The notes under the pieces are model-generated. The model saw only the letters and a list, made by a program, of their open reading frames with translations, was not told the origin of the DNA and ran no database searches. This document shows, one piece after another, positions 1 to 64,000 of a stretch of DNA of 64,000 nt; positions within the stretch are counted from its first letter, which is position 1, and every line of letters begins with the position of its first letter. The DNA comes from Sphyrna mokarran (taxonomy: Eukaryota), in contig JAGIQG010000030.1 of the NCBI GenBank assembly GCA_024679065.1, forward strand, positions 6,262,001-6,326,000, written 5' to 3'. The position numbers were made by a program, and so were the translations under genes.

Positions 1-159
1 TTTTAATGAAGAACAGACACAATAGAGTTATCTGTCACTTTTAGGCTAGAGCTCACACTATATAACAGTGGAATACCACAACCCAACGACATCATTTGAG
101 CTATAATGTCATTTTACTATCTTTATTCGGGAGATTCACGTGAGACCAAATCGTTTGAA

Positions 160-495
160 GATGGCATGGTGGCACTGTGGTTATCACTGCTGCCTCACAG
201 CACCAGGGACCCAGATTCAATTCCAGCCTCAGAGTTTGCACATTCTCCCCGTGTCTGCGTGGGTTTCCTCTAGGTGCTCCGGTTCCTCCCACTCTCCAAA
301 GATGCGTGGGTTAGGTGTGTTGGCCATGCTGAATTTCCTCTTAGAGTCCCAAAAGGTGTAGGTTAGGGAAATTGACAGGGTAAGTACATGGATTGATAGG
401 GCGAGGTTCTGGCTGGGATGCTCTGTTGGAGAGTTGGTGCAGCCCATGGACCAAAAGGCCTCCCTCCGCACTGTGGGGGTTCTGTGATTCTATGA
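160..495 (+). mobile_element. HE1-like V-SINE
   Basis: tRNA-derived head (tggcactgtggttatcactgctgcctcacagc), V core gagtttgcacattctccccgtgtctgcgtgggtttcct, CR1-like tail ending gattctatg. Confidence 0.85.
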
Positions 496-1694
496 CAGAG
501 ATTATGGAGTCACGTGAAGAGGCCAAGGTCAATTTAGCAAGTTCTATTTTCTATGGAATCTTTGTGAATTAGAAGCAGGAGTTCTGCCCTAGAACCTTGC
601 AAAGAACCTTGAGCTCCAGACAGACCTGTCCCTCCCTCCCATCACCAGAATCAGCTGGCAAACCATCTCCCCAGTACCAGCCTTATGCCAGCTGCAGACC
701 AGCATCCTCAGATGTCTGAGCCAGTTGTTGCTGCAGCCCCTGACTCCCACCAGTTCTGGGTAAGAGATTGTCTTACCCTGGTGCTAAAATGGCCAGGACC
801 TCACGCTAAACGCCTTACAAAGGTTCTCTCCTGTCCCATGCCCCTACTGCCCCAAACTTCCCCTCAATTTAAAAGCGATATTGGCTTTGTATTGCCAGGA
901 ATGTGCAGAATAGCAGATTTTAGAATTATGGGAAAAAGCTACTCTTTTAAGAATCCTTAGGCCTGATCTCTCCATTCATTGAGTGGCTGGGTGAGTTTAA
1001 CTGTTCCTCTTCCGTGATAATCTTTTTAAGAAGAAATTGCACTTAGCTCTTGAGACTAAAGGGATGGAGGGATGTAAGGTGAAAGCGAGATCAGGAGATT
1101 GAATTTGATGATCAGCCACGAATGGCGGAGCAAGATCAAAGGGCTGAATGGCCTACTACTGCTCCTATTTTCGATGTTATAGGGACTTATCTAATTCTTT
1201 CTCTCCTTACAAATAATGATTCAGTATCTTCTTCAATGCTGCATTCAATTCCACATTGTTCCTTTCTTGTGGTAAAGCATTCCACATTCTGATAACACTT
1301 GTCATGATAAAGGTTTTTTCTTATCTCCCCTTAATGTATCCAGTGGTTATCTTGACATGAGAATCTCTTGTGCTTGATTTTCCTGGCAGTGAAATAATCT
1401 ATTTATGTGTTTGTTTTGCCAATGTCTTTCATCACTGAGCTACAATAGGTGGCTGGTTATATCTTTTATCTCACTGTGTGTACCTATGTCTGCACAATGG
1501 GTCACTACTTCTGGGAGAACGTTAATGAACAAAACCCAGCCTGACAGACAGGGCATTTACCTAACTCAGCAGCCTTGACTATACCTCAAGGTTCATCACA
1601 GAATGTCTACAGTGCAGAAGGAGGCTGTTTGGCCTTTCGAGTCTGCACTGACAATGATCCCACCCAGGCTCTATCCCTGTCACTCCATATATTT

Positions 1695-2481
1695 GATGTA
1701 AAGATGCCGGCATTGGATTGGAGTGGTAAGAACTCAGTAAGAATTTAGCAACACCAATTATTAATCCAACCGATTTATTTGACAGTAAAAAAGCGAGCTT
1801 TCAACACTCCCGTGTCTTCATCAGGCAAGTGCAGTGTTCTGGTCTGCAATAGCACACATCAGCACAGACAGTCAGAGATTGCTGATTAGAATGCGAATCC
1901 TTACATCTAACCTGCTATTCAAGTGTTAAAGTGGCTAACAATGTGTGTGAAGGGAATCCTGAGCATTGGTTAGAGAATTGTGTATTTTCTCCAGACAGCA
2001 CAGTAAGTGAGGTTTTTTGCTAACCCAGGCAAGTTACGGGGGTTACAGATAGTGTGTCATGAAGCCAAGATCCCTGTTAAGACCGTCCTCATGTGTGCGG
2101 AGCTTGGCTATCAGTCTCTGCCCAGCGACCCCGCGCCGCCGCGCACCACGAAAGCCCCCCCGAAGAACACCCACCCGCAGGTCGGAGGCCGAACGCCCAC
2201 GACCGCCGAAGTGCCCGCCCACAGGAAGGGAACCGCCCCGCCCGGCAACCGCCGAGCGACGCCCACCCACCCGCCGCCGCAGCGCCCGCATGGCCCCCCC
2301 AAACACACCACGCCTCGGGACATCCCCTCCCGCAATGCACCAGGCAGACAACGCCGGCCGAGCCGCAAGAGCATGCACCGTGCACCCGGCGAACGGCACC
2401 CCCACGCCCGACGACGCCGTCCACGTCCACGATCCGGCACGTCCCGCAATTGGTGTTGCTAAATTCTTACTGAGTTCTTAC
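1695..2481 (-). mobile_element. 5'-truncated Penelope-like element (GIY-YIG endonuclease C-terminus plus 3' pLTR), A-to-G hypermutated in part, with inverted terminal segment
   Basis: Minus-strand peptides ...SAGVVCLVHCGRGCPEAWCV... and ...QRLIAKLRTHEDGLNRDLGFMTHYL* resemble a PLE GIY-YIG domain; direct repeats cactccatatattt at 1681-1694 and 2482-2495; 41-bp inverted repeat 1719-1759 / 2448-2488. Confidence 0.85.
1795..1831 (-). ncRNA. Minimal hammerhead ribozyme-like motif of a Penelope pLTR
   Basis: Minus strand reads CUGAUGA-A-GACAC-GGGA-GUGUU-GAAA-GCUC: both conserved core boxes flank a hairpin. Stem I pairing is weak. Confidence 0.65.
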
Positions 2482-3434
2482 CACTCCATATATTTACCCT
2501 CTTAATCCCTCTGACACTAAGGAACAATTTAGCATGGCCAATCAACCTAACCCACACATTTTTAGAGTGTGGAAGGAAACCAGACCCACCCACGTAGACA
2601 TTGGGAAAACTCTATATAGGCAATAACCTAAATCCCTAATCCCATAACTCCATATATTTACTCTGCTAATCCCCCTGATGCTAAGGGTCAATTTAGCATG
2701 GCCAATACACCTAACCCGCACATATTTCGACTGTAGGAGGAAACTGGAACACCTGGAAGAAACCTATGCAGATATGGGGGAGAATGTGCTAACTCCACAC
2801 AGACAGTTACCCCAAACTGGGAATTGAACCTGGGTTCCTGGCGCTGTGAGGCAGCAGTGCTAACTACTGTGCCACCTGTGATGGCACCAATACATGTTTG
2901 GATCTGGCTCTGTATATCTGTAGAATCTTGCTCCCTAAGTGCTTTTCTGCAAATGCCAGTTAGCTGTTCAACTGTGAAGGTCATCACAGCAGGACATCTT
3001 CACCCCCTGTCCTTGCTTTTCATCCACAAAGATGCCCATTTTCTATTGGGAATCACTAGGATGATGTCTAATTACTGGAATCCTGGACATGTTCTTCCTT
3101 GTGAGGGGTATACAGCCCGACAGAAGGATCAGTTACAGTCTTGAGGTAATGTTGCTGAAAAGATTTAGTTTTTGCAGAATTTTAACTTTATTTTCAGTCA
3201 TAAATTTATATATTGCTTTGGTTAAATATGAATTTCACCTTCTCTGCTTCAATTTTAAGCCCCTTGAATAATCTGGAGACAGAAGGATTCAGGAATGTGC
3301 AGAGTAGCAGATTTTAGAATTGCCATTCTAAAATATATTTTAAATGACAATTCTGTTCCATCTACTCACTGTTATACAGTTCCCCAAAATCATATTGTTA
3401 GTGGAGTGTAACACTTGTAGTAAAAAGTTTCAGT

Positions 3435-3850
3435 TGCCATAGTCCAAGATGACTTTAGGTTGCTCTCCCCCCTCAAAGGGGAAGGCTGATTGGAATGCTC
3501 TGCCCGGGAAGGTGGAAGAAGGGAGATGCCTCACATCCTTTAACAAATACCCGGATGAGTACTTGGCATGCCATAACATTCAAGGCTATGGGCCAACTGG
3601 CAAGTGGGTTTAGATGGGCAGGTCATAGCATTTCATGCGTCAGTGCAGACTCAATGGGCTGAAGGGCCTCTTCTGCACTGTATTATGTTGTGATTCTGGT
3701 GGTGATTTAACCTGAGGATCACCACACCTCAGAATGTTGAAAAGGCAAGCCTTCATGAATAATGTCAGCTCGTACAAGAATTGAACCCACGCTGTTGGCA
3801 TCACTCTGCATTATGAACCAGTCATCCAGCTGACTGAGCTAACCAGCCCA
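3435..3850 (-). mobile_element. tRNA-derived SINE with a nested + strand CR1 3' tail (about 3490-3698)
   Basis: Minus-strand head ggttagctcag...gggttcaattc at 3775-3845; CR1 tail tggaatgctctgcc...gggctgaagggcct inside it. Confidence 0.6.
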
Positions 3851-4127
3851 CAAGACTTGTAGTGAGTAAACACTGTAGAGCACAGTAGAGTTCAGCTAAA
3901 CACAGAGACAAGGCTTATACTGAGTAACTCATAACGGTGTGGTAAATTAGAGAACGTTACAGTTGAAAACCTTAAAATGAAGGTCAGGTTTAGAAGCACA
4001 ACTTATAATAATTGAGAATCAGATGATCTATTGTGTCACTTTCATTCCTTGTTCTCCATTATACCTAACTGTATTCAATTCAGCATAACATCATTTTTGA
4101 TCATTAATTTGGTCATTAATCCCAATA

Positions 4128-5300
4128 AATGAGAGGTGATCTCAATGAAATATATAAAATTCTGTTAGGGGGTGGACAGGCTAGGTGTAGGAATGATGCT
4201 TCCTCTAACTGGGAAGGATGTGGAACAAAGGGTCACAGTCTCAGATTACAGGATGGGCCATTTAGAACGGAGATGCGGCAAAAATACTTCACTCAGAGGA
4301 TGGTGAACGTGGGAACCAATGACCAACGAAGAGCGTGGAGATCAAATCAGTGAATATATTTAAGAAAGAAATGGATAGATTTTTGGATGTAAAAGTGTCA
4401 AGAGGTATGGGGAGTGTGTGGGATTATGGGTGCTGGGATAAAGGATCAACCATGATCATAATAAGCAGCAGAGCAGGCTCAAAGAGCTGAATAAGACCAT
4501 AAGGTGTTGGAATAGAAGTAGGCCATTCAGCCCATCGAGCTTCCTTCGCTATTCAATGAAATCATGAATGATCTGAAATGAGAACCCTTAACTCCACTTT
4601 CCTGCCTTATCCCCATAACACGAGCTTCCTTACTGATTGAAAATCTTCTCTATCTCAGCCTTGAACATATTTAATGACCATCCTGTACAGCGTCTGTGGT
4701 TAAAAAAAATCCAAAGATTCACTAACTTCTGAGAGAAGAAATCCTCCTCATCTCCATTTAAAATCATTGACCTCTGAGATTATGCTGTCTGGTCCTAGGT
4801 TCTTTCACCTCTTGGCATTTATACTGTCAAACCCTCTGAGAAGCCTATGAGTGTGATTTACTATGCAACCTGCTGCGTATTTCATGGTGGTAGGAGGCAG
4901 CCTGTCCTGGGCCAGCAACAGGATCTTCTGGTCAACGGGGTTTAACATTGAATACGCCATTGGCGGGACTGAAAGATCCTGCTGGCATGAGCGAACGGAA
5001 AGTTCCAGCATATATATCTCGCTATGATTGCCTTTCAATCTTCTAAACTCCAATGAGTGCAGGTCCAACCTACTCATAAGAAGATCCCTCTCTACCCGTG
5101 ATCAAACTAGTGAATCTTCTCTGGACTGCTTTCGATGTCAATATATCTTTCCTTACATAAGGAGATTGAAATGCTTCACCGTATTGCAGGTGTAATCTAA
5201 CTAATGCCTTGTATAGTTTTAGCAAGACTTTCCTATTTTTATATTCCATTCTCTTTGAAATAAAGGCCCGTATTCAATTTGCCTTCTCTGTGATCAACTA
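4128..5300. mobile_element. Tail-to-tail decayed CR1 fragments (+ strand about 4128-4492; - strand about 4495-5300) with a MITE-like insert at about 4850-5010
   Basis: RGDLNEIYKIL...FTQRMVN on +; LHSLEFRRLKGN on -. Confidence 0.75.
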
Positions 5301-5447
5301 ATTCATTATCTGCCAACATACTCCTGCTCCTATTTTCTATTTTCCTATAGACTTGAGTGTTCAGCAGTGGATAAGGAGTGACAACATTGTGCTTCAGGAC
5401 TCTGCAAATTCCCAGCTATCTGAGCTATACCAAGACAGGAGATCAGC

Positions 5448-8400
5448 TTTTTTAAATTCATTTTTATGGGATGTGGGTCTCGAGGCTAAATTAGCATTTA
5501 TTTCCTATTGTTAATTGTTCCCAAGAAGGTGGTGGTGAGCTGCCTTCTTGAACCATTGTGATTCCTGTGGTGTAGGTCCACCCACTGTGCCATTAGGGAG
5601 GGAGTTCCAGGATTGTAACCCAGTGACAGTGAAGGAATGGCAATATATTTTCAATTCAGGATGATGAGTGACTTGGAAAGGAATCTCCAGGTAGTGGTTT
5701 TCACAGGTATCTGATCCTCTTGCCCTTCTACTTGGTGGTAGTCACGGGTTTGGAAAGTGCTGCCTAAGGAATTTTGATGAGTTCTTGCAGCGTATCTTGT
5801 ACTTAGTACATACAGCTGCCACTGTTCATTAGTGGTGGAGGGATTGAATGTGGAAGGGGTAGCAATCAAACAGATTGCTTTGTCCTGGATGGTGTCAAAC
5901 TTCTTCAGCTGAAGAGTATTTCACTATACATCTGACTTGTGCCTAGAAGATGGTAAACAAGCTTCAGGGAGTCAGGAGATGAGTTACTTGCTGCAGGGTT
6001 CCTAGCCTTTGACCTGTTCCGGTAACCACAGTACTTATATGGCTAGTCCAATTGAGTTTCTGGTCAATAACACCCAGGATATTGATAATGGGAGATTCAG
6101 CACTGGAAATGCCACAAATGTCAAGGGGAAACAGTTAGATCCTCTGTTGTGGGAGATGGTCATTACCTGGCACTTGTAAGGCATGAGTGTTACTTGCCGT
6201 TTATCAGCCCAAGCCTGGATATTGTCCAGATCTTGCTGTATTTGGACATGAACTGAATCAGTGTCTGTGGAATTCCAAATGACGCTGAACATTATGCAGT
6301 CATCAGCAAACAATCCCACTTCTGTTCTTATGATGTAAGGAAGGTCAGTGAAGTAGTTGCTGAAGATGGTTGCGCCTCAGGCACCACCCTGAGGAACTCC
6401 TGCAGTGGTGTCCTGGAACTGAGATGATTGACCTCTAATCACCACAACAACATTGCTTTTTGTCAGGTATGACTCCAAGCAGCGGAGGGTTTCCCCCTAA
6501 TTCTCATTGATTCCAGTTTTGCCAGGGCTCCTTCATGCCATACTTGGCCAAATGCTGCCTTGACATCAAGGACAGTCACTCTCACCGAACCTGTGGCATT
6601 CAGCTTTTTTATTCATGTTTGAACCAAGGTTGGAATGAGGTCAGGAGTGAGTGACATTGGCGGAACCCAAACTGAACACTGTGAGCAGGTTATTGCTGTG
6701 TAAGTGCTGCTTGAAAGTGCTGTTGATGACCCTACTTCATTCTACTGATGATTGAGAGTAGACTGATGGGGTGATAATTGGCCAGGTTGGGATTTGTTCT
6801 GTTTCTTGTGTACACGACATATCTGAACAATTTTCCATATAGCTAAATTTCAGAGTTGTAGCTGTATTGGAAGTGCTTGGCTTAGGATGCAGCAAGTACA
6901 GGAGCACAAGTCTTCAGTATTATTCCTGGAATAGTGTCAGTGCCCATAGCTTTTGCAGTATCCAGTGTCTTTAGCTATTACTTAATATGATGAATTGAAT
7001 TGGCTAAAGACTGACATCTGTGATGCTGGGGATCTCCAGAAAGGCCAAGATGGAAAATCCAATCAGCATTTCTATTTGAAGATTGTTACAAGTACCTTAA
7101 TTTTTGTACAGATGTGCCGGGCTCCCCTATTACAAAAATGGGCATACTTGTGGAACCTCCTCCTCCAGTGAGTTGTTAGTTGTCCACCACATTCACAGGT
7201 GGATGTGGCAAGACTGCAGAGCTTAGATCTGATCTGATGGTTGTGGGATCATTTAGCTCTGTCTGTCATTTGCTGCATATGCTGTTTGGCTAGCTTCATC
7301 AAGTTGACATCTCATTCTTTGGTATGTATGATGCTCCTGGCATACCCTCTTGCACTCTTCATTAAATTAGGGTTGATGGTAATGGAAGAATGGGGGATAT
7401 GCCTGGTCATGAGATTACCGATTGTGGTTGAGTACAATTCTGCTGCTTCTAACGGCCAGTAGCAGTTCATTGGTGCCCAGTTTTGAGTTGCTAGATCAAT
7501 TAAAAGTCTATCCCATTTAGCACAATGGAGGATACCCTCAATATGAAGATGGAACATTGTCTCCATAAGGACTGTACGGTGGCCATTCCTACTGATACCA
7601 CCATAGGCAGATGCAACTGCAACTGGTGTGTATGAAGTCAAGTATGTTTTCCCTCTTGTTGATTCCCTCACCACCTGCTACGGTCCCAGAGGGAAGCGAT
7701 GTCCTTTAAGACCTGGCCAGCTCAGTCTATGATGGTATAATGAGATATTACTATTGAGACACTCTTGGTGATGGACATTGAGGTCCCCGACCCAGAGTAT
7801 ATTCTGCAACCCTGCTCCAAATGATGTCCAACATGGAATAGTATTGATTCATCAGCTGCGGTTGGACAGTATTGGGTAATCAGCAGGAAGTTTCTTTGTC
7901 CATGTTTGATCTGGTGCCAATTTTTCCTAATTGGTCAGCGCAACATCGAAGGCCGAAGGGCCTGTTCTGCCCTGTAATGTTCTATGTTCTATGTTCTATG
8001 AGACTTTATGAAGTCCAAAGTTGATGTTCAGGATTCCCAGGGCAACTTCCTCCCGACTGTATACACCTCTGTGGGTCAATCCTGTTGGTGACACAGGGCA
8101 CACCCAGGGATGGTGATGGTTGTGTCTGGGACATTATCTGTAAGGTATGATTCCATGTGTATGACTACATTAGGTTTGACTAGTCCGTGAGACAACTATC
8201 TTTGGCATACAACCCCCAGATGTTAGTGAGGAGGACTTTGCAGGGTTGATAGGGCTGGGTTTGCCAGTGTCATTTCCAGTGCCTAGGTAAATACTGAGCA
8301 GTCCATCAGCTTTCATTCCTTTTTGTTTCATTTGTACTGATTGAGTACACCAGCGATGGAGTTTGCACATGGGTTTTCTCCTGGTGCTCTGGTTTCCTCC

Positions 8401-9038
8401 CCCGTTCCAAAGATTGCAAGTTAGATTGATCGGCCGTGCTAAAATTGCCCCTTAGTTTCAGGGGGACTACAGGATAAATATATAGACTTACAGAGATAAG
8501 GCCTGGGTGTGATGGTTGTTGTAGGCTCAAGGGCCAAATAGCCTCCTTCTGCACTGTATAGATTCTATGATTCTATGAGTGGTTTGCTAGGCCATTTAAG
8601 AGTCAACCACGTTGCTGTGGTTCTGGAGTCACATGTAGGCCTAGACCAGGTAAGGATGTTAGGTTTCCTTCCTAAAGGGACATTAGTCCCAGAATTAGTG
8701 AACCTGTTGGGTTTTCACAGCAATTGACCATGGATTCATCGTTAGACTTGTAATTCCAGATAATTTATTGAGTTTTTAAATTGAACCATTTGCCAAGGTG
8801 GGATTTTGAATCTTTGCTTAAAGCCCAGCTCACACCCTTGCTAATAACATCTTAGCAGGGAATCCAACCGAGCCACAAATTAAGATCAAGTAGACCCGGC
8901 TGGGGCTGTGCTAGTGGTAGACCAAACCGTCGACGAGCGACGTAAAGACTCGGAAAAGGCACTCATACTCAGAGTATTACCCTGGGTCTCTGGATTACTC
9001 ATCAAGCAACAATACCATTCTGCCAATGCCTCCCCTGA
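5448..9038 (-). mobile_element. Decayed near full-length LINE (CR1/L2 group) with tRNA-like 5' head; interrupted by a CR1 tail (about 7920-7999), an HE1 SINE (about 8355-8578) and an unknown insert (about 8815-8966)
   Basis: Minus-strand GLFADDC...QQDLDNIQAWADK RT motif near 6200-6320; endonuclease-like remnants near 8080-8240; A-rich 3' end near 5450; many stops and frameshifts. Confidence 0.75.
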
Positions 9039-9324
9039 GATGTTGTATAGACTGTGGCCAAGGTATCTCAGCTCAGCAATATAACTTAAACAGAATAAGA
9101 ATGTATTCCCACTCACTGCAATGGGCATTAATGCTGCAACAATCCATGGAATTCTGTTCTCTACCTTTAGCCAAAGCAGCTTATTTTCTGAACTATCTCT
9201 ATTCAGTTATTTAATTTCAATGATAATAATGAATGATTAGACTTTGCTAAATTTTAGGGTCAAATTATTCTTGGTAACTCTGCTTCATAAGTTGCCAAAA
9301 ATCACATTGTTTTGATTGGTTATA

Positions 9325-9642
9325 TAGAATCCTTACAGTGCAGAAGGAGGTCATTCTGGCCATCAATCCTGCACCCAAGACAATTCTATCAGGCCCTATC
9401 CCCATAACCCCATGTATCCAACCGGCTAGTCCTACCTGATACTAAGAGGCAATTTAGCATGGCCAATCAACCTGACCCATGCATCTTTGGACTTGGGAGG
9501 AAACTGGAGCATCTAGAGGAAATCCACGAAGACATGGTGAGAATGTGCATACCCCACACAGATAGTGACCCAAGGCCAGAATCGAACCCGGGTCCCTGGA
9601 GCTGTGAGGCAGCAGTGCTAGCCACTGTGCCACCATGCTGCC
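9325..9642 (-). mobile_element. HE1-like V-SINE
   Basis: Full antisense head, V core and tail. Confidence 0.85.
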
Positions 9643-11074
9643 CTAAATTGTACTTCCTGTGCAAATAGGATGTTTTGTCATTGTCGTTTCTTAAGAGCTA
9701 TTTTTAGGATAGAACATTTACAGAAGTGATTAAACCTCAAAGAAGCTCGGCACTTACATTTATCCTGTTTGTCTATTCCTGGAGCTGAGTGCAGGTTTCC
9801 TGAGGAAAAGAGGGACAGAGAGATGGGATGTTCTGAGCTCAGTTGTATAATCAGCTCTGAAGTTGAAGGGCTCGTTGTTGACAGAAATAAACTATTAAAG
9901 AAAAAATGTTATTGATTTACACAAATATGGAGACCAGAGACATGTGGAATCAGATACTCAAGCCTACAATTGGACACTATTCTAATTATATTAATTACCT
10001 ATTCTCCAATAATAGCCATTGTCGACTGTGTATTGCCACTGTATTTACAATAATAACAATAATATAGTGCCTTTACAGGAACAAAATACCCCAAGGAGCC
10101 AAGGGTTATGAGGAAAGGGCAAGAAAGTGGACATTAAGAATGTGAGATCAACCATTATCCTATTGAATGAAGCAGGCTTGAGGGATTGAATGGCCTACTC
10201 CTGTTCCTATTTCTTATGGTCTTAAGTTGCTTCACAGGTGTGTTGCTGAAGAAGTCTTTTTGGGAGCTACTCTTTGAAATGTTAAGCGGAAAAAAGATGG
10301 GGTGGGATTCACTAACTGTTCGTGCCCCTCTGCTGCCAGAGAGGACAGGAGAGGCAGAGATTCAAATCTCCATTCACTGCAGTGGGATAGGAGAATTCCG
10401 CTGCCATGAATGGTTGACAAATCTCACCCTTCATCTTTGGCTATGGTGAACTTCATCATGCACTATGATGATCCAGTCTCACTTTGCTCAATCCTGACAT
10501 TGCCATGTGATGTTTGATCGCTTGTTTGGTATCCAGTTGGAAAACCAAAGTCAGCCTTTAGCCCCGTGCCAGAAAATCTGTACCACTGCCATTGGCTTCC
10601 TTCCCCTCCTTGATCACCTTTCCTACCTAAGCCAAATCGTTCACAATCTCATTGTCCAGTTTGATCTCAGCTGAGCATCTGACTTCATTGCCCCAGCTTT
10701 GAAAGACTTAATTTGTCAGGAAGAGCAATAGTGCCAAACAAAATTGTGAGGAAATATTTACCATTCCCACCCCTGTTCCTCCTGCTAACATTTTTGTTGA
10801 GGCCTCCTCATGGCAGGTTTGAACAACCATCTTTTCAGAGTGGATGTCCAATATGTGTCATGCTCACTCAGTATGGATTTATGAAGTATAAACTCAAAAT
10901 GGACATTTTAAAATAAAATGGAGTTGAGAGGTCAGGAGACCTTTTCTTTCCTTTTTTAATGTTTATAGTTCATTTATTAATGTCACAAGTAAGTTTACAT
11001 TAAAACTGCAGTGAAGTTCCTGCCAATAAACATGAAACTACAAGACCCCCTGCGCTAATTATCATGTCTGGACA

Positions 11075-11675
11075 AGAATCATAGAGTCCTACAGTGCAGA
11101 AGGAGGCCAATCAGTCCATCGAGTCTGCACTGACCACAATCCCAACCAGACCCCAACTCCATACATCCTTGACACTAAGGGACAATTTAGCCTGGCCAAT
11201 CCATCTAATGCATACATCTTTGGTCTGTGGGGAGGAAACCGGAGCACCCGGAGAAAACCCATGCAGACACGGGGAGAATGTGCAAACTCCACATAGACAA
11301 TGATCCGAGGCCGGAATCAAACCCTGGTCCCTGAAGCTGCACTAATCACTGTGCCACCATGCCACCCTGGCCTTGATAAAAAACAAAGATCAAAGAAAAT
11401 TACAGCATAGGAACATGCCCTTCAGCCCTCCGAGCCTACACTGACCGTGCTACCTGACTGAACTAAAAACCCTCTACACTTCCGGGGAACATATCCCTCT
11501 ATTCCTATCCCTTTCATATATTTGTCAAGACGCTCAATAAAAGTCACTATCGTATCTGCTTCCACAACCTCCCTCAGCAGTGAGTTCCAAGCATTCACCA
11601 CCTCTGTGTAAAAAACCTGCCTTGTACATCTCCTCTAAACCTTGCCCCTCGCACCTTAAACCTGTGCCCCTTAGT
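11075..11675 (-). mobile_element. HE1-like V-SINE (11075-11368) followed by an antisense CR1 3' fragment (about 11385-11675)
   Basis: V core on the minus strand; RGTGLRCEGQGL and FLHRGG-type CR1 C-terminal remnants. Confidence 0.8.
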
Positions 11676-12833
11676 AATGAAATAATAAAGTAATTAAAAT
11701 AGGAATGATCTTTCTGGACATATTGTTGAGATATCATTAAAATGTATTAATTGTTGCTTTTAACCAAATAATTAAAGAAACTGATCTCACAATCCTGTAA
11801 CCTTTTGACTCCAGAGTGGGAGTCAAGAGAATGGGTGCGAAGACACTCTATTTTATCACAATGGTATGTGAATGGGTAATTGTTGAACCCCACTGTTTGG
11901 CAATGGCTTTGCTGTCATTTGTGAGGACAATGTGTAAAGATGCTCAGCTGATGTGACAGAAACTGGATTTCCAATAAGAACATTTAATAGGGCCTATATT
12001 AGAGCAGAAAGGGAGAAACTTCCAGAGCAGTGAAGAAACAAGATCCCATCTAAGAAACACTAGCTGGCAGAAATTCTGCTTGGCCAAGATCTCTCCACCT
12101 GAGGGAACAGACCAGAATTTTGGTATTGCATCTGGATTGGAGGAAACAAGAGAAACCTGTGACAGTAGATAATAAATAACAGTTAATCCATCTTCTTAAA
12201 ACCACCAGACTGTTCTTCAGTGGAATAAGAAAGGATTACATGTGCCATTTCAAGACATCACAGGGAAAACCAAATGTGGCAAAGAATGCTTGTTTAATCA
12301 CAATCGCTTTTAAAGTGTGTGTGTGTATGTGTGTTGAGAGAAAGACTGCATGTTGGTGTGTTTACACATAAACATTGATCTTTCTTTAAAACTTTACTGC
12401 TACAGTACTGAGGGGGTTCAGGCACTTTTTAATATATATTGTCTTTGGTTAGTCGAGGGCTGGAAAAAGTCGAAACCATTCATATTCTCTCTCTTGAGGC
12501 ACCAGTGGGTGAATTGTGCAGATACCAGGCATTGAGTAGCTAAGCTGGTTAACCTTAAAGAAACCATTCCAAAAACAAATATGTTTCTGGGTTTTTAATG
12601 AATTATTTGAGACAATGAGAATATGAATGTGCAGTAGATGGCTCAGTGGTTAGTATTGCTGCCTCACAGGGTCAGGGTCCTGGGTTCGATTCTGCCTTTG
12701 AGCAACTGTCTGCGTGGAGCTTGTACATTCTCTGCGGGTGCTCCGGTTTTCAACAACAGTCTGTTCTTATTTCTCATGTTTTTTTAAAAGACTTCTCCAT
12801 CTCCTGATGTTAAAGATTTTGGTATTGAAGAAT

Positions 12834-13140
12834 AGGGCGACACGATGGGACAGTGGTTAGTTAGCCCTGCCGTCTCACAGGGACCCGGGTTCAATTCCCA
12901 GATTGGGTCATTGTCTATTTGGAGTTTGTAAGTTCTCTCTATGCCTGGGTGGGTATTTTCCAAGTGCTCTGGTTTCCTCTTACAATCCAAAAGATGTGCT
13001 GGTTTGGTGCATTGGCCATGCTAAATTCTCCCTCAGTGTATCTGAACAGCTGCCCCAGTGTGATGACTAGGGGATTTTCACATTAACTATATTGCAGTGT
13101 TAATGTAAGCCTGCTTTTGACACTAATTAATAAACTTAAA
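12834..13140 (+). mobile_element. V-SINE variant with alternative tail (other copies about 22365-22666 +, 48315-48575 +, 50790-51052 -, 59568-59840 +)
   Basis: HE1-type head and V core, but the tail is gactaggggattttcacagtaacttcattgcagtgttaatgtaagcc...aataaa-like rather than the CR1 tail. Confidence 0.8.
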
Positions 13141-14008
13141 AATTAAACTTAATATGTCTACTATTGGCCTGCATAATTCCTCCATAATGACTTTCCATCT
13201 GTAGGCAACAGCCATGCATCAAAACCAATGAAATTCCCACTCCTCAATCTTACTTGTAAATTTCCTCTGCTTGTTTGTTCAACCTTCCTAGCTAAGCTGA
13301 GCAGATGATGTCCAACCCTCAAAAGGGTTTAGTCCGAACAGGAAGATTCCACCCATAATTAGAGCCACATACCCTCTCCTTCGCAAAGATCATCCATTCC
13401 ATCTCCAGATTCCTCTATCTCTATCTCTCACTCAGTCCATTTGTTGTTGAAGTCATGGGCCAGCCTTTGTCACTCCAAATGCTCTAATGCTCTTTTGGCT
13501 CCCAACCTCCATCCTCAACAAGTCTCCTATCACGAACAATATCTCTTGCATCCACCACTCCAATCCCTGCTAATTCCCAATCCAATAAATTTCTCATTGC
13601 CTCACACTTCCCTAAATTTGCAATTTTCTTCACTGCCACAAATGCATTATTCTGCCTATTTTAGTCTGTTGTAAGTCACCTAGTCCTTTCACCCCTTCAC
13701 CATAAATAAAACCATGCAAATTCTCCTCTTCCTTACCTACTCACATTCCATGATATATTTTTCCACATTAACTGTGGCACGTATAAGCAAATCGGTATTG
13801 TATTTTCTTCAATAACAATTGAAATTGATGATTGTTGTTAGATATTGTAGGAATTATGGAAGCAAGGCTGGTAGATAGAGTTAGGATATGGATCAGTCAT
13901 TGAAGAAGCCAAATGGCCTTCTTATGTTCATATGCTCCTATGATTATCTGACTCCGTCTTGTTTTCTGTTTCAGTATTTATAACAAAGACCGGAATTGTA
14001 GAGATACA

Positions 14009-14020
14009 ATGGCAGAGATT
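14009..14020 (+). CDS. RLBP1: RLBP1 (CRALBP) first coding exon, MAEI; exon probably begins at 13975 with 5' UTR
   Basis: Pyrimidine tract ttttctgtttcag ends at 13974; ACAATGG Kozak context; ATG GCA GAG ATT followed by gtaagt donor. The 12-nt coding length matches the human MSEG mini-exon. Confidence 0.85.
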
Positions 14021-14349
14021 GTAAGTACATAAATTTACATTTTTTCATATCTCATAACATCAATAGAGAACCTGATGTCATGTGCAGTGGGGAATTTGCA
14101 TCTGTACCTCCCATCAGTTAACACAGTGGTCAATCAGCAAAATAGCGAAGGAAGAGTGTCATTTAGTTTGTATTTTCAGAGTGCCTGCAGCACACGTACA
14201 ATGGGCTGAGTGTTCTTATTTTGTGCTGTATGCTTCTGAGTCAAGCAGCAATTTCAAAGCCTCCAAAGTTTCCACACACCTCTCAGCAGGGATTGTGAGT
14301 GGTGTTGGAAATCTCTGTGAAAGTGAGAATGCTACCCACCAAAAAGACG

Positions 14350-14690
14350 GGGATGGCACGGTGGCACAGTAGTTAGCACTGCTACCTCACACCTCCAAGA
14401 ACCTGGGTTTGATTCTGGCCTTGGGTCATTGCCTGTGTGGAGTTTGCATATTCTCCTCATGTTTGTGTGGGTTTTTTCTGGCTGTTCCCTTCCTCTGCCC
14501 ACAGATATGTAGGTTAAGTGGATTGTCCATGGTAAATTACCTTTTAATGTCTAAAAAGTGTAGGCTAGGGGGATTAGCTGGATAACAACACGGAGTTATG
14601 GGGTAGACTCTACATTGGGTTACTTTTTCGGAGAGTCGGCTTATTCTTGATGGCCTGAATGGCCTCCTTCTACACTGTTGAGATTCTATA
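14350..14690 (+). mobile_element. HE1-like V-SINE (further copies about 17595-17866, 18758-19066, 19256-19525, 25293-25606, 33370-34082 split by an antisense CR1, 38302-38505 -, 45367-45590, 46470-46770)
   Basis: Recurring head, V core and gaatggcctccttctgcactg tail. Confidence 0.8.
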
Positions 14691-16273
14691 ACGTACAGAC
14701 ATCATTGGCTTAAATATGAAGTATGCAAACAATTTGGATCTCACTGCAGATGTTTAAGGCAATACTGGAGTGAACTGGAGTTATCTGCACTCTTCGATTA
14801 CAAAATGTCTGTAACAGCCAGGGTATAGAGAATGTTCCTGACTTTAAAAAGTTTTTGTATGGGATGTGAGCTTTACTGGCATTGTCGCTTTTTCTTAATT
14901 GCCCGTAGTGGTGAGCTGCTTTCATGACCTACTCCATGCAGTATAGGTACACTCATTGCAATGCTAGCGAGAGAGTCCCAGAACTTTGACCCAGCGACAG
15001 AGGAGGATGGTGAGATATTTCTAGGCCAGGATAACGAGTGGCATTGAGAGGAACATGCAAGCAATGGTATTTCCTTCCATGCATCAGCTGCCTTTGTCCT
15101 TCCACTAAGGTAGAGGTGGTAGGTTTGGAAGACACAATTGAAGGAGGCTTGTTGAGTTGTAATCTGATGCAGACATATCAGGGTATAACAAATTAATCCA
15201 ATTCCCTAGCTATCCCGTTACAAACTGTTAACAGCATGAATCATGGTCAATGGGATTCAAAGTTGTAAGTATCATGCTTGGCTTCCTCAGTGACTCACCT
15301 GGTTAAATGAGTAAGAGGCTGAATCAAAGAGCCTAAGAAGGTCTAATTGATGACCGCCACTTTTGAAGTAGAGGTACCAGTGCTTCTGGGTTCCAAAGTG
15401 GGACTGACAGTGACAGTGCAGAGAAATGGATGTTGGTTGGAAATTAGAAAAGGTTTTGACAGAGACACTGTCTCCTCTTGTGGGGAAAACATTAATATAG
15501 ATCATCACTATAAAACAGTCATCAAGAAATTCAGAAACAAACTTCTTTACCCAAAGAAACATCTCCCATTCAAGGTAGAGATGAGGAGAAATTCTCAGAG
15601 GGTGGGTCATTGAATATATTCAAAGCTGAGTTAAACAGATTATTGATTGGGAGTCAAGGGAACAGGCAGGAAAATAGAGTTAAGAGGCATCAGATTAATT
15701 TATTAATGATCCTATTGACTGGTGGCACAGGCTTGAGGGATCTAATAACTTACTCCTGCACTTATTTCTTATGTTCTTTGTGGAATTCCTTCCCAGAGGG
15801 AACAGTTGAAGTAAATAGTATAGGTGCATTTAAGGGGGAAGTAAGACCAGCATATGAGGAATCTAGAGAATAGAGGGTTACGATAATAGATTTAAATGGG
15901 AAAAGATTGGCGGAGACTTGAGTGGAGAATAAACACATACATGGATTACCCAATGAATTTCTGTGCCATATATTCTCTGTATTATGTAATAACCCTACAT
16001 TGGCCCCAATGCTGGAAAATCCCACCCGAGGTCAACAGACATTTGCATGGTCTGTGTGCCTCCTGCTACATGGCAGGTGGGACAGTAAAGTCCCACCCCA
16101 TATATCCAGGTGGAGTGGTGGAAAGAAAGAAGAAGAGGAAATTGTTCAGAAAAAATATGTTTCATAAAATGATAACATTTGCGTCAGAGTTTAGTAACTT
16201 TGATTTAGTGGTTATAATTTTACTATTGAACTGCGCAGGGGTGTTATAAACGTTGTTTCTCGTTCTTCAGCAG

Positions 16274-16402
16274 ACAGGAACATTCCGGATGGTTTCTGAG
16301 GAGGAGCAAGCTCTCCGCAACAAACTTGAGCATCTTACTATAAAGGATCATGGGCCGGTGTTTGGCAGATGTGAGACACTGCCATCCCACACACAGCAGA
16401 AG
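16274..16402 (+). CDS. RLBP1: RLBP1 coding exon 2 ([43 protein letters not shown])
   Basis: Translation matches the CRALBP N-terminus; cagcag acceptor and gtcagt donor; 129 nt (an alternative acceptor would start the exon at 16271). Confidence 0.95.
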
Positions 16403-16849
16403 GTCAGTGACAAGATCTTCCTTGAAAATGAGTTAACTTTGCAGCAGGTCACAACAACAAGCCACTATCCTGAGAGCGGGGTGGAGGAGCAGTGCACAAA
16501 GCTCTCTGGGCCTTCGGTGAAGACAATTCTTCACATGCGCACACGCACACAGAAGTGGTGTGTGCATAAGAATTAGAGGAATGCAGAGATCTTGAAGGGT
16601 TCTAGTGCTGTAGGAGATTAGAGGAATAAGGAAATATCTGACTGTGTAAGGATTTGAACACAGGGATGAGAATTTTAAAAATAAGGCATTTGTTGAGTGG
16701 GTGCCAATGTACGTCAGCAAGCATGGGAATAAGGGTGGAATGAAATGCGGGCTTAATCGAACCCCCGGGGAGGGTAGGTAGCTAGTAAGCTGCATAACCC
16801 AGGTGGGGGGAGGGAGGCCATGCATCTTATTTCCAATAGCAGGAACCAA

Positions 16850-17030
16850 AAGACAAAATGCTGGAAAACCTCAGCAGTTCTGGCAGCATCTGTAAGGAGA
16901 GAAAAGAGCTGACGTTTTGAGTCCAGATGACCCTTTGTTGAAGAGTCATTCAGATTTGAAACATGGGTCCATTTTCTCTCCGCAGATACTATCAGACCTG
17001 CTGAAGCTCTCCAGCATTTTCTCTTTTTGT
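16850..17030. mobile_element. Palindromic pair of Penelope-type termini (second PLE family)
   Basis: gaaaatgctgga...cagcagttctggcagcatctg mirrored by cagatactatcagacctgctg...tccagcattttc; decayed hammerhead-type hairpin gggtcatctggactc at the centre. Confidence 0.65.
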
Positions 17031-19963
17031 GTCATTAAGAAGGCTTGGTGAATCTGGAATCTGTCGGAATCAGGGGGTCTTGAATTGGATTCAAAACTCC
17101 AACTCTATTTTTGTGATACTTTTCTTGTAATAACAATGTCCATATTTCTCAACACCTTGGCACAACTCCATTCAAAATGGAAAAAGGGTGTCAGCAGGAG
17201 ATGGGTTGAGTTAGGGAAAGAGGACTTGTGACATTATGGAGGTGGAAATAGGAGAACTTAGTGATTCGGGGTTAAAAAAAAATCAAAATTTCAGTGAAAT
17301 AAAAAGGTAAACAGTGCCCTGTCTTACACCATAACCAGAGGGAAGTTGTAGCATTGGATTTCTCCAATGGACTCCATTGGTAAAGGAGTTTGTGATGAGG
17401 GCTTAAGACAATGGCCTTAGTATTCTCAATGTTTCCCATAGAGTGGTCAGCTTCAGATTTGATAGCATCAAGATTATTTCAATTCCTCATCTAACAAGTA
17501 GCACAACTTTACACAGGAAGCAGAGAGGGGATGATGTGGTATAGAGGCAATGTCACCAAATTAGTGGTCCTGGGTAATTAGTGGTCAGGGAGCCTCAGAG
17601 CACCAGGAACCTGGGCTCAATTCCAGAGACTATCTGTGTGGAGTTTGTACCTTCTCCCCATGTCTGCGTGAATTTTCTCTGGGTGCTCTGATTTCCTCCC
17701 ACAGTCCAAAGATGTGTGGGTTAGGTTGATTGACCCACACTAAATTAATGTCAGGGGCATTAACAGGGTAAATATGTGTGATTATGGGGATTGGGCATGT
17801 TTGGGATTGCTGTTAATGCAGGCTCAATGGGCCAAATGGCCTCCTTCTTCACTGTAGGATTTTATGAAATTGAAGTCCTATTCTAGTGGAATTGAAATTC
17901 AATGAATAAATCTGAGATATTAAAAGAAAAACCCTCACCTCTGAAATTGTCATGGGTTGTTGTAAAATCCCTTTTGTTTGTTAATGTCATTTAGTGAGGG
18001 AAATCTGCCATCCTTCCCTGGTTGGGTTGATTTGTGACTTCAGACCATAACAACGTGTAAGACTCTTACCTGCCCTCTGAAATGGCTCTAGCAAAGACCA
18101 AGTCACTCAGTTCAAGAGCAATTGGATGGGTAACAAATGCTGGCTCTGCCAACGATGCCCACACACCAGGAGAGAATTATAAAAATGAGATATTAAAATA
18201 TAGCAAAAATGCAATCGGCCTGGAGAACACAAATAACACCCTGGGTTCAATCCTGTAGTTTTTCCATCAGTCAGAGATCTTGGCTAAATCAGCTAATTAT
18301 CATGCTGCATTTTGGGATGTTTTACAGCTTTTATGAGGCATTCGCAGCCCACTTTTGGCCCGTTTGTCTATTTTCACCATCTTGAGACCTTGCTTTTAGA
18401 AACAAAATGAAGTGCCTCTAGTTTGGCAGGAACCCATGTCTTTCCAAGCACCTTTGTTGGATTTGATAATTAGAAACATACAGTAATAAACTCGCTATAC
18501 AAAAAAAAATGACAATTTTCCCAAGATAAAGTACTTCATCACAAAGTTCATGAAATAAAATGAATGAAACAAAAATTTGTACAGCACATATTCAGCCAAA
18601 TTGGACTCTATTGAAAAGCATACTGATGTTTTAAAGATTCAAGTATTAAAAACAGCAACTGAATTTCAAATGCTTGATCAGAAAATGAATGTGTTCTGAA
18701 CTTCAGAAACAAGTGTCTAGTACTGGGCTCTTGTTTGGTACTGAACAGACCTAGATAAGGGCAGCACGGTGGCACAGTGATTAACACTGCTGCCTCACAG
18801 TGCCAGAGACCCAGGTTCAATTCCATCCTCGAGTGACTCTCTGAATGGATTTGCACATTCTCCCCATGTCTGCGTGGGTACTCCAGTTTCATCCCACTGC
18901 AAAGATATTCAAATTAGATTGACTGGCCATGATAAATTGCCCTTAATGTCAGAGGAATTAACTGGGTAAATACACGGGGGTTACGGGGATAGGACTTGAG
19001 TGAAATTGTCATCAGTGGAGGCTCGATGGGTCGAATGGCCTCCTTCTGCTATGTAGAGCTTCTCTGATCCTACTCTATATTAATATACATTCAGACCTAT
19101 AAATGTACACATACACAAACACAGCTGATATGATTATATGCACTGCACAGATGTAAAAATATTGGTTCACACGCACACAGATAGAGGTGCTGAAATCCTT
19201 CAGGTATCTTTGCCTAACAAATCCTCCACAGGATTCAATTTTCAAAATAATACTAGGGCCAACATAGTGTCACAGTGGTTAGCCTTACCCCCTCACAGTG
19301 CCAGGGACCTGGATCACTATTTGTGTGGAGTTTGCACGTTCTCCCCATGTCTGCGTAGATTTCCTTCCAAAGTCCAGTTAAGCATTGGCCATTCTAAATT
19401 GCCCCTTAATGTCAGGGGGTCTAGCTAGGGTAAGTTTGTGGATTATAGAGATGAGGTTTGGCTGGGATTGTGGTTAGTGCAGACTCGATGGGCTGAATGG
19501 CCTCCTTCTGCACTGTATGATTCTAAGTGACATCATGGTGAAATTTAGTTGAGCTTTAAGTTCCTGGTTTGTTCTATTTTATCAGTGAGAAAGGAATCCC
19601 CATGGATAGACAGACCCTGACTATCCAGCTTGTTTCACTTATTTAAAGTTCCTGATTTTTCTTGCTTCTTTTAAAATGTCTTCAAAACATGTTCAAATTC
19701 CTTCAGGTGTGAGAGCGGAATGGATTTTGTATAACCCCTTTAGATGGACAGGCTTGGTTTTGCTGACCATTGTCTGGAAGTGACCAATGGTTTGGAGATT
19801 TAATATTGTAACTCTATTGCAATGGAATTAACTCTTAGAGTGAGATCTTACCGGCCGTTCACACCACGCTCCCACTGCTGCGAAATTGGAGAATTTGTGC
19901 CCAGCCAAAAACCTGCTGGGATGAATGGCTGGAAAATTCCAGCTCTAGCTTGACGTAATTCTA

Positions 19964-20482
19964 CTGGAAGAACAGTATTTCATCTTCTAGCTAGGCACTT
20001 TACGGCCTTCAGGTCTCAACTTCAGATGATTTGATCTACCCCCCTTCGACCCCTATGTCTTCATTTTATTTAATTTTTTACTGTTCTTTACCCTTCATTC
20101 CTTTATTGTCTTTCTTAATTTTTCTTCATCCCCACTCTTTCCCCCTACTTTCTTTACCTTTATTCCCCTTCAGGCCCTTTTTCCAAATTTTACTTCTCTC
20201 TCACCTCTTTCCCTTCATCCTCATCTGCCATCTTCATCTATTGCAGCTTATCCACTGATTTTAGCTTCTTATTGGTTGGCCATTCAAACCAAATCTTCCC
20301 CCCATGGGCTGCCATTCACAGCATTCTCCCTTGGTTTCGGTATCTATGACTCATCTTTCATTCCCTCACCCTGCAGTATAAATATCTCCCACTTTCTATA
20401 TATTTTAGGATCATCTGGACTTGAAATGTCAGCTCTTCTCTCCATACAGATGTTGCCAGACCTGCTGAGATTTTCCAGCATC
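19964..20482 (+). mobile_element. Decayed Penelope-like 3' fragment (second family)
   Basis: LEEQYFIF*LGTLRPSGLN resembles the PLE GIY-YIG C-terminus; pyrimidine-rich UTR; terminus tcatctggacttgaaatgtc...cagatgttgccagacctgctgag. Confidence 0.65.
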
Positions 20483-20494
20483 GCTGGAATCCAG

Positions 20495-20789
20495 TATCGC
20501 TGTGCTGTGCAGATACATGGATTTGGGCCTGTGTCTGTGGGAGTGTGCGCATTCTCCCCGTGCTTGCGTGGGTTTTCTCCGGGTGCTCTGGTTTCCTCCC
20601 ACATCCCAAAAATGTGCTCTTAGGCTCATTGGCAAAGCAAATTCTCCCTACATTGAAGCAAATTTGGTTTTTAATCCATAGATCTTTAAACATAGACAGG
20701 GATCACGGGTAGAGGTGGGAACATCGGGGTGGCAGTGCGGGCTTGTTGGGCCGAAGGTCCTGTTTCCCGTGCTGTTTTGTTCTTTGTTC
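20495..20789 (+). mobile_element. Truncated copy of the same CR1 3' UTR (V-core plus tail)
   Basis: Near-identical to 30180-30480. Confidence 0.85.
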
Positions 20790-21846
20790 AACGTAATTCT
20801 CTCAAGGCCACTGCCTGCACAAGTTAAGAATTTGGCGCTCAGCCCAAATCTCTGTTCACTGCAGCGGAACTGGAGAATCCCAGTTACGGGCAAGGCTGAA
20901 GAATCCGACCCATAATCTCCAGTTGCTCTAAGCAAGGGTTTCGCCAGATCCCAGGTTGGCTGCAGAGTTCTATTGATTTAATTTGTTTTAGCCATTTTGG
21001 GAAGAGTGCTGCAACCATTTATCTAGTTGCTTACAATTGCGAGCCACCCTATAGTCCTGAACTCTAGTTCAAAAGGCACCAGGACCTTCAAAGTAGAAAT
21101 CTGAAAGATTTATCTCACACCTACTAGGCAGTAATACAATGAGCCAGCAGTTTGCTGTCAAATCTACCCAGATAATTGCCCTTTAACAGGACTATCTTTA
21201 TTATCCTTTGAAATGGGGTCACACATTATGTCAGAACAAGAGAGAGACAGGACAAGAATAGCTAGGATTAGAGCTTCATTTACCATCTGCTTTCTTTTAG
21301 TGTCATGGAGCGGGCTATCTGAGTGCTGTTTGACATGACGAAAGGTTCATAGGTCATGTGAAGGAACCATGTATAATGATGATGTCCAGTTCAGCGCTGT
21401 TTCAAGCCACTAGAGCAGATATTTAAGTCTGCAATTGAGCAGCCACAGAATCCATTTTGTTCCGAAGATGGTGGATAAGCTACAAATAATGTGGGCTTTA
21501 TTTAAGACAAATTATTTAAGACAAATAATGTCTTTGGACAAGGGCCCTAAGACTTGCCCTTGTCTTAGGGCAAGTATTTCGCATTCAATACCCCAAACAC
21601 ATGCATGGCTGCCCTCTCCCCCATCCCCCACCAGTGTTGCCTCCCCAAGACATCCACACTGCTTCCCCACCACCCCCCTCCCCCTACAGCCCCTACCATC
21701 CCCTCCACTCACACACCCATACCATCAACACAGTTCTGACTGAGTATTAATAACCAGTGTAAATTCATTTAGTGCTGCTTTGAATATCGATTCCTGGGAC
21801 TGGTCTTATTCTGTGCTTGTCCTTTGTCAATAAGTGGAAAGATATT

Positions 21847-22727
21847 GGCCGGGATTCTCCCAAAAAAGAAACCAAGTGCCCAATGGGCAGGAAAACGGAA
21901 GAGTTTCACACCTGATTTTTGGGACTTTCATACCTGAACAAATGTCTGACATTCTGTGTTTCACAGAGTGCCTCAGGGAGATTCACACTGGAAAGTGTGG
22001 AGGTGTGTGCGCCTGCCCCTTTATTGCCAAAGTCTCAATCACTGATCTCCCCTTCCTGATCAATGGCCTACTGGACATCCCCTCTCCTCCCCCCAAAACA
22101 GGACTAGTCCCAATCTCCCCTCTGCCCGGGTGCCAGATTGGCATAGGTTTGCATTGCCCAAAGGACACTCTTCCCACTACCCCCAATCTCCTTTGGGAAG
22201 CCTCAATCCCCACCAGCTAGGTTAACTTGCTTGTTCCCCATTAATGGAGAGCAGTCGTAAATGCCAATAGTGTGAGCCTCTCCCGGTTAATCAACCCCAC
22301 ATCAATTTCCAGCATGGTGCTGATTACATGGAACAAAAGAGCCTGGGAGACTGATGATTGGCTGGGGGCAGCACGGTAGTGCAGTGGCTAGTACTGCTGC
22401 CTCACAGCACCAGGTATCTGGGTTCAATTCCCAGCTTGGGGTCACTGTCTGTGCAGAGTTTGCACATTCTCCCTGTGTTTGCGTGGGTTTCCTCCAGGTG
22501 CTCCAGTTTCCTCCCACAGTCTGAAAGACATGCTGGTTAGGTGCACTGGCCTTGCTAAATTCTCCCTCAATGTACCCAAACAGGCACCGGAGTGTGATGA
22601 CCAGGGTATTTTCACAGTAACTTCACTGAAGTGTGAATGTAATCCTACTTGTGACACTAATAAATAACAACTGGTCCCAGCCCGCTGTGCTGCTCGAGCA
22701 ATGCAGCATATTGGGAGAATCCCGGCC
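21847..22727. mobile_element. Non-autonomous PIF/Harbinger-like DNA transposon with a nested V-SINE
   Basis: Perfect 17-bp TIR ggccgggattctcccaa / ttgggagaatcccggcc; 3-bp att on both sides (21844-21846, 22728-22730); no transposase. Confidence 0.75.
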
Positions 22728-23059
22728 ATTATTTTTTTAAGAAAAATGTCAGTTTACCTTTTCCATTTTTTCATAACATACTCCCTCTTTTAAGAGTCTT
22801 AAACTGTTCCTAACAATAAGTCAGTGGTCTGTTAAGAGGCAAAATTGTTCTGAGTTGTTCATTAGTGCACAAGAAAGGCACAGACTGACTCATCAACCAT
22901 TTAGCTTTGTCCTCTTTAAGTTTCATTCTAAGTCGTTTGTGATCAGGAATTTCCACTTGGTGTAGGCACGAGAAAGCCCATTTGTTTCCACTCTGCAATT
23001 ATATTCATTGGAGCTTAGAAGAAAGGACTGCATTCATTGACGTTTAAAAGATGGGATTG

Positions 23060-23472
23060 CATTCATTGGAGTTTAGAGTAGTGAGAAGGGATCTCATCAA
23101 AACTTATAAAATTCTAACAGGGTTAGACAGGGTGGATTCAGAAAGGATGTTCCTGATGGTGGGGGAGTCCAGAACTTGGGCTCATATTTTGAAGTTAAGG
23201 GGTAAATCTTTTTAGAACTGAGATGAGGAGAAATTTCTTCACCCAGAGGGTAGTGAATGTGTGGAATTCACTCCCACAGAAAGTATTTGAGACCAAAACA
23301 TTGTCTGGTTTCAAGAAGAAATTGGATAAGCCCTGGGGGCTAAAGGATCAAGGGATATGGGGGGAAGGGGGGATCAGGATATTGCATTTAATAATCAGCC
23401 ATGATCAAAATGAATAGCAGAGCATGCTTGAAGGGTCGAATGGTCCACTCTGCTTCTATTTTCTATGTTTCT
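23060..23472 (+). mobile_element. CR1 3' fragment ending about 70 nt upstream of RLBP1 coding exon 3
   Basis: MRRNFFTQRVVNVWNSLP peptide and tail ttctatgtttct. Confidence 0.85.
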
Positions 23473-23542
23473 GTACAGTCCATTGGCTTTCGATGCTGTC
23501 AACTTCTGAATAATGACTATCGATTTGCTTTTCTTTCCAAAG

Positions 23543-23747
23543 GCTAAGGATGAATTGAATGAGACAGAGGAGAAACGAGAGCTGTGTGTGAAAGAGCTTC
23601 AAAAACTTGTTCTTGAATCGGCTGACATTGGAGAGGAGTTCTGTAAGACTGTGCTTGAAAAGACAAAGGACAAGGATGATTCCTTCTTCCTGCGATTTGT
23701 TAGAGCAAGAAAATATGATGTGAAAAGGGCTTACGATCTTCTCAAAG
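23543..23747 (+). CDS. RLBP1: RLBP1 coding exon 3 (AKDELNETEEKRE...FFLRFVRARKYDVKRAYDLLK), CRAL-TRIO N domain
   Basis: ttttctttccaaag acceptor, gtgagg donor, 205 nt, phase 1 end; FLRFxRARK motif. Confidence 0.96.
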
Positions 23748-25732
23748 GTGAGGGATAAAACCTGGTTGATGAAGAGAAGTTGGAGGTGTCAGAATCCGAC
23801 TCATTAACACATTTTAGTGATACTTCCCAAAGTTGATTTACATTGGCTAATTCTCTGACCAATGGTATCTGATGTTTTTGTAGTGCTGGGTTTCACGACA
23901 GGGAAGCCTTGAATCATAACAGTGATTTATTGAACGAAAGTTAAAACCACATAAGAACAAACTCAATACAGAGACATGAGTAGTCCCAGAGACTCCGAGG
24001 CTCGCATTGCAAGCTTTACCCACCATGACCTGTGCCCTGATACCCAGTATGCTCAGGTTCGCACACTTCTTTTCTATAGGCCCTCGGACCCTCAAACAAT
24101 CGCCCTCCAAACGGGCTACTTTCACTGATGTGAATTGCTTTATCTTCACTGCTCCTTTTCCACTCCACTATAAACGGATGGTCAGCTTGTTTCTGTTGTG
24201 GCTGAGCAGCATTCAAGCTATTCCTGATTGGTGGAGTGCCCAGCCATTAGTTAAACTGCACAACCAATGAAACGCAGGTTTAGTATTAAGTGGGTCACTG
24301 AAATGATATTGTGGCCAAGACTGTGTCCATAACCCTGATTGGCCATCTCAAGCTATTTTCCCCCCAGTTAGCTCCAAATATCCCTGGCACTAAGAGAGCT
24401 ATGCATCTAAGGGCAAGATGGCAAACTTTTGACACTATGTCAATTGTTCACTCAGATTTCTTTCCAACTCTTTCCGCTCGGCATGGTTCGCTGAAATGGT
24501 TTTTTGATTGTGAGTCTGGTCAGTAAGTACTGAAAGGCTGTTTGATTGTGAGTGGCAGAATCTGGACTCTATATCGTATAGAGACCACCCAGACAGAGCC
24601 ACCAATCCGGAGGAGGAACTTGGCTTTTGCATCTCTCTCATTCCAGGACACTGGAGCAATTGTCCATTCCTCTTCCTCATCCTGGCTAGCTTAGCAAACA
24701 TACTATAGGCTGGACTGCAGCCAGGAATAGCTTTGGTTTCTGTGGAAGGTCCGAGCTTAAGTCTTGACCCTCCATTGAAACCTAAACAGCAGATGAGACA
24801 GCGTTCAGCCACTAGAGGCTCAGAAGTTGCTCATTAAAAAGCAGACCGGCTCTCATGTCTGCTGTGGAGTAATTACTCCTGATGAGACTCAGAGTTTCGG
24901 CATGGGAGAGCGGAGCTTTTCTGGATTAATTAGTGCCCCCTCAATCTGAAGGTTCATCTCACTGTTCACTAGACACAGGCAGACATTGTCCAATGAGCAA
25001 ACAAAGCAAGAAATAACTATACGAGGGGAGGAAGAGGGGAAAATGCAGACACACAAACAAAAAAAAACACACAAGCACATCATTTCAATAAGTGGGAGAC
25101 CAAATAATTAAAAGCAGATGATGTCCCATGGCATTGCCAGCCAATAATCTGTGCTCAGGAGAGTGGTTCTGACAGTGAGCCTGAACTTCCACACACACGA
25201 CCACTTTCCAGTAGCTGATTGTTTGATCAGTCAAAGAATTACATGCAGCCTGCAGCCTAGAAATAAAGCATTTTTGCCCAACCAGACTGTACACGGCACG
25301 GTGGCTCAACAGTTAGCATTGCTCCCTCACAGCACCAAGAAACTAGGTTCAAATTCAGCCTTGGGTGACGGTCTGTGTGGAGTCTGCACATTGTCCTCAT
25401 GTCTTCATGGGTTTCCTCCACATTTTAAAGCTGTGCTGTTTAAGTTGAGTGGCCATGCTAAATTGCCCCCCAGTGTCAGGAGGAAATGGTAGGCTAAATA
25501 GAACATAGAACATTACATAGAATATGTGAGATTAGGGCCTGGGTGGGATTGTTGTTGGTGCAGGCCTGATGGGCCAAAAGGCCTCCTTCTGCACTGCAAT
25601 TCTATGCTGTATTCATGCCCACATGAAACCCCCACTCATCTTGTATTTTTCCATGACGTAGCTTTTCCTTAACTGCATCCCTGCTATTTGTCTCATTTTA
25701 ACATTCCCACCACTCTCTGAGTAAAAACGTTT

Positions 25733-28486
25733 AGGGACAGGAATGGTTGTTGCAGGTTCCGGGGTTCAAATGCTTCAGTCGGAGTAGAGAAGGAGGTAGA
25801 AGCGGGGGAGGAGTGGCATTATTAGTCAAAGACTGTATCACAGTGACAGAAAAGAAGTTTGATGAGGACTTGTCTGTTGAGGTAGTATGGGCTGAGATTA
25901 GAAACAGGAGAGGAGAGGTCACCCTGTTGGGAGTCTTTTATAGACCTCCTAAAAGCTCTAGAGAGGTAGAGGAAAGGATTGCAAAGTCGATCCTGGACAG
26001 GAGTGAAAGTAATAGGGTAATTGTTATGGGGGACTTTAACTTTACTAATATTGATTGGAATAGCTATAGCTCTAGCTCGTTAGAGGGGTCAGTTTTTGTA
26101 CAAAGTGTGCAGGAAGGTTTTTTGACTCAGTATGTAGATAGGCCAACTAGAGGTGAGGCTACATTGGATTTGGTGCTGGGCAATGAGCCAGACCAGGTGT
26201 TAGGCTTGGAAGTTAGTGAACATTTTGGTGATAGTGACCACAATTCGGTTACGTTCACCTTAGTGATGGATAGGGATAGGCATGAAGCTGGGGGCAGTAG
26301 TTATAGCTGGGGGAAGGGTAATTATGAGGCCATCAGGAGAGAATTAGGGTGCATAGGTTGGAGGAGTAAACTACAGGGACTGGGAACATCTGGAATGTGG
26401 AGCTTATTCAAGGAGCAGCTGCTGCGAGTCCTTGATAAGTATGTCCCTGTCAGGCAAGGAGGAAATGGTCGAGTAAGGGAGCCATGGTGTATGAAAAAAG
26501 TTAATTCGCTGGTTAAAAGGAAAAAAGAGGCTTATGTCAGGATGAGGCTTGAAGGCTCAGTTAGTGCAATGGATAGCTATAGATTAGCCAGGAGGGAGCT
26601 AAAGAGTGAGTTGAGGAGAGCTAAGAGGGGACACGAGAAGACTTTGGCTGATAGGATTAAGGAGAATCCTAAAGCTTTCTTTAGTTATGTTAAGAATAGA
26701 AGATTGGTTAGGGCAAGATTAGGGCCAGTCATAGACAGCAGTGGGAAGTTGTGCGTGGAGCCTGAAGAGATTGGAGAGGCACTGAACAAATATTTCTCTT
26801 CGGTATTCACGCAGGGAGATGTAAATGTAGTTGTGGAGAACACTGAGGTACAGGGTTGCAAACTGGAAAGTATTGAAGTAGATAGGGAGGATGTGCTAGA
26901 TATTCTTGAGGGTTTGAAGTTGGATAAGTCCCCTGGGCCGGACGGGATTTACCCTAGGATTCTCTGGGAGGCAAGAGAGGAGATTGCAGAGCCTCTGGCT
27001 CTGATCTTCAGGTCGTCGTTGGTTATGGGTGTGGTTCCGGAGGACTGGAGGATAGCGAATGTGGTCCCATTGTTCAAGAAGGGGAAGAGAGACCTTCCAG
27101 GGAATTATAGGCCAGTGAGTCTTACTTCTGTTGTGGGCAAAGTATTGGAGAGAATTATTAGGGATAGGATTTATAGTTATTTAGAGAGAAATGAATTGAT
27201 TGGGGATAGTCAGCATGGTTTTGTGAAGGGTAGGTCGTGCCTTACTAACCTTATTGAGTTTTTTGAAAAAGTGACCAAAGAGGTGGATGGGGGTAAGGCA
27301 GTTGATGTGGTATATATGGACTTTAGTAAGGCGTTCGATAAGGTGGCCCATGGAAGGCTTCTGCAGAAAATGCAGATGTATGGGATTGAGGGTGATTTAG
27401 CTAATTGGATTAGGAATTGGCTAGCAGATAGAAGACAGAGGGTGGTGGTTGATGGGAGATATTCATCGTGGAGTTCGGTGACAAGTGGTGTACCTCAGGG
27501 GTCTGTTTTGGGGCCCCTGCTGTTTGTAATTTTTATAAATGATCTGGATGAGGGTATTGAAGGATGGATTAGTAAATTTGCAGATGACACTAAAGTCGGT
27601 GGAGTGGTAGATAGTGAAGAGGGGTGTTATAGTTTGCAGAGAGACTTGGACAAGTTGCAGAGCTGGGCCGAGAGGTGGTAAATGGAGTTTAATGTGGAAA
27701 AGTGTGAGGTAATGCACTTTGGCAGGAATAATAAATGTGTAGAGTATAGGGCTAATGGTAGGATTCTTAATAGTGTTGATGAACAGAGGGATCTTGGTGT
27801 ATATGTGCATAGATCCCTGAAAGTAGGCAGTCAAGTCGATAAGGTTGTTAAGAAGGCATACGGAGTCTTAGCTTTTATTGGTAGGGGGATTGAATTTCGG
27901 AGCCGCAACGTCATGTTGCAACTGTACAAAACTCTAGTGCGCCGCACTTGGAGTATTGTGTGCAGTTCTGGTCCCCACATTATAAGAAAGATGTGGAGGC
28001 ATTGGAGAGGGTACAGAGGAGGTTTACCAGGATGTTGCCTGGTATGGAGGGCAGGTCTTATGAAGAGAGGCTGAGGGATTTGAGGTTGTTTTCGTTAGAA
28101 AGGAGGCGGCTAAGAGGGGACCTAATCGAAACATATAAGATGATTAGAGGTTTAGATAGGGTGGACAGTGATAGCCTTTTTCCTAGGATGGAGAAAGCTA
28201 GCACGAGGGGACACAGCTTTAAATTAAGGGGTGATAGTTATAGGACGGATATCAGAGGTAGGTTCTTTACCCAGAGGGTGGTTAGGGAGTGGAATGCCCT
28301 GCCTGCGGCAGTTGTAGATGCGCCAAGTTTGGTGGCGTTTAAGAGGTTAGTTGATAAGTTTATGGAAGAGAAGGGAATGGTTTAGTTTGGAGGGTCATTG
28401 CTTTTTTTTCATAATTGGTTGGCGCAACATCAAAGGCCGAAGGGCCTGTTCTGCGCTGTAATGTTCTATGTTCTATGTTCTATGTT
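25733..28486 (+). mobile_element. Young 5'-truncated CR1 (HER1-like) LINE, ORF2 with AP endonuclease and RT, in an RLBP1 intron
   Basis: 644-aa open frame with [34 protein letters not shown] and FADD motifs; one nonsense codon at 27679-27681 and a 1-bp deletion near 27941; ORF2 ends at 28385; (TTCTATG)n tail; splits an older antisense CR1 fragment with a gttt duplication. Confidence 0.95.
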
Positions 28487-28784
28487 TCTCCTGAGTTCCT
28501 TCTTGGATTTATTAGCAAATGTCATATGAGAAAATGCAAAAAAAACCAAATTATCTTAATGTGAGAAGTATACTGACACCACAATAAAAGCCCTCTCGCC
28601 TAACAATAACCATAACTCTAACTGGAAGAAAAGGGGACATGTTCTCTCTTTGTCCAACCCCAAAAGCTTAACGAGGATAGAGAGAACTATCAGTAATTAT
28701 GTTTCCAAATGCTGAACATTGCTGTGTCAAAGTCCCGACCTCAGGCAAAGATGTTGATTAATTCCAGTTTGTTCTCCCCTCTAG

Positions 28785-28963
28785 GTTACGTCCGTTTTCG
28801 GGAGCAATACCCTGAGCTCTTTGAAAACCTGACATCTGAGGCCGTACGCAGCACTATTGAGGCAGGTTACCCAGGCATTCTCCAAAACCGAGACAAGTAC
28901 GGTCGCGTTGTATTACTCTTTAACATTGAGAACTGGGATTACGAAGAAATTACTTTTGATGAG
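28785..28963 (+). CDS. RLBP1: RLBP1 coding exon 4 ([16 protein letters not shown]...[25 protein letters not shown])
   Basis: ctcccctctag acceptor, gtacca donor, 179 nt; includes conserved R151 and W166. Confidence 0.96.
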
Positions 28964-29188
28964 GTACCAGAGCCTGTCTTCAATAACATCCAGCATTTTC
29001 CAAAAACAAGACTGTGTTTGTCCTTTTAATCACTTTTTCTTCTCAGTTGAATTGGCTTAGAAAATCCATGGACACCCACCCAGAGAGATAATTTACAACT
29101 TGCAAATCCAGCAATCATTATCAAAACCACCTGACTTCCCTTTTCTTTGACATCAATGGCTGATGAAAATCGGACATTGTTTACAATG

Positions 29189-30558
29189 GGAAGTGATGGC
29201 CCAATGCTATTATTGCAAGACTATTAATCCAGAAACTACTGTTCTGGGGACCCGGGTTCGAATGCCATCACAGCAGATGGTGGAATTTGAATTCAATTAA
29301 AAGATATCTGAAACTAAGAACTTACCGATGACCATGAAACTACTGTTGATTGTCGGATAAACCCATCTGGTTCCCTAATGTCCTTTATGGAAGGAAATCT
29401 GCCACCTTTACCTGGTCTGGCCTACATGTGACTCCAGAGCCATAACAACTATCCTCCAGTTGTATAAAACGTTGGCTAGACCTCATTTGGAATACTGTGT
29501 CCAGTTCTGGCTGCCTTATTACTGGAAGGACGTGGAGACTCTGGAGAGAAGGCAGAGGAGGCTTACCAGGATACTGCCTGGTATGGAAGGTCTGAGTTAC
29601 GAGGAGATGTTAGGCAAATTGGAGCTGTTTTCCTTAGAAAGACGAAGACTTAGAGGAGATCTAATAGAGGTGTACAAGATTATGAGGGGTATAGATAGAG
29701 TAAACAGGGTTAAGCTTTTTCCTAGGCTGGACTCAAATAGCAAGACGGGTCACGGGCTTAGGGTGAGAGGGGTAAGGTATAATTTGGATGTTAGAGGGAG
29801 TTTTTTCACACAGAGGGTGGTGGGGGTATGGAATGCACTGCCAAGTAAAGTGGTGGAGGCAGGCACTCTGGAGTTATTTAATAGATACTTAGATGGGCAC
29901 ATGAACAGAATGGGAATGGAGGGGTATAGAAAACTGATTTAAAATAGGGATCATGAGCCTTGGGAGTCCCTGGGAAGTGTGTAAATAGATGATGATATTG
30001 ATGTACTTGTTTTTATCCTACAAGTGCTTTGGTCCACCGTGTTGTCTAACAAGGGGCATACACGCGATGGGTCGTGAGAGGACTGCTGTTGGATTTTTTT
30101 CGAGAGTATCCTAGTGCTTCACGTTGTTAGTGTACGCTTGACCTGGACCATTTGATGGGCAACATGACAGTTCAGTGACTATTGCTGTGCTGTGCAGATA
30201 CATGGATTTGGGCCTGTGTCTGTGGGAGTTTGCACATTCTCCCCGTGCTTGCATGGGTTTTCTCCAGGTGCTCCGGTTTCCTCCGACATCCCAAAAATGT
30301 GCTCTTAGGCTAATTGGGAAAACAAATTCTCCGTAAATTGTCTCAAATTTGGTTTTTAATCCATAGATCTTTAAACATAGACAGGGATCACGGGTAGAGG
30401 TGGGAACATCGGGGTGATGGCGTGGGCTCGTTGGGCTGAAGGGCCTGTTTCCTGTGCTGTTTTGTTCTTTGATCTTTGTTCTTTGTAAGAGCAACTAGGG
30501 ATGTGCAGTAAATGCTGGCTAGCCAGCAAAGCCCTTGTTCACAAATGAATAAAAAAAA
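29189..30558 (+). mobile_element. tRNA-headed SINE-like element sharing both ends with the 5448-9038 LINE (split by the CR1 at 29458-30486)
   Basis: Head with A/B-box-like ggcccaatgc...gggttcgaat; core ggaaggaaatctgcc...cctggtctggcctacatgtgactccag; tail gcaactagggatg...aatgaataaaaaaaa. Confidence 0.75.
29458..30486 (+). mobile_element. CR1 3' fragment with a long 3' UTR containing a V-SINE core; nested in a SINE
   Basis: 160-aa CR1 ORF2 C-terminus ending at 29942; continuous 3' region ending in a (TTCTTTG)-like tail; the host SINE resumes at 30487. Confidence 0.85.
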
Positions 30559-30913
30559 GTGGGAGCTTGACCTTCAATGCCAGTTTTATATAATTGGAAC
30601 TGGTTCCCACTGCTTTATGGCTTGATAATGGGTGCCCTGAATGTTTGCAAATCAGTGAACTGACACCTGGCACTTGAAAGTCTTCTAGGATCAGTGGTGC
30701 TGCTGAGTTGCTGGTCCTGTTTGACAGAAAGAGCCATCTTGGTAGTAGCCAGTTAATTGGTTACCCCCAATTAAGTGCCACCGTGGGTCCCACTGCCTGT
30801 GGAAATGGGCTTGCTCCCTCCCCACTTATGGCCCTGGTGGTGGGGCTACTTGGTAAAGCGTTTCTTTTGGAGACGTGACTCACGATGATTGTAACAGCTC
30901 TCTTCATTGGTAG

Positions 30914-31072
30914 ATCCTTCGTGCTTATTGTGTGATTCTGGAGAAACTTCTAGAGAATGATGAGACGCAGATTAATGGATTTTGCATCGTTGAAAACTTT
31001 AAGGGATTTACAATGAATCAAGCTTCTGGCATCAAACCCTCAGAGCTCAAGAAAATGGTAGACATGCTTCAG
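30914..31072 (+). CDS. RLBP1: RLBP1 coding exon 5 ([53 protein letters not shown])
   Basis: Translated by hand (absent from the ORF track); tag acceptor, gtgagt donor, 159 nt; Y180, E202 and M226 conserved. Confidence 0.96.
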
Positions 31073-31351
31073 GTGAGTGTAGCTGGCCATTAACCAATGG
31101 GAATGATCTTGAGACATGTGTGTCAAAGCAGAACAGATGGAGGAGCTAAATGGCCCATACCTGTCTCTGTCTTCCTTAGACAAGAAGACACTGGAGCAGA
31201 ATTTTGACCCATCGCAAAATGCTCTGTCACTTGAATCTATTTGGCTAGAATTTGCAACTACATTTCCTGTTATTCTCCCTCTCTATCCTCATTGTTCCGT
31301 GTGCCAACTTAACTCAATTGTATCCTATGAGCTGTGTGATTTCTACTAGTG

Positions 31352-32118
31352 CTGATTATAGAATTCCTACAATGCAGAGGGAGGACATTTGGCCCATCAG
31401 GTGTGCACTGATTCGCCAGCAGAACATCATAACCAGGCACACCCCACCGCTCCTTTACCTTAACCCCACTAGCCTACACATTTTGGACTCAAAGTTAACC
31501 CACTTTATCCTTGCACAGATGCTGCCAGACAATTTAGCATGGTCAATCCACCTAACCTGCACATCTTGGGACTGTGAAAGGAGACTGGAGCACCCAGACA
31601 AAACCCTCCCAGACATGGAGAGAATGTGCCACTAATTTGCCACTAGCAAGAACTTGCACTCAAGGCCGATGATTCTCCTTCCCTCCTTCAGGAAGTCCCA
31701 GACTTCTAATCCCTCCCCAGAGCAGCTTAGCCGAAATTGTAGACTGGGTGGGGAAACAACCAAAATGTCTGTGGCACAGTGGTTAGCACTACCTCATAGT
31801 GCCAGGGATATTCCAGCCTTGGGATGTCTGTGTGGAGTTTGCACATTCTCCCCATGTCTGGGAGGGTTTTGTTTGGGTGCTCCAGTCTCCTTTCACAGTC
31901 CCAAGATGTGCAGGTTAGGTGGATTGACCATGCTAAATTGTCTGGCAGCATCTGTGCAAGGATAAAGTGGGTTAACTTTGAGTCCAAAATGTGTAGGCTA
32001 GTGGGATTAAGGTAATGGAGCGGTGGGGTGGGCCTGGTTATGATGTTCTGCTGGCGAATCAGTGCAGACCTGATGGGCCGAATGTCCTCCCTCTGCATTG
32101 TAGGAATTCTATAATCAG
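31352..32118. repeat. 278-bp inverted repeat (31352-31629 / 31841-32118) of a chimeric HE1-like SINE
   Basis: 7 mismatches in 278 bp by manual alignment; 211-bp spacer. Confidence 0.92.
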
Positions 32119-32336
32119 ACCCCATTTGACAAACAGGCTTCAGTTGGGCTGCACTCAAGAACCCAAATCAGCAGGGATCAAAAGATTTCAAAGGATCTAA
32201 ACTCTGGGCACTAAGCATTGGGATATTATCTTGGTGTTGTTCTGCACTTACCTAGCAGCCATATCCAAAGACATCAACACAATTATAGCAAGGAAAGTAT
32301 GATTACCTGATGTCTGTTCTGTTTCTGAATGTTCAG

Positions 32337-32447
32337 GATTCCTTCCCCGCTCGGTTTAAAGCTGTATACTTCATTCATCAGCCTTGGTATTTCACCACAA
32401 CCTACAACATTGTCAAGCCCTTCTTAAAGAACAAGCTGCTGGAGAGG
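32337..32447 (+). CDS. RLBP1: RLBP1 coding exon 6 ([37 protein letters not shown])
   Basis: gttcag acceptor, gttagt donor, 111 nt; R234 conserved. Confidence 0.96.
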
Positions 32448-32734
32448 GTTAGTGAAATCAAAGAACATTGACTGTACCTTTAAGCATCTTTCTAATCTGT
32501 TGCCTTCAAGTCCTATGAAGAATTGCTCCATAATGTTCTGTTCAAAAACTCCAAATAAATTCTGAAATTCTTTCCAGTCTCAGGAGATTAAAGCTAGGTT
32601 TGGAGAATAAATTACTCAGGAATGTTGTTGAAGTAGGCAATATAAATAGGCTCAAGAGTTCCAGGAAGAGAAAAGGGACTGATAGAGATGATGGGAACCA
32701 AGCTGGACAACTCTTGGCAAATATATCAAATCCA

Positions 32735-32960
32735 CAATAAAAAACTGTAGATGCTGGAAATCTGAAATAAAAACAGAAAATGCTGGATAGATTCAGCAGA
32801 TCTGGCAGCATCTGTACAAGGATAAAATGGGTTAACTTTGAGTCCATACGCTCCTCCTACACCTATATGAGACATATTGAACTCGAAATATTGACTCTGT
32901 CTCTCTTTCCACAGATGCTGCCAGACCTGCTGAGTTTATCTAACATTTCCTCTTTTTATC
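32735..32960. mobile_element. Palindromic pair of Penelope-type termini
   Basis: cagcagatctggcagcatctgt mirrored by acagatgctgccagacctgctg. Confidence 0.65.
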
Positions 32961-34176
32961 AAATCCATGCCCATGTTTCGGAAAGCAACTATAAATTTCA
33001 AATAAAAATTTTTGTATAAACATTAAAAAACACAAAATAAGATCAATAAATTTAATCACGCTATTTGATTTTTTTAAAATTCTATTCAAGCATGTATAAT
33101 GGGTATTAGCAATTTAAATTACAGAGTTGGAAAATGGCAGATGCAAAAACTATTCAGAATGCATTTGAATGATTTATGGATTTTATAATCAGAGTAATCT
33201 AATCTGTAAAATAACAGCAATTGTACATCAGAGATTGCGGCAAATTTAACACTTTCACTGTTCCACTTAAGAGGAATTGCAGATTGTGTCATCGATTGAA
33301 CATGTGACCGACATACCTAATATACAATTGCGTATCCTTTTAATTATCAATTAAATGATTCATTTGATTGGGGATGGCATGGTGGCACAGAGGTTAATGC
33401 TGTTGCCTCATAGCGCCACGGACCCGGGCTCAATTCCAGCCTTGGGAGACAGTCTGTGTGGAGTTTGCACATTCTTCCCATGTCTGCATGGGTTTCATCT
33501 GGGTGCTCCAGTTCCCTCCTACATTGAATGTGGGAGAGAAATGGAATACCCGGATGTGCAGGTTAGGGTGCAATGATCATACTAAATTGCCCCTTAAACA
33601 TAGAAACATAGAAAAACTACAGCACAAACAGGCCCTTCGGCCCACAAGTTGCACTGAACATGTCGCTACCTATTAGGCATAGCTATACTCCTTCCTTTTA
33701 CTGAGTTCTATATACTTATCCAAAAGTCTCTTATCGAATCCGCCTCCACTGCCACCGCCGGCAGCAGATTACATGTGCCCATCACCTTCTGAGTGCAAAA
33801 CTCACCCCTGACATCTCCTCTGTACCTATTCCCCAGCATCCTAAACCTGTGTCCTCTTGTGCAACCATTTCAGCCCTGGGAAAAAGCCTCTGAGACTCGA
33901 TCAATACCTCTCAACATCTATACACCTCTATCAAGTCACCCCTCATCCTTTGTCTCTCCAAAGAGAGTCCCTAGTGTCTCTAGATGTGTAGGTTAAGGAG
34001 ATTAGTAGGGTAAATACATGAAGTTATGGGGATATTGTTGATTGGGCTGAATGGCCTCTTGCTGCACTGTAGGGATTCTATGGTAATTTACCCTTTAACG
34101 GTGATTTTATTTGCAGCAATCTTTTGTCCAATTGATTACTCAGGACTTAGAATAAACACAAACTATTCCTTCACAG

Positions 34177-34335
34177 GTTTATGTCTATGGTGAGGAGCTG
34201 GAAGACTTTTTCAAGGAGATTGATGCTGACATTCTCCCTGAAGATTTCGGGGGTAATCAGCCCAAATACAACGGCAAAATGGTTGCTGAGAAAATCCTTG
34301 GTCCAAGCACTGAGTCAGAAGATACTGCCCTTTAG
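34177..34335 (+). CDS. RLBP1: RLBP1 last coding exon (VYVYGEELEDFFKEIDADILPEDFGGNQPKYNGKMVAEKILGPSTESEDTAL*)
   Basis: ttccttcacag acceptor; LPxDFGG motif; TAG at 34333-34335. The seven exons sum to 954 nt = 317 aa plus stop. Confidence 0.96.
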   Translation, partial: VYVYGEELEDFFKEIDADILPEDFGGNQPKYNGKMVAEKILGPSTESEDTAL

Positions 34336-34546
34336 TTACTCAAAAGCGGTGTCGAAGAGAGCCTCAGATAATGAGGGTACAGGGCCAGTTATTACACTCA
34401 AGGTGTTTTTTTTTAAAAGAATTGTCTACTTATTGCACAAACTGAATTTTTCAGAATTCACTCCATTTCCTATACGTAACTGGTGTTTTCATGGCAGGCC
34501 CAAGTTGCAATTAATCTATTGCCTGTTGTTGAAATGTGAAATTAGC

Positions 34547-34601
34547 AATAAAGAAATTTTTTATGAGAAGCAAAATGCAGCTCCAGCAGTATTTTAATAA
34601 A
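34547..34601 (+). terminator. Candidate RLBP1 polyadenylation signals (AATAAA at 34547-34552 and 34596-34601)
   Basis: Two canonical hexamers 210-265 nt after the stop codon and just before repeat-derived sequence begins. Confidence 0.5.
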
Positions 34602-34929
34602 TGCAGACAGGTTTGCATTTATATAAACATCACTTGACCACATCTCTCAGAACCACTTCCCTCAATTTACCCAAATAGGTGCCAGACTGACTAGGAGATT
34701 TGCACTGTTACTTCATTGCAGTGTTAATGTAAACCTACTTATGACAATAAACTTAAACTTAAGCAATTGGTAAAATGGATATTAAGTGAGGTCAAACTGA
34801 GAGAAAACACTGGATGATGGTTTAGTGCAGGGGAGATGATGGCCTAGTGGTATTATCGCTGGACTATTGAATCCAAAAATGCAACTAATGTTCTGGGGAC
34901 CCGGGTTCAAATCTTGCCACGCTAGATGA

Positions 34930-35800
34930 TAGCAGAAAAAATCAAAAAATGGTCAGGACCAGATATTAAATATCCCTGGATATAAGCTGTTCAGGAAGGA
35001 TAGGGAATGAAACAGAGGAGGAGGAATGGTGAAATATTACAATGTGCTGGAAAGAGAGGATATCCTGCAGAGGTCAAGGACAGAACTTATTTGATTTGAG
35101 TTAGGAAACAATAATGGTACTTTTGTCCTACTGATTTTTTTGATTGACTACCAACTAATGGGAAACATAGAAGGGCAAACTTGCTGGAAAATTGAAGAGA
35201 TGTAACAGATTATAGATTAGTGATTAAGGTAGGCTTTAATAAACTGAGATAGTAACAGTGCAAAAGGCGGAGAAGGAGATGAGTTTCTGAAGAGGGTTCA
35301 GGAGAATGGACTTGTAAGTTTTTGCCCCAAGGAGGAAAGAGATTGTCCGGTCTGGTTGCAGGCAATGAGCATCAAGGGGACCATCAGGGAACGGTGATCA
35401 TTGGGTGGGATTTTATGGTTTCCGAGCAAGACTGGAAATTCCTGCCTGAGGTCAATGAAGATTTCTACTGTCAGACCCTCACCCACTCTGATTCCGCGAC
35501 GGGTGAGGTAGTAACGTTTCGGCCATGATGTCATGAGGATTCAGTTAGCTATAGGAAAAAGACAAGGAGAAATCTAGAGTAGAAATATTTAGTTGAAGGA
35601 TGGCCATTCAAGTGGATTGTGAGCAGACTTGTTCTGGGTAAATTGGGTGAATAATTAGTAGGCAAAACTATAACAGAACAATGGACTGAATTCGTCAAGG
35701 TGATAGTTTGGGTACAGTGGAGGTCCCTCTTGTCACAGAGGGGAAGATAGGATGACAAAAACTAATGTTCCTTTGATGATGAAAGAGAGACATTGGGACA
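34930..35800 (+). mobile_element. Highly decayed CR1 endonuclease-region fragment with a MITE-like insert (about 35400-35525)
   Basis: LNIPGYKLFRKDR and following remnants colinear with the 5' part of the 25733 element. Confidence 0.6.
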
Positions 35801-35829
35801 GGAAGAAGTAGATGTTAAGCAGTGTCAGG

Positions 35830-36370
35830 ATGACCTTCCCACATTCTATATTCAATAAACTTGAGACCATCCAGAACTTTGCTGCCTGTGTCTGAACTCA
35901 CACCATTCATCCATACCTCCCGGTGCTTTCTGACCTATATTGGTTTCCTGTTAAGCAGCACCTCAACTTTAAAATGTTCATCCTCATTTTCAAATCCATG
36001 CATAGCCTCTAGCTTATGTAAGGATAATTAAAGTTCCTCTAATCTATAGTTCCTGTTTCCCTATCTCTGCAATCTCCTCCAGCTCTGCTGTACAACAGAG
36101 TCTCTGCACTTTTTCAATTCCAGTCTCATAAATGTCCCCTATTATAGTTATTCCACCTCTAGTGGCTGCGCCTCCAGTTGTCACAGCAATAAAGCTTCAG
36201 AATTCTCTCCCTCTCTTTCTTCTAAGACACTCCTTAAAATCTATCTCTTTGACCGAGCCTTTTAACAGTTTTATGTGACTTAGTGACAAATTCTGCTTTA
36301 AAATGCTTCTGCGAAGTACCTTGAAATGTTTTATTATTTTAAAGATGCTATATAAATATACCTGTTAGTG
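35830..36370 (+). mobile_element. Decayed L2-type LINE 3' end (other L2-like relics about 13430-13830 + and 16580-16760 -)
   Basis: KLETIQNFAA, PVLSDLYWFPVKQHLNFKMFILIFKSMHSL peptides and a gctatataaat tail. Confidence 0.7.
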
Positions 36371-37459
36371 TCTTAAAGGAGCTAAGCGAGGTAAAGAGAC
36401 AAAAATGTTTAGGGAGGGACTTGCAAAACTCAACGCCAGGACAAGACCCACAGTGGTGGGGCAAATGAAATCAGGGTGCGCAGGGCGCTTTAACTGGAGT
36501 AACACAGATTTCTTGCAAAGATGTCTGGCTGGAAGATGTTATGGACAATAACAGCTGACATATAAATCTCCTTTCACCTTCATCTTCATGTTTTAAGTAT
36601 GAAAATTTTTCAATAGGATGGGAAAAATGGCCATTAAAAGTAATCTTTTATACGTTGGTATAAAATATACTCAAATTTCTATTTTCACTTATTTAGACTA
36701 GCGTGAAATCTTTCCAACAGATTGTTCAATAGTTGAGCCAACATCAGACAGCTCAGTGTTGGACTAATATTTGTGACACGCTGCTACAGAACAGATCGAT
36801 AGGTGCTAAATAGGGCAAATTCAATATTTCCAGCTAAAATTGACATTGGTTTTGAGATCATCTAACTGTGAGCTGTCCTGACTAGTACATTTGCGTGGCA
36901 CTGAATCACGCAGACTGGAAAGATCCCAATTTGTGCTGAATTAGGTGTTCTTAACTAGGATAATAGCAGCTTAGGAAGTGTGAAGGTTGGTGCTGTAATT
37001 ATTCTCAGAATCCCGCCAGGAAGAGAAAAGATAAGCCAGGTAACGATATCTACTCAGTGACCTCTCCCCTCTTGGTAAGTCTACCTGGCAGGTCAGCAAC
37101 TGAGGAACGGATTGATAGTTTCTCTATCGTTTATAACTGCAAAATCCAGACCTTTATCCGTCGAGAAGACTTCTTGACAGTTAGTCTCACGTACGATGAC
37201 TTGGATGAGATACGAGGCAGAGTTTTTAGTGGATTTGTAATGTAGCATGAGCCCAGTGGTGAAGAAGAATGGAGAAGATTGACAGAGAAACAGAGGAATG
37301 CAGTAACTGGGACAGTTTCAATGCTGCTCCGAACACACTCAACCACAAAGATAATGTTCAACATATTTGTTAGACTTGCTTGCTATTGGGAAAATAAATA
37401 GAATTTGACATGAAACAAATGCTAACTGAGTTTGATGCTGTGTTTTTAAAACACAGACT

Positions 37460-37816
37460 GTGGCGATGCACTGGCATAGTGGTATTGTGGCTGGACGATT
37501 AATCCAAAAACTCAACTAATGTTCTAAGGACTCAGGTCAAATCCTGCCACAGCAAATGGTGGAATTTGAATTTAATTTTAAAAAAATCTGAATAAAGAAT
37601 CTACCGATGACCATGAAACCATTATCAATTGTTGGAAAAATGCATTTGGTTCACTAACGTTCTTTAGGGGAGGAAATCGCCTGTCCTTACCTGGTCTGAC
37701 CTACATGTAACTCCACAACCACAACAATGTGATTGACTCTCAACTGCCCTCTGAAGAGCAATAGGGAAAGGCAATAAATATTAGCCAACTATGTCCCACA
37801 ATTGAATGAAAAAAAA
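37460..37816 (+). mobile_element. Uninterrupted copy of the tRNA-headed SINE-like derivative (related pieces at about 17525-17575 plus 17870-18185, and 34830-34930)
   Basis: Same head, core and tail as 29189-30558. Confidence 0.75.
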
Positions 37817-39189
37817 GACCATCAATACTGTCTGTAGACAATGAACAGAAACAGCTTTTTGTCTAAAATACTTACAATTTTTCCCCCTTCAATGTACTAA
37901 GCCTGCCATGGAAATTAGGTTGCCACTTTCTTGTATCTCATGATGTGGCCTTTCATTCCCCCCAAGCCCACAGACTTTGTGGCATCCTGTCCTTACTTAA
38001 ATGGCAGAAGTTGAAGCTGGGCTAGACACAGAGGTTTGAAGGGCAGCGAGAGACTAGAGAGAGAAAGAGAAATGTAAGTGGAGCCAGCAAGACAGAAATA
38101 GAAGCTTTCTGAATTTATTCAATGGCACAAAACATGAAAAGCTATGGCCAGAACTTTCCAACTGTTTGCGCCAGCAGGATTTTCCCGTCCCACTGCAGTG
38201 AACAGAAACTTGGTTTATCGCTAACTTTTCCAACTTCACTGCAGCGAGAGCGTGGCGTGAACAGGTGATAAGACCTCCATGTGAGTAAAGTTCTAATTCA
38301 CAGAATCATAGAACCCTCTAGAGTGTTGAAGATGCCACTCAGTCCATCGAGACTGCATTGACTCTTGACAGAGTGTTTTGCCCAGATTCTCTCTGCTGCC
38401 CTATCCCCATTACTCCACACATCTCCCCATGGCTAATCCATCCAACCTACACATCATGGGACTCTAAGGGGCAATTTCACGTGACCAATTCACCCAACCT
38501 GCACTTTCCTGAATGAGAATTTTGATCCCATATTATCTGGTCTTATTTCCTGCAATTGTTCATGCTGAAATGTAGACATGACATTTGCTTCAGTCGAAAG
38601 TTCTGCTTGTGAATTCCACAGCCGTGCAATCTTACATGTCAGGAAGGTTGTCTCTTCACTGTTTTAAACTTTTTACAGTTAATGTTCCACCTCTAACCCC
38701 ATGTTATAGACATTTCACTCATTTTCACCCACCCATTTCTATCTGCTCTGTTCCTTTCCTAATTTTAAACACTTGCACCAAATCGCCCCTCAGTGTTGGA
38801 AGGGTTAAGTCTGTCCTGCTTGACTCGAGCCAACCTCAGAGCTGAATACGCTCCCTGTATGTGTGGATCTGGTGACCGTTATTTTAGAGAATTGCAGCTT
38901 GTGCTGTATGGATGAAAGCTCCTGCTGATGGGCCAAGGGAGTGGGGGTAAGGTTCCTGTCAGGAAATGAGCAGTGATGCAGTGGGACACTCGCCAGCAGT
39001 TCAGAAATTTGCCCCAGACAGCAGAGCATTGAGGTGTTCAATAACATCATAATTGCTCACTCGTCAAGACCAGAACTTCAATTTCAAAAATCTGCTCAAA
39101 CACATTTCTGTACTGACAGCATCCTCAATCCTCCACAGCCCTGTTCCTGTAATGCGTAACATTCACCCTGTTCTGTTACTTGGCTGCAG

Positions 39190-39490
39190 GCAGTGGCAGG
39201 GGAGAGGACGACATGAGTGGGGTGGCATGGATGGGAATGCAGGGGGATGGCATGGATGGAGTGGCATGAGTAGGGTAGCATGGGTGGAGGTTGTAGAGGT
39301 GGCATGGGTGGATGAGCATGAGTGGAGGTGGCATGACAGAGGTGAGTGGGGGATGGCACAGATAGGATGGTATATGGATGGGGGTGTAATGGAAGACATG
39401 AGTGGGGTGGCATGGGTGGAGATTGTAGGGGGTGACATGGTGGGTGGACATAGGGGGTAGCACAGGTGGAGGTTGGAGGAAGCCATGTTG
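39190..39490. repeat. Degenerate G-rich low-complexity repeat (GGCATGGGTG-like)
   Basis: Recurring ggcatg/ggtgg units; source of several spurious ORFs. Confidence 0.75.
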
Positions 39491-41473
39491 TTGGACAAGG
39501 TGGCATCTCGTGACCTTTCTTGCAAAGTTCATCCCCCATGACTGAATATCCTCATGGCATGTACTCACTGCCTGGATTCACGCTTGGAGAATGGTCACTT
39601 GAATGAGTTCACAGAGGGTTGTTGTCTCCCAGCAAAGTCGGGAGAGAAGAGAATCAATTAGGTAAATAGTAAACAATTCTTTATCACAAGTGATGTATCT
39701 GTGTTCATGTCTATCCTCAAATCACTGTGTCCAAAACACTCTCATATCAACATCATAAATGACAACGTTAGAAAAACATATTTTTACTGGTTTCATCCAA
39801 GACCAAAAGCCAACAATCAAAATGTTTCTGCTGTTTGTCACATCCCAAAATCACGTTGGACATTCAGACAGAACATGGCAGAGGCTCACTGTGAAGCACC
39901 AGCCTGAGGAAACACCAGGGGGTGCTACAACCCCATCAGTTGTGTGAGTAAGTAGCTGCTATTTACAGAGGTTTTAAAGTGTTCGTAAACTGGTCATAAA
40001 TCTGCCTTTTATTCTGTTTGCAACCAATCAACTTTGAAGCAAAGATTATAAACACATTTATAGCAAGTTTGTGATGCAAGCTAGGGAGGTGTACTCCTCA
40101 TGTAAACTCAGAAAATAAGGACGGGAGGTCTGAGTATCTCAGAACAGAAAGGACAGGACCATCCTCTGAAGCAAAGTTTTGATCTGTTACATAAAAAACT
40201 CACATCTGTTGATTTGATTGGGGGGGGGGGGTCAGTGGAGCAGTTAATATAATAATGGGTGCAACAAAAGTGAATTATTTTTTAAATATGTGTTGTGGGA
40301 GGAGTTTATATCACTTTTCAGATCATGGTGTGGTTCAGAAAATGCACTGGTTTGCAACAACTTACAGGCATGCAGAGATACATAGATTTATACATATGGA
40401 CAGTTGATTCTCATTCTCAAAGCCAGAGGCAATCTCAGTTGAGGGTCTCAGAGCTTGTGGGGGAGGTGAAATGCAAGGGGCAGCAGGATTAGAATGTACT
40501 TTAATCTGAATTAAATTGTAAGTGTTGGAAAGCCTGGAATGCATTACGTCAACTCTTTCCCACGGTCAAACTCGTGTCAACTCCTCAAGGTTTGACCAAG
40601 AAACAAATTGCCGTTGATCATTGGGAAGTGTTTAACAAGATCAAGATGTTTAAAAATTCACAATTTCTGAGCAACATTTTTGTATTTTTTTTCTAATTTG
40701 CCTCACACTTGCATATTTAGCTTCATGGTACAGTCACAACGTGTCCTTTATCTGTTTTTAAATATGTACAAAGTTGTCTTTGGACATGACAATTTCTAAT
40801 TTGGGGGATAGGGTGAAATATTGGGTAGAAAACAAGGCGGAGATGCTACATGGTGTCATTTGATCTGTGGCCTATTCGGCCCAGCTCAATGAGATGTAAT
40901 ATCTTCGTGTTGTTTTAGCCTCTAGCACTGACCCAGTTTGTGTCCTGGGTTGCCTCTGAGGGGATTCAGCACTTGCCTGATGCTCTTCATTCTTCATGTT
41001 CTGCATCTTCAGGGTGTTTCTCAACAGACAATTTAAGAATCAGAGATATGGTTGGCTGCCATATGCATACAACAGCACCAGTCACTAGCCTCTCCCCATT
41101 CCCTAGAGATTTTAATTTTATTCAGCCAACAAAGCTGGAACTCATTTACAGAAAGTTGATGAACGCAAGCTCAATTTTTTTGTATCTGCTTCTCCAGACA
41201 TTATTGACTTCTGGGGGATTGCTGCGTTGGGACTAACAGCCCCCATTAACCTCATACATTGTTCATGGCTGAAGAAGTCAAACAATATTGAGATGTTCAA
41301 TCTTGCGATCCACCAATAGGTGCACACTTGTTAGCCTGAAAAGCTACAAGACGATTTTGAAGGCATACGTTTAGGAAAGGGATTTTCCCAAGGTACTAAC
41401 TTCACTTCCACTGGTAGAGTGAGGAGTGAATGAAGTGCATGTTGGTACACAGACCTAGGAAGGCCGCAGGGAG

Positions 41474-41593
41474 GGGCAGGTAAGGCTTTTGATGGATAGG
41501 TAAGCTTTCTGATGAGTAGGCAAGGTTGCCAATGGGTAGGTAAGGTTGCTGATGGGTAGATAAGGCTACTGATGGTCAGGTAAGGCTGCCAAT
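41474..41593 (+). repeat. Minisatellite, 6 x 20 bp, consensus GGGTAGGTAAGGCTGCTGAT
   Basis: Six consecutive exact-period 20-nt units read directly from the sequence. Confidence 0.85.
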
Positions 41594-44500
41594 GGGTTTG
41601 AAAGAATAACAATTTATTTCAAGTCAATTCCCTAGTACTAGAGGAGGCAATAGATTGTGGGTACATTATTGACAGATGTATAGGATAGAGTGCCAGTTTC
41701 ACACTACATGTAAGCTGGGTCACTGGAGGCCAAGTAGAGGCTATTTTTCAAAATTACATGGTGCGTACAACAATGTCAATCAGGATTAACCTGTGTTAGA
41801 GTACAATATGCTTGTAGAAAAGGACTGTCGGATGTAAAATCAGCTCTTGGCATGTAAAGAATTTACATCTTTTAGTCACTAAATCACTTCACATCCTAGA
41901 GCCCTACAGCCTCCAAAATGCTGCAGTTGTCTGGGAATATGCAGCATACTGTCACAACACAGCAGGTAACAGTAATATCGACAAGATGAATAGCCCTTAT
42001 GAACAGTATATGAGACAATGAAGAAAATGCAACACTGAGGCGTCTCAGTGAAGAACGCTTCTGAATAAGAAACACATGTTCTCCTGGAAGATAACCCCAC
42101 TTCAATTTCCCTCTTGTTAAAATCTTTCTGGTTCCCATTTTATTGGTGGTATTCATGTATCTTTGAAATGCCCTTTCTTGTCCTGCCAAAAAGACTAACT
42201 CCCTTATCCTCCACACTCCTCCTGTACATCAAGATTCACCACACCTTCTCCTATTACAATTTTATCATTTCCCCAGAACCTGAGAATGACACCCAGCCAG
42301 CCATGAGGTATGACTGGGAGAGCCAAACGTGCAAATTCCTTTTGTGTCAGACCCTCCTGACTTAACGGGAACCAGCTGTTGCAGGAAGCCACACAAACAG
42401 ATAGGAAGTCAGGCTTTCGATTTAAGGATAAACAACAGAGGAAGGGTCCTGGGCTGAAAATCTTGGGGGTTGGATCTAATAGAAAACAGAAACAGTGTGT
42501 GCAAGAGGGTCTGGTTAAAATTTACAAGCTGACAATTATTACACGGCTCATTCCTGCCATTTAAATGTTTGCTTAAGTATGGAGCAGATGTTTGTGGAAT
42601 AGTCTGAACAAATAACACCTAACATCTGGCAGGCAGCTGGGCTGGAAGATTCCTGAATTAACAAGTGCAATACATGGGCAGATAACAATGAGATTAAGTT
42701 CTGGTCACAGAATCCCAGGAGGGATAAAGGTCTGGATTTTGCAGTTATAAACAATAGAGAAACTATCAGCATTTGCTGTCCATACACTTTGAAATCTCTA
42801 CAACTAAACCTGGAATTCTAGAAGCATCCATTAGATCTTCTAATGCAGCATTGTTGGTGGGTTTTTTTTAAAGTTTATATTTCCTGATGTAAATGTCCCA
42901 ATCCTTATTTTCTCTGTACTATATATGAAGAGGAAAAGTTAATCAGGGCACTGTGATTCCTGGTTTGCTGTCTGTGAGAATTCTTCACAGTCATTGGTTG
43001 CTCACAAACATTTGATGGAATCACTGCTTTGAATGACTGGGCATCCTTCGACTTTGACGCTAAATTCAAACTGACTTTCGGAAATGTGAATCCACATCAC
43101 AGGCAAGGCTGAATCTTTGTGGGCTGTTCTCATCGAGGACAGCGCTGAATGCCCACTGACCACAAAATCCAGGCCATTATTACCCTTGGAGAGTGCAAAT
43201 GGAATAGTGGCAAAAATTCCAATATCATACATTTAAGTTATGAAGAAAGGTTAAAGATGTAAGATGTAAGGATTTGAAGAAAACCAATTAAATTAACGTG
43301 GCAAATTGTTCACCTGTAATGAAAAGCTCAAATTCCAGGGACAAAGTAAAAATTATGATGAGATATGAAAGCTGGGGGAAATTATTCTTTACCCAGAGTT
43401 TTTAAAGAAGCAGTTACGGCTCCCGTAAAAACTATTGTTTCTTTTTAAATTGAACTTCCAGTGACTGACTGAAAGGATCATACAATAAGATTTCAAGTTT
43501 TAAAATTTCAACTGTAGTAAATGAATTGAACAAACATGGAACTAAATACTATTTTAAGAAAACAACTTCTACACTGAATCACCTAAAAGTTTAACGTTAC
43601 CTTTTAAAATAACCAAACTCCCCCTCCACAGTAATACTTTACTCTGTCCTTTATTTTCCACGAACTAGTTCAAAGTGATTCTCAAATCATAAGGGTTTTT
43701 TCTCTTTCCTTATTCATTGGTGCTTTTCTTCCCCTTTCCCAGCCAGATAAGTCCTAATCCCAGAATGAGGCTCACAGTGAGGGACAAATTGGAGAATTTT
43801 CTCTCTAGCCAAAACTGGGCAAACTTTTCAGCCTCATTTAAACCTTCCCAAATCTGGTCTCTTCACTTCAAGCATGAGTTTCCATCTACATTGTGTGGGT
43901 AACAATTGAGGCTTGCAACCTCTATCCCACTTGCATATTGTCCATGTCTGAGATTCAGATCTTTAAAGAAAACCTGTAACCAATTCTACAATGGCTTCCT
44001 GTGGATTAATTTCCCTCTCAAAAGCGAACCACAACGTGAATCACAAAGCCCCAGTGTCCTGGTAGTAATGTTAATTAGCTATCCTGTGGACCCCTAACTC
44101 CATTCTATCATGGAATTAAATAGATAATTTAAAGTATAACCATTTATAAACTCTGACATCCCCAACATCTCGATGAGACTTGGAAACCAAGAATCCATCC
44201 ACCATCAACACAGCCATTCAGGTCATTGTTTACAGGTATGCACATCTTTCCTCTTTTCAGTAAAGCAACCTAGGCCGCTTTAATCTTTAATAAATGGAAC
44301 TACCCCAGGTTTGTCATCACTAGCATTCAGAACAGGTCAAACAAACCCTTCATTCCTCCATCTTACGCTAAGTTACAGAAAAACACTAGGGTTCTCTAGC
44401 CTCCTTGCAGCATTTTTCTCAGCAGCGAGTGATGGCTGCCATTATCTAGTATCTTCCAGTCCCATCACTGTTAATGAGATTTCCGCAACAGTTTTCCCAT

Positions 44501-47438
44501 CACTGCTGATCCAAACAAGTCTCTTTGAAATCAATTCAATGATATCAGAGACAGATAAGTCAATGGGAATTAAAGGTTATGGGGAAGTAGGTAAGTGGAA
44601 CTGAACCACTATTTGACCAGCAATGATCTTAATGAATGGCAGGGCAGGCTCGAGGGTCTAGATGGTCTACTCCTGCTCCTATTTCTTATATTAAGTGTCT
44701 CCCTGCAGCGACGATGTGCTGTCAGCAGGACCAGAAGATTCCGCCAGTGTGACCAGGAGATAGTGTCCAAACTCTCAAAGCATAACCATCCTATAAATGT
44801 TGTATTTCCGACAAATCTACCATCGCAGGATCTTGAAAAAACACACTATAGATGAAAGACAGAAAACAATGGATGTAAATGAGAGACAGGAGGGAATGGG
44901 GAATATAGTGAAAGCTGTATAACTGACATTTGGATCTATAAAGAAAATAGCTTGAGGGATAAATATACATCCCCATTTATTTTTGGAAGACCAAAAACGT
45001 CTGGATATTTCTAAAACCAGATCCAAATATTCATTCCTGATTGTGCTCTAGACATCATATCAACCCACATAACTCACTTGACAGAAATGTCCCAAACTGT
45101 AAAAGTCTGGTTTTGATTGCTGCATTAAAAAAAAGTTCAAACACTGTGAAAAGATCAATTTTGTATATGCCCAAAGGAGCCCCTGACAGCCCTGCTTATC
45201 CCTTCATTTGATATTTTATTGGGCAATAGTTCTCATTCCCTATTCTTTACTGGAACTATCGGTGTGACCCTTTTACCAATACACTCATTGCTTCTCTGAA
45301 CTTTACTCGTGTTGTTCCTATTTTCTAAACGTCCATTTTATTAAATGTTAAAAAGAAATATTATAATGGGCGGCACTGTGGTTAGCACTGCTGCCTCATA
45401 GCGCAGAGATATGATCCAATTCCAGTCTCGGGTGAGTGTGGGTGTGGAGTTTGTATGTTCTCCCTGTGCCACTGAGGGTTGCTCCACTTTCCTCTCGGTC
45501 CAAAGCCGTGCAGGTTAGTTGGGTTGGCTATACTAAATTGCCCCTTAGTGTCCAAAGATGTGTAGGTTAGGGGGGTTAGCTATTGGAGACTATGGTTCTA
45601 AATCCAATCAAACTTTGCCTCCAGAGGTGGATTTTTGTTTAGTACCAGAGGTAGTTTTTTTCAAGTGTCCCATACCGTTTAGTATATTTCTTGCTTTGTC
45701 ATTGCTGATTTTTCAGTGGGCAAGGAGAATGATGGGTTAGACATAGTTTTAGTAGCCTGGATTTTCTGAAGTAACAGATTAAGTCTATTTAGGGCAAGAA
45801 TAATTTTGACATCCAAACAAAAGTGTCAATTTATATATTCATTGTCACTTTGGCAAACCCATGTTGGAACCTGCTATCTAACATTCCTGTGGTGATGAAA
45901 ATAGGCTAAAGTTTAAACTCAATGAGGACACTGGATGTCACATTAGTCTCAACAGCTTCCAATTTGGCAATAATTTTAGCTTAGAACTTTTATTAGCAGC
46001 CTCATGGCTATCAGCAATTTATGGTCATAGAGATACACAGCAGGGGAAGAGGCCCTTCGGCCCAACTCATCCACGGTGACCAAGTTTCCTAAACTGAGGT
46101 AGTCCCAATTACCTGCATTTGGCCGCTCCTACCCTTGTACCTGTCCAATATCGCTCAGTGTTGTAATTGTACCCACCTCTACCACTTCCTCTGGCAGATC
46201 ATTCCGTATACATGCCACCATCTGTATGAAAATGTTGCTCCTCAGGTTCCTTTTACACCAACAACTTTCCTCCATCCAGCTGGACTGATCGGCATAGGCA
46301 TAGGCCAATTTGCCCACCACAAGTACATAACTGACTTCATGATAGAAAAGTCGGCCAGGATGAGGCATACCTCTGAGATGGGTGGAAGCCCCAGGACACT
46401 GATTATATCTCTACAAGAGAACACTATCTAACTCAGGAAAAAACTGATTTGATTTTGTGAAGAGTGAATATTGGCACAGTGATTCGTACTGCTGCCTCAC
46501 AGCATCGGGGACCCCGGTTCAATTCCAGCCTCACGTGAATGTGTGTTTGGAGTTTGCAAACTCTCTCCGTCTGCATGAATTTCTTCTAGTGCTTCCTCCC
46601 ATAATCTGAAAAGACATGCTGGTTAGGTCGATTGGCAATTTAGTATGACCAATTAGAGTCAGGGGGATTAGTAGAATAAATACATGGGGTTACAAGGATA
46701 GGGCCTCAATGGAGTTTTTGTCGGTGCGGGCTCAATGGGTTGAATAGCCTTGTTCTGCACTATTGGGTTACTATCATTTTATGGACAAAGTATAACATAT
46801 AAGATTTAAAGAAATAAATATAGAGGGCTTGGTGACATGTGATTAAACTCCACACTGCCTTTGAATCTATAACAGACTCTCTTAGGTTCCTACACAAAAT
46901 AAATTTGAACTGAAGTCATAGCACAAAACTAATTCCATGCTAACACTAAACTGGCAAGCCCCATCACAAAAACCGCAATGATAGTGTGATCTGGACTGGG
47001 ACCACATAACAGGAGTGGAAAAAGTTTCAAATCCGTCTCATAAACATAGCTTACCTTTATACGCACATTTTTATAAATATACCAACTGGTTGCTCATAAT
47101 GTTGCTGATGATAAATGGAAGGATAGCATTTTGTAATAGGGGAGTTATTGATAAAATCTGGCAGAGAAACATTCCAAGTGTAGTCCAGGAATTCTCACCA
47201 TTCAAGACTTTCAATAAATAAGTAGCTTAGGTTATAGGAAGGATAGACATTTTGGAATTTAGTTTATTTTAGGGGTTCAGGAACAAGTCAAACATAACTT
47301 TCCCTTAAATAGCTGGAGTAGAACCATCATTGGTGTACATCATGTAAGATGATTTGAATAGCTTTTTCTCAAGCAGTTCTTTCAAAATAATCTTAGGGAA
47401 CATAAATCAAGGTGCAGTGAGATAATGCTAGCTAAGGT

Positions 47439-47590
47439 ACAAAGAACAAAGGACAAAACAGCACGGGAAACAGGTCCTTCGGTCCAACGAGCCCGCGCCG
47501 CCACCCCGATGTTCCCATCTCTACCCGCGATCCCTGTCCATGTTTATAGATCTACGGATTAAAAACCGAATTTGAGACAATTTAGGGAGA
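47439..47590 (-). mobile_element. Shorter antisense copy of the same CR1 3' end
   Basis: Reverse complement of about 30328-30486. Confidence 0.85.
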
Positions 47591-49045
47591 CAATACTTTT
47601 TCACTTCATTTTCCTCTGCTTCAGTCATAAACTGTGCCTAGGGTGGGTGTGGTCCATCTTTTTTTACAACTCATTAGTGGGACATGGGCATTGCTGGCTA
47701 GTCAATATTTATTGCCTAAGCCTAGCTGCCATTGAGAAGGTAATGGTGAGCTGCCTTCTTGAATTGCTGCAATTCACGTGCTGTGGGTTAACCCACAATG
47801 CTGTCGTAGGGAGGACGGGGGGTGGTGGGAGGGAAGGAATTCCAGGATTTTGACCCAGCAACCGTGAAGATTAGCACTATATTTCCAAGTCAGGATGGTA
47901 GGCGACAGGATGGGAGGGTAACTTGCAAGGGGGTGACGTTCTCATGTATCTGCTGCCCTTGTTCTTTTAGTTGGAAGTGGTCCTGTGTTTGAAGGTGCTG
48001 TCAATTCATCTTTGGTGAATTGTCACCAAATGTGCACTTGAATCATAAGCCATTCCTTCTGCAATAAGGTGTTTCTTGGTTCTGTTCTTCCTTTCCACAC
48101 CATGGTATACATGTGAACTTTGTGAAACCCAGTGTTGTTCAAACTTGGGAACTAAGATAAGCAAGGACAGAATGCAAGTTCCAAGTAAATGTGGTCTGAA
48201 CTGATCACTCCCTTTGAGCAGATTTTGAGTTCTCTTAACGACCACTGGATTTATTTTACTGCTTAAAAACTATTCTGGAGTGTAACTTCTTTAAAAGCTA
48301 TGTTAGAATCATGAGGCAGCACAGTGGTTTCACTGTGTCAGGGACTTGGGTTTGATTCCTGGCTTCGGTCACCATCTGTGTGGAGTTTGCATGTCCTCCT
48401 CATGTCTGCATAGGTTTCCTCTGGGTGCTCTGGTTTCCTCCCACATTCTGAAAGACAATGGTGAGATGCATTGACCTAAACAGATGCTGGACTGTGGTGA
48501 CTAGGGGAATTTCACAGCAACTTCACTGCCGTGTTAATGTAAGGTTTCTTGTGATTAGTAAATAAACTTTAACTTTGATAAGCAAATTATTATTGATAAG
48601 GTTGAGATTTTTGCATTCTTTCTAAGTGCAATATGTGTTTCTTAAAGTTTCTGTATAAATAAATAGAGAAAAAATAAGTTGGTACCAATTATGGACTGAA
48701 AAAAAGCCAAAAAGATCCAAACTTTGTAACTTGCAGTCTCTACCCAGTTTGATTAATAGCTCTCCCTGAAGTCAACTCTGCCAGGATTTTCCTACAAGGA
48801 GGAAGGAGCAGGTCATCACATTGTACTGATTGGAATCTGGCTGTCCTTGTTCACTCATGTTTAGAAATATCATTCTTCAACATGAAACAATGAGTTTGTG
48901 CGTTTGCAAATAACCTCTCACTTTCTGAACACAAAGCACACTTAGTATTTTCTCTCCCAGACCAACAATTCTCAGCAGGGTAGTGCAGGGACATCGGAGG
49001 TAAAAAGGGGAAATAAGCCATTTCAAAACCAGGCTAGGGTAACTG

Positions 49046-49697
49046 TGCGAAGTCTTTGAAAGTTGGCACCCAGGTTGATAAAGGTGTTAAGAAAGCGTAC
49101 GGTGTGTTAGCTTTTATTGGTAGAGGGATTGAATTTAGGAGCCGTGAGGTTATGTTACAACTGTACAAAACTCTGGTGCGGCCGCACTTGGAGTATTGCG
49201 CACAGTTCTGGTCGCCGCATTATAAGAAAGATGTGGAAGCATCGGAAAGGGTGCAGAGGAGGTTTACCAGGATGTTGCCTGGTATGGTGGGAAGGCCTTA
49301 TGAGGAAAGGCTGAGGGACCTGAGGTTATTTTCATTAGAGAGAAGGGTTACGCGGTGACCTAATTGAGGCGTATAAGATGATCAAGGGATTGGATAGGGT
49401 GGATAGTGAGAGCCTTTTTCCTCGGATGGTGATGACCAACACGAGGGGACATAACTTTAAATTAAGAGGTGGTAGTTATAGGACGGATGTCAGAGGCAGG
49501 TTCTTTACACAGAGGGTGGTGAGGGCGTGGAATGCCCTGCCTGCAGAAGTTGTGGACTCGCCTACTTTGGGGGCATTCAAATGTTCGGTGGATAGGCATA
49601 TGGATGATATTGGAATAGTTTAGGTTAGAGGGTCCACTGGCTGGCGCAACATCGAGGGCCGAAGGGCCTGTACTGCGCTGTAACGTTCTATGTTCTA
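49046..49697 (+). mobile_element. CR1 3' fragment, closely related to the 25733-28486 element
   Basis: LYKTLVRPHLEYCAQFWSPHY and RTDVRGRFFTQRVV peptides; same ggcgcaacatcgagggccgaagggcctg tail. Confidence 0.92.
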
Positions 49698-51144
49698 GAG
49701 GAGTACCATTATAGTTTTGATTTACTGTCAGACAGCTCTGCACTTCTCCACTGCGACATGCTTTCAATTTGGAACTTAGCACCTGAACAACTTTCCTTTC
49801 ACACTGGTGCAAAGTGATGGTGCCCAAATCCTGGTGCAGCACATACAATGGATTGTTTTATAAATAAATTTGAAGGAAATAAATTCCATTCCCATAAATA
49901 CAAAGTCAAGGCCTGCTCCTTGTGAAACATTGCAGTGCACTGACAAGGCTTCAGTTTCAGTACTCCATGAGAAGGTGCTATTGATTCAATTTTCTTTGGG
50001 AGGAGGAGACAATCATCAAGGGAACATTAAACTACAGAAAAAGGAAACAGGGTTATACTCTTGCCATGCCAAAGCAAAATGCACATTTACTTCCTCTGGA
50101 ATATAGGACAAGGAAATTGGTCAAAATGAAAGCATTTTTCACAAGCCTATTATCATTTTTTAATTCTATTGCTCTCTCATATTAGAAGTCACACAGCCTG
50201 TAACTTGATCATTGAAGGTTAGTTGGCTGCAGCCGGAATTTGGCTTCTCCGATGTCAACACACGTGGGCTTATTCACTTTCTTAGGTCCCTTCCACCATG
50301 GAAGGTACTTGCAGTCCAGTGAAGTTGCTGTTTTGGCTACCACAATCAAAAATAACAACGGGTTTGACGAATTCCAGTGATCCACCTTATTGCAGATATT
50401 TATTCACTGAATACACCTTGTTTTGGGACTCCGTTCCTCAAAACATGACTGATGCCGTCTTGTTCAAAAATAGCACTCATGCAATCTGCAACTGGAGTCA
50501 GTATCAAGTCCAAATCTTCCAGGTTGGGAAGTGATGATTTTACTTAAGATGTTGGAACTTAAAAAATTATGCTTCATTTAGTTTGTTCTTCTAGACCATT
50601 CTTGATGGTTGTCTTGTAACATTCTCCGTATTGAAATTGAGTCAGTGGGATGCTGTCTCTAAATCTGTATGTTGCAGAATCTTAAAACTGTGGAACTGTT
50701 GACATTTTTCAGTTTTTACCCCATCCTTCTGCAAGCTATAGACTTTTATTTCCACTTGATCTAACTCAACATTGAAACAAAAGTTTTTAAGTAGTTTATT
50801 TTTGTCACAAATAGGCTTACATTAACATTGCAGTGAAGTTTCTGTGAAAATCCCTTGATTGTCACACTCTGGTGTCTGTGCGGGTACACTAAAAGAGAAT
50901 TTAACATGGCTAATGCACCTAACCAACATGTCTTTCGGACTGTGGGAGGAAACCCACACAGAAGAACATGCAGACTTCGCACAGTTACCCAAGCTTGGAA
51001 TTGAACCTGCATTCCTGGTGCTGTCAGGCAGCAGTGCTAACCACTGTAGCACCCGGAGAGAAGTTGATATTGTTCTGCGCTGTAGGCTTTGGACATTGAT
51101 GGCTGCACACTTGCCTCAAAGATGATAAAATTAAATCTAGACCA

Positions 51145-51460
51145 ATAGTCCAGTGTTCAGGAAGTACTGCACTGTCAGAAGTGTCATATTTCAGACAAGA
51201 TGATAAACTATGTTTCTGCCCGTCCTTTTATGTGGATGTAGAATGCTTCCAATGTCCTTGTCAATATTTATGTCAGTTAACATTCTGAAATATATCTGAT
51301 TATTATCACTTATGGTTTGTCCAATTTTGCTCTGTGCAAGTCATCTGCTCCCTTCCATACATTGCAAGTGATTTTTTTTTTAAGAAAGAACACTTACTTC
51401 TGAGTGTGTTTTGAACCATCTTGAGATTGCAAAAGATGCCATATAATTGCAATTTTTTTT
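51145..51460 (+). mobile_element. Old DeuSINE (SacSINE1-like) relic; a second relic at about 54635-54882
   Basis: tactgcactgtcagaagtgtcatatttcagacaagatg, ttaaagatcccactgc and aaaggcactatacaaatgca resemble the recalled Deu-domain and L2-type tail. Confidence 0.55.
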
Positions 51461-51646
51461 AAAAAAAACTAATATCACTAAGGCCGCAAGACAGTTGGTG
51501 ATATAACCAAAAAAACAGCTTGGTATGAAAGAGGTGTTTCTCATTAACAGCTCATTAGAATCCAAATCAAATACATATAGCATGGGTAAATTTACTGAAC
51601 AAGGAAGAAAGTTGAGACATGTGTACCCATGATCAGATTTACAACT

Positions 51647-51652
51647 TTTATT
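51647..51652 (-). terminator. Candidate distal ABHD2 polyadenylation signal
   Basis: Minus-strand AATAAA preceded by several TGTA elements and U-rich sequence, followed by a U-rich tract; sits at the edge of a young-repeat-poor AT-rich block. Inference only. Confidence 0.4.
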
Positions 51653-54600
51653 TCAACAATTGAGAATTCAAATCAACAAATTTCAGAAAACAAATTCTAT
51701 AAAATTCTGCAAGTTTTAATGCAATAAGGAAAATAGTTAATGTATAACTATTTAAATACATTGCACAAATCCATACAAGTCAATAAGCAAATTGTTAAAA
51801 ATAAATCAATACAGAACAAAATTCCATCTCACACATGTAGGTAAACATTGTGATGTTTAGAACATTGCATTGCTAGTTGCTTCTTGCTGTAATTCCCTAT
51901 CAATTTTGTGGTACTGAATAAAACTCAGAATCTCATTTGATAGCTTGACTCTCCTGGGATGACAGATCAAACAGGCTATTGTGCCAGTGGGTTTTCTAAG
52001 GATCTCCAATACAATTCTCCAAAATGAATATATGCTCTTCAGCATGAGGTACCCATCTGGTGGATGCAGCTGGGTGATTTGGAAACATATCTTAATCTAC
52101 TAAGAATGTTCACTGCCTCATGTTTATATAAACTTCGAATTGGACTTATCTGTATATTCAAATGCCATCTTTTGTGCACTCTGCCCCTCTCCCCATCAAC
52201 TCTCTTTACTCTGCCCAGTACTTTGTACTTTATTTGTACTATATTTGAACTGATACTTTGGACACTCGGGCCTCTAAGGTTAAGATCTCCAAGTATCATT
52301 CTAACATCTTTCCTTTATCCAAGGTCCTTTTAACGTGCATGTTGCTTGTTCAGGATCTGATAATTGGCACTCTGGTATTGGTCAGCTTTAGTGTTATTAC
52401 AAGTCTATCAATTTACATACTCCACTGACGTTGTGCAAGTCACAAAGTGCGAGACAAATGAAATGGAGCAATGCATTCAAACTATGCGAATCAGCAAACA
52501 CGACCTCTGCTCCTTCTCTCCTTCCAGGGCTAAAAACCCATCAGTCATGAGGAAAACTGGACAAAACGAAGCTAGGTTCCTCATTAAATTACACATGGAA
52601 ACATTAAGGATGACAAAGAAACAGATTTATGCTGCCAGTTTTCAAAAGGCTGTAATATTTTCATTAACATTTCTCAACTTCATTCTCAAATGAATACCTT
52701 TCAGCATGAATAGACTATCTTCCAACTACAAAGGCACAAATTCAAGCCCCACAGCAACTCAATCACTTGAATTGCTTATCTCAGTTGGGTGAGTTTCAAC
52801 TATAGAGTCAAATACAAGGTGCATTACCTAAAAATACAGGGAAGGCCAGAGGGCACTGCTTTCTTTGTGTACTTATTTTTCATATTTTGCCTGTTTCTGG
52901 AGTACTTAGGCAATGCAGCAAGCTCCACCCTCTCTAGTCTCTGTGTTCTGAATTAGTTCTTAATGACGGTGATGGTTTTCTAATAAGCCCTCTGAGAACA
53001 GCATCTGGTCTCTGTTCGATGCTTCTCTGCAGCAATGTGTGAATCTACTGGCTACAAAATATACTCAAACTTGATTCCACATTTGCGCACATGTGCCAAT
53101 TCTGCCCCACCTTGCTTCCTGGCAGTGTGTGCCAGAATCTGCCAGACGTTGATTGTGCCTCAGACTTTCTCCTGACTGGAGAAACGCATTTGGCAGTGAA
53201 CAGTCTGTGGAAGGAGGAACAGCAGAGGAATCAAGAAAATTATCTCCTAATTCTGTTCTACAGTATTGAATATTCCTATATTGGAAATCCAATTGAGTGA
53301 CAAAACATACCTTGAAAGTTAAATGGTGAGGATGTCCAATGTCAAATCACAATACATTACAATCCAGAACACAATTAAAAATTAGGCCAGTTGTATCTTT
53401 GTTAGAACCCTGACAGACCGTCAGTACAAAGATAAAAAGGAGCAAGGAACAAAGCTAATAACCCTTGCTTACACCTGGGTTCAAATCCAGCCCAAAGGGG
53501 GGAAAATCCCTTTAATTGAAAACTTGTTACGCATGAAGGGGGGGTTTGACAGACCTACAGGTCTTACAATTTACAATAAAAAGGTTCTTGTTCCCAACTT
53601 TAAATACAAAATATTGGAAATGCTACTCAGCATCTGAGGGAGACATGTTAAATATTTCAGTATTTATCCAAATGTTCCTTTCTGCCTTCTCTGTTCAGTT
53701 GTTGATAATAATTGGTATATATTTCCTCACTTTTATTTAGTTTGCAGATTTTAGTTTCAACCCTTATAAAACTTAAAGCAGGCAGGTTTTTCAATTCAAT
53801 TCTTTGGAGCTTAGCTTCAATTTGTTGTGGTAGAGTTAAATATATAAAAGTCCTTAAATTTCAGAAGTGGACATTACTGTATTTTTCAGAAAGCTTTGAA
53901 GTGGAACCTTATATGGCATGGGGCAAGACAAGCCAAACTCTCATCATACTTGTAGAAAGATAACAATATCAGTACATCAGAAACCAAGTGGGAGTTGGTA
54001 AAAGTTTGCTTACTGTGGGGTATTGCCAAAAATGTTCTGATTTCAATAAACTTTAAGCTGTAGTTTTTTTTAAGATTATGATTAATATTAATATTCCATA
54101 TCAGTATTACTAATATTCCATATTTCATAGGATAAAACTGTAGATCAGATGTGATTATGTAACACATCATAAAAGGAAAATTCAACATCCATGAAGGACT
54201 AAAGCAAAACACCCACTTTACAGAAGGGCTGAGGGATTTCTTTTAAATGAAGCACCAGTCATACAGATCTAATAAAGTCTTTGTATTCTCATAACAGGTT
54301 CACATCAAAAGTGATTTATTTCAAATCTGCAATATGTAACTTAAAATGCAATTTGTCAATCTACAACATGTATATCTTATGTATACCCAGAGATGAATGT
54401 GACAGGCTTTTCATTAACGTTACTTAATGCAAATCTTGAAGTTGTTGTGGACTGTACTTGTAACTTACCCAGTTTAAGTGAAGAAAGAGGTGTCACTGCA
54501 CTCTTATTCAATGTTGTGTGAAATTCTTCTCTCTCTATGGTGGCTCCCTAAACTTCAAGGATACACATCAACTTGCAGTTAAAAATTATTAAAATTAGGA

Positions 54601-57600
54601 AAGTACAAAGAGATCAATGCCTCGGGTAGAATTCACTCTCAAGTGGGTGTTAAAGATCCCACTGCATTACTTGAAGTGGGTGGTGGGGAGGATTCTTCAT
54701 TTCTTAACCAACATTGATCTATTTTTAGCAATGTTGAATACAGGACATTGGTGTGTGTAATCTGCTGTGATGTAGAGAAATGAGCAACTAGTTACTACAT
54801 TTCAGAAATATTTCATTTTCTGTGTAATATTCTGTGACATCCTGAGAGTATCAAAGGCACTATACAAATGCACGTTCTTTTTGTATCAGCTGTTAGTGGT
54901 GATTTCTATCTCTGGAATTCTATATTTTCAGTGCAAGCTATTTTCTGCAATGTGACTCAAAGAAATTTTTCACAAATGAGAAAAAGGCAAACTGGAATAG
55001 ATAAAGTTATTGAACATATATGCACTCCCTGAATAGAACAGCTCAAATACAATGTAACTCTTGCTGCATCTTCAAGACTTCTTTCATTACAGTAAAACAA
55101 TAAAAACTGCAGGAAATAAAATATTGCTCAACAATAATCCCAAAAAACATAACATAAAAATTATGCAAGTGTGTGAAAGATCATATTTGTGCAATTTAAG
55201 CATAATTAAACCCACAGTTGTAATATTTTTAAACAAAGGGAAAGGGGACGAGAGAAAGGAAGGGTAAGAGTGTTAAGAAATCTGTTAAATTTACACCATT
55301 CGGCAATAAACTACTATAACTTTTCTTTGTGAAGAAAGAAACAACATAATTTGTCATCATATCCTAGAAGTAGCTCAAAATGCTTCCCCTATAATTGCTT
55401 TTGAAATGCAGTGACAGTTGTGGAGAAAATGTTGTATCCTGACCCTATACTGAAGAGGTAGGCAATAGGCGATAAATGAACAAGGGCTGTGTGTTCTACT
55501 AAGCAGATAAAAAGACAGATTGTTGATGCACTGAACACAAAATAAAATAGCATTTAAGATGCAGACCTTGCTACATGCCTTTTCACAAAGCTGTGTTAGT
55601 GACAGACATTGCAGATATTAGCCCATCTATAAATTAATTTGTATTACTCTAGAACCTTCAGACTATTTAAACAGTCAAGGAATAATTAACATTACATTTT
55701 CTGATATGATCTTAATTGAAATTGCAATTACTTAAATAGAAATTAGAACACACACAACTAAATACTAGTGTCTATAATCAATAGACTCCGTTTTTAATCA
55801 AAAAGCGGTATGAATTTTGTTGCCACATGTGTATCTAAAAAGGGAAGTCCCTGAGACATGAGGATATGAATGACAAAATTTAAAGGGCATTACAAGATTT
55901 TGAATACATTTTGGATTTCTGACATTTAGTTACAATTAAGTCTGATGGACAGCTAAAAATATTTGCCCCTTTTTATTCTGGTAACATGGGTAAAAGTCTA
56001 AAGGGAAAATGGAAGATTAAAAGTAGAGAATTCACTGGACATTGTCTTCATTTGGACTCTCAATATTCTGAAAGCAGTGTTGGTTGCGAGCTTCGGTTGG
56101 CTCGTAAGTTGGTTTGCAAATTTCAACCAATACCATTACAACAGCAGCTTGAAACCAAACATCACTGCAAACAAATACTAAAGATATTTGCAATTGTGCC
56201 AATTGTTATGTCTGAGGAAAAGGATTTCCTCTGCTGAGGAAAAAAGCTTCAGCTCTCACCAGCTGGGGAGCAAAACATTCAAATTTAACATTTCTTTGGA
56301 GGGAAGACCCTCTGGCCAGTAAAAGTTAACAAAAGGTGCTTTGTACTGTTAAATATCACTTGAAATGAGGTGGAGTAGGTTTATTCAGGTTTTGAAAGCA
56401 CTTTTATTTTATGCTGATGCTGCCAACTCCCACTATGCAGTTTCTCAATGCCTGAGGTATTAACAGACTGTAAAAGTAGTTTTAAGCACTTTGTGAATAA
56501 CATCTTTAGTTTTACTCTAGCCTCACTCGTAAACTAAGTTTTCTACCAAAATTAACAGAACAAAGAAAGACTGAAGTTTGAATAATAATGAGAAGAATGG
56601 CCAAAGTCACTGATAATTTGTTCAATAACTGATAGCTCAAAGCAAAACACCAGTCATTGCTGCAAAACTTTGACTAGATAGAGCTCATATAGTTAATGCA
56701 TCACAGGAATTGTACGTACATAAGAAAATGATTCAAGATGTACTGCTCAGTTTAAACCGGGATTTATTTGGTACAAGCAGAACCAGATTGTGATTTAATT
56801 CTTCAAATTGTTCCCCAGAAAATTTCACATGTCCATTATACTTGGCAGAAATCTTAGGAACAGCTATGTCTTGCCTTTAAAGCCATAAGTGCAACTGTAA
56901 GTGAAAATGATCTGTTATAGACTACTATACATCAGTTCTACTTTCCCGAAGGAAAAGTAAGTATAGGCCTTTCACATGCCCTAATCTTTAGCAATGAGTG
57001 CTGGAAGAAAGATCTTGCATTGGTAGGCTGGTCAAAAGACAGGCAAAACTCTGCTTTTTTATCTAGCATAAGACTTCAGTAGTTGAATACAAGATAAAAA
57101 ACAGACAAACTCACTGGTTTTCTTAATTTTCTTTTACTACGCCTAACTCATTAAAAATACAGTGAAGTGTATTCCCTTCATGTTCTGCACCTCTTTTCTG
57201 GAATATCCTTGCCTTTTATGAGCAATTCCAAATACAACACAACACTGAAATAGCAAAGTCAATGAGGGTACTGTAATTCTAAAGAAAGTTTTTAATAAAG
57301 GTATTTGTTTTAAATAATCAGTTCTGGCACAATCATTGAAAATTATAAACCGTTTGCTCAAATATGCAAGTAGCAACTCTACACTCAAAATCCTCACTAA
57401 AACAAAAACAATTTTACTAGAAACAAAATTAACAATATCTTGCACTGGAACTATTTCAACTCATTCTCCAACATGTATTGAGAATGAGAAAGTTTCCATT
57501 ACAAGAAATCTAACATTCAACCGTTGGCCTCAGTGACAGAGGCTAAAGTCTCACACCGAATTATTCAAAAACAAAAAAAAACTTAAAATGTAATGACAGA

Positions 57601-60600
57601 AATATTGCATTTGCTTCACAGGGAAGTCATCGGTGCTTTTTAATCAAGAAACAAAAATCATACCTAACTGCCTAAGTATTATGGAAAAAATCTCAACCAA
57701 CAGGCCTTGAGAAGATACCCTTCCAACGTAATTGGCTTTACTCTCAAATGATCAAGTTACTGCCAACTTGTGCTGTCATTATATTTACTAAGTTGCCAAC
57801 TAGTAATCCTGGAATACATTATATTCACCAATACAGTCTCAACACACAATTCCTTAATGCCTCTGAAGTACTGAATTGATCTGCAGCCAAACTGAGCATG
57901 GAAAAATATAGCTGAAATACCATTTTCAGCACTTAATTAATAGTAAATGAAGCCCTCTTTCTTATTGCCCTAATCTTTTATCAAAAAGATCTTGCATAGA
58001 TAGGCTACACAAAAGCAATCAAAATTCTACGTGCAATTTTACCTCACGTAAAACAGTGTACCAAATATGCTGGTTAAGTATCTGTGGAGTGCCAACATAA
58101 ACCATAAGTGCCTCTCCTAGATGTACTACCCCCAAACTGGAGAACACATCCCATGCAACTATATCCTCCAGTTCTTGTATGGATACATTTCAAATTACAA
58201 ACATCCCAATAGATATCAGTAAAATTTCAGATCTAACTCATCATACACCACTTGTATGGTAAATTATATAACTCTCATTCAGCTACAGGTTCAATTGAAC
58301 AATGGAACGGCTAATCATAAGATAAAGGAAGCATGTTTTCTTTGGTCTTCACTTAATGTAGATGGTGAGATCGACGTAATAACTTCAAATGAGAAGGGGC
58401 AATCACAAAAAAGGTAGCAAGATGATATGAAAATAAAAAGTATCAGAGACCAAGTTCACAAAGATAATCTAGGGAATAACGACAGTAGCTGAAGCCACCA
58501 TTTCTCATCATTTAAATGGTAACATCATACAAATTGGTAAAAAGCTTAAAAATTGAGAATCATAATGATTTCATAACAGTTGAAGGGTTATCATTATTAG
58601 CTTAGTTATATTTTTAAGCAAATAAGTTTAGGTAAACATTATTCAAACATCACCCAGATATAGTTAGTCATGATAGACAGAGCTCTGTCAGTAACTGGCT
58701 GGTCTGGATGCCATTTTTGTACACTACCTATACATTACAGTATCTGAGGCACTAATTACTTGATCAGACATTTCTTATGGCATTTGCAGTTCTAAACATA
58801 ATGCTAAAATACTTCAGTCGACTGAATTATTACCAACATTTTACCATACTTGGAAAATTTAGAGAAGAGCAAGATATGACATTAATGTTAATCTGAAACG
58901 ATGTTTTTACTGTCTCAAATTTTATAAGGCAAACCTGACAACCTTGAACACGAAGGGCTGTGAATCGTAATTTGCTCTCAAATCTCAACAGAACAAGTTT
59001 CCTTCTTAAGTTGGAGGCAGTCATCAAATGTAGAATTGTACCAACTTTGAACTTAGTAAATGAGACCCTGTTTCACAAAGACTGCTGCTGGCATCATGAT
59101 GGAGACTAAATAAAATGTTGCAAACAATCTTGTGTTGACTAACCTACTGAGTTCATTCTACATGACAGATAAACATGACTGATGCAGCAAAAATACAAGT
59201 TGGATATTTTTGCTTTCATAAAGGTTAAGTGTATCTGAATTCTGACCATTACAATGATTGACAGAATTTCTAAAACTGCTTTGAATGTTACAATGACTCA
59301 AGAATCTTGATCAAGTTCAATGTGATTTCTGCCTTTCACTGTATATCATTTTAATAAGCAAAAATGAACTGTAGGATTTTCGTTTCCCGCACTGCAAAGT
59401 CAACTGGTACTGAATGAAGGGGAAGAAAGAAACAAATTTTTGAGAAACACATTCAGCTTACTATTGAATCTAGAGGTGAAAACGTTTGGTTCAACCAGTC
59501 AAGAGGAATGTTGAGAGTATGAAATATTAGTTTGCTTAAAACAAAAATGGAATGTAATTTATTTAGTGCGGCACAGTAGCACAGTGGTTAGCACTACTGT
59601 TTCACAGCACCAGGGACCTGGGTTTGATTCCTGGTTTGGGTCACTGTCTGTGTGGAGTTTGCACATTTTCTCCGTGTCTGTGTGGATTTCCTCCAGGTGC
59701 TCCAGTTTCCTCTCTCATTCTGAAAGGCCAGTTAGCTGCGTTGACCCAAACAGCTCTGGACTATGGCAACTAGGGAAATTTCACAGTAACTTCATTGCAG
59801 TGTTAGTGTAAGCCTTACTTTTGATTAATAAACAAACTTTTTAGTGCTTATGTACATCATTCAAAACGGAATGCTTTCCGGTGAAACTAGCTGGGTAGTT
59901 TTGTTTAAATTTGCTGGTTTAATAATTCAACAATAAATATATTTTCTGTATAGTAATAGAGAGCAACTAATTTCTTTAACTCAGGAACCTCTGATAACAA
60001 ACAAGTTGACTCTGACCAATACCAATCATCTAGGAAGCATTAAAACCACAAATCATAAGTGGATGTTCAATTAAATTTCGTACTCATCTATTGTTGGTTA
60101 CACAGATGTTGGAGAGGAATCCATCAGTTGATCAAGCGAGGATAACATTTTCTCCTCCCCTGATGGTGCTACTTCAATTCCATTCTTCAATCTCATCCGT
60201 GTCCATTCCTAGATAATGGGTTATGGTAGGCTGCATTGAAAAATAATCAGAGGGATGAAGGCGATGATTTTTCCAGTTGGTCAGAAGAGTGCAGAGCCCA
60301 AATAAAGCACTTCCTTCTGCCTCTCCAACTGAGATTAGCTAACTCAGCACTGATCAGGAATAAACTTAGGAAATACAGTTTCACAGAACTGACTACAAAT
60401 AAGCTTTACGGATTGATCATGAGTCAGCAAAGTAACAAACTGCTTGGCAACTGGCACCATTTCACATTTCTTTGATTTACGTATTAAGGGCAACGAATAC
60501 ACAATGTCAAACAGGTAACAGAAAAGGCCATCAATCAGAAGAGAAGGATTTGAACCTAGGACTAACTTTATATTTGCTGGACTGAGACAGAGCTTATACC

Positions 60601-61609
60601 AAGTTCTCCCATGGAAGGATCTCTCTATAGGACAACATTTCTAAACAGAAAATACATAACATTTAAAATAATTTTTCAATAAATGTAGATCTATTTCACA
60701 TTCATGTCCAGTTACAGCAGCTTCCATATTACCTCATTTGAAAATTTTACAAAAAGGTAGAAATATATGGGATCAAATGGAAATTGCTTGTGATAATTAT
60801 TTTTAAAACAATGTTGATTGGAATTGGTTTTTCTCTTTCAAAATGCTAAAATAGTGATCAAACACTGTAGTAATAAGTACCACAGCAATGCAAACACTTG
60901 AGTTTGAGACAGACTCATTCCAGAGGCAAACTGCACCCACAGCTTTAGATCATACAGCTCACCGGTGAATCTGGGCTACCTGCCACGGAGGGGCAAACAG
61001 AAGTAATAAAATAGTTTTGCAAGAGTTTCCCCCGAGTGAAAATTCTACATTTTGTTTCTCTTAAAAAGACAAAAAAAATCACTGGAGTCTTCACTTCGTA
61101 AATTTATTATCTTTTTAAAAACACTTTGCTGCACTTAATCTGATCAAATGACCAAAACTGGGATGCTTGGTAGGGCAGAAAAATAAATGCCTTTTTTCAT
61201 AAATTAAAAAATATATAAGGCACAATTTTTAAACGAATGAGCTCCTGCAAAACACACATTTAACTTCTGGGAAACCTAAATGTGGCTTATTTAGTCCAAT
61301 TTTACTGGTACCAGATATTCCTGTAGTAACAGTAACTCTTGTCCCATATTCTATTCACTACAAGACTGTTGTGCAAACGCAGTGAGTCATCATTTTGTGT
61401 GTGCTCCAAGTTGCTTTTAGTGGAGAAAGGCATAGAAGAGGATTTTGCAATATTTAAACAATTGTGATAAAATAGTATAATTCTGCTGGTTGAACTACAT
61501 TAATAGCAGGGATTAGTTTTAAGGTAGTCAAACCCAGGTCAGGAATGTAACGATGAAAAGGGGATAAATGATTGGAGAGAGAGTTTGGCAAATCAAGTCT
61601 GTGCAATGG

Positions 61610-61812
61610 TCAATCACTGTGATCCGAGCAGCTCTGGTCTCCAGCTCCTGTACACTGGGGCTTGTTTTTCTCCCAGTAACAGATGGCATTTGTGTATTCT
61701 ACAATAAGTTTATCCATCCAAGTTAAAGGTTTTGGGAAGAGCACTGCTCCTTCAAAGAATCCAAGGTGACCACCATGTAGTGTTAACACAAACATCACAT
61801 TTTCTTTTTTCT
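61610..61812 (-). CDS. ABHD2: ABHD2 (monoacylglycerol lipase, alpha/beta hydrolase) last coding exon; upstream exons not found in the window
   Basis: Minus-strand translation (E)KKENVMFVLTLHGGHLGFFEGAVLFPKPLTWMDKLIVEYTNAICYWEKNKPQC...SD* matches the ABHD2 C-terminus with the catalytic HGGH motif; acceptor ctctcacttgcctttcag at 61813 upward. Confidence 0.93.
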
Positions 61813-63521
61813 CTGAAAGGCAAGTGAGAGAAAGAACTATATTAGAAATTGTCAGTTACTCATTGTGAACTTGCTAAGCAAATGTAAACACAAACATCAG
61901 ATAGTCCAAAATATATACAACCTTGACCCTTTGTATGATTTTTTTTTTTACCTACAATGAACTTGTTTCATATTGGCTTTATAGCTTCCTTGATGGTTTG
62001 TTGGCAAGTGCACTGATTAGTGAAGTATGGAGCCATATTCATTATAAGGTTTCTAAGTTCCAACTCCATTCCAAGTTCAATTAGTTGCTTTGAGCTTAAG
62101 AAATGGTATGTTTGTTACAAATAGGACTCAGTGCCCATCCGCTGGTGGGGGCAACAGCGTGAGTGGCTGATAGCTTGCGGGCAGGAGCAGGATTTGCTTG
62201 AAAAATGCGAATGGGATCTCTGGTCTTGTCCATGGCAGGATCTGTTGTGAGCGAGAATGGAAAATTTGATTTTCCAGACAAAACTCCATTCATTTCAGCA
62301 GCACCAGAAAATCCCAGTCACGAACAAGGATAATAGAATTCAGCCAGTCAGCAAGAGCAAGAGGCAGGAAATCAGCAGGAGCTCTTGATCACTATCCTGG
62401 AATACTTACGTGAAGACAAGACTATTTCCGATTTGATACCTACAAGTCAGAAGTTGTGATTCTATTCAAATCTCTACTTAAGCTCTGCATAGTTCAACAA
62501 GTGATCACTATGTGAATAATGCACCTTATTCATCTTAATTTCTGCGATCCCCTACAATTTAAGGCATTTCTATTTAATTATAAAACTTGTCCAAGCACAT
62601 AAATGTGTCCACTTTAAAAGATAAGGATAAAGAACATCAGTGTCAGCAAGTGCAATTTGTTCAGGAGATGGCGTCGTAGCCAAATATTTACCCAGCAGCA
62701 CCTGCTGTCCAGCTCATTAAACTGCAGCATCACTTCATAGTCAATTGGCATACTGTGAGTACAAGGTAACCAAACAAACATCAGAAGGCTTCAGAACTCT
62801 TCACTGCTGAATGGTTTTTTCACTAAGCAGGCCATGTTTTCGTGTACATAACAGGAAATCAACAGCTTGACTGATGAGGCAAAAAAAGCTTCAATGTCTT
62901 TTACAGTTTTCTGCTCCAAAGGGAGATTTATATTTACATCAGACAAAACTAACTTCATATAAAGACCTTACCAAAAGAGAACATTTTTCCCCCCACCAAC
63001 ATTTAACAAAGATGAAAATAAATGTTTGTGCTATACATGCGAGTATTTTTATCCATATAGCAAGCTCAATTCAGGGGCCAAATCTATTTCTGATTTCCAC
63101 AGTTTTTGAGCAGTTTTATTTTACTGGTCTGTAGCAATCATTCATATGAAAAAAAACATGATTAGGATAAATATTTTTACACTTTACAATGACATTAGAA
63201 TCCCAGAAGTTGCCAGTTCCAGTGTTATTTTGGAATAAAAAGCAAACTAAAACTAGCTGTGATTGTACTGTAGTCAATAATCTCATGAAACTCATAGCTG
63301 GCAACACAGTTTCATATTACTTAACTGCAAATCAGACTGCAATGGAGATAGATATTTTAATTGTTAAGTTTGCCATCTGTTTCACAAATATACTGGCAAC
63401 TTTTCAGATTTCTAAAACTGTTTCAGTTCTGAAGGTCGGAGTGGATCTTGAGCATTTTTTTAAAAACTAGCTTACACTCCCTAGTGGAAGTATACTTCTA
63501 CGTTGCATGAAATAGACATGA

Positions 63522-63643
63522 TGTAGTCCTTGAACCCCCAGAACACCTCATTCGCCTGAGGAAGGCTACAAAGGCCGAAAGCTTGCAAGTTTACTATCAA
63601 ATAAATCGGTTGGATTTAAAATTGTTGTTGTCAGTCCTCTTAC
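63522..63643 (+). mobile_element. Solo Penelope-like terminal fragment with minimal hammerhead core, in the last ABHD2 intron
   Basis: CUGAGGA-A-GGCU-ACAAA-GGCC-GAAA-GCUU at 63556-63584; tail tcaaataaatcggttggatt shared with the 1695-2481 element; 14-bp TSD tgaaatagacatga at 63508-63521 and 63644-63657. Confidence 0.8.
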
Positions 63644-64000
63644 TGAAATAGACATGACATAGCACGACTCTCCCCAGGAATATTGACACTTCTCCCATAT
63701 CCAGTTTCTGGAGTTATTTCGTAACTCTTTACTGCTGTGAAATAGAAACTTCAACATGTCTCATCCTGGAGCACATTTTAAATACGGGTTTAACCTCCCG
63801 TTTAGAATATTTTAAACTTAAAAGGCAATATCATCGTCCAATAAAACGTGCCGATAAGGACCATCTTCAGATAAAGCTGACAGCAAGATTATCCGTGCTC
63901 ACTGACTAACGTCCATGTCATTGGTGGATAAGTCTGTAGCTCGTCAACATTGGTATTAGAAACAAGCTTAAAGCTTGACATCGCCCTCAAACATGAGTCC

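What the first reader, a model, noticed from the sequence alone, without database searches (positions are those of the whole stretch)
2121..2447. Genomic fossil of an A-to-I hyper-edited retroelement RNA (ADAR signature in a Penelope GIY-YIG ORF)
Seen: the + strand has only 13 T in 327 nt (about 4%), against 23 T in the adjacent 80 nt (2041-2120) of the same ORF, with a sharp boundary. The element's sense (-) strand has therefore lost almost all A. All 13 surviving sense-strand A have a 5' G (8) or 5' C (5), none a 5' A or T. Established: ADAR prefers 5' neighbours U>A>C>G, and inosine is copied as G by reverse transcriptase. Against the PLE consensus as I recall it, the peptide changes are those of A-to-G: VVY..YIGET becomes VVC..CV plus a G-run frameshift, with Q/H to R, D/E/S to G and T to A, while the unedited end (LIAKLRTHEDGLNRDLGF) is intact. 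Inference: a double-stranded PLE transcript was hyper-edited, retrotransposed and fixed in the germline. That destroyed the endonuclease motif and created an instant CpG-rich island. APOBEC G-to-A edited retroelements are well known; heritable ADAR-type copies are much less so. Caveat: some 5' G neighbours may themselves be edited A.
Basis: partly seen in the sequence, partly recalled or inferred. Interest (0 to 1): 0.9.

Follow-up and report, generated by a model that had tools for sequence, protein, structure and literature searches.

The report
ADAR-edited retrotransposon RNA fossilised in genome
A jumping-gene copy has 81 of 93 adenines in one stretch changed to guanine on one strand only, and dozens of other copies in the same genome carry independent bursts of the same kind, most likely because the RNA-editing enzyme ADAR rewrote their RNA before it was copied back into inherited DNA.

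Summary
Confirmed and extended. Window 1695-2488 is a young, 5'-truncated Penelope-like retrotransposon copy with a 13-bp target duplication. Against 21 sister copies, 81 of 93 sense-strand A in 2121-2447 read G; the only other differences are two CpG transitions and one extra T. Among 141 family insertions examined, 38 independent events carry sense A>G tracts and none carries a T>C, G>A or C>T tract. The pooled 5'-neighbour order is T>A>C>G (p 5e-85), with a 3'-G preference, as expected for ADAR. CpG decay overlies the edits, so they are old, inherited DNA. A CR1 LINE shows the same (7 events), plus one fold-back insertion edited in both arms on one strand. New by-product: the two inverted arms of one Penelope insertion usually share the same edits (16 of 19 loci), so both likely derive from one RNA molecule. 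Ten literature searches found no report for germline non-LTR copies; the precedent is exogenous retroviruses. This scan noted similar cases before in other genomes (L1, LINE, ERV; unchecked AI notes).

The parts
1682..1694 (.). Left target-site duplication (13 bp) in the host SINE
   Evidence: Same 13 letters at 2483-2495 (D3); host SINE continues on both sides
1695..2447 (-). Long arm: 5'-truncated Penelope-like element (end of the GIY-YIG domain, 3' UTR, tail); no RT
   Evidence: Aligns 1695-2448 to sister copies; sister ORF has RVT_1 and GIY-YIG hits
2121..2447 (-). A>G hyper-mutated tract: 81 of 93 parental A read G (first at 2445, last at 2122)
   Evidence: 79 of 91 with the larger yardstick
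2292..2352 (-). GIY-YIG motif region (VVY..WYIGET in the sister), altered by A>G changes and one extra T at about 2303
   Evidence: Alignment; translation of natural sister
1695..2120 (-). Unedited 3' part: ORF end (stop codon 2045-2043), 3' UTR and tail
   Evidence: Up to 99% identical to other copies over 1760-2120; no A>G tract
1799..1824 (-). Hammerhead-like core boxes (motif recalled; not confirmed)
   Evidence: Visible; no Rfam match at E<=1; fold not better than shuffles, z 0.71
1695..1718 (-). PLE 'tail', present on this arm only
   Evidence: Long arm runs to 1695 while the inverted arm mirrors only to 1719; tail as described in PMC8557442 and PMC11167929
2448..2488 (+). Short inverted second arm (41 nt, 100% complementary to 1719-1759), without tail
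   Evidence: I1
2483..2495 (.). Right target-site duplication; its first 6 nt overlap the short arm
25735..28440 (+). Unedited CR1-type LINE used as comparator family (clade name from recalled resemblance)
   Evidence: 648-aa open frame; its motif has 37,760 exact matches

Best explanation
This is a Penelope-like retrotransposon copy carrying 81 sense-strand A-to-G changes in one tract, most likely written by ADAR on double-stranded RNA and then likely copied into germline DNA by the element's reverse transcriptase. Steps: (1) Shown: the family often inserts as head-to-head inverted arms. (2) Inferred: read-through or antisense transcription makes long dsRNA, and ADAR deaminates many A to inosine. 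(3) Inferred: an RNA whose 3' end stays unpaired and unedited is still recognised, and RT reads inosine as G (established chemistry). (4) Shown: the product lies in chromosome-scale DNA between target duplications and has since aged by CpG decay. (5) Shown: both arms of one insertion usually share one edit pattern; inferred from this, both target nicks prime on the same RNA molecule.
For: Purity: in 37 other events, A>G 2435 of 5744 A, against A>T 17, A>C 10, T>C 27. Context: 5' T 409/624, A 668/1215, C 896/2266, G 338/1358 (p 5e-85); 3' G highest, 592/1153 (p 2e-13). This matches ADAR as read in PMC3113232 (U and A preferred 5'; 3' G for ADAR2) and PMC2873906 (G depleted upstream). Strand: 28-nt motif counts are 6,936 unedited, 15 with three forced A>G, 1 with three forced T>C. 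Independence: Jaccard of edit sets between insertions has median 0.36 over 578 pairs; only the C875/C876 duplicate exceeds 0.8. Second family: CR1 counts are 37,760 / 8 / 1; all 8 are A>G-skewed (7 events; 5' T .88, A .81, C .45, G .23). Duplex: the CR1 T>C hit is one insertion which, read on one strand, is sense piece (9/17 A>G) + antisense copy (76/131) + unedited 3' end with tail. Age: parental CA reads TG at 60 of 2266 sites in tracts, and fewer than 16 of about 18,500 in 164 unedited arms. dsRNA source: 8 of 25 position-ordered insertions have overlapping inverted arms of 151-1080 nt. A_deamin-domain loci exist in the genome (29 exon-level matches; ADAR, ADAD and ADAT not told apart).
Against: The focal 87% is far above the other events (25-63%) and above the roughly 50-60% ceiling I recall for one perfect duplex; it needs re-pairing or repeated rounds, which is not shown. 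The partner strand and the cause of the sharp edge at 2121 are not identified. No enzyme or RNA intermediate is shown directly. In HeLa cells ADAR1 restricts L1 without editing it (PMC5224506, passages). No listed contig spans the whole insertion; X1 record 8 lays only 84 of 206 letters, ending at 2448; raw run X21 (about 0.7x) has no read on 2265-2439, which at that depth tells little. Three multi-arm loci share no edits, and at least three others differ in a block of edits between arms. Most edited copies were found with baits that favour A>G.
Confidence: 0.9

Rival explanations
1. An error-prone polymerase (the element's RT under dNTP imbalance, or pol eta/iota in second-strand synthesis) makes the A>G tracts, with no RNA editing.
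For: It would also be strand-biased and tract-like. Pol eta prefers A after A or T (recalled), which resembles the top of the 5' order.
Against: A>T and A>C are 17 and 10 against 2435 A>G; pol iota and DGR-type RTs give mixed products, and pol eta errs at only a few percent (all recalled). Two unrelated RT families give the same context. In the CR1 fold-back insertion the tract stops at 3055, just inside the end of the pairing arm at 3078, and spares the 3' end.
Confidence: 0.04
2. An adenosine deaminase other than canonical ADAR on dsRNA is responsible: a germline ADAD or ADAT-type enzyme, or ADAR acting on the RNA or DNA strand of a hybrid during integration.
For: The genome has several A_deamin loci that were not classified. 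Editing of the RNA strand in an RNA:cDNA hybrid could not be told apart from these data alone, and the focal 87% is unusually high.
Against: Deamination of first-strand cDNA would give sense T>C; 0 of 141 insertions have such a tract at threshold. Shared patterns in both arms need the edits to exist before copying. The context matches ADAR.
Confidence: 0.04
3. The tract is an assembly or sequencing artefact, for example edited RNA reads or a base-calling bias entering the assembly.
For: No listed record spans both junctions; X1 may be the assembly's own sample; X21 shows no tract reads. Mismatch-cluster artefacts exist in Sanger traces (PMC2873906, passages).
Against: Target duplication and continuous host SINE; the strand follows the element, not the contig (8 forward, 7 reverse); both arms carry the pattern in mirror image; CpG decay overlies it; X1 contigs match 2100-2203, 2292-2394 and 2365-2448 with 0 differences at depth about 10.
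Confidence: 0.015
4. A GC-rich subfamily, or GC-biased conversion or ordinary drift, explains the difference.
For: Related edited copies reach 88% identity to the tract.
Against: No two insertions share a pattern beyond context; there is no T>C, A>C or T>G excess; background A>G in unedited arms is 287 of 48,770.
Confidence: 0.005

Closest known systems
ADAR-type A-to-G hypermutation of exogenous retroviruses recorded in proviral DNA (RAV and ALV, Felder 1994 and Hajjar & Linial 1995 as summarised in PMC12925331; BLV 3' LTR clusters, PMC8025556)
   Same: Clustered A>G on the RNA strand, near 50% of A, tied to an inverted repeat, and fixed by reverse transcription.
   Different: Those are infectious retroviruses in cultured or somatic cells. 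Here the elements are endogenous non-LTR types (Penelope-like, CR1), inherited, aged by CpG decay and repeated in dozens of independent events, with tracts up to about 1.5 kb.
APOBEC 'DNA editing' of LTR retrotransposons in vertebrate genomes (Knisbacher & Levanon, PMC4866542)
   Same: Heritable, clustered, strand-biased deaminase scars in retroelement copies.
   Different: That is G>A from C-to-U on cDNA. The screen covered LTR elements only and kept G-to-A, not A-to-G, alignments (passages), so it could not report this class.
A-to-I hyper-editing of repeat-derived dsRNA in transcriptomes (PMC2873906, passages; PMC5625713, search listing only)
   Same: Same substitution type and neighbour bias.
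   Different: Seen in RNA and transient. PMC2873906 found no A>G excess in high-quality DNA traces of human or Xenopus. Here the edits are in the genome.
Penelope/Poseidon-type PLE insertion structure (PMC8557442; PMC11167929)
   Same: RT followed by GIY-YIG, 5' truncation, inverted 5'-truncated copy, tail at one end (35 of 42 head-to-head pairs).
   Different: The cited passages call the origin of the inverted structure unresolved. Shared edit barcodes give genomic evidence that both arms come from one RNA molecule.

Membership tests
Penelope-like element (EN+) | [quoted passage not shown] | tested here: met
   Natural sister P0001: RVT_1 E 3.6e-10 (over cut-off); GIY-YIG E 2.6e-4, 21.7 bits, just under the 22.6 cut-off. 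The focal copy holds only the endonuclease end.
Penelope-like element (EN+) | Inverted or partial-tandem 5'-truncated arrangement with a 30-40 nt tail at one end | tested here: met
   I1; 35 of 42 head-to-head pairs have one tail
Penelope-like element (EN+) | Hammerhead ribozyme in the pLTR | tested here: inconclusive
   Core-like boxes seen by eye at 1799-1824; no Rfam hit; fold z 0.71
Penelope/Poseidon clade | RT phylogeny; no Zn-finger linker as in Neptune or Nematis | not tested
   No tree was built
ADAR hyper-editing signature | Clustered, near-pure A>G on the RNA strand | tested here: met
ADAR hyper-editing signature | 5' U/A preferred, 5' G avoided, weaker 3' G preference | tested here: met
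   PLE pooled 5' p 5e-85 and 3' p 2e-13; CR1 5' p 7e-35, but its 3' effect is not significant (p 0.058, C highest)
ADAR hyper-editing signature | Double-stranded RNA substrate | tested here: inconclusive
   Supported by one CR1 fold-back insertion and frequent inverted arms; the partner of the focal tract is not found
ADAR hyper-editing signature | Dependence on ADAR catalytic activity | not testable with these tools
   Needs knock-out or in vitro work
APOBEC DNA editing | Sense-strand G>A clusters | tested here: not met
   0 of 141 insertions have a G>A tract
Germline-inherited insertion | Present in genomic DNA with a target duplication and later ageing | tested here: met
   one CA>TG decay in the focal tract at 2247
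Germline-inherited insertion | Fixed in the species | tested here: inconclusive
   X21 read at about 0.7x; X1 may be the source sample

The most novel reading that the evidence does not exclude
ADAR is a recurrent germline mutagen of non-LTR retrotransposons: roughly 0.5-4% of this Penelope family's insertions are snapshots of single hyper-edited RNA molecules. These natural barcodes show that the two inverted arms of a Penelope insertion are both copied from one RNA, primed at the two target nicks from the tail and no-tail start sites. That settles a step of the Penelope mechanism that is still open.
Probability: 0.6. Interest if true: 0.9.

Novelty: new variant of a known kind. Interest (0 to 1): 0.8.

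Why it matters
A-to-I editing is treated as a transient RNA event, and the published genome screen for deaminase scars that I read covered LTR elements and G-to-A only. Here at least 46 independent events in two retrotransposon classes (38 Penelope-like, 8 CR1) carry the ADAR signature in inherited DNA. That gives a dated record of editing on single germline RNA molecules. It is also a source of sudden CpG- and GC-rich sequence, and a trap for divergence-based dating: a copy under 1% diverged looks 13% diverged. The edits act as molecule barcodes that make the origin of Penelope's inverted arms directly testable, and the spared 3' end points to the RNA part the element's protein must recognise.

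Tried and rejected
Rfam scan for the hammerhead: no match; single-strand fold not significant. Search for a source locus or a propagating edited master: no two insertions share a pattern except the C875/C876 duplicate and CR1 L198/L199. Later homogenisation of arms as the cause of shared edits: disfavoured but not excluded. In 7 of 8 unedited pairs the arms share 0-3 variants and differ at 8-18 sites; one young pair shares 6 and differs at 3. Discordant edits in two older pairs are mostly at CpG-forming sites (12 of 18; 5 of 6). The PLE T>C motif hit (C446:33619685) has only 4-5 T>C in 25 nt, three of them forced by my motif, inside an inverted piece; it fits the RNA-strand rule but is below threshold and is not counted. 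X2 has contigs at least 95% alike along the whole tract, about 1% of family depth against about 0.001% in X1; its RNA status is a guess and summed contig depth is a poor measure, so this is a lead only. Literature searches that found no report of germline ADAR-edited non-LTR or PLE copies: (open-licence library only; most subscription papers are missing, and no supplements were read). Hajjar & Linial 1995 was not held. Earlier-findings look-ups were empty.

Full report
Observation. The counts are exact: 13 T in 327 nt, 23 T in the 80 nt before, and 8 plus 5 sense A after G or C. No other 300-nt window of the 64 kb comes near (9 T against a next-lowest 51).

Anatomy. The tract is the 5' part of a 750-nt insertion on the minus strand. 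A 13-bp duplication (1682-1694, 2483-2495) frames it inside a SINE, and 2448-2488 is a perfect 41-nt inverted copy of 1719-1759. The unedited part finds copies at up to 99% identity in the own genome, 2.77 Gb. A natural sister encodes RT and the VVY..WYIGET endonuclease motif (GIY-YIG just under Pfam's cut-off). Inverted arms and a one-sided tail are the known PLE layout (PMC8557442, passages; PMC11167929, parts 1-2 of 4). The hammerhead was not confirmed. The SINE and LINE content looks like a cartilaginous fish; that is recalled, not tested.

The tract. Of the 29 other loci, 21 covered the tract well and were used as a column yardstick. 81 of 93 parental A read G: after T 13/13, A 20/20, C 33/37, G 15/23. 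The only other differences are G>A at 2336 (an old CpG), C>T at 2247 (a CpG created by the edit beside it) and one extra T at about 2303. Downstream, 1 of 103 A columns reads G, at a polymorphic site.

It is one of many. Using the tract as bait returned copies at up to 88% identity. With further baits and fetches I held 232 distinct segments in 141 clusters. Segments with more than 8% other divergence were left out of the tract counts. 41 clusters have an A>G tract at score 6 or more; four are one event split and duplicated on C875/C876, leaving 38 events. None has a T>C, G>A or C>T tract. Tracts are 69-1537 nt long with 25-63% of A changed; the focal copy, at 87%, is the extreme. Edit sets of different insertions overlap only as context predicts (median Jaccard 0.36 over 578 pairs), so these are independent events.

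Frequency and strand. Most baits favoured A>G, so I ran matched motif counts over the whole genome: 6,936 unedited, 15 with three forced A>G (12 events; one scores 5.4, under my threshold) and 1 with three forced T>C (p 5e-4). The A>G motif catches 8 of 25 known edited arms, implying about 47 edited arms, or 0.7%, at that site. In samples not chosen for editing, 3 of 78 insertions other than the focal one were edited (25 of them had to be unedited at the motif). The range is about 0.5-4%.

Signature. In the 37 other events: 2435 A>G, 17 A>T, 10 A>C, 27 T>C. The 5' rates are T .66, A .55, C .40, G .25 (p 5e-85), and 3' G is highest at .51 (p 2e-13). PMC3113232 (Results part 1 of 2 and Discussion) gives U and A preferred 5', C and G less so, and a 3' G preference for ADAR2; the exact U>A>C>G order is recalled. 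A_deamin-domain loci are present in the genome, not classified.

Real and inherited. Parental CA reads TG at 60 of 2266 tract sites and at fewer than 16 of about 18,500 in unedited arms: the edit came first, then methyl-CpG decay. Edited copies span 0.4-6% other divergence, so the process recurred over time. Contigs of DNA run X1 match three parts of the tract with no difference, but none listed spans the insertion, one lays only 84 of 206 letters, and X1 may be the source sample. X21 was read at about 0.7x and shows nothing on 2265-2439. Population fixation is open.

Second family. For the window's CR1-type LINE the counts are 37,760, 8 and 1. All 8 are A>G-skewed (8-86 A>G against 0-3 T>C; two are duplicates) with the same 5' order; the 3' effect is not significant. 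The PLE rate is about ten times higher by match count (p 1e-7), though arms double-count and the motifs differ. The single T>C hit is the best evidence for a duplex. It is one insertion with a 2-nt duplication that, read on one strand, runs: sense piece (9 of 17 A>G), antisense copy (76 of 131; 5' T .79, A .61, C .46, G .20), unedited 3' end with tail. Its tract ends at 3055, just inside the end of the pairing arm at 3078.

Barcodes on the Penelope mechanism. Within an insertion, 16 arm pairs from 13 insertions share edits (Jaccard 0.85-1.0, median 1.0, over the overlap of their tracts); three more share them over short overlaps; three loci share none. In both arms the change is A>G on the element's sense, so the palindrome was built after editing and not copied from a hairpin. 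35 of 42 head-to-head pairs have one arm with the tail and one without. PMC11167929 reports that a PLE protein nicks and extends both strands from two start sites that bound the tail. I infer that both nicks usually prime on one RNA. Copying one arm from the other's cDNA would look the same. At least three loci differ in a block of edits between arms, which is unexplained.

The spared 3' end. At equal distance from the bait region, editing falls to 3% downstream but stays at 16% upstream, and the last 105 columns show 8 of 746 against a 0.6% background. I infer that the protein-binding end must be unpaired or unedited. Inverted arms of 151-1080 nt occur in 8 of 25 position-ordered insertions, a ready dsRNA source. 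The focal partner strand, the sharp edge and the 87% level remain unexplained.

What is known. Proviral A>G hypermutation ascribed to ADAR is reported for RAV, ALV, HTLV-2 and BLV (PMC12925331 and PMC8025556, passages). The APOBEC screen covered LTR elements and kept only G-to-A (PMC4866542, passages). PMC2873906 saw the A>G excess in RNA traces, not DNA traces (passages). ADAR1 restricts L1 without editing in HeLa cells (PMC5224506, passages). Ten searches found no report for inherited non-LTR or PLE copies; subscription papers and supplements were not seen. This scan holds four unchecked notes of like cases in other genomes; they did not shape my reading, which was recorded.

Verdict. Observation confirmed; ADAR editing before retrotransposition 0.9; new variant of a known kind; interest 0.8.

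Noticed in passing
L203:4391-5289 (G000:C1548, about 83345390-83346288): CR1 fold-back insertion: sense piece, antisense copy and unedited 3' end, with A>G on one strand in both paired arms.
   Followed up: yes
L162 (G000:C446:33619354-33620126): Small rearranged palindromic PLE insertion whose inverted internal pieces share 4-5 T>C in 25 nt; possibly an antisense-read edited piece.
   Followed up: partly
L051 (C2:1964482-1969176), L058 (C771:64878374-64880098), L069 (C871:7266800-7269419): Arms share most edits, but one arm lacks a contiguous block; gene conversion or template switch.
   Followed up: partly
L181 (C1437:21404381-21408262): Tandem (direct) PLE copies also share edits, 14 of 15, so the pLTR-type duplicate may come from the same RNA too.
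   Followed up: partly
L165, L166 (C875 and C876, 39500-42939): The same edited copy, split by about 2.5 kb of other DNA, lies at the ends of two 43-kb contigs; likely a haplotype or assembly duplicate.
   Followed up: no
L204:4781-5759 and L194:1059-1727 (C760): An edited CR1 continues as a second A>G segment (63 of 136 A) beyond an intervening inverted LINE.
   Followed up: no
L054 (C993:45400683-45404221): Unedited inverted pair with lopsided ageing: one arm has 16 private differences, the other 2.
   Followed up: no
window:31352-32118: Inverted repeat with 278-nt arms, 97% complementary, 211 nt apart; a possible dsRNA source or MITE.
   Followed up: no
window:63539-63630: Short older fragment like the PLE 3' end (indirect match).
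   Followed up: no
run X2 on window:2230-2439: Contigs at least 95% alike to the edited tract but not identical, about 1000-fold more abundant relative to the family than in DNA run X1; if X2 is RNA, near-saturated edited transcripts exist.
   Followed up: partly
window:20030-20623 and 39096-39551: Low-complexity pyrimidine-rich open frames; probably not genes.
   Followed up: no
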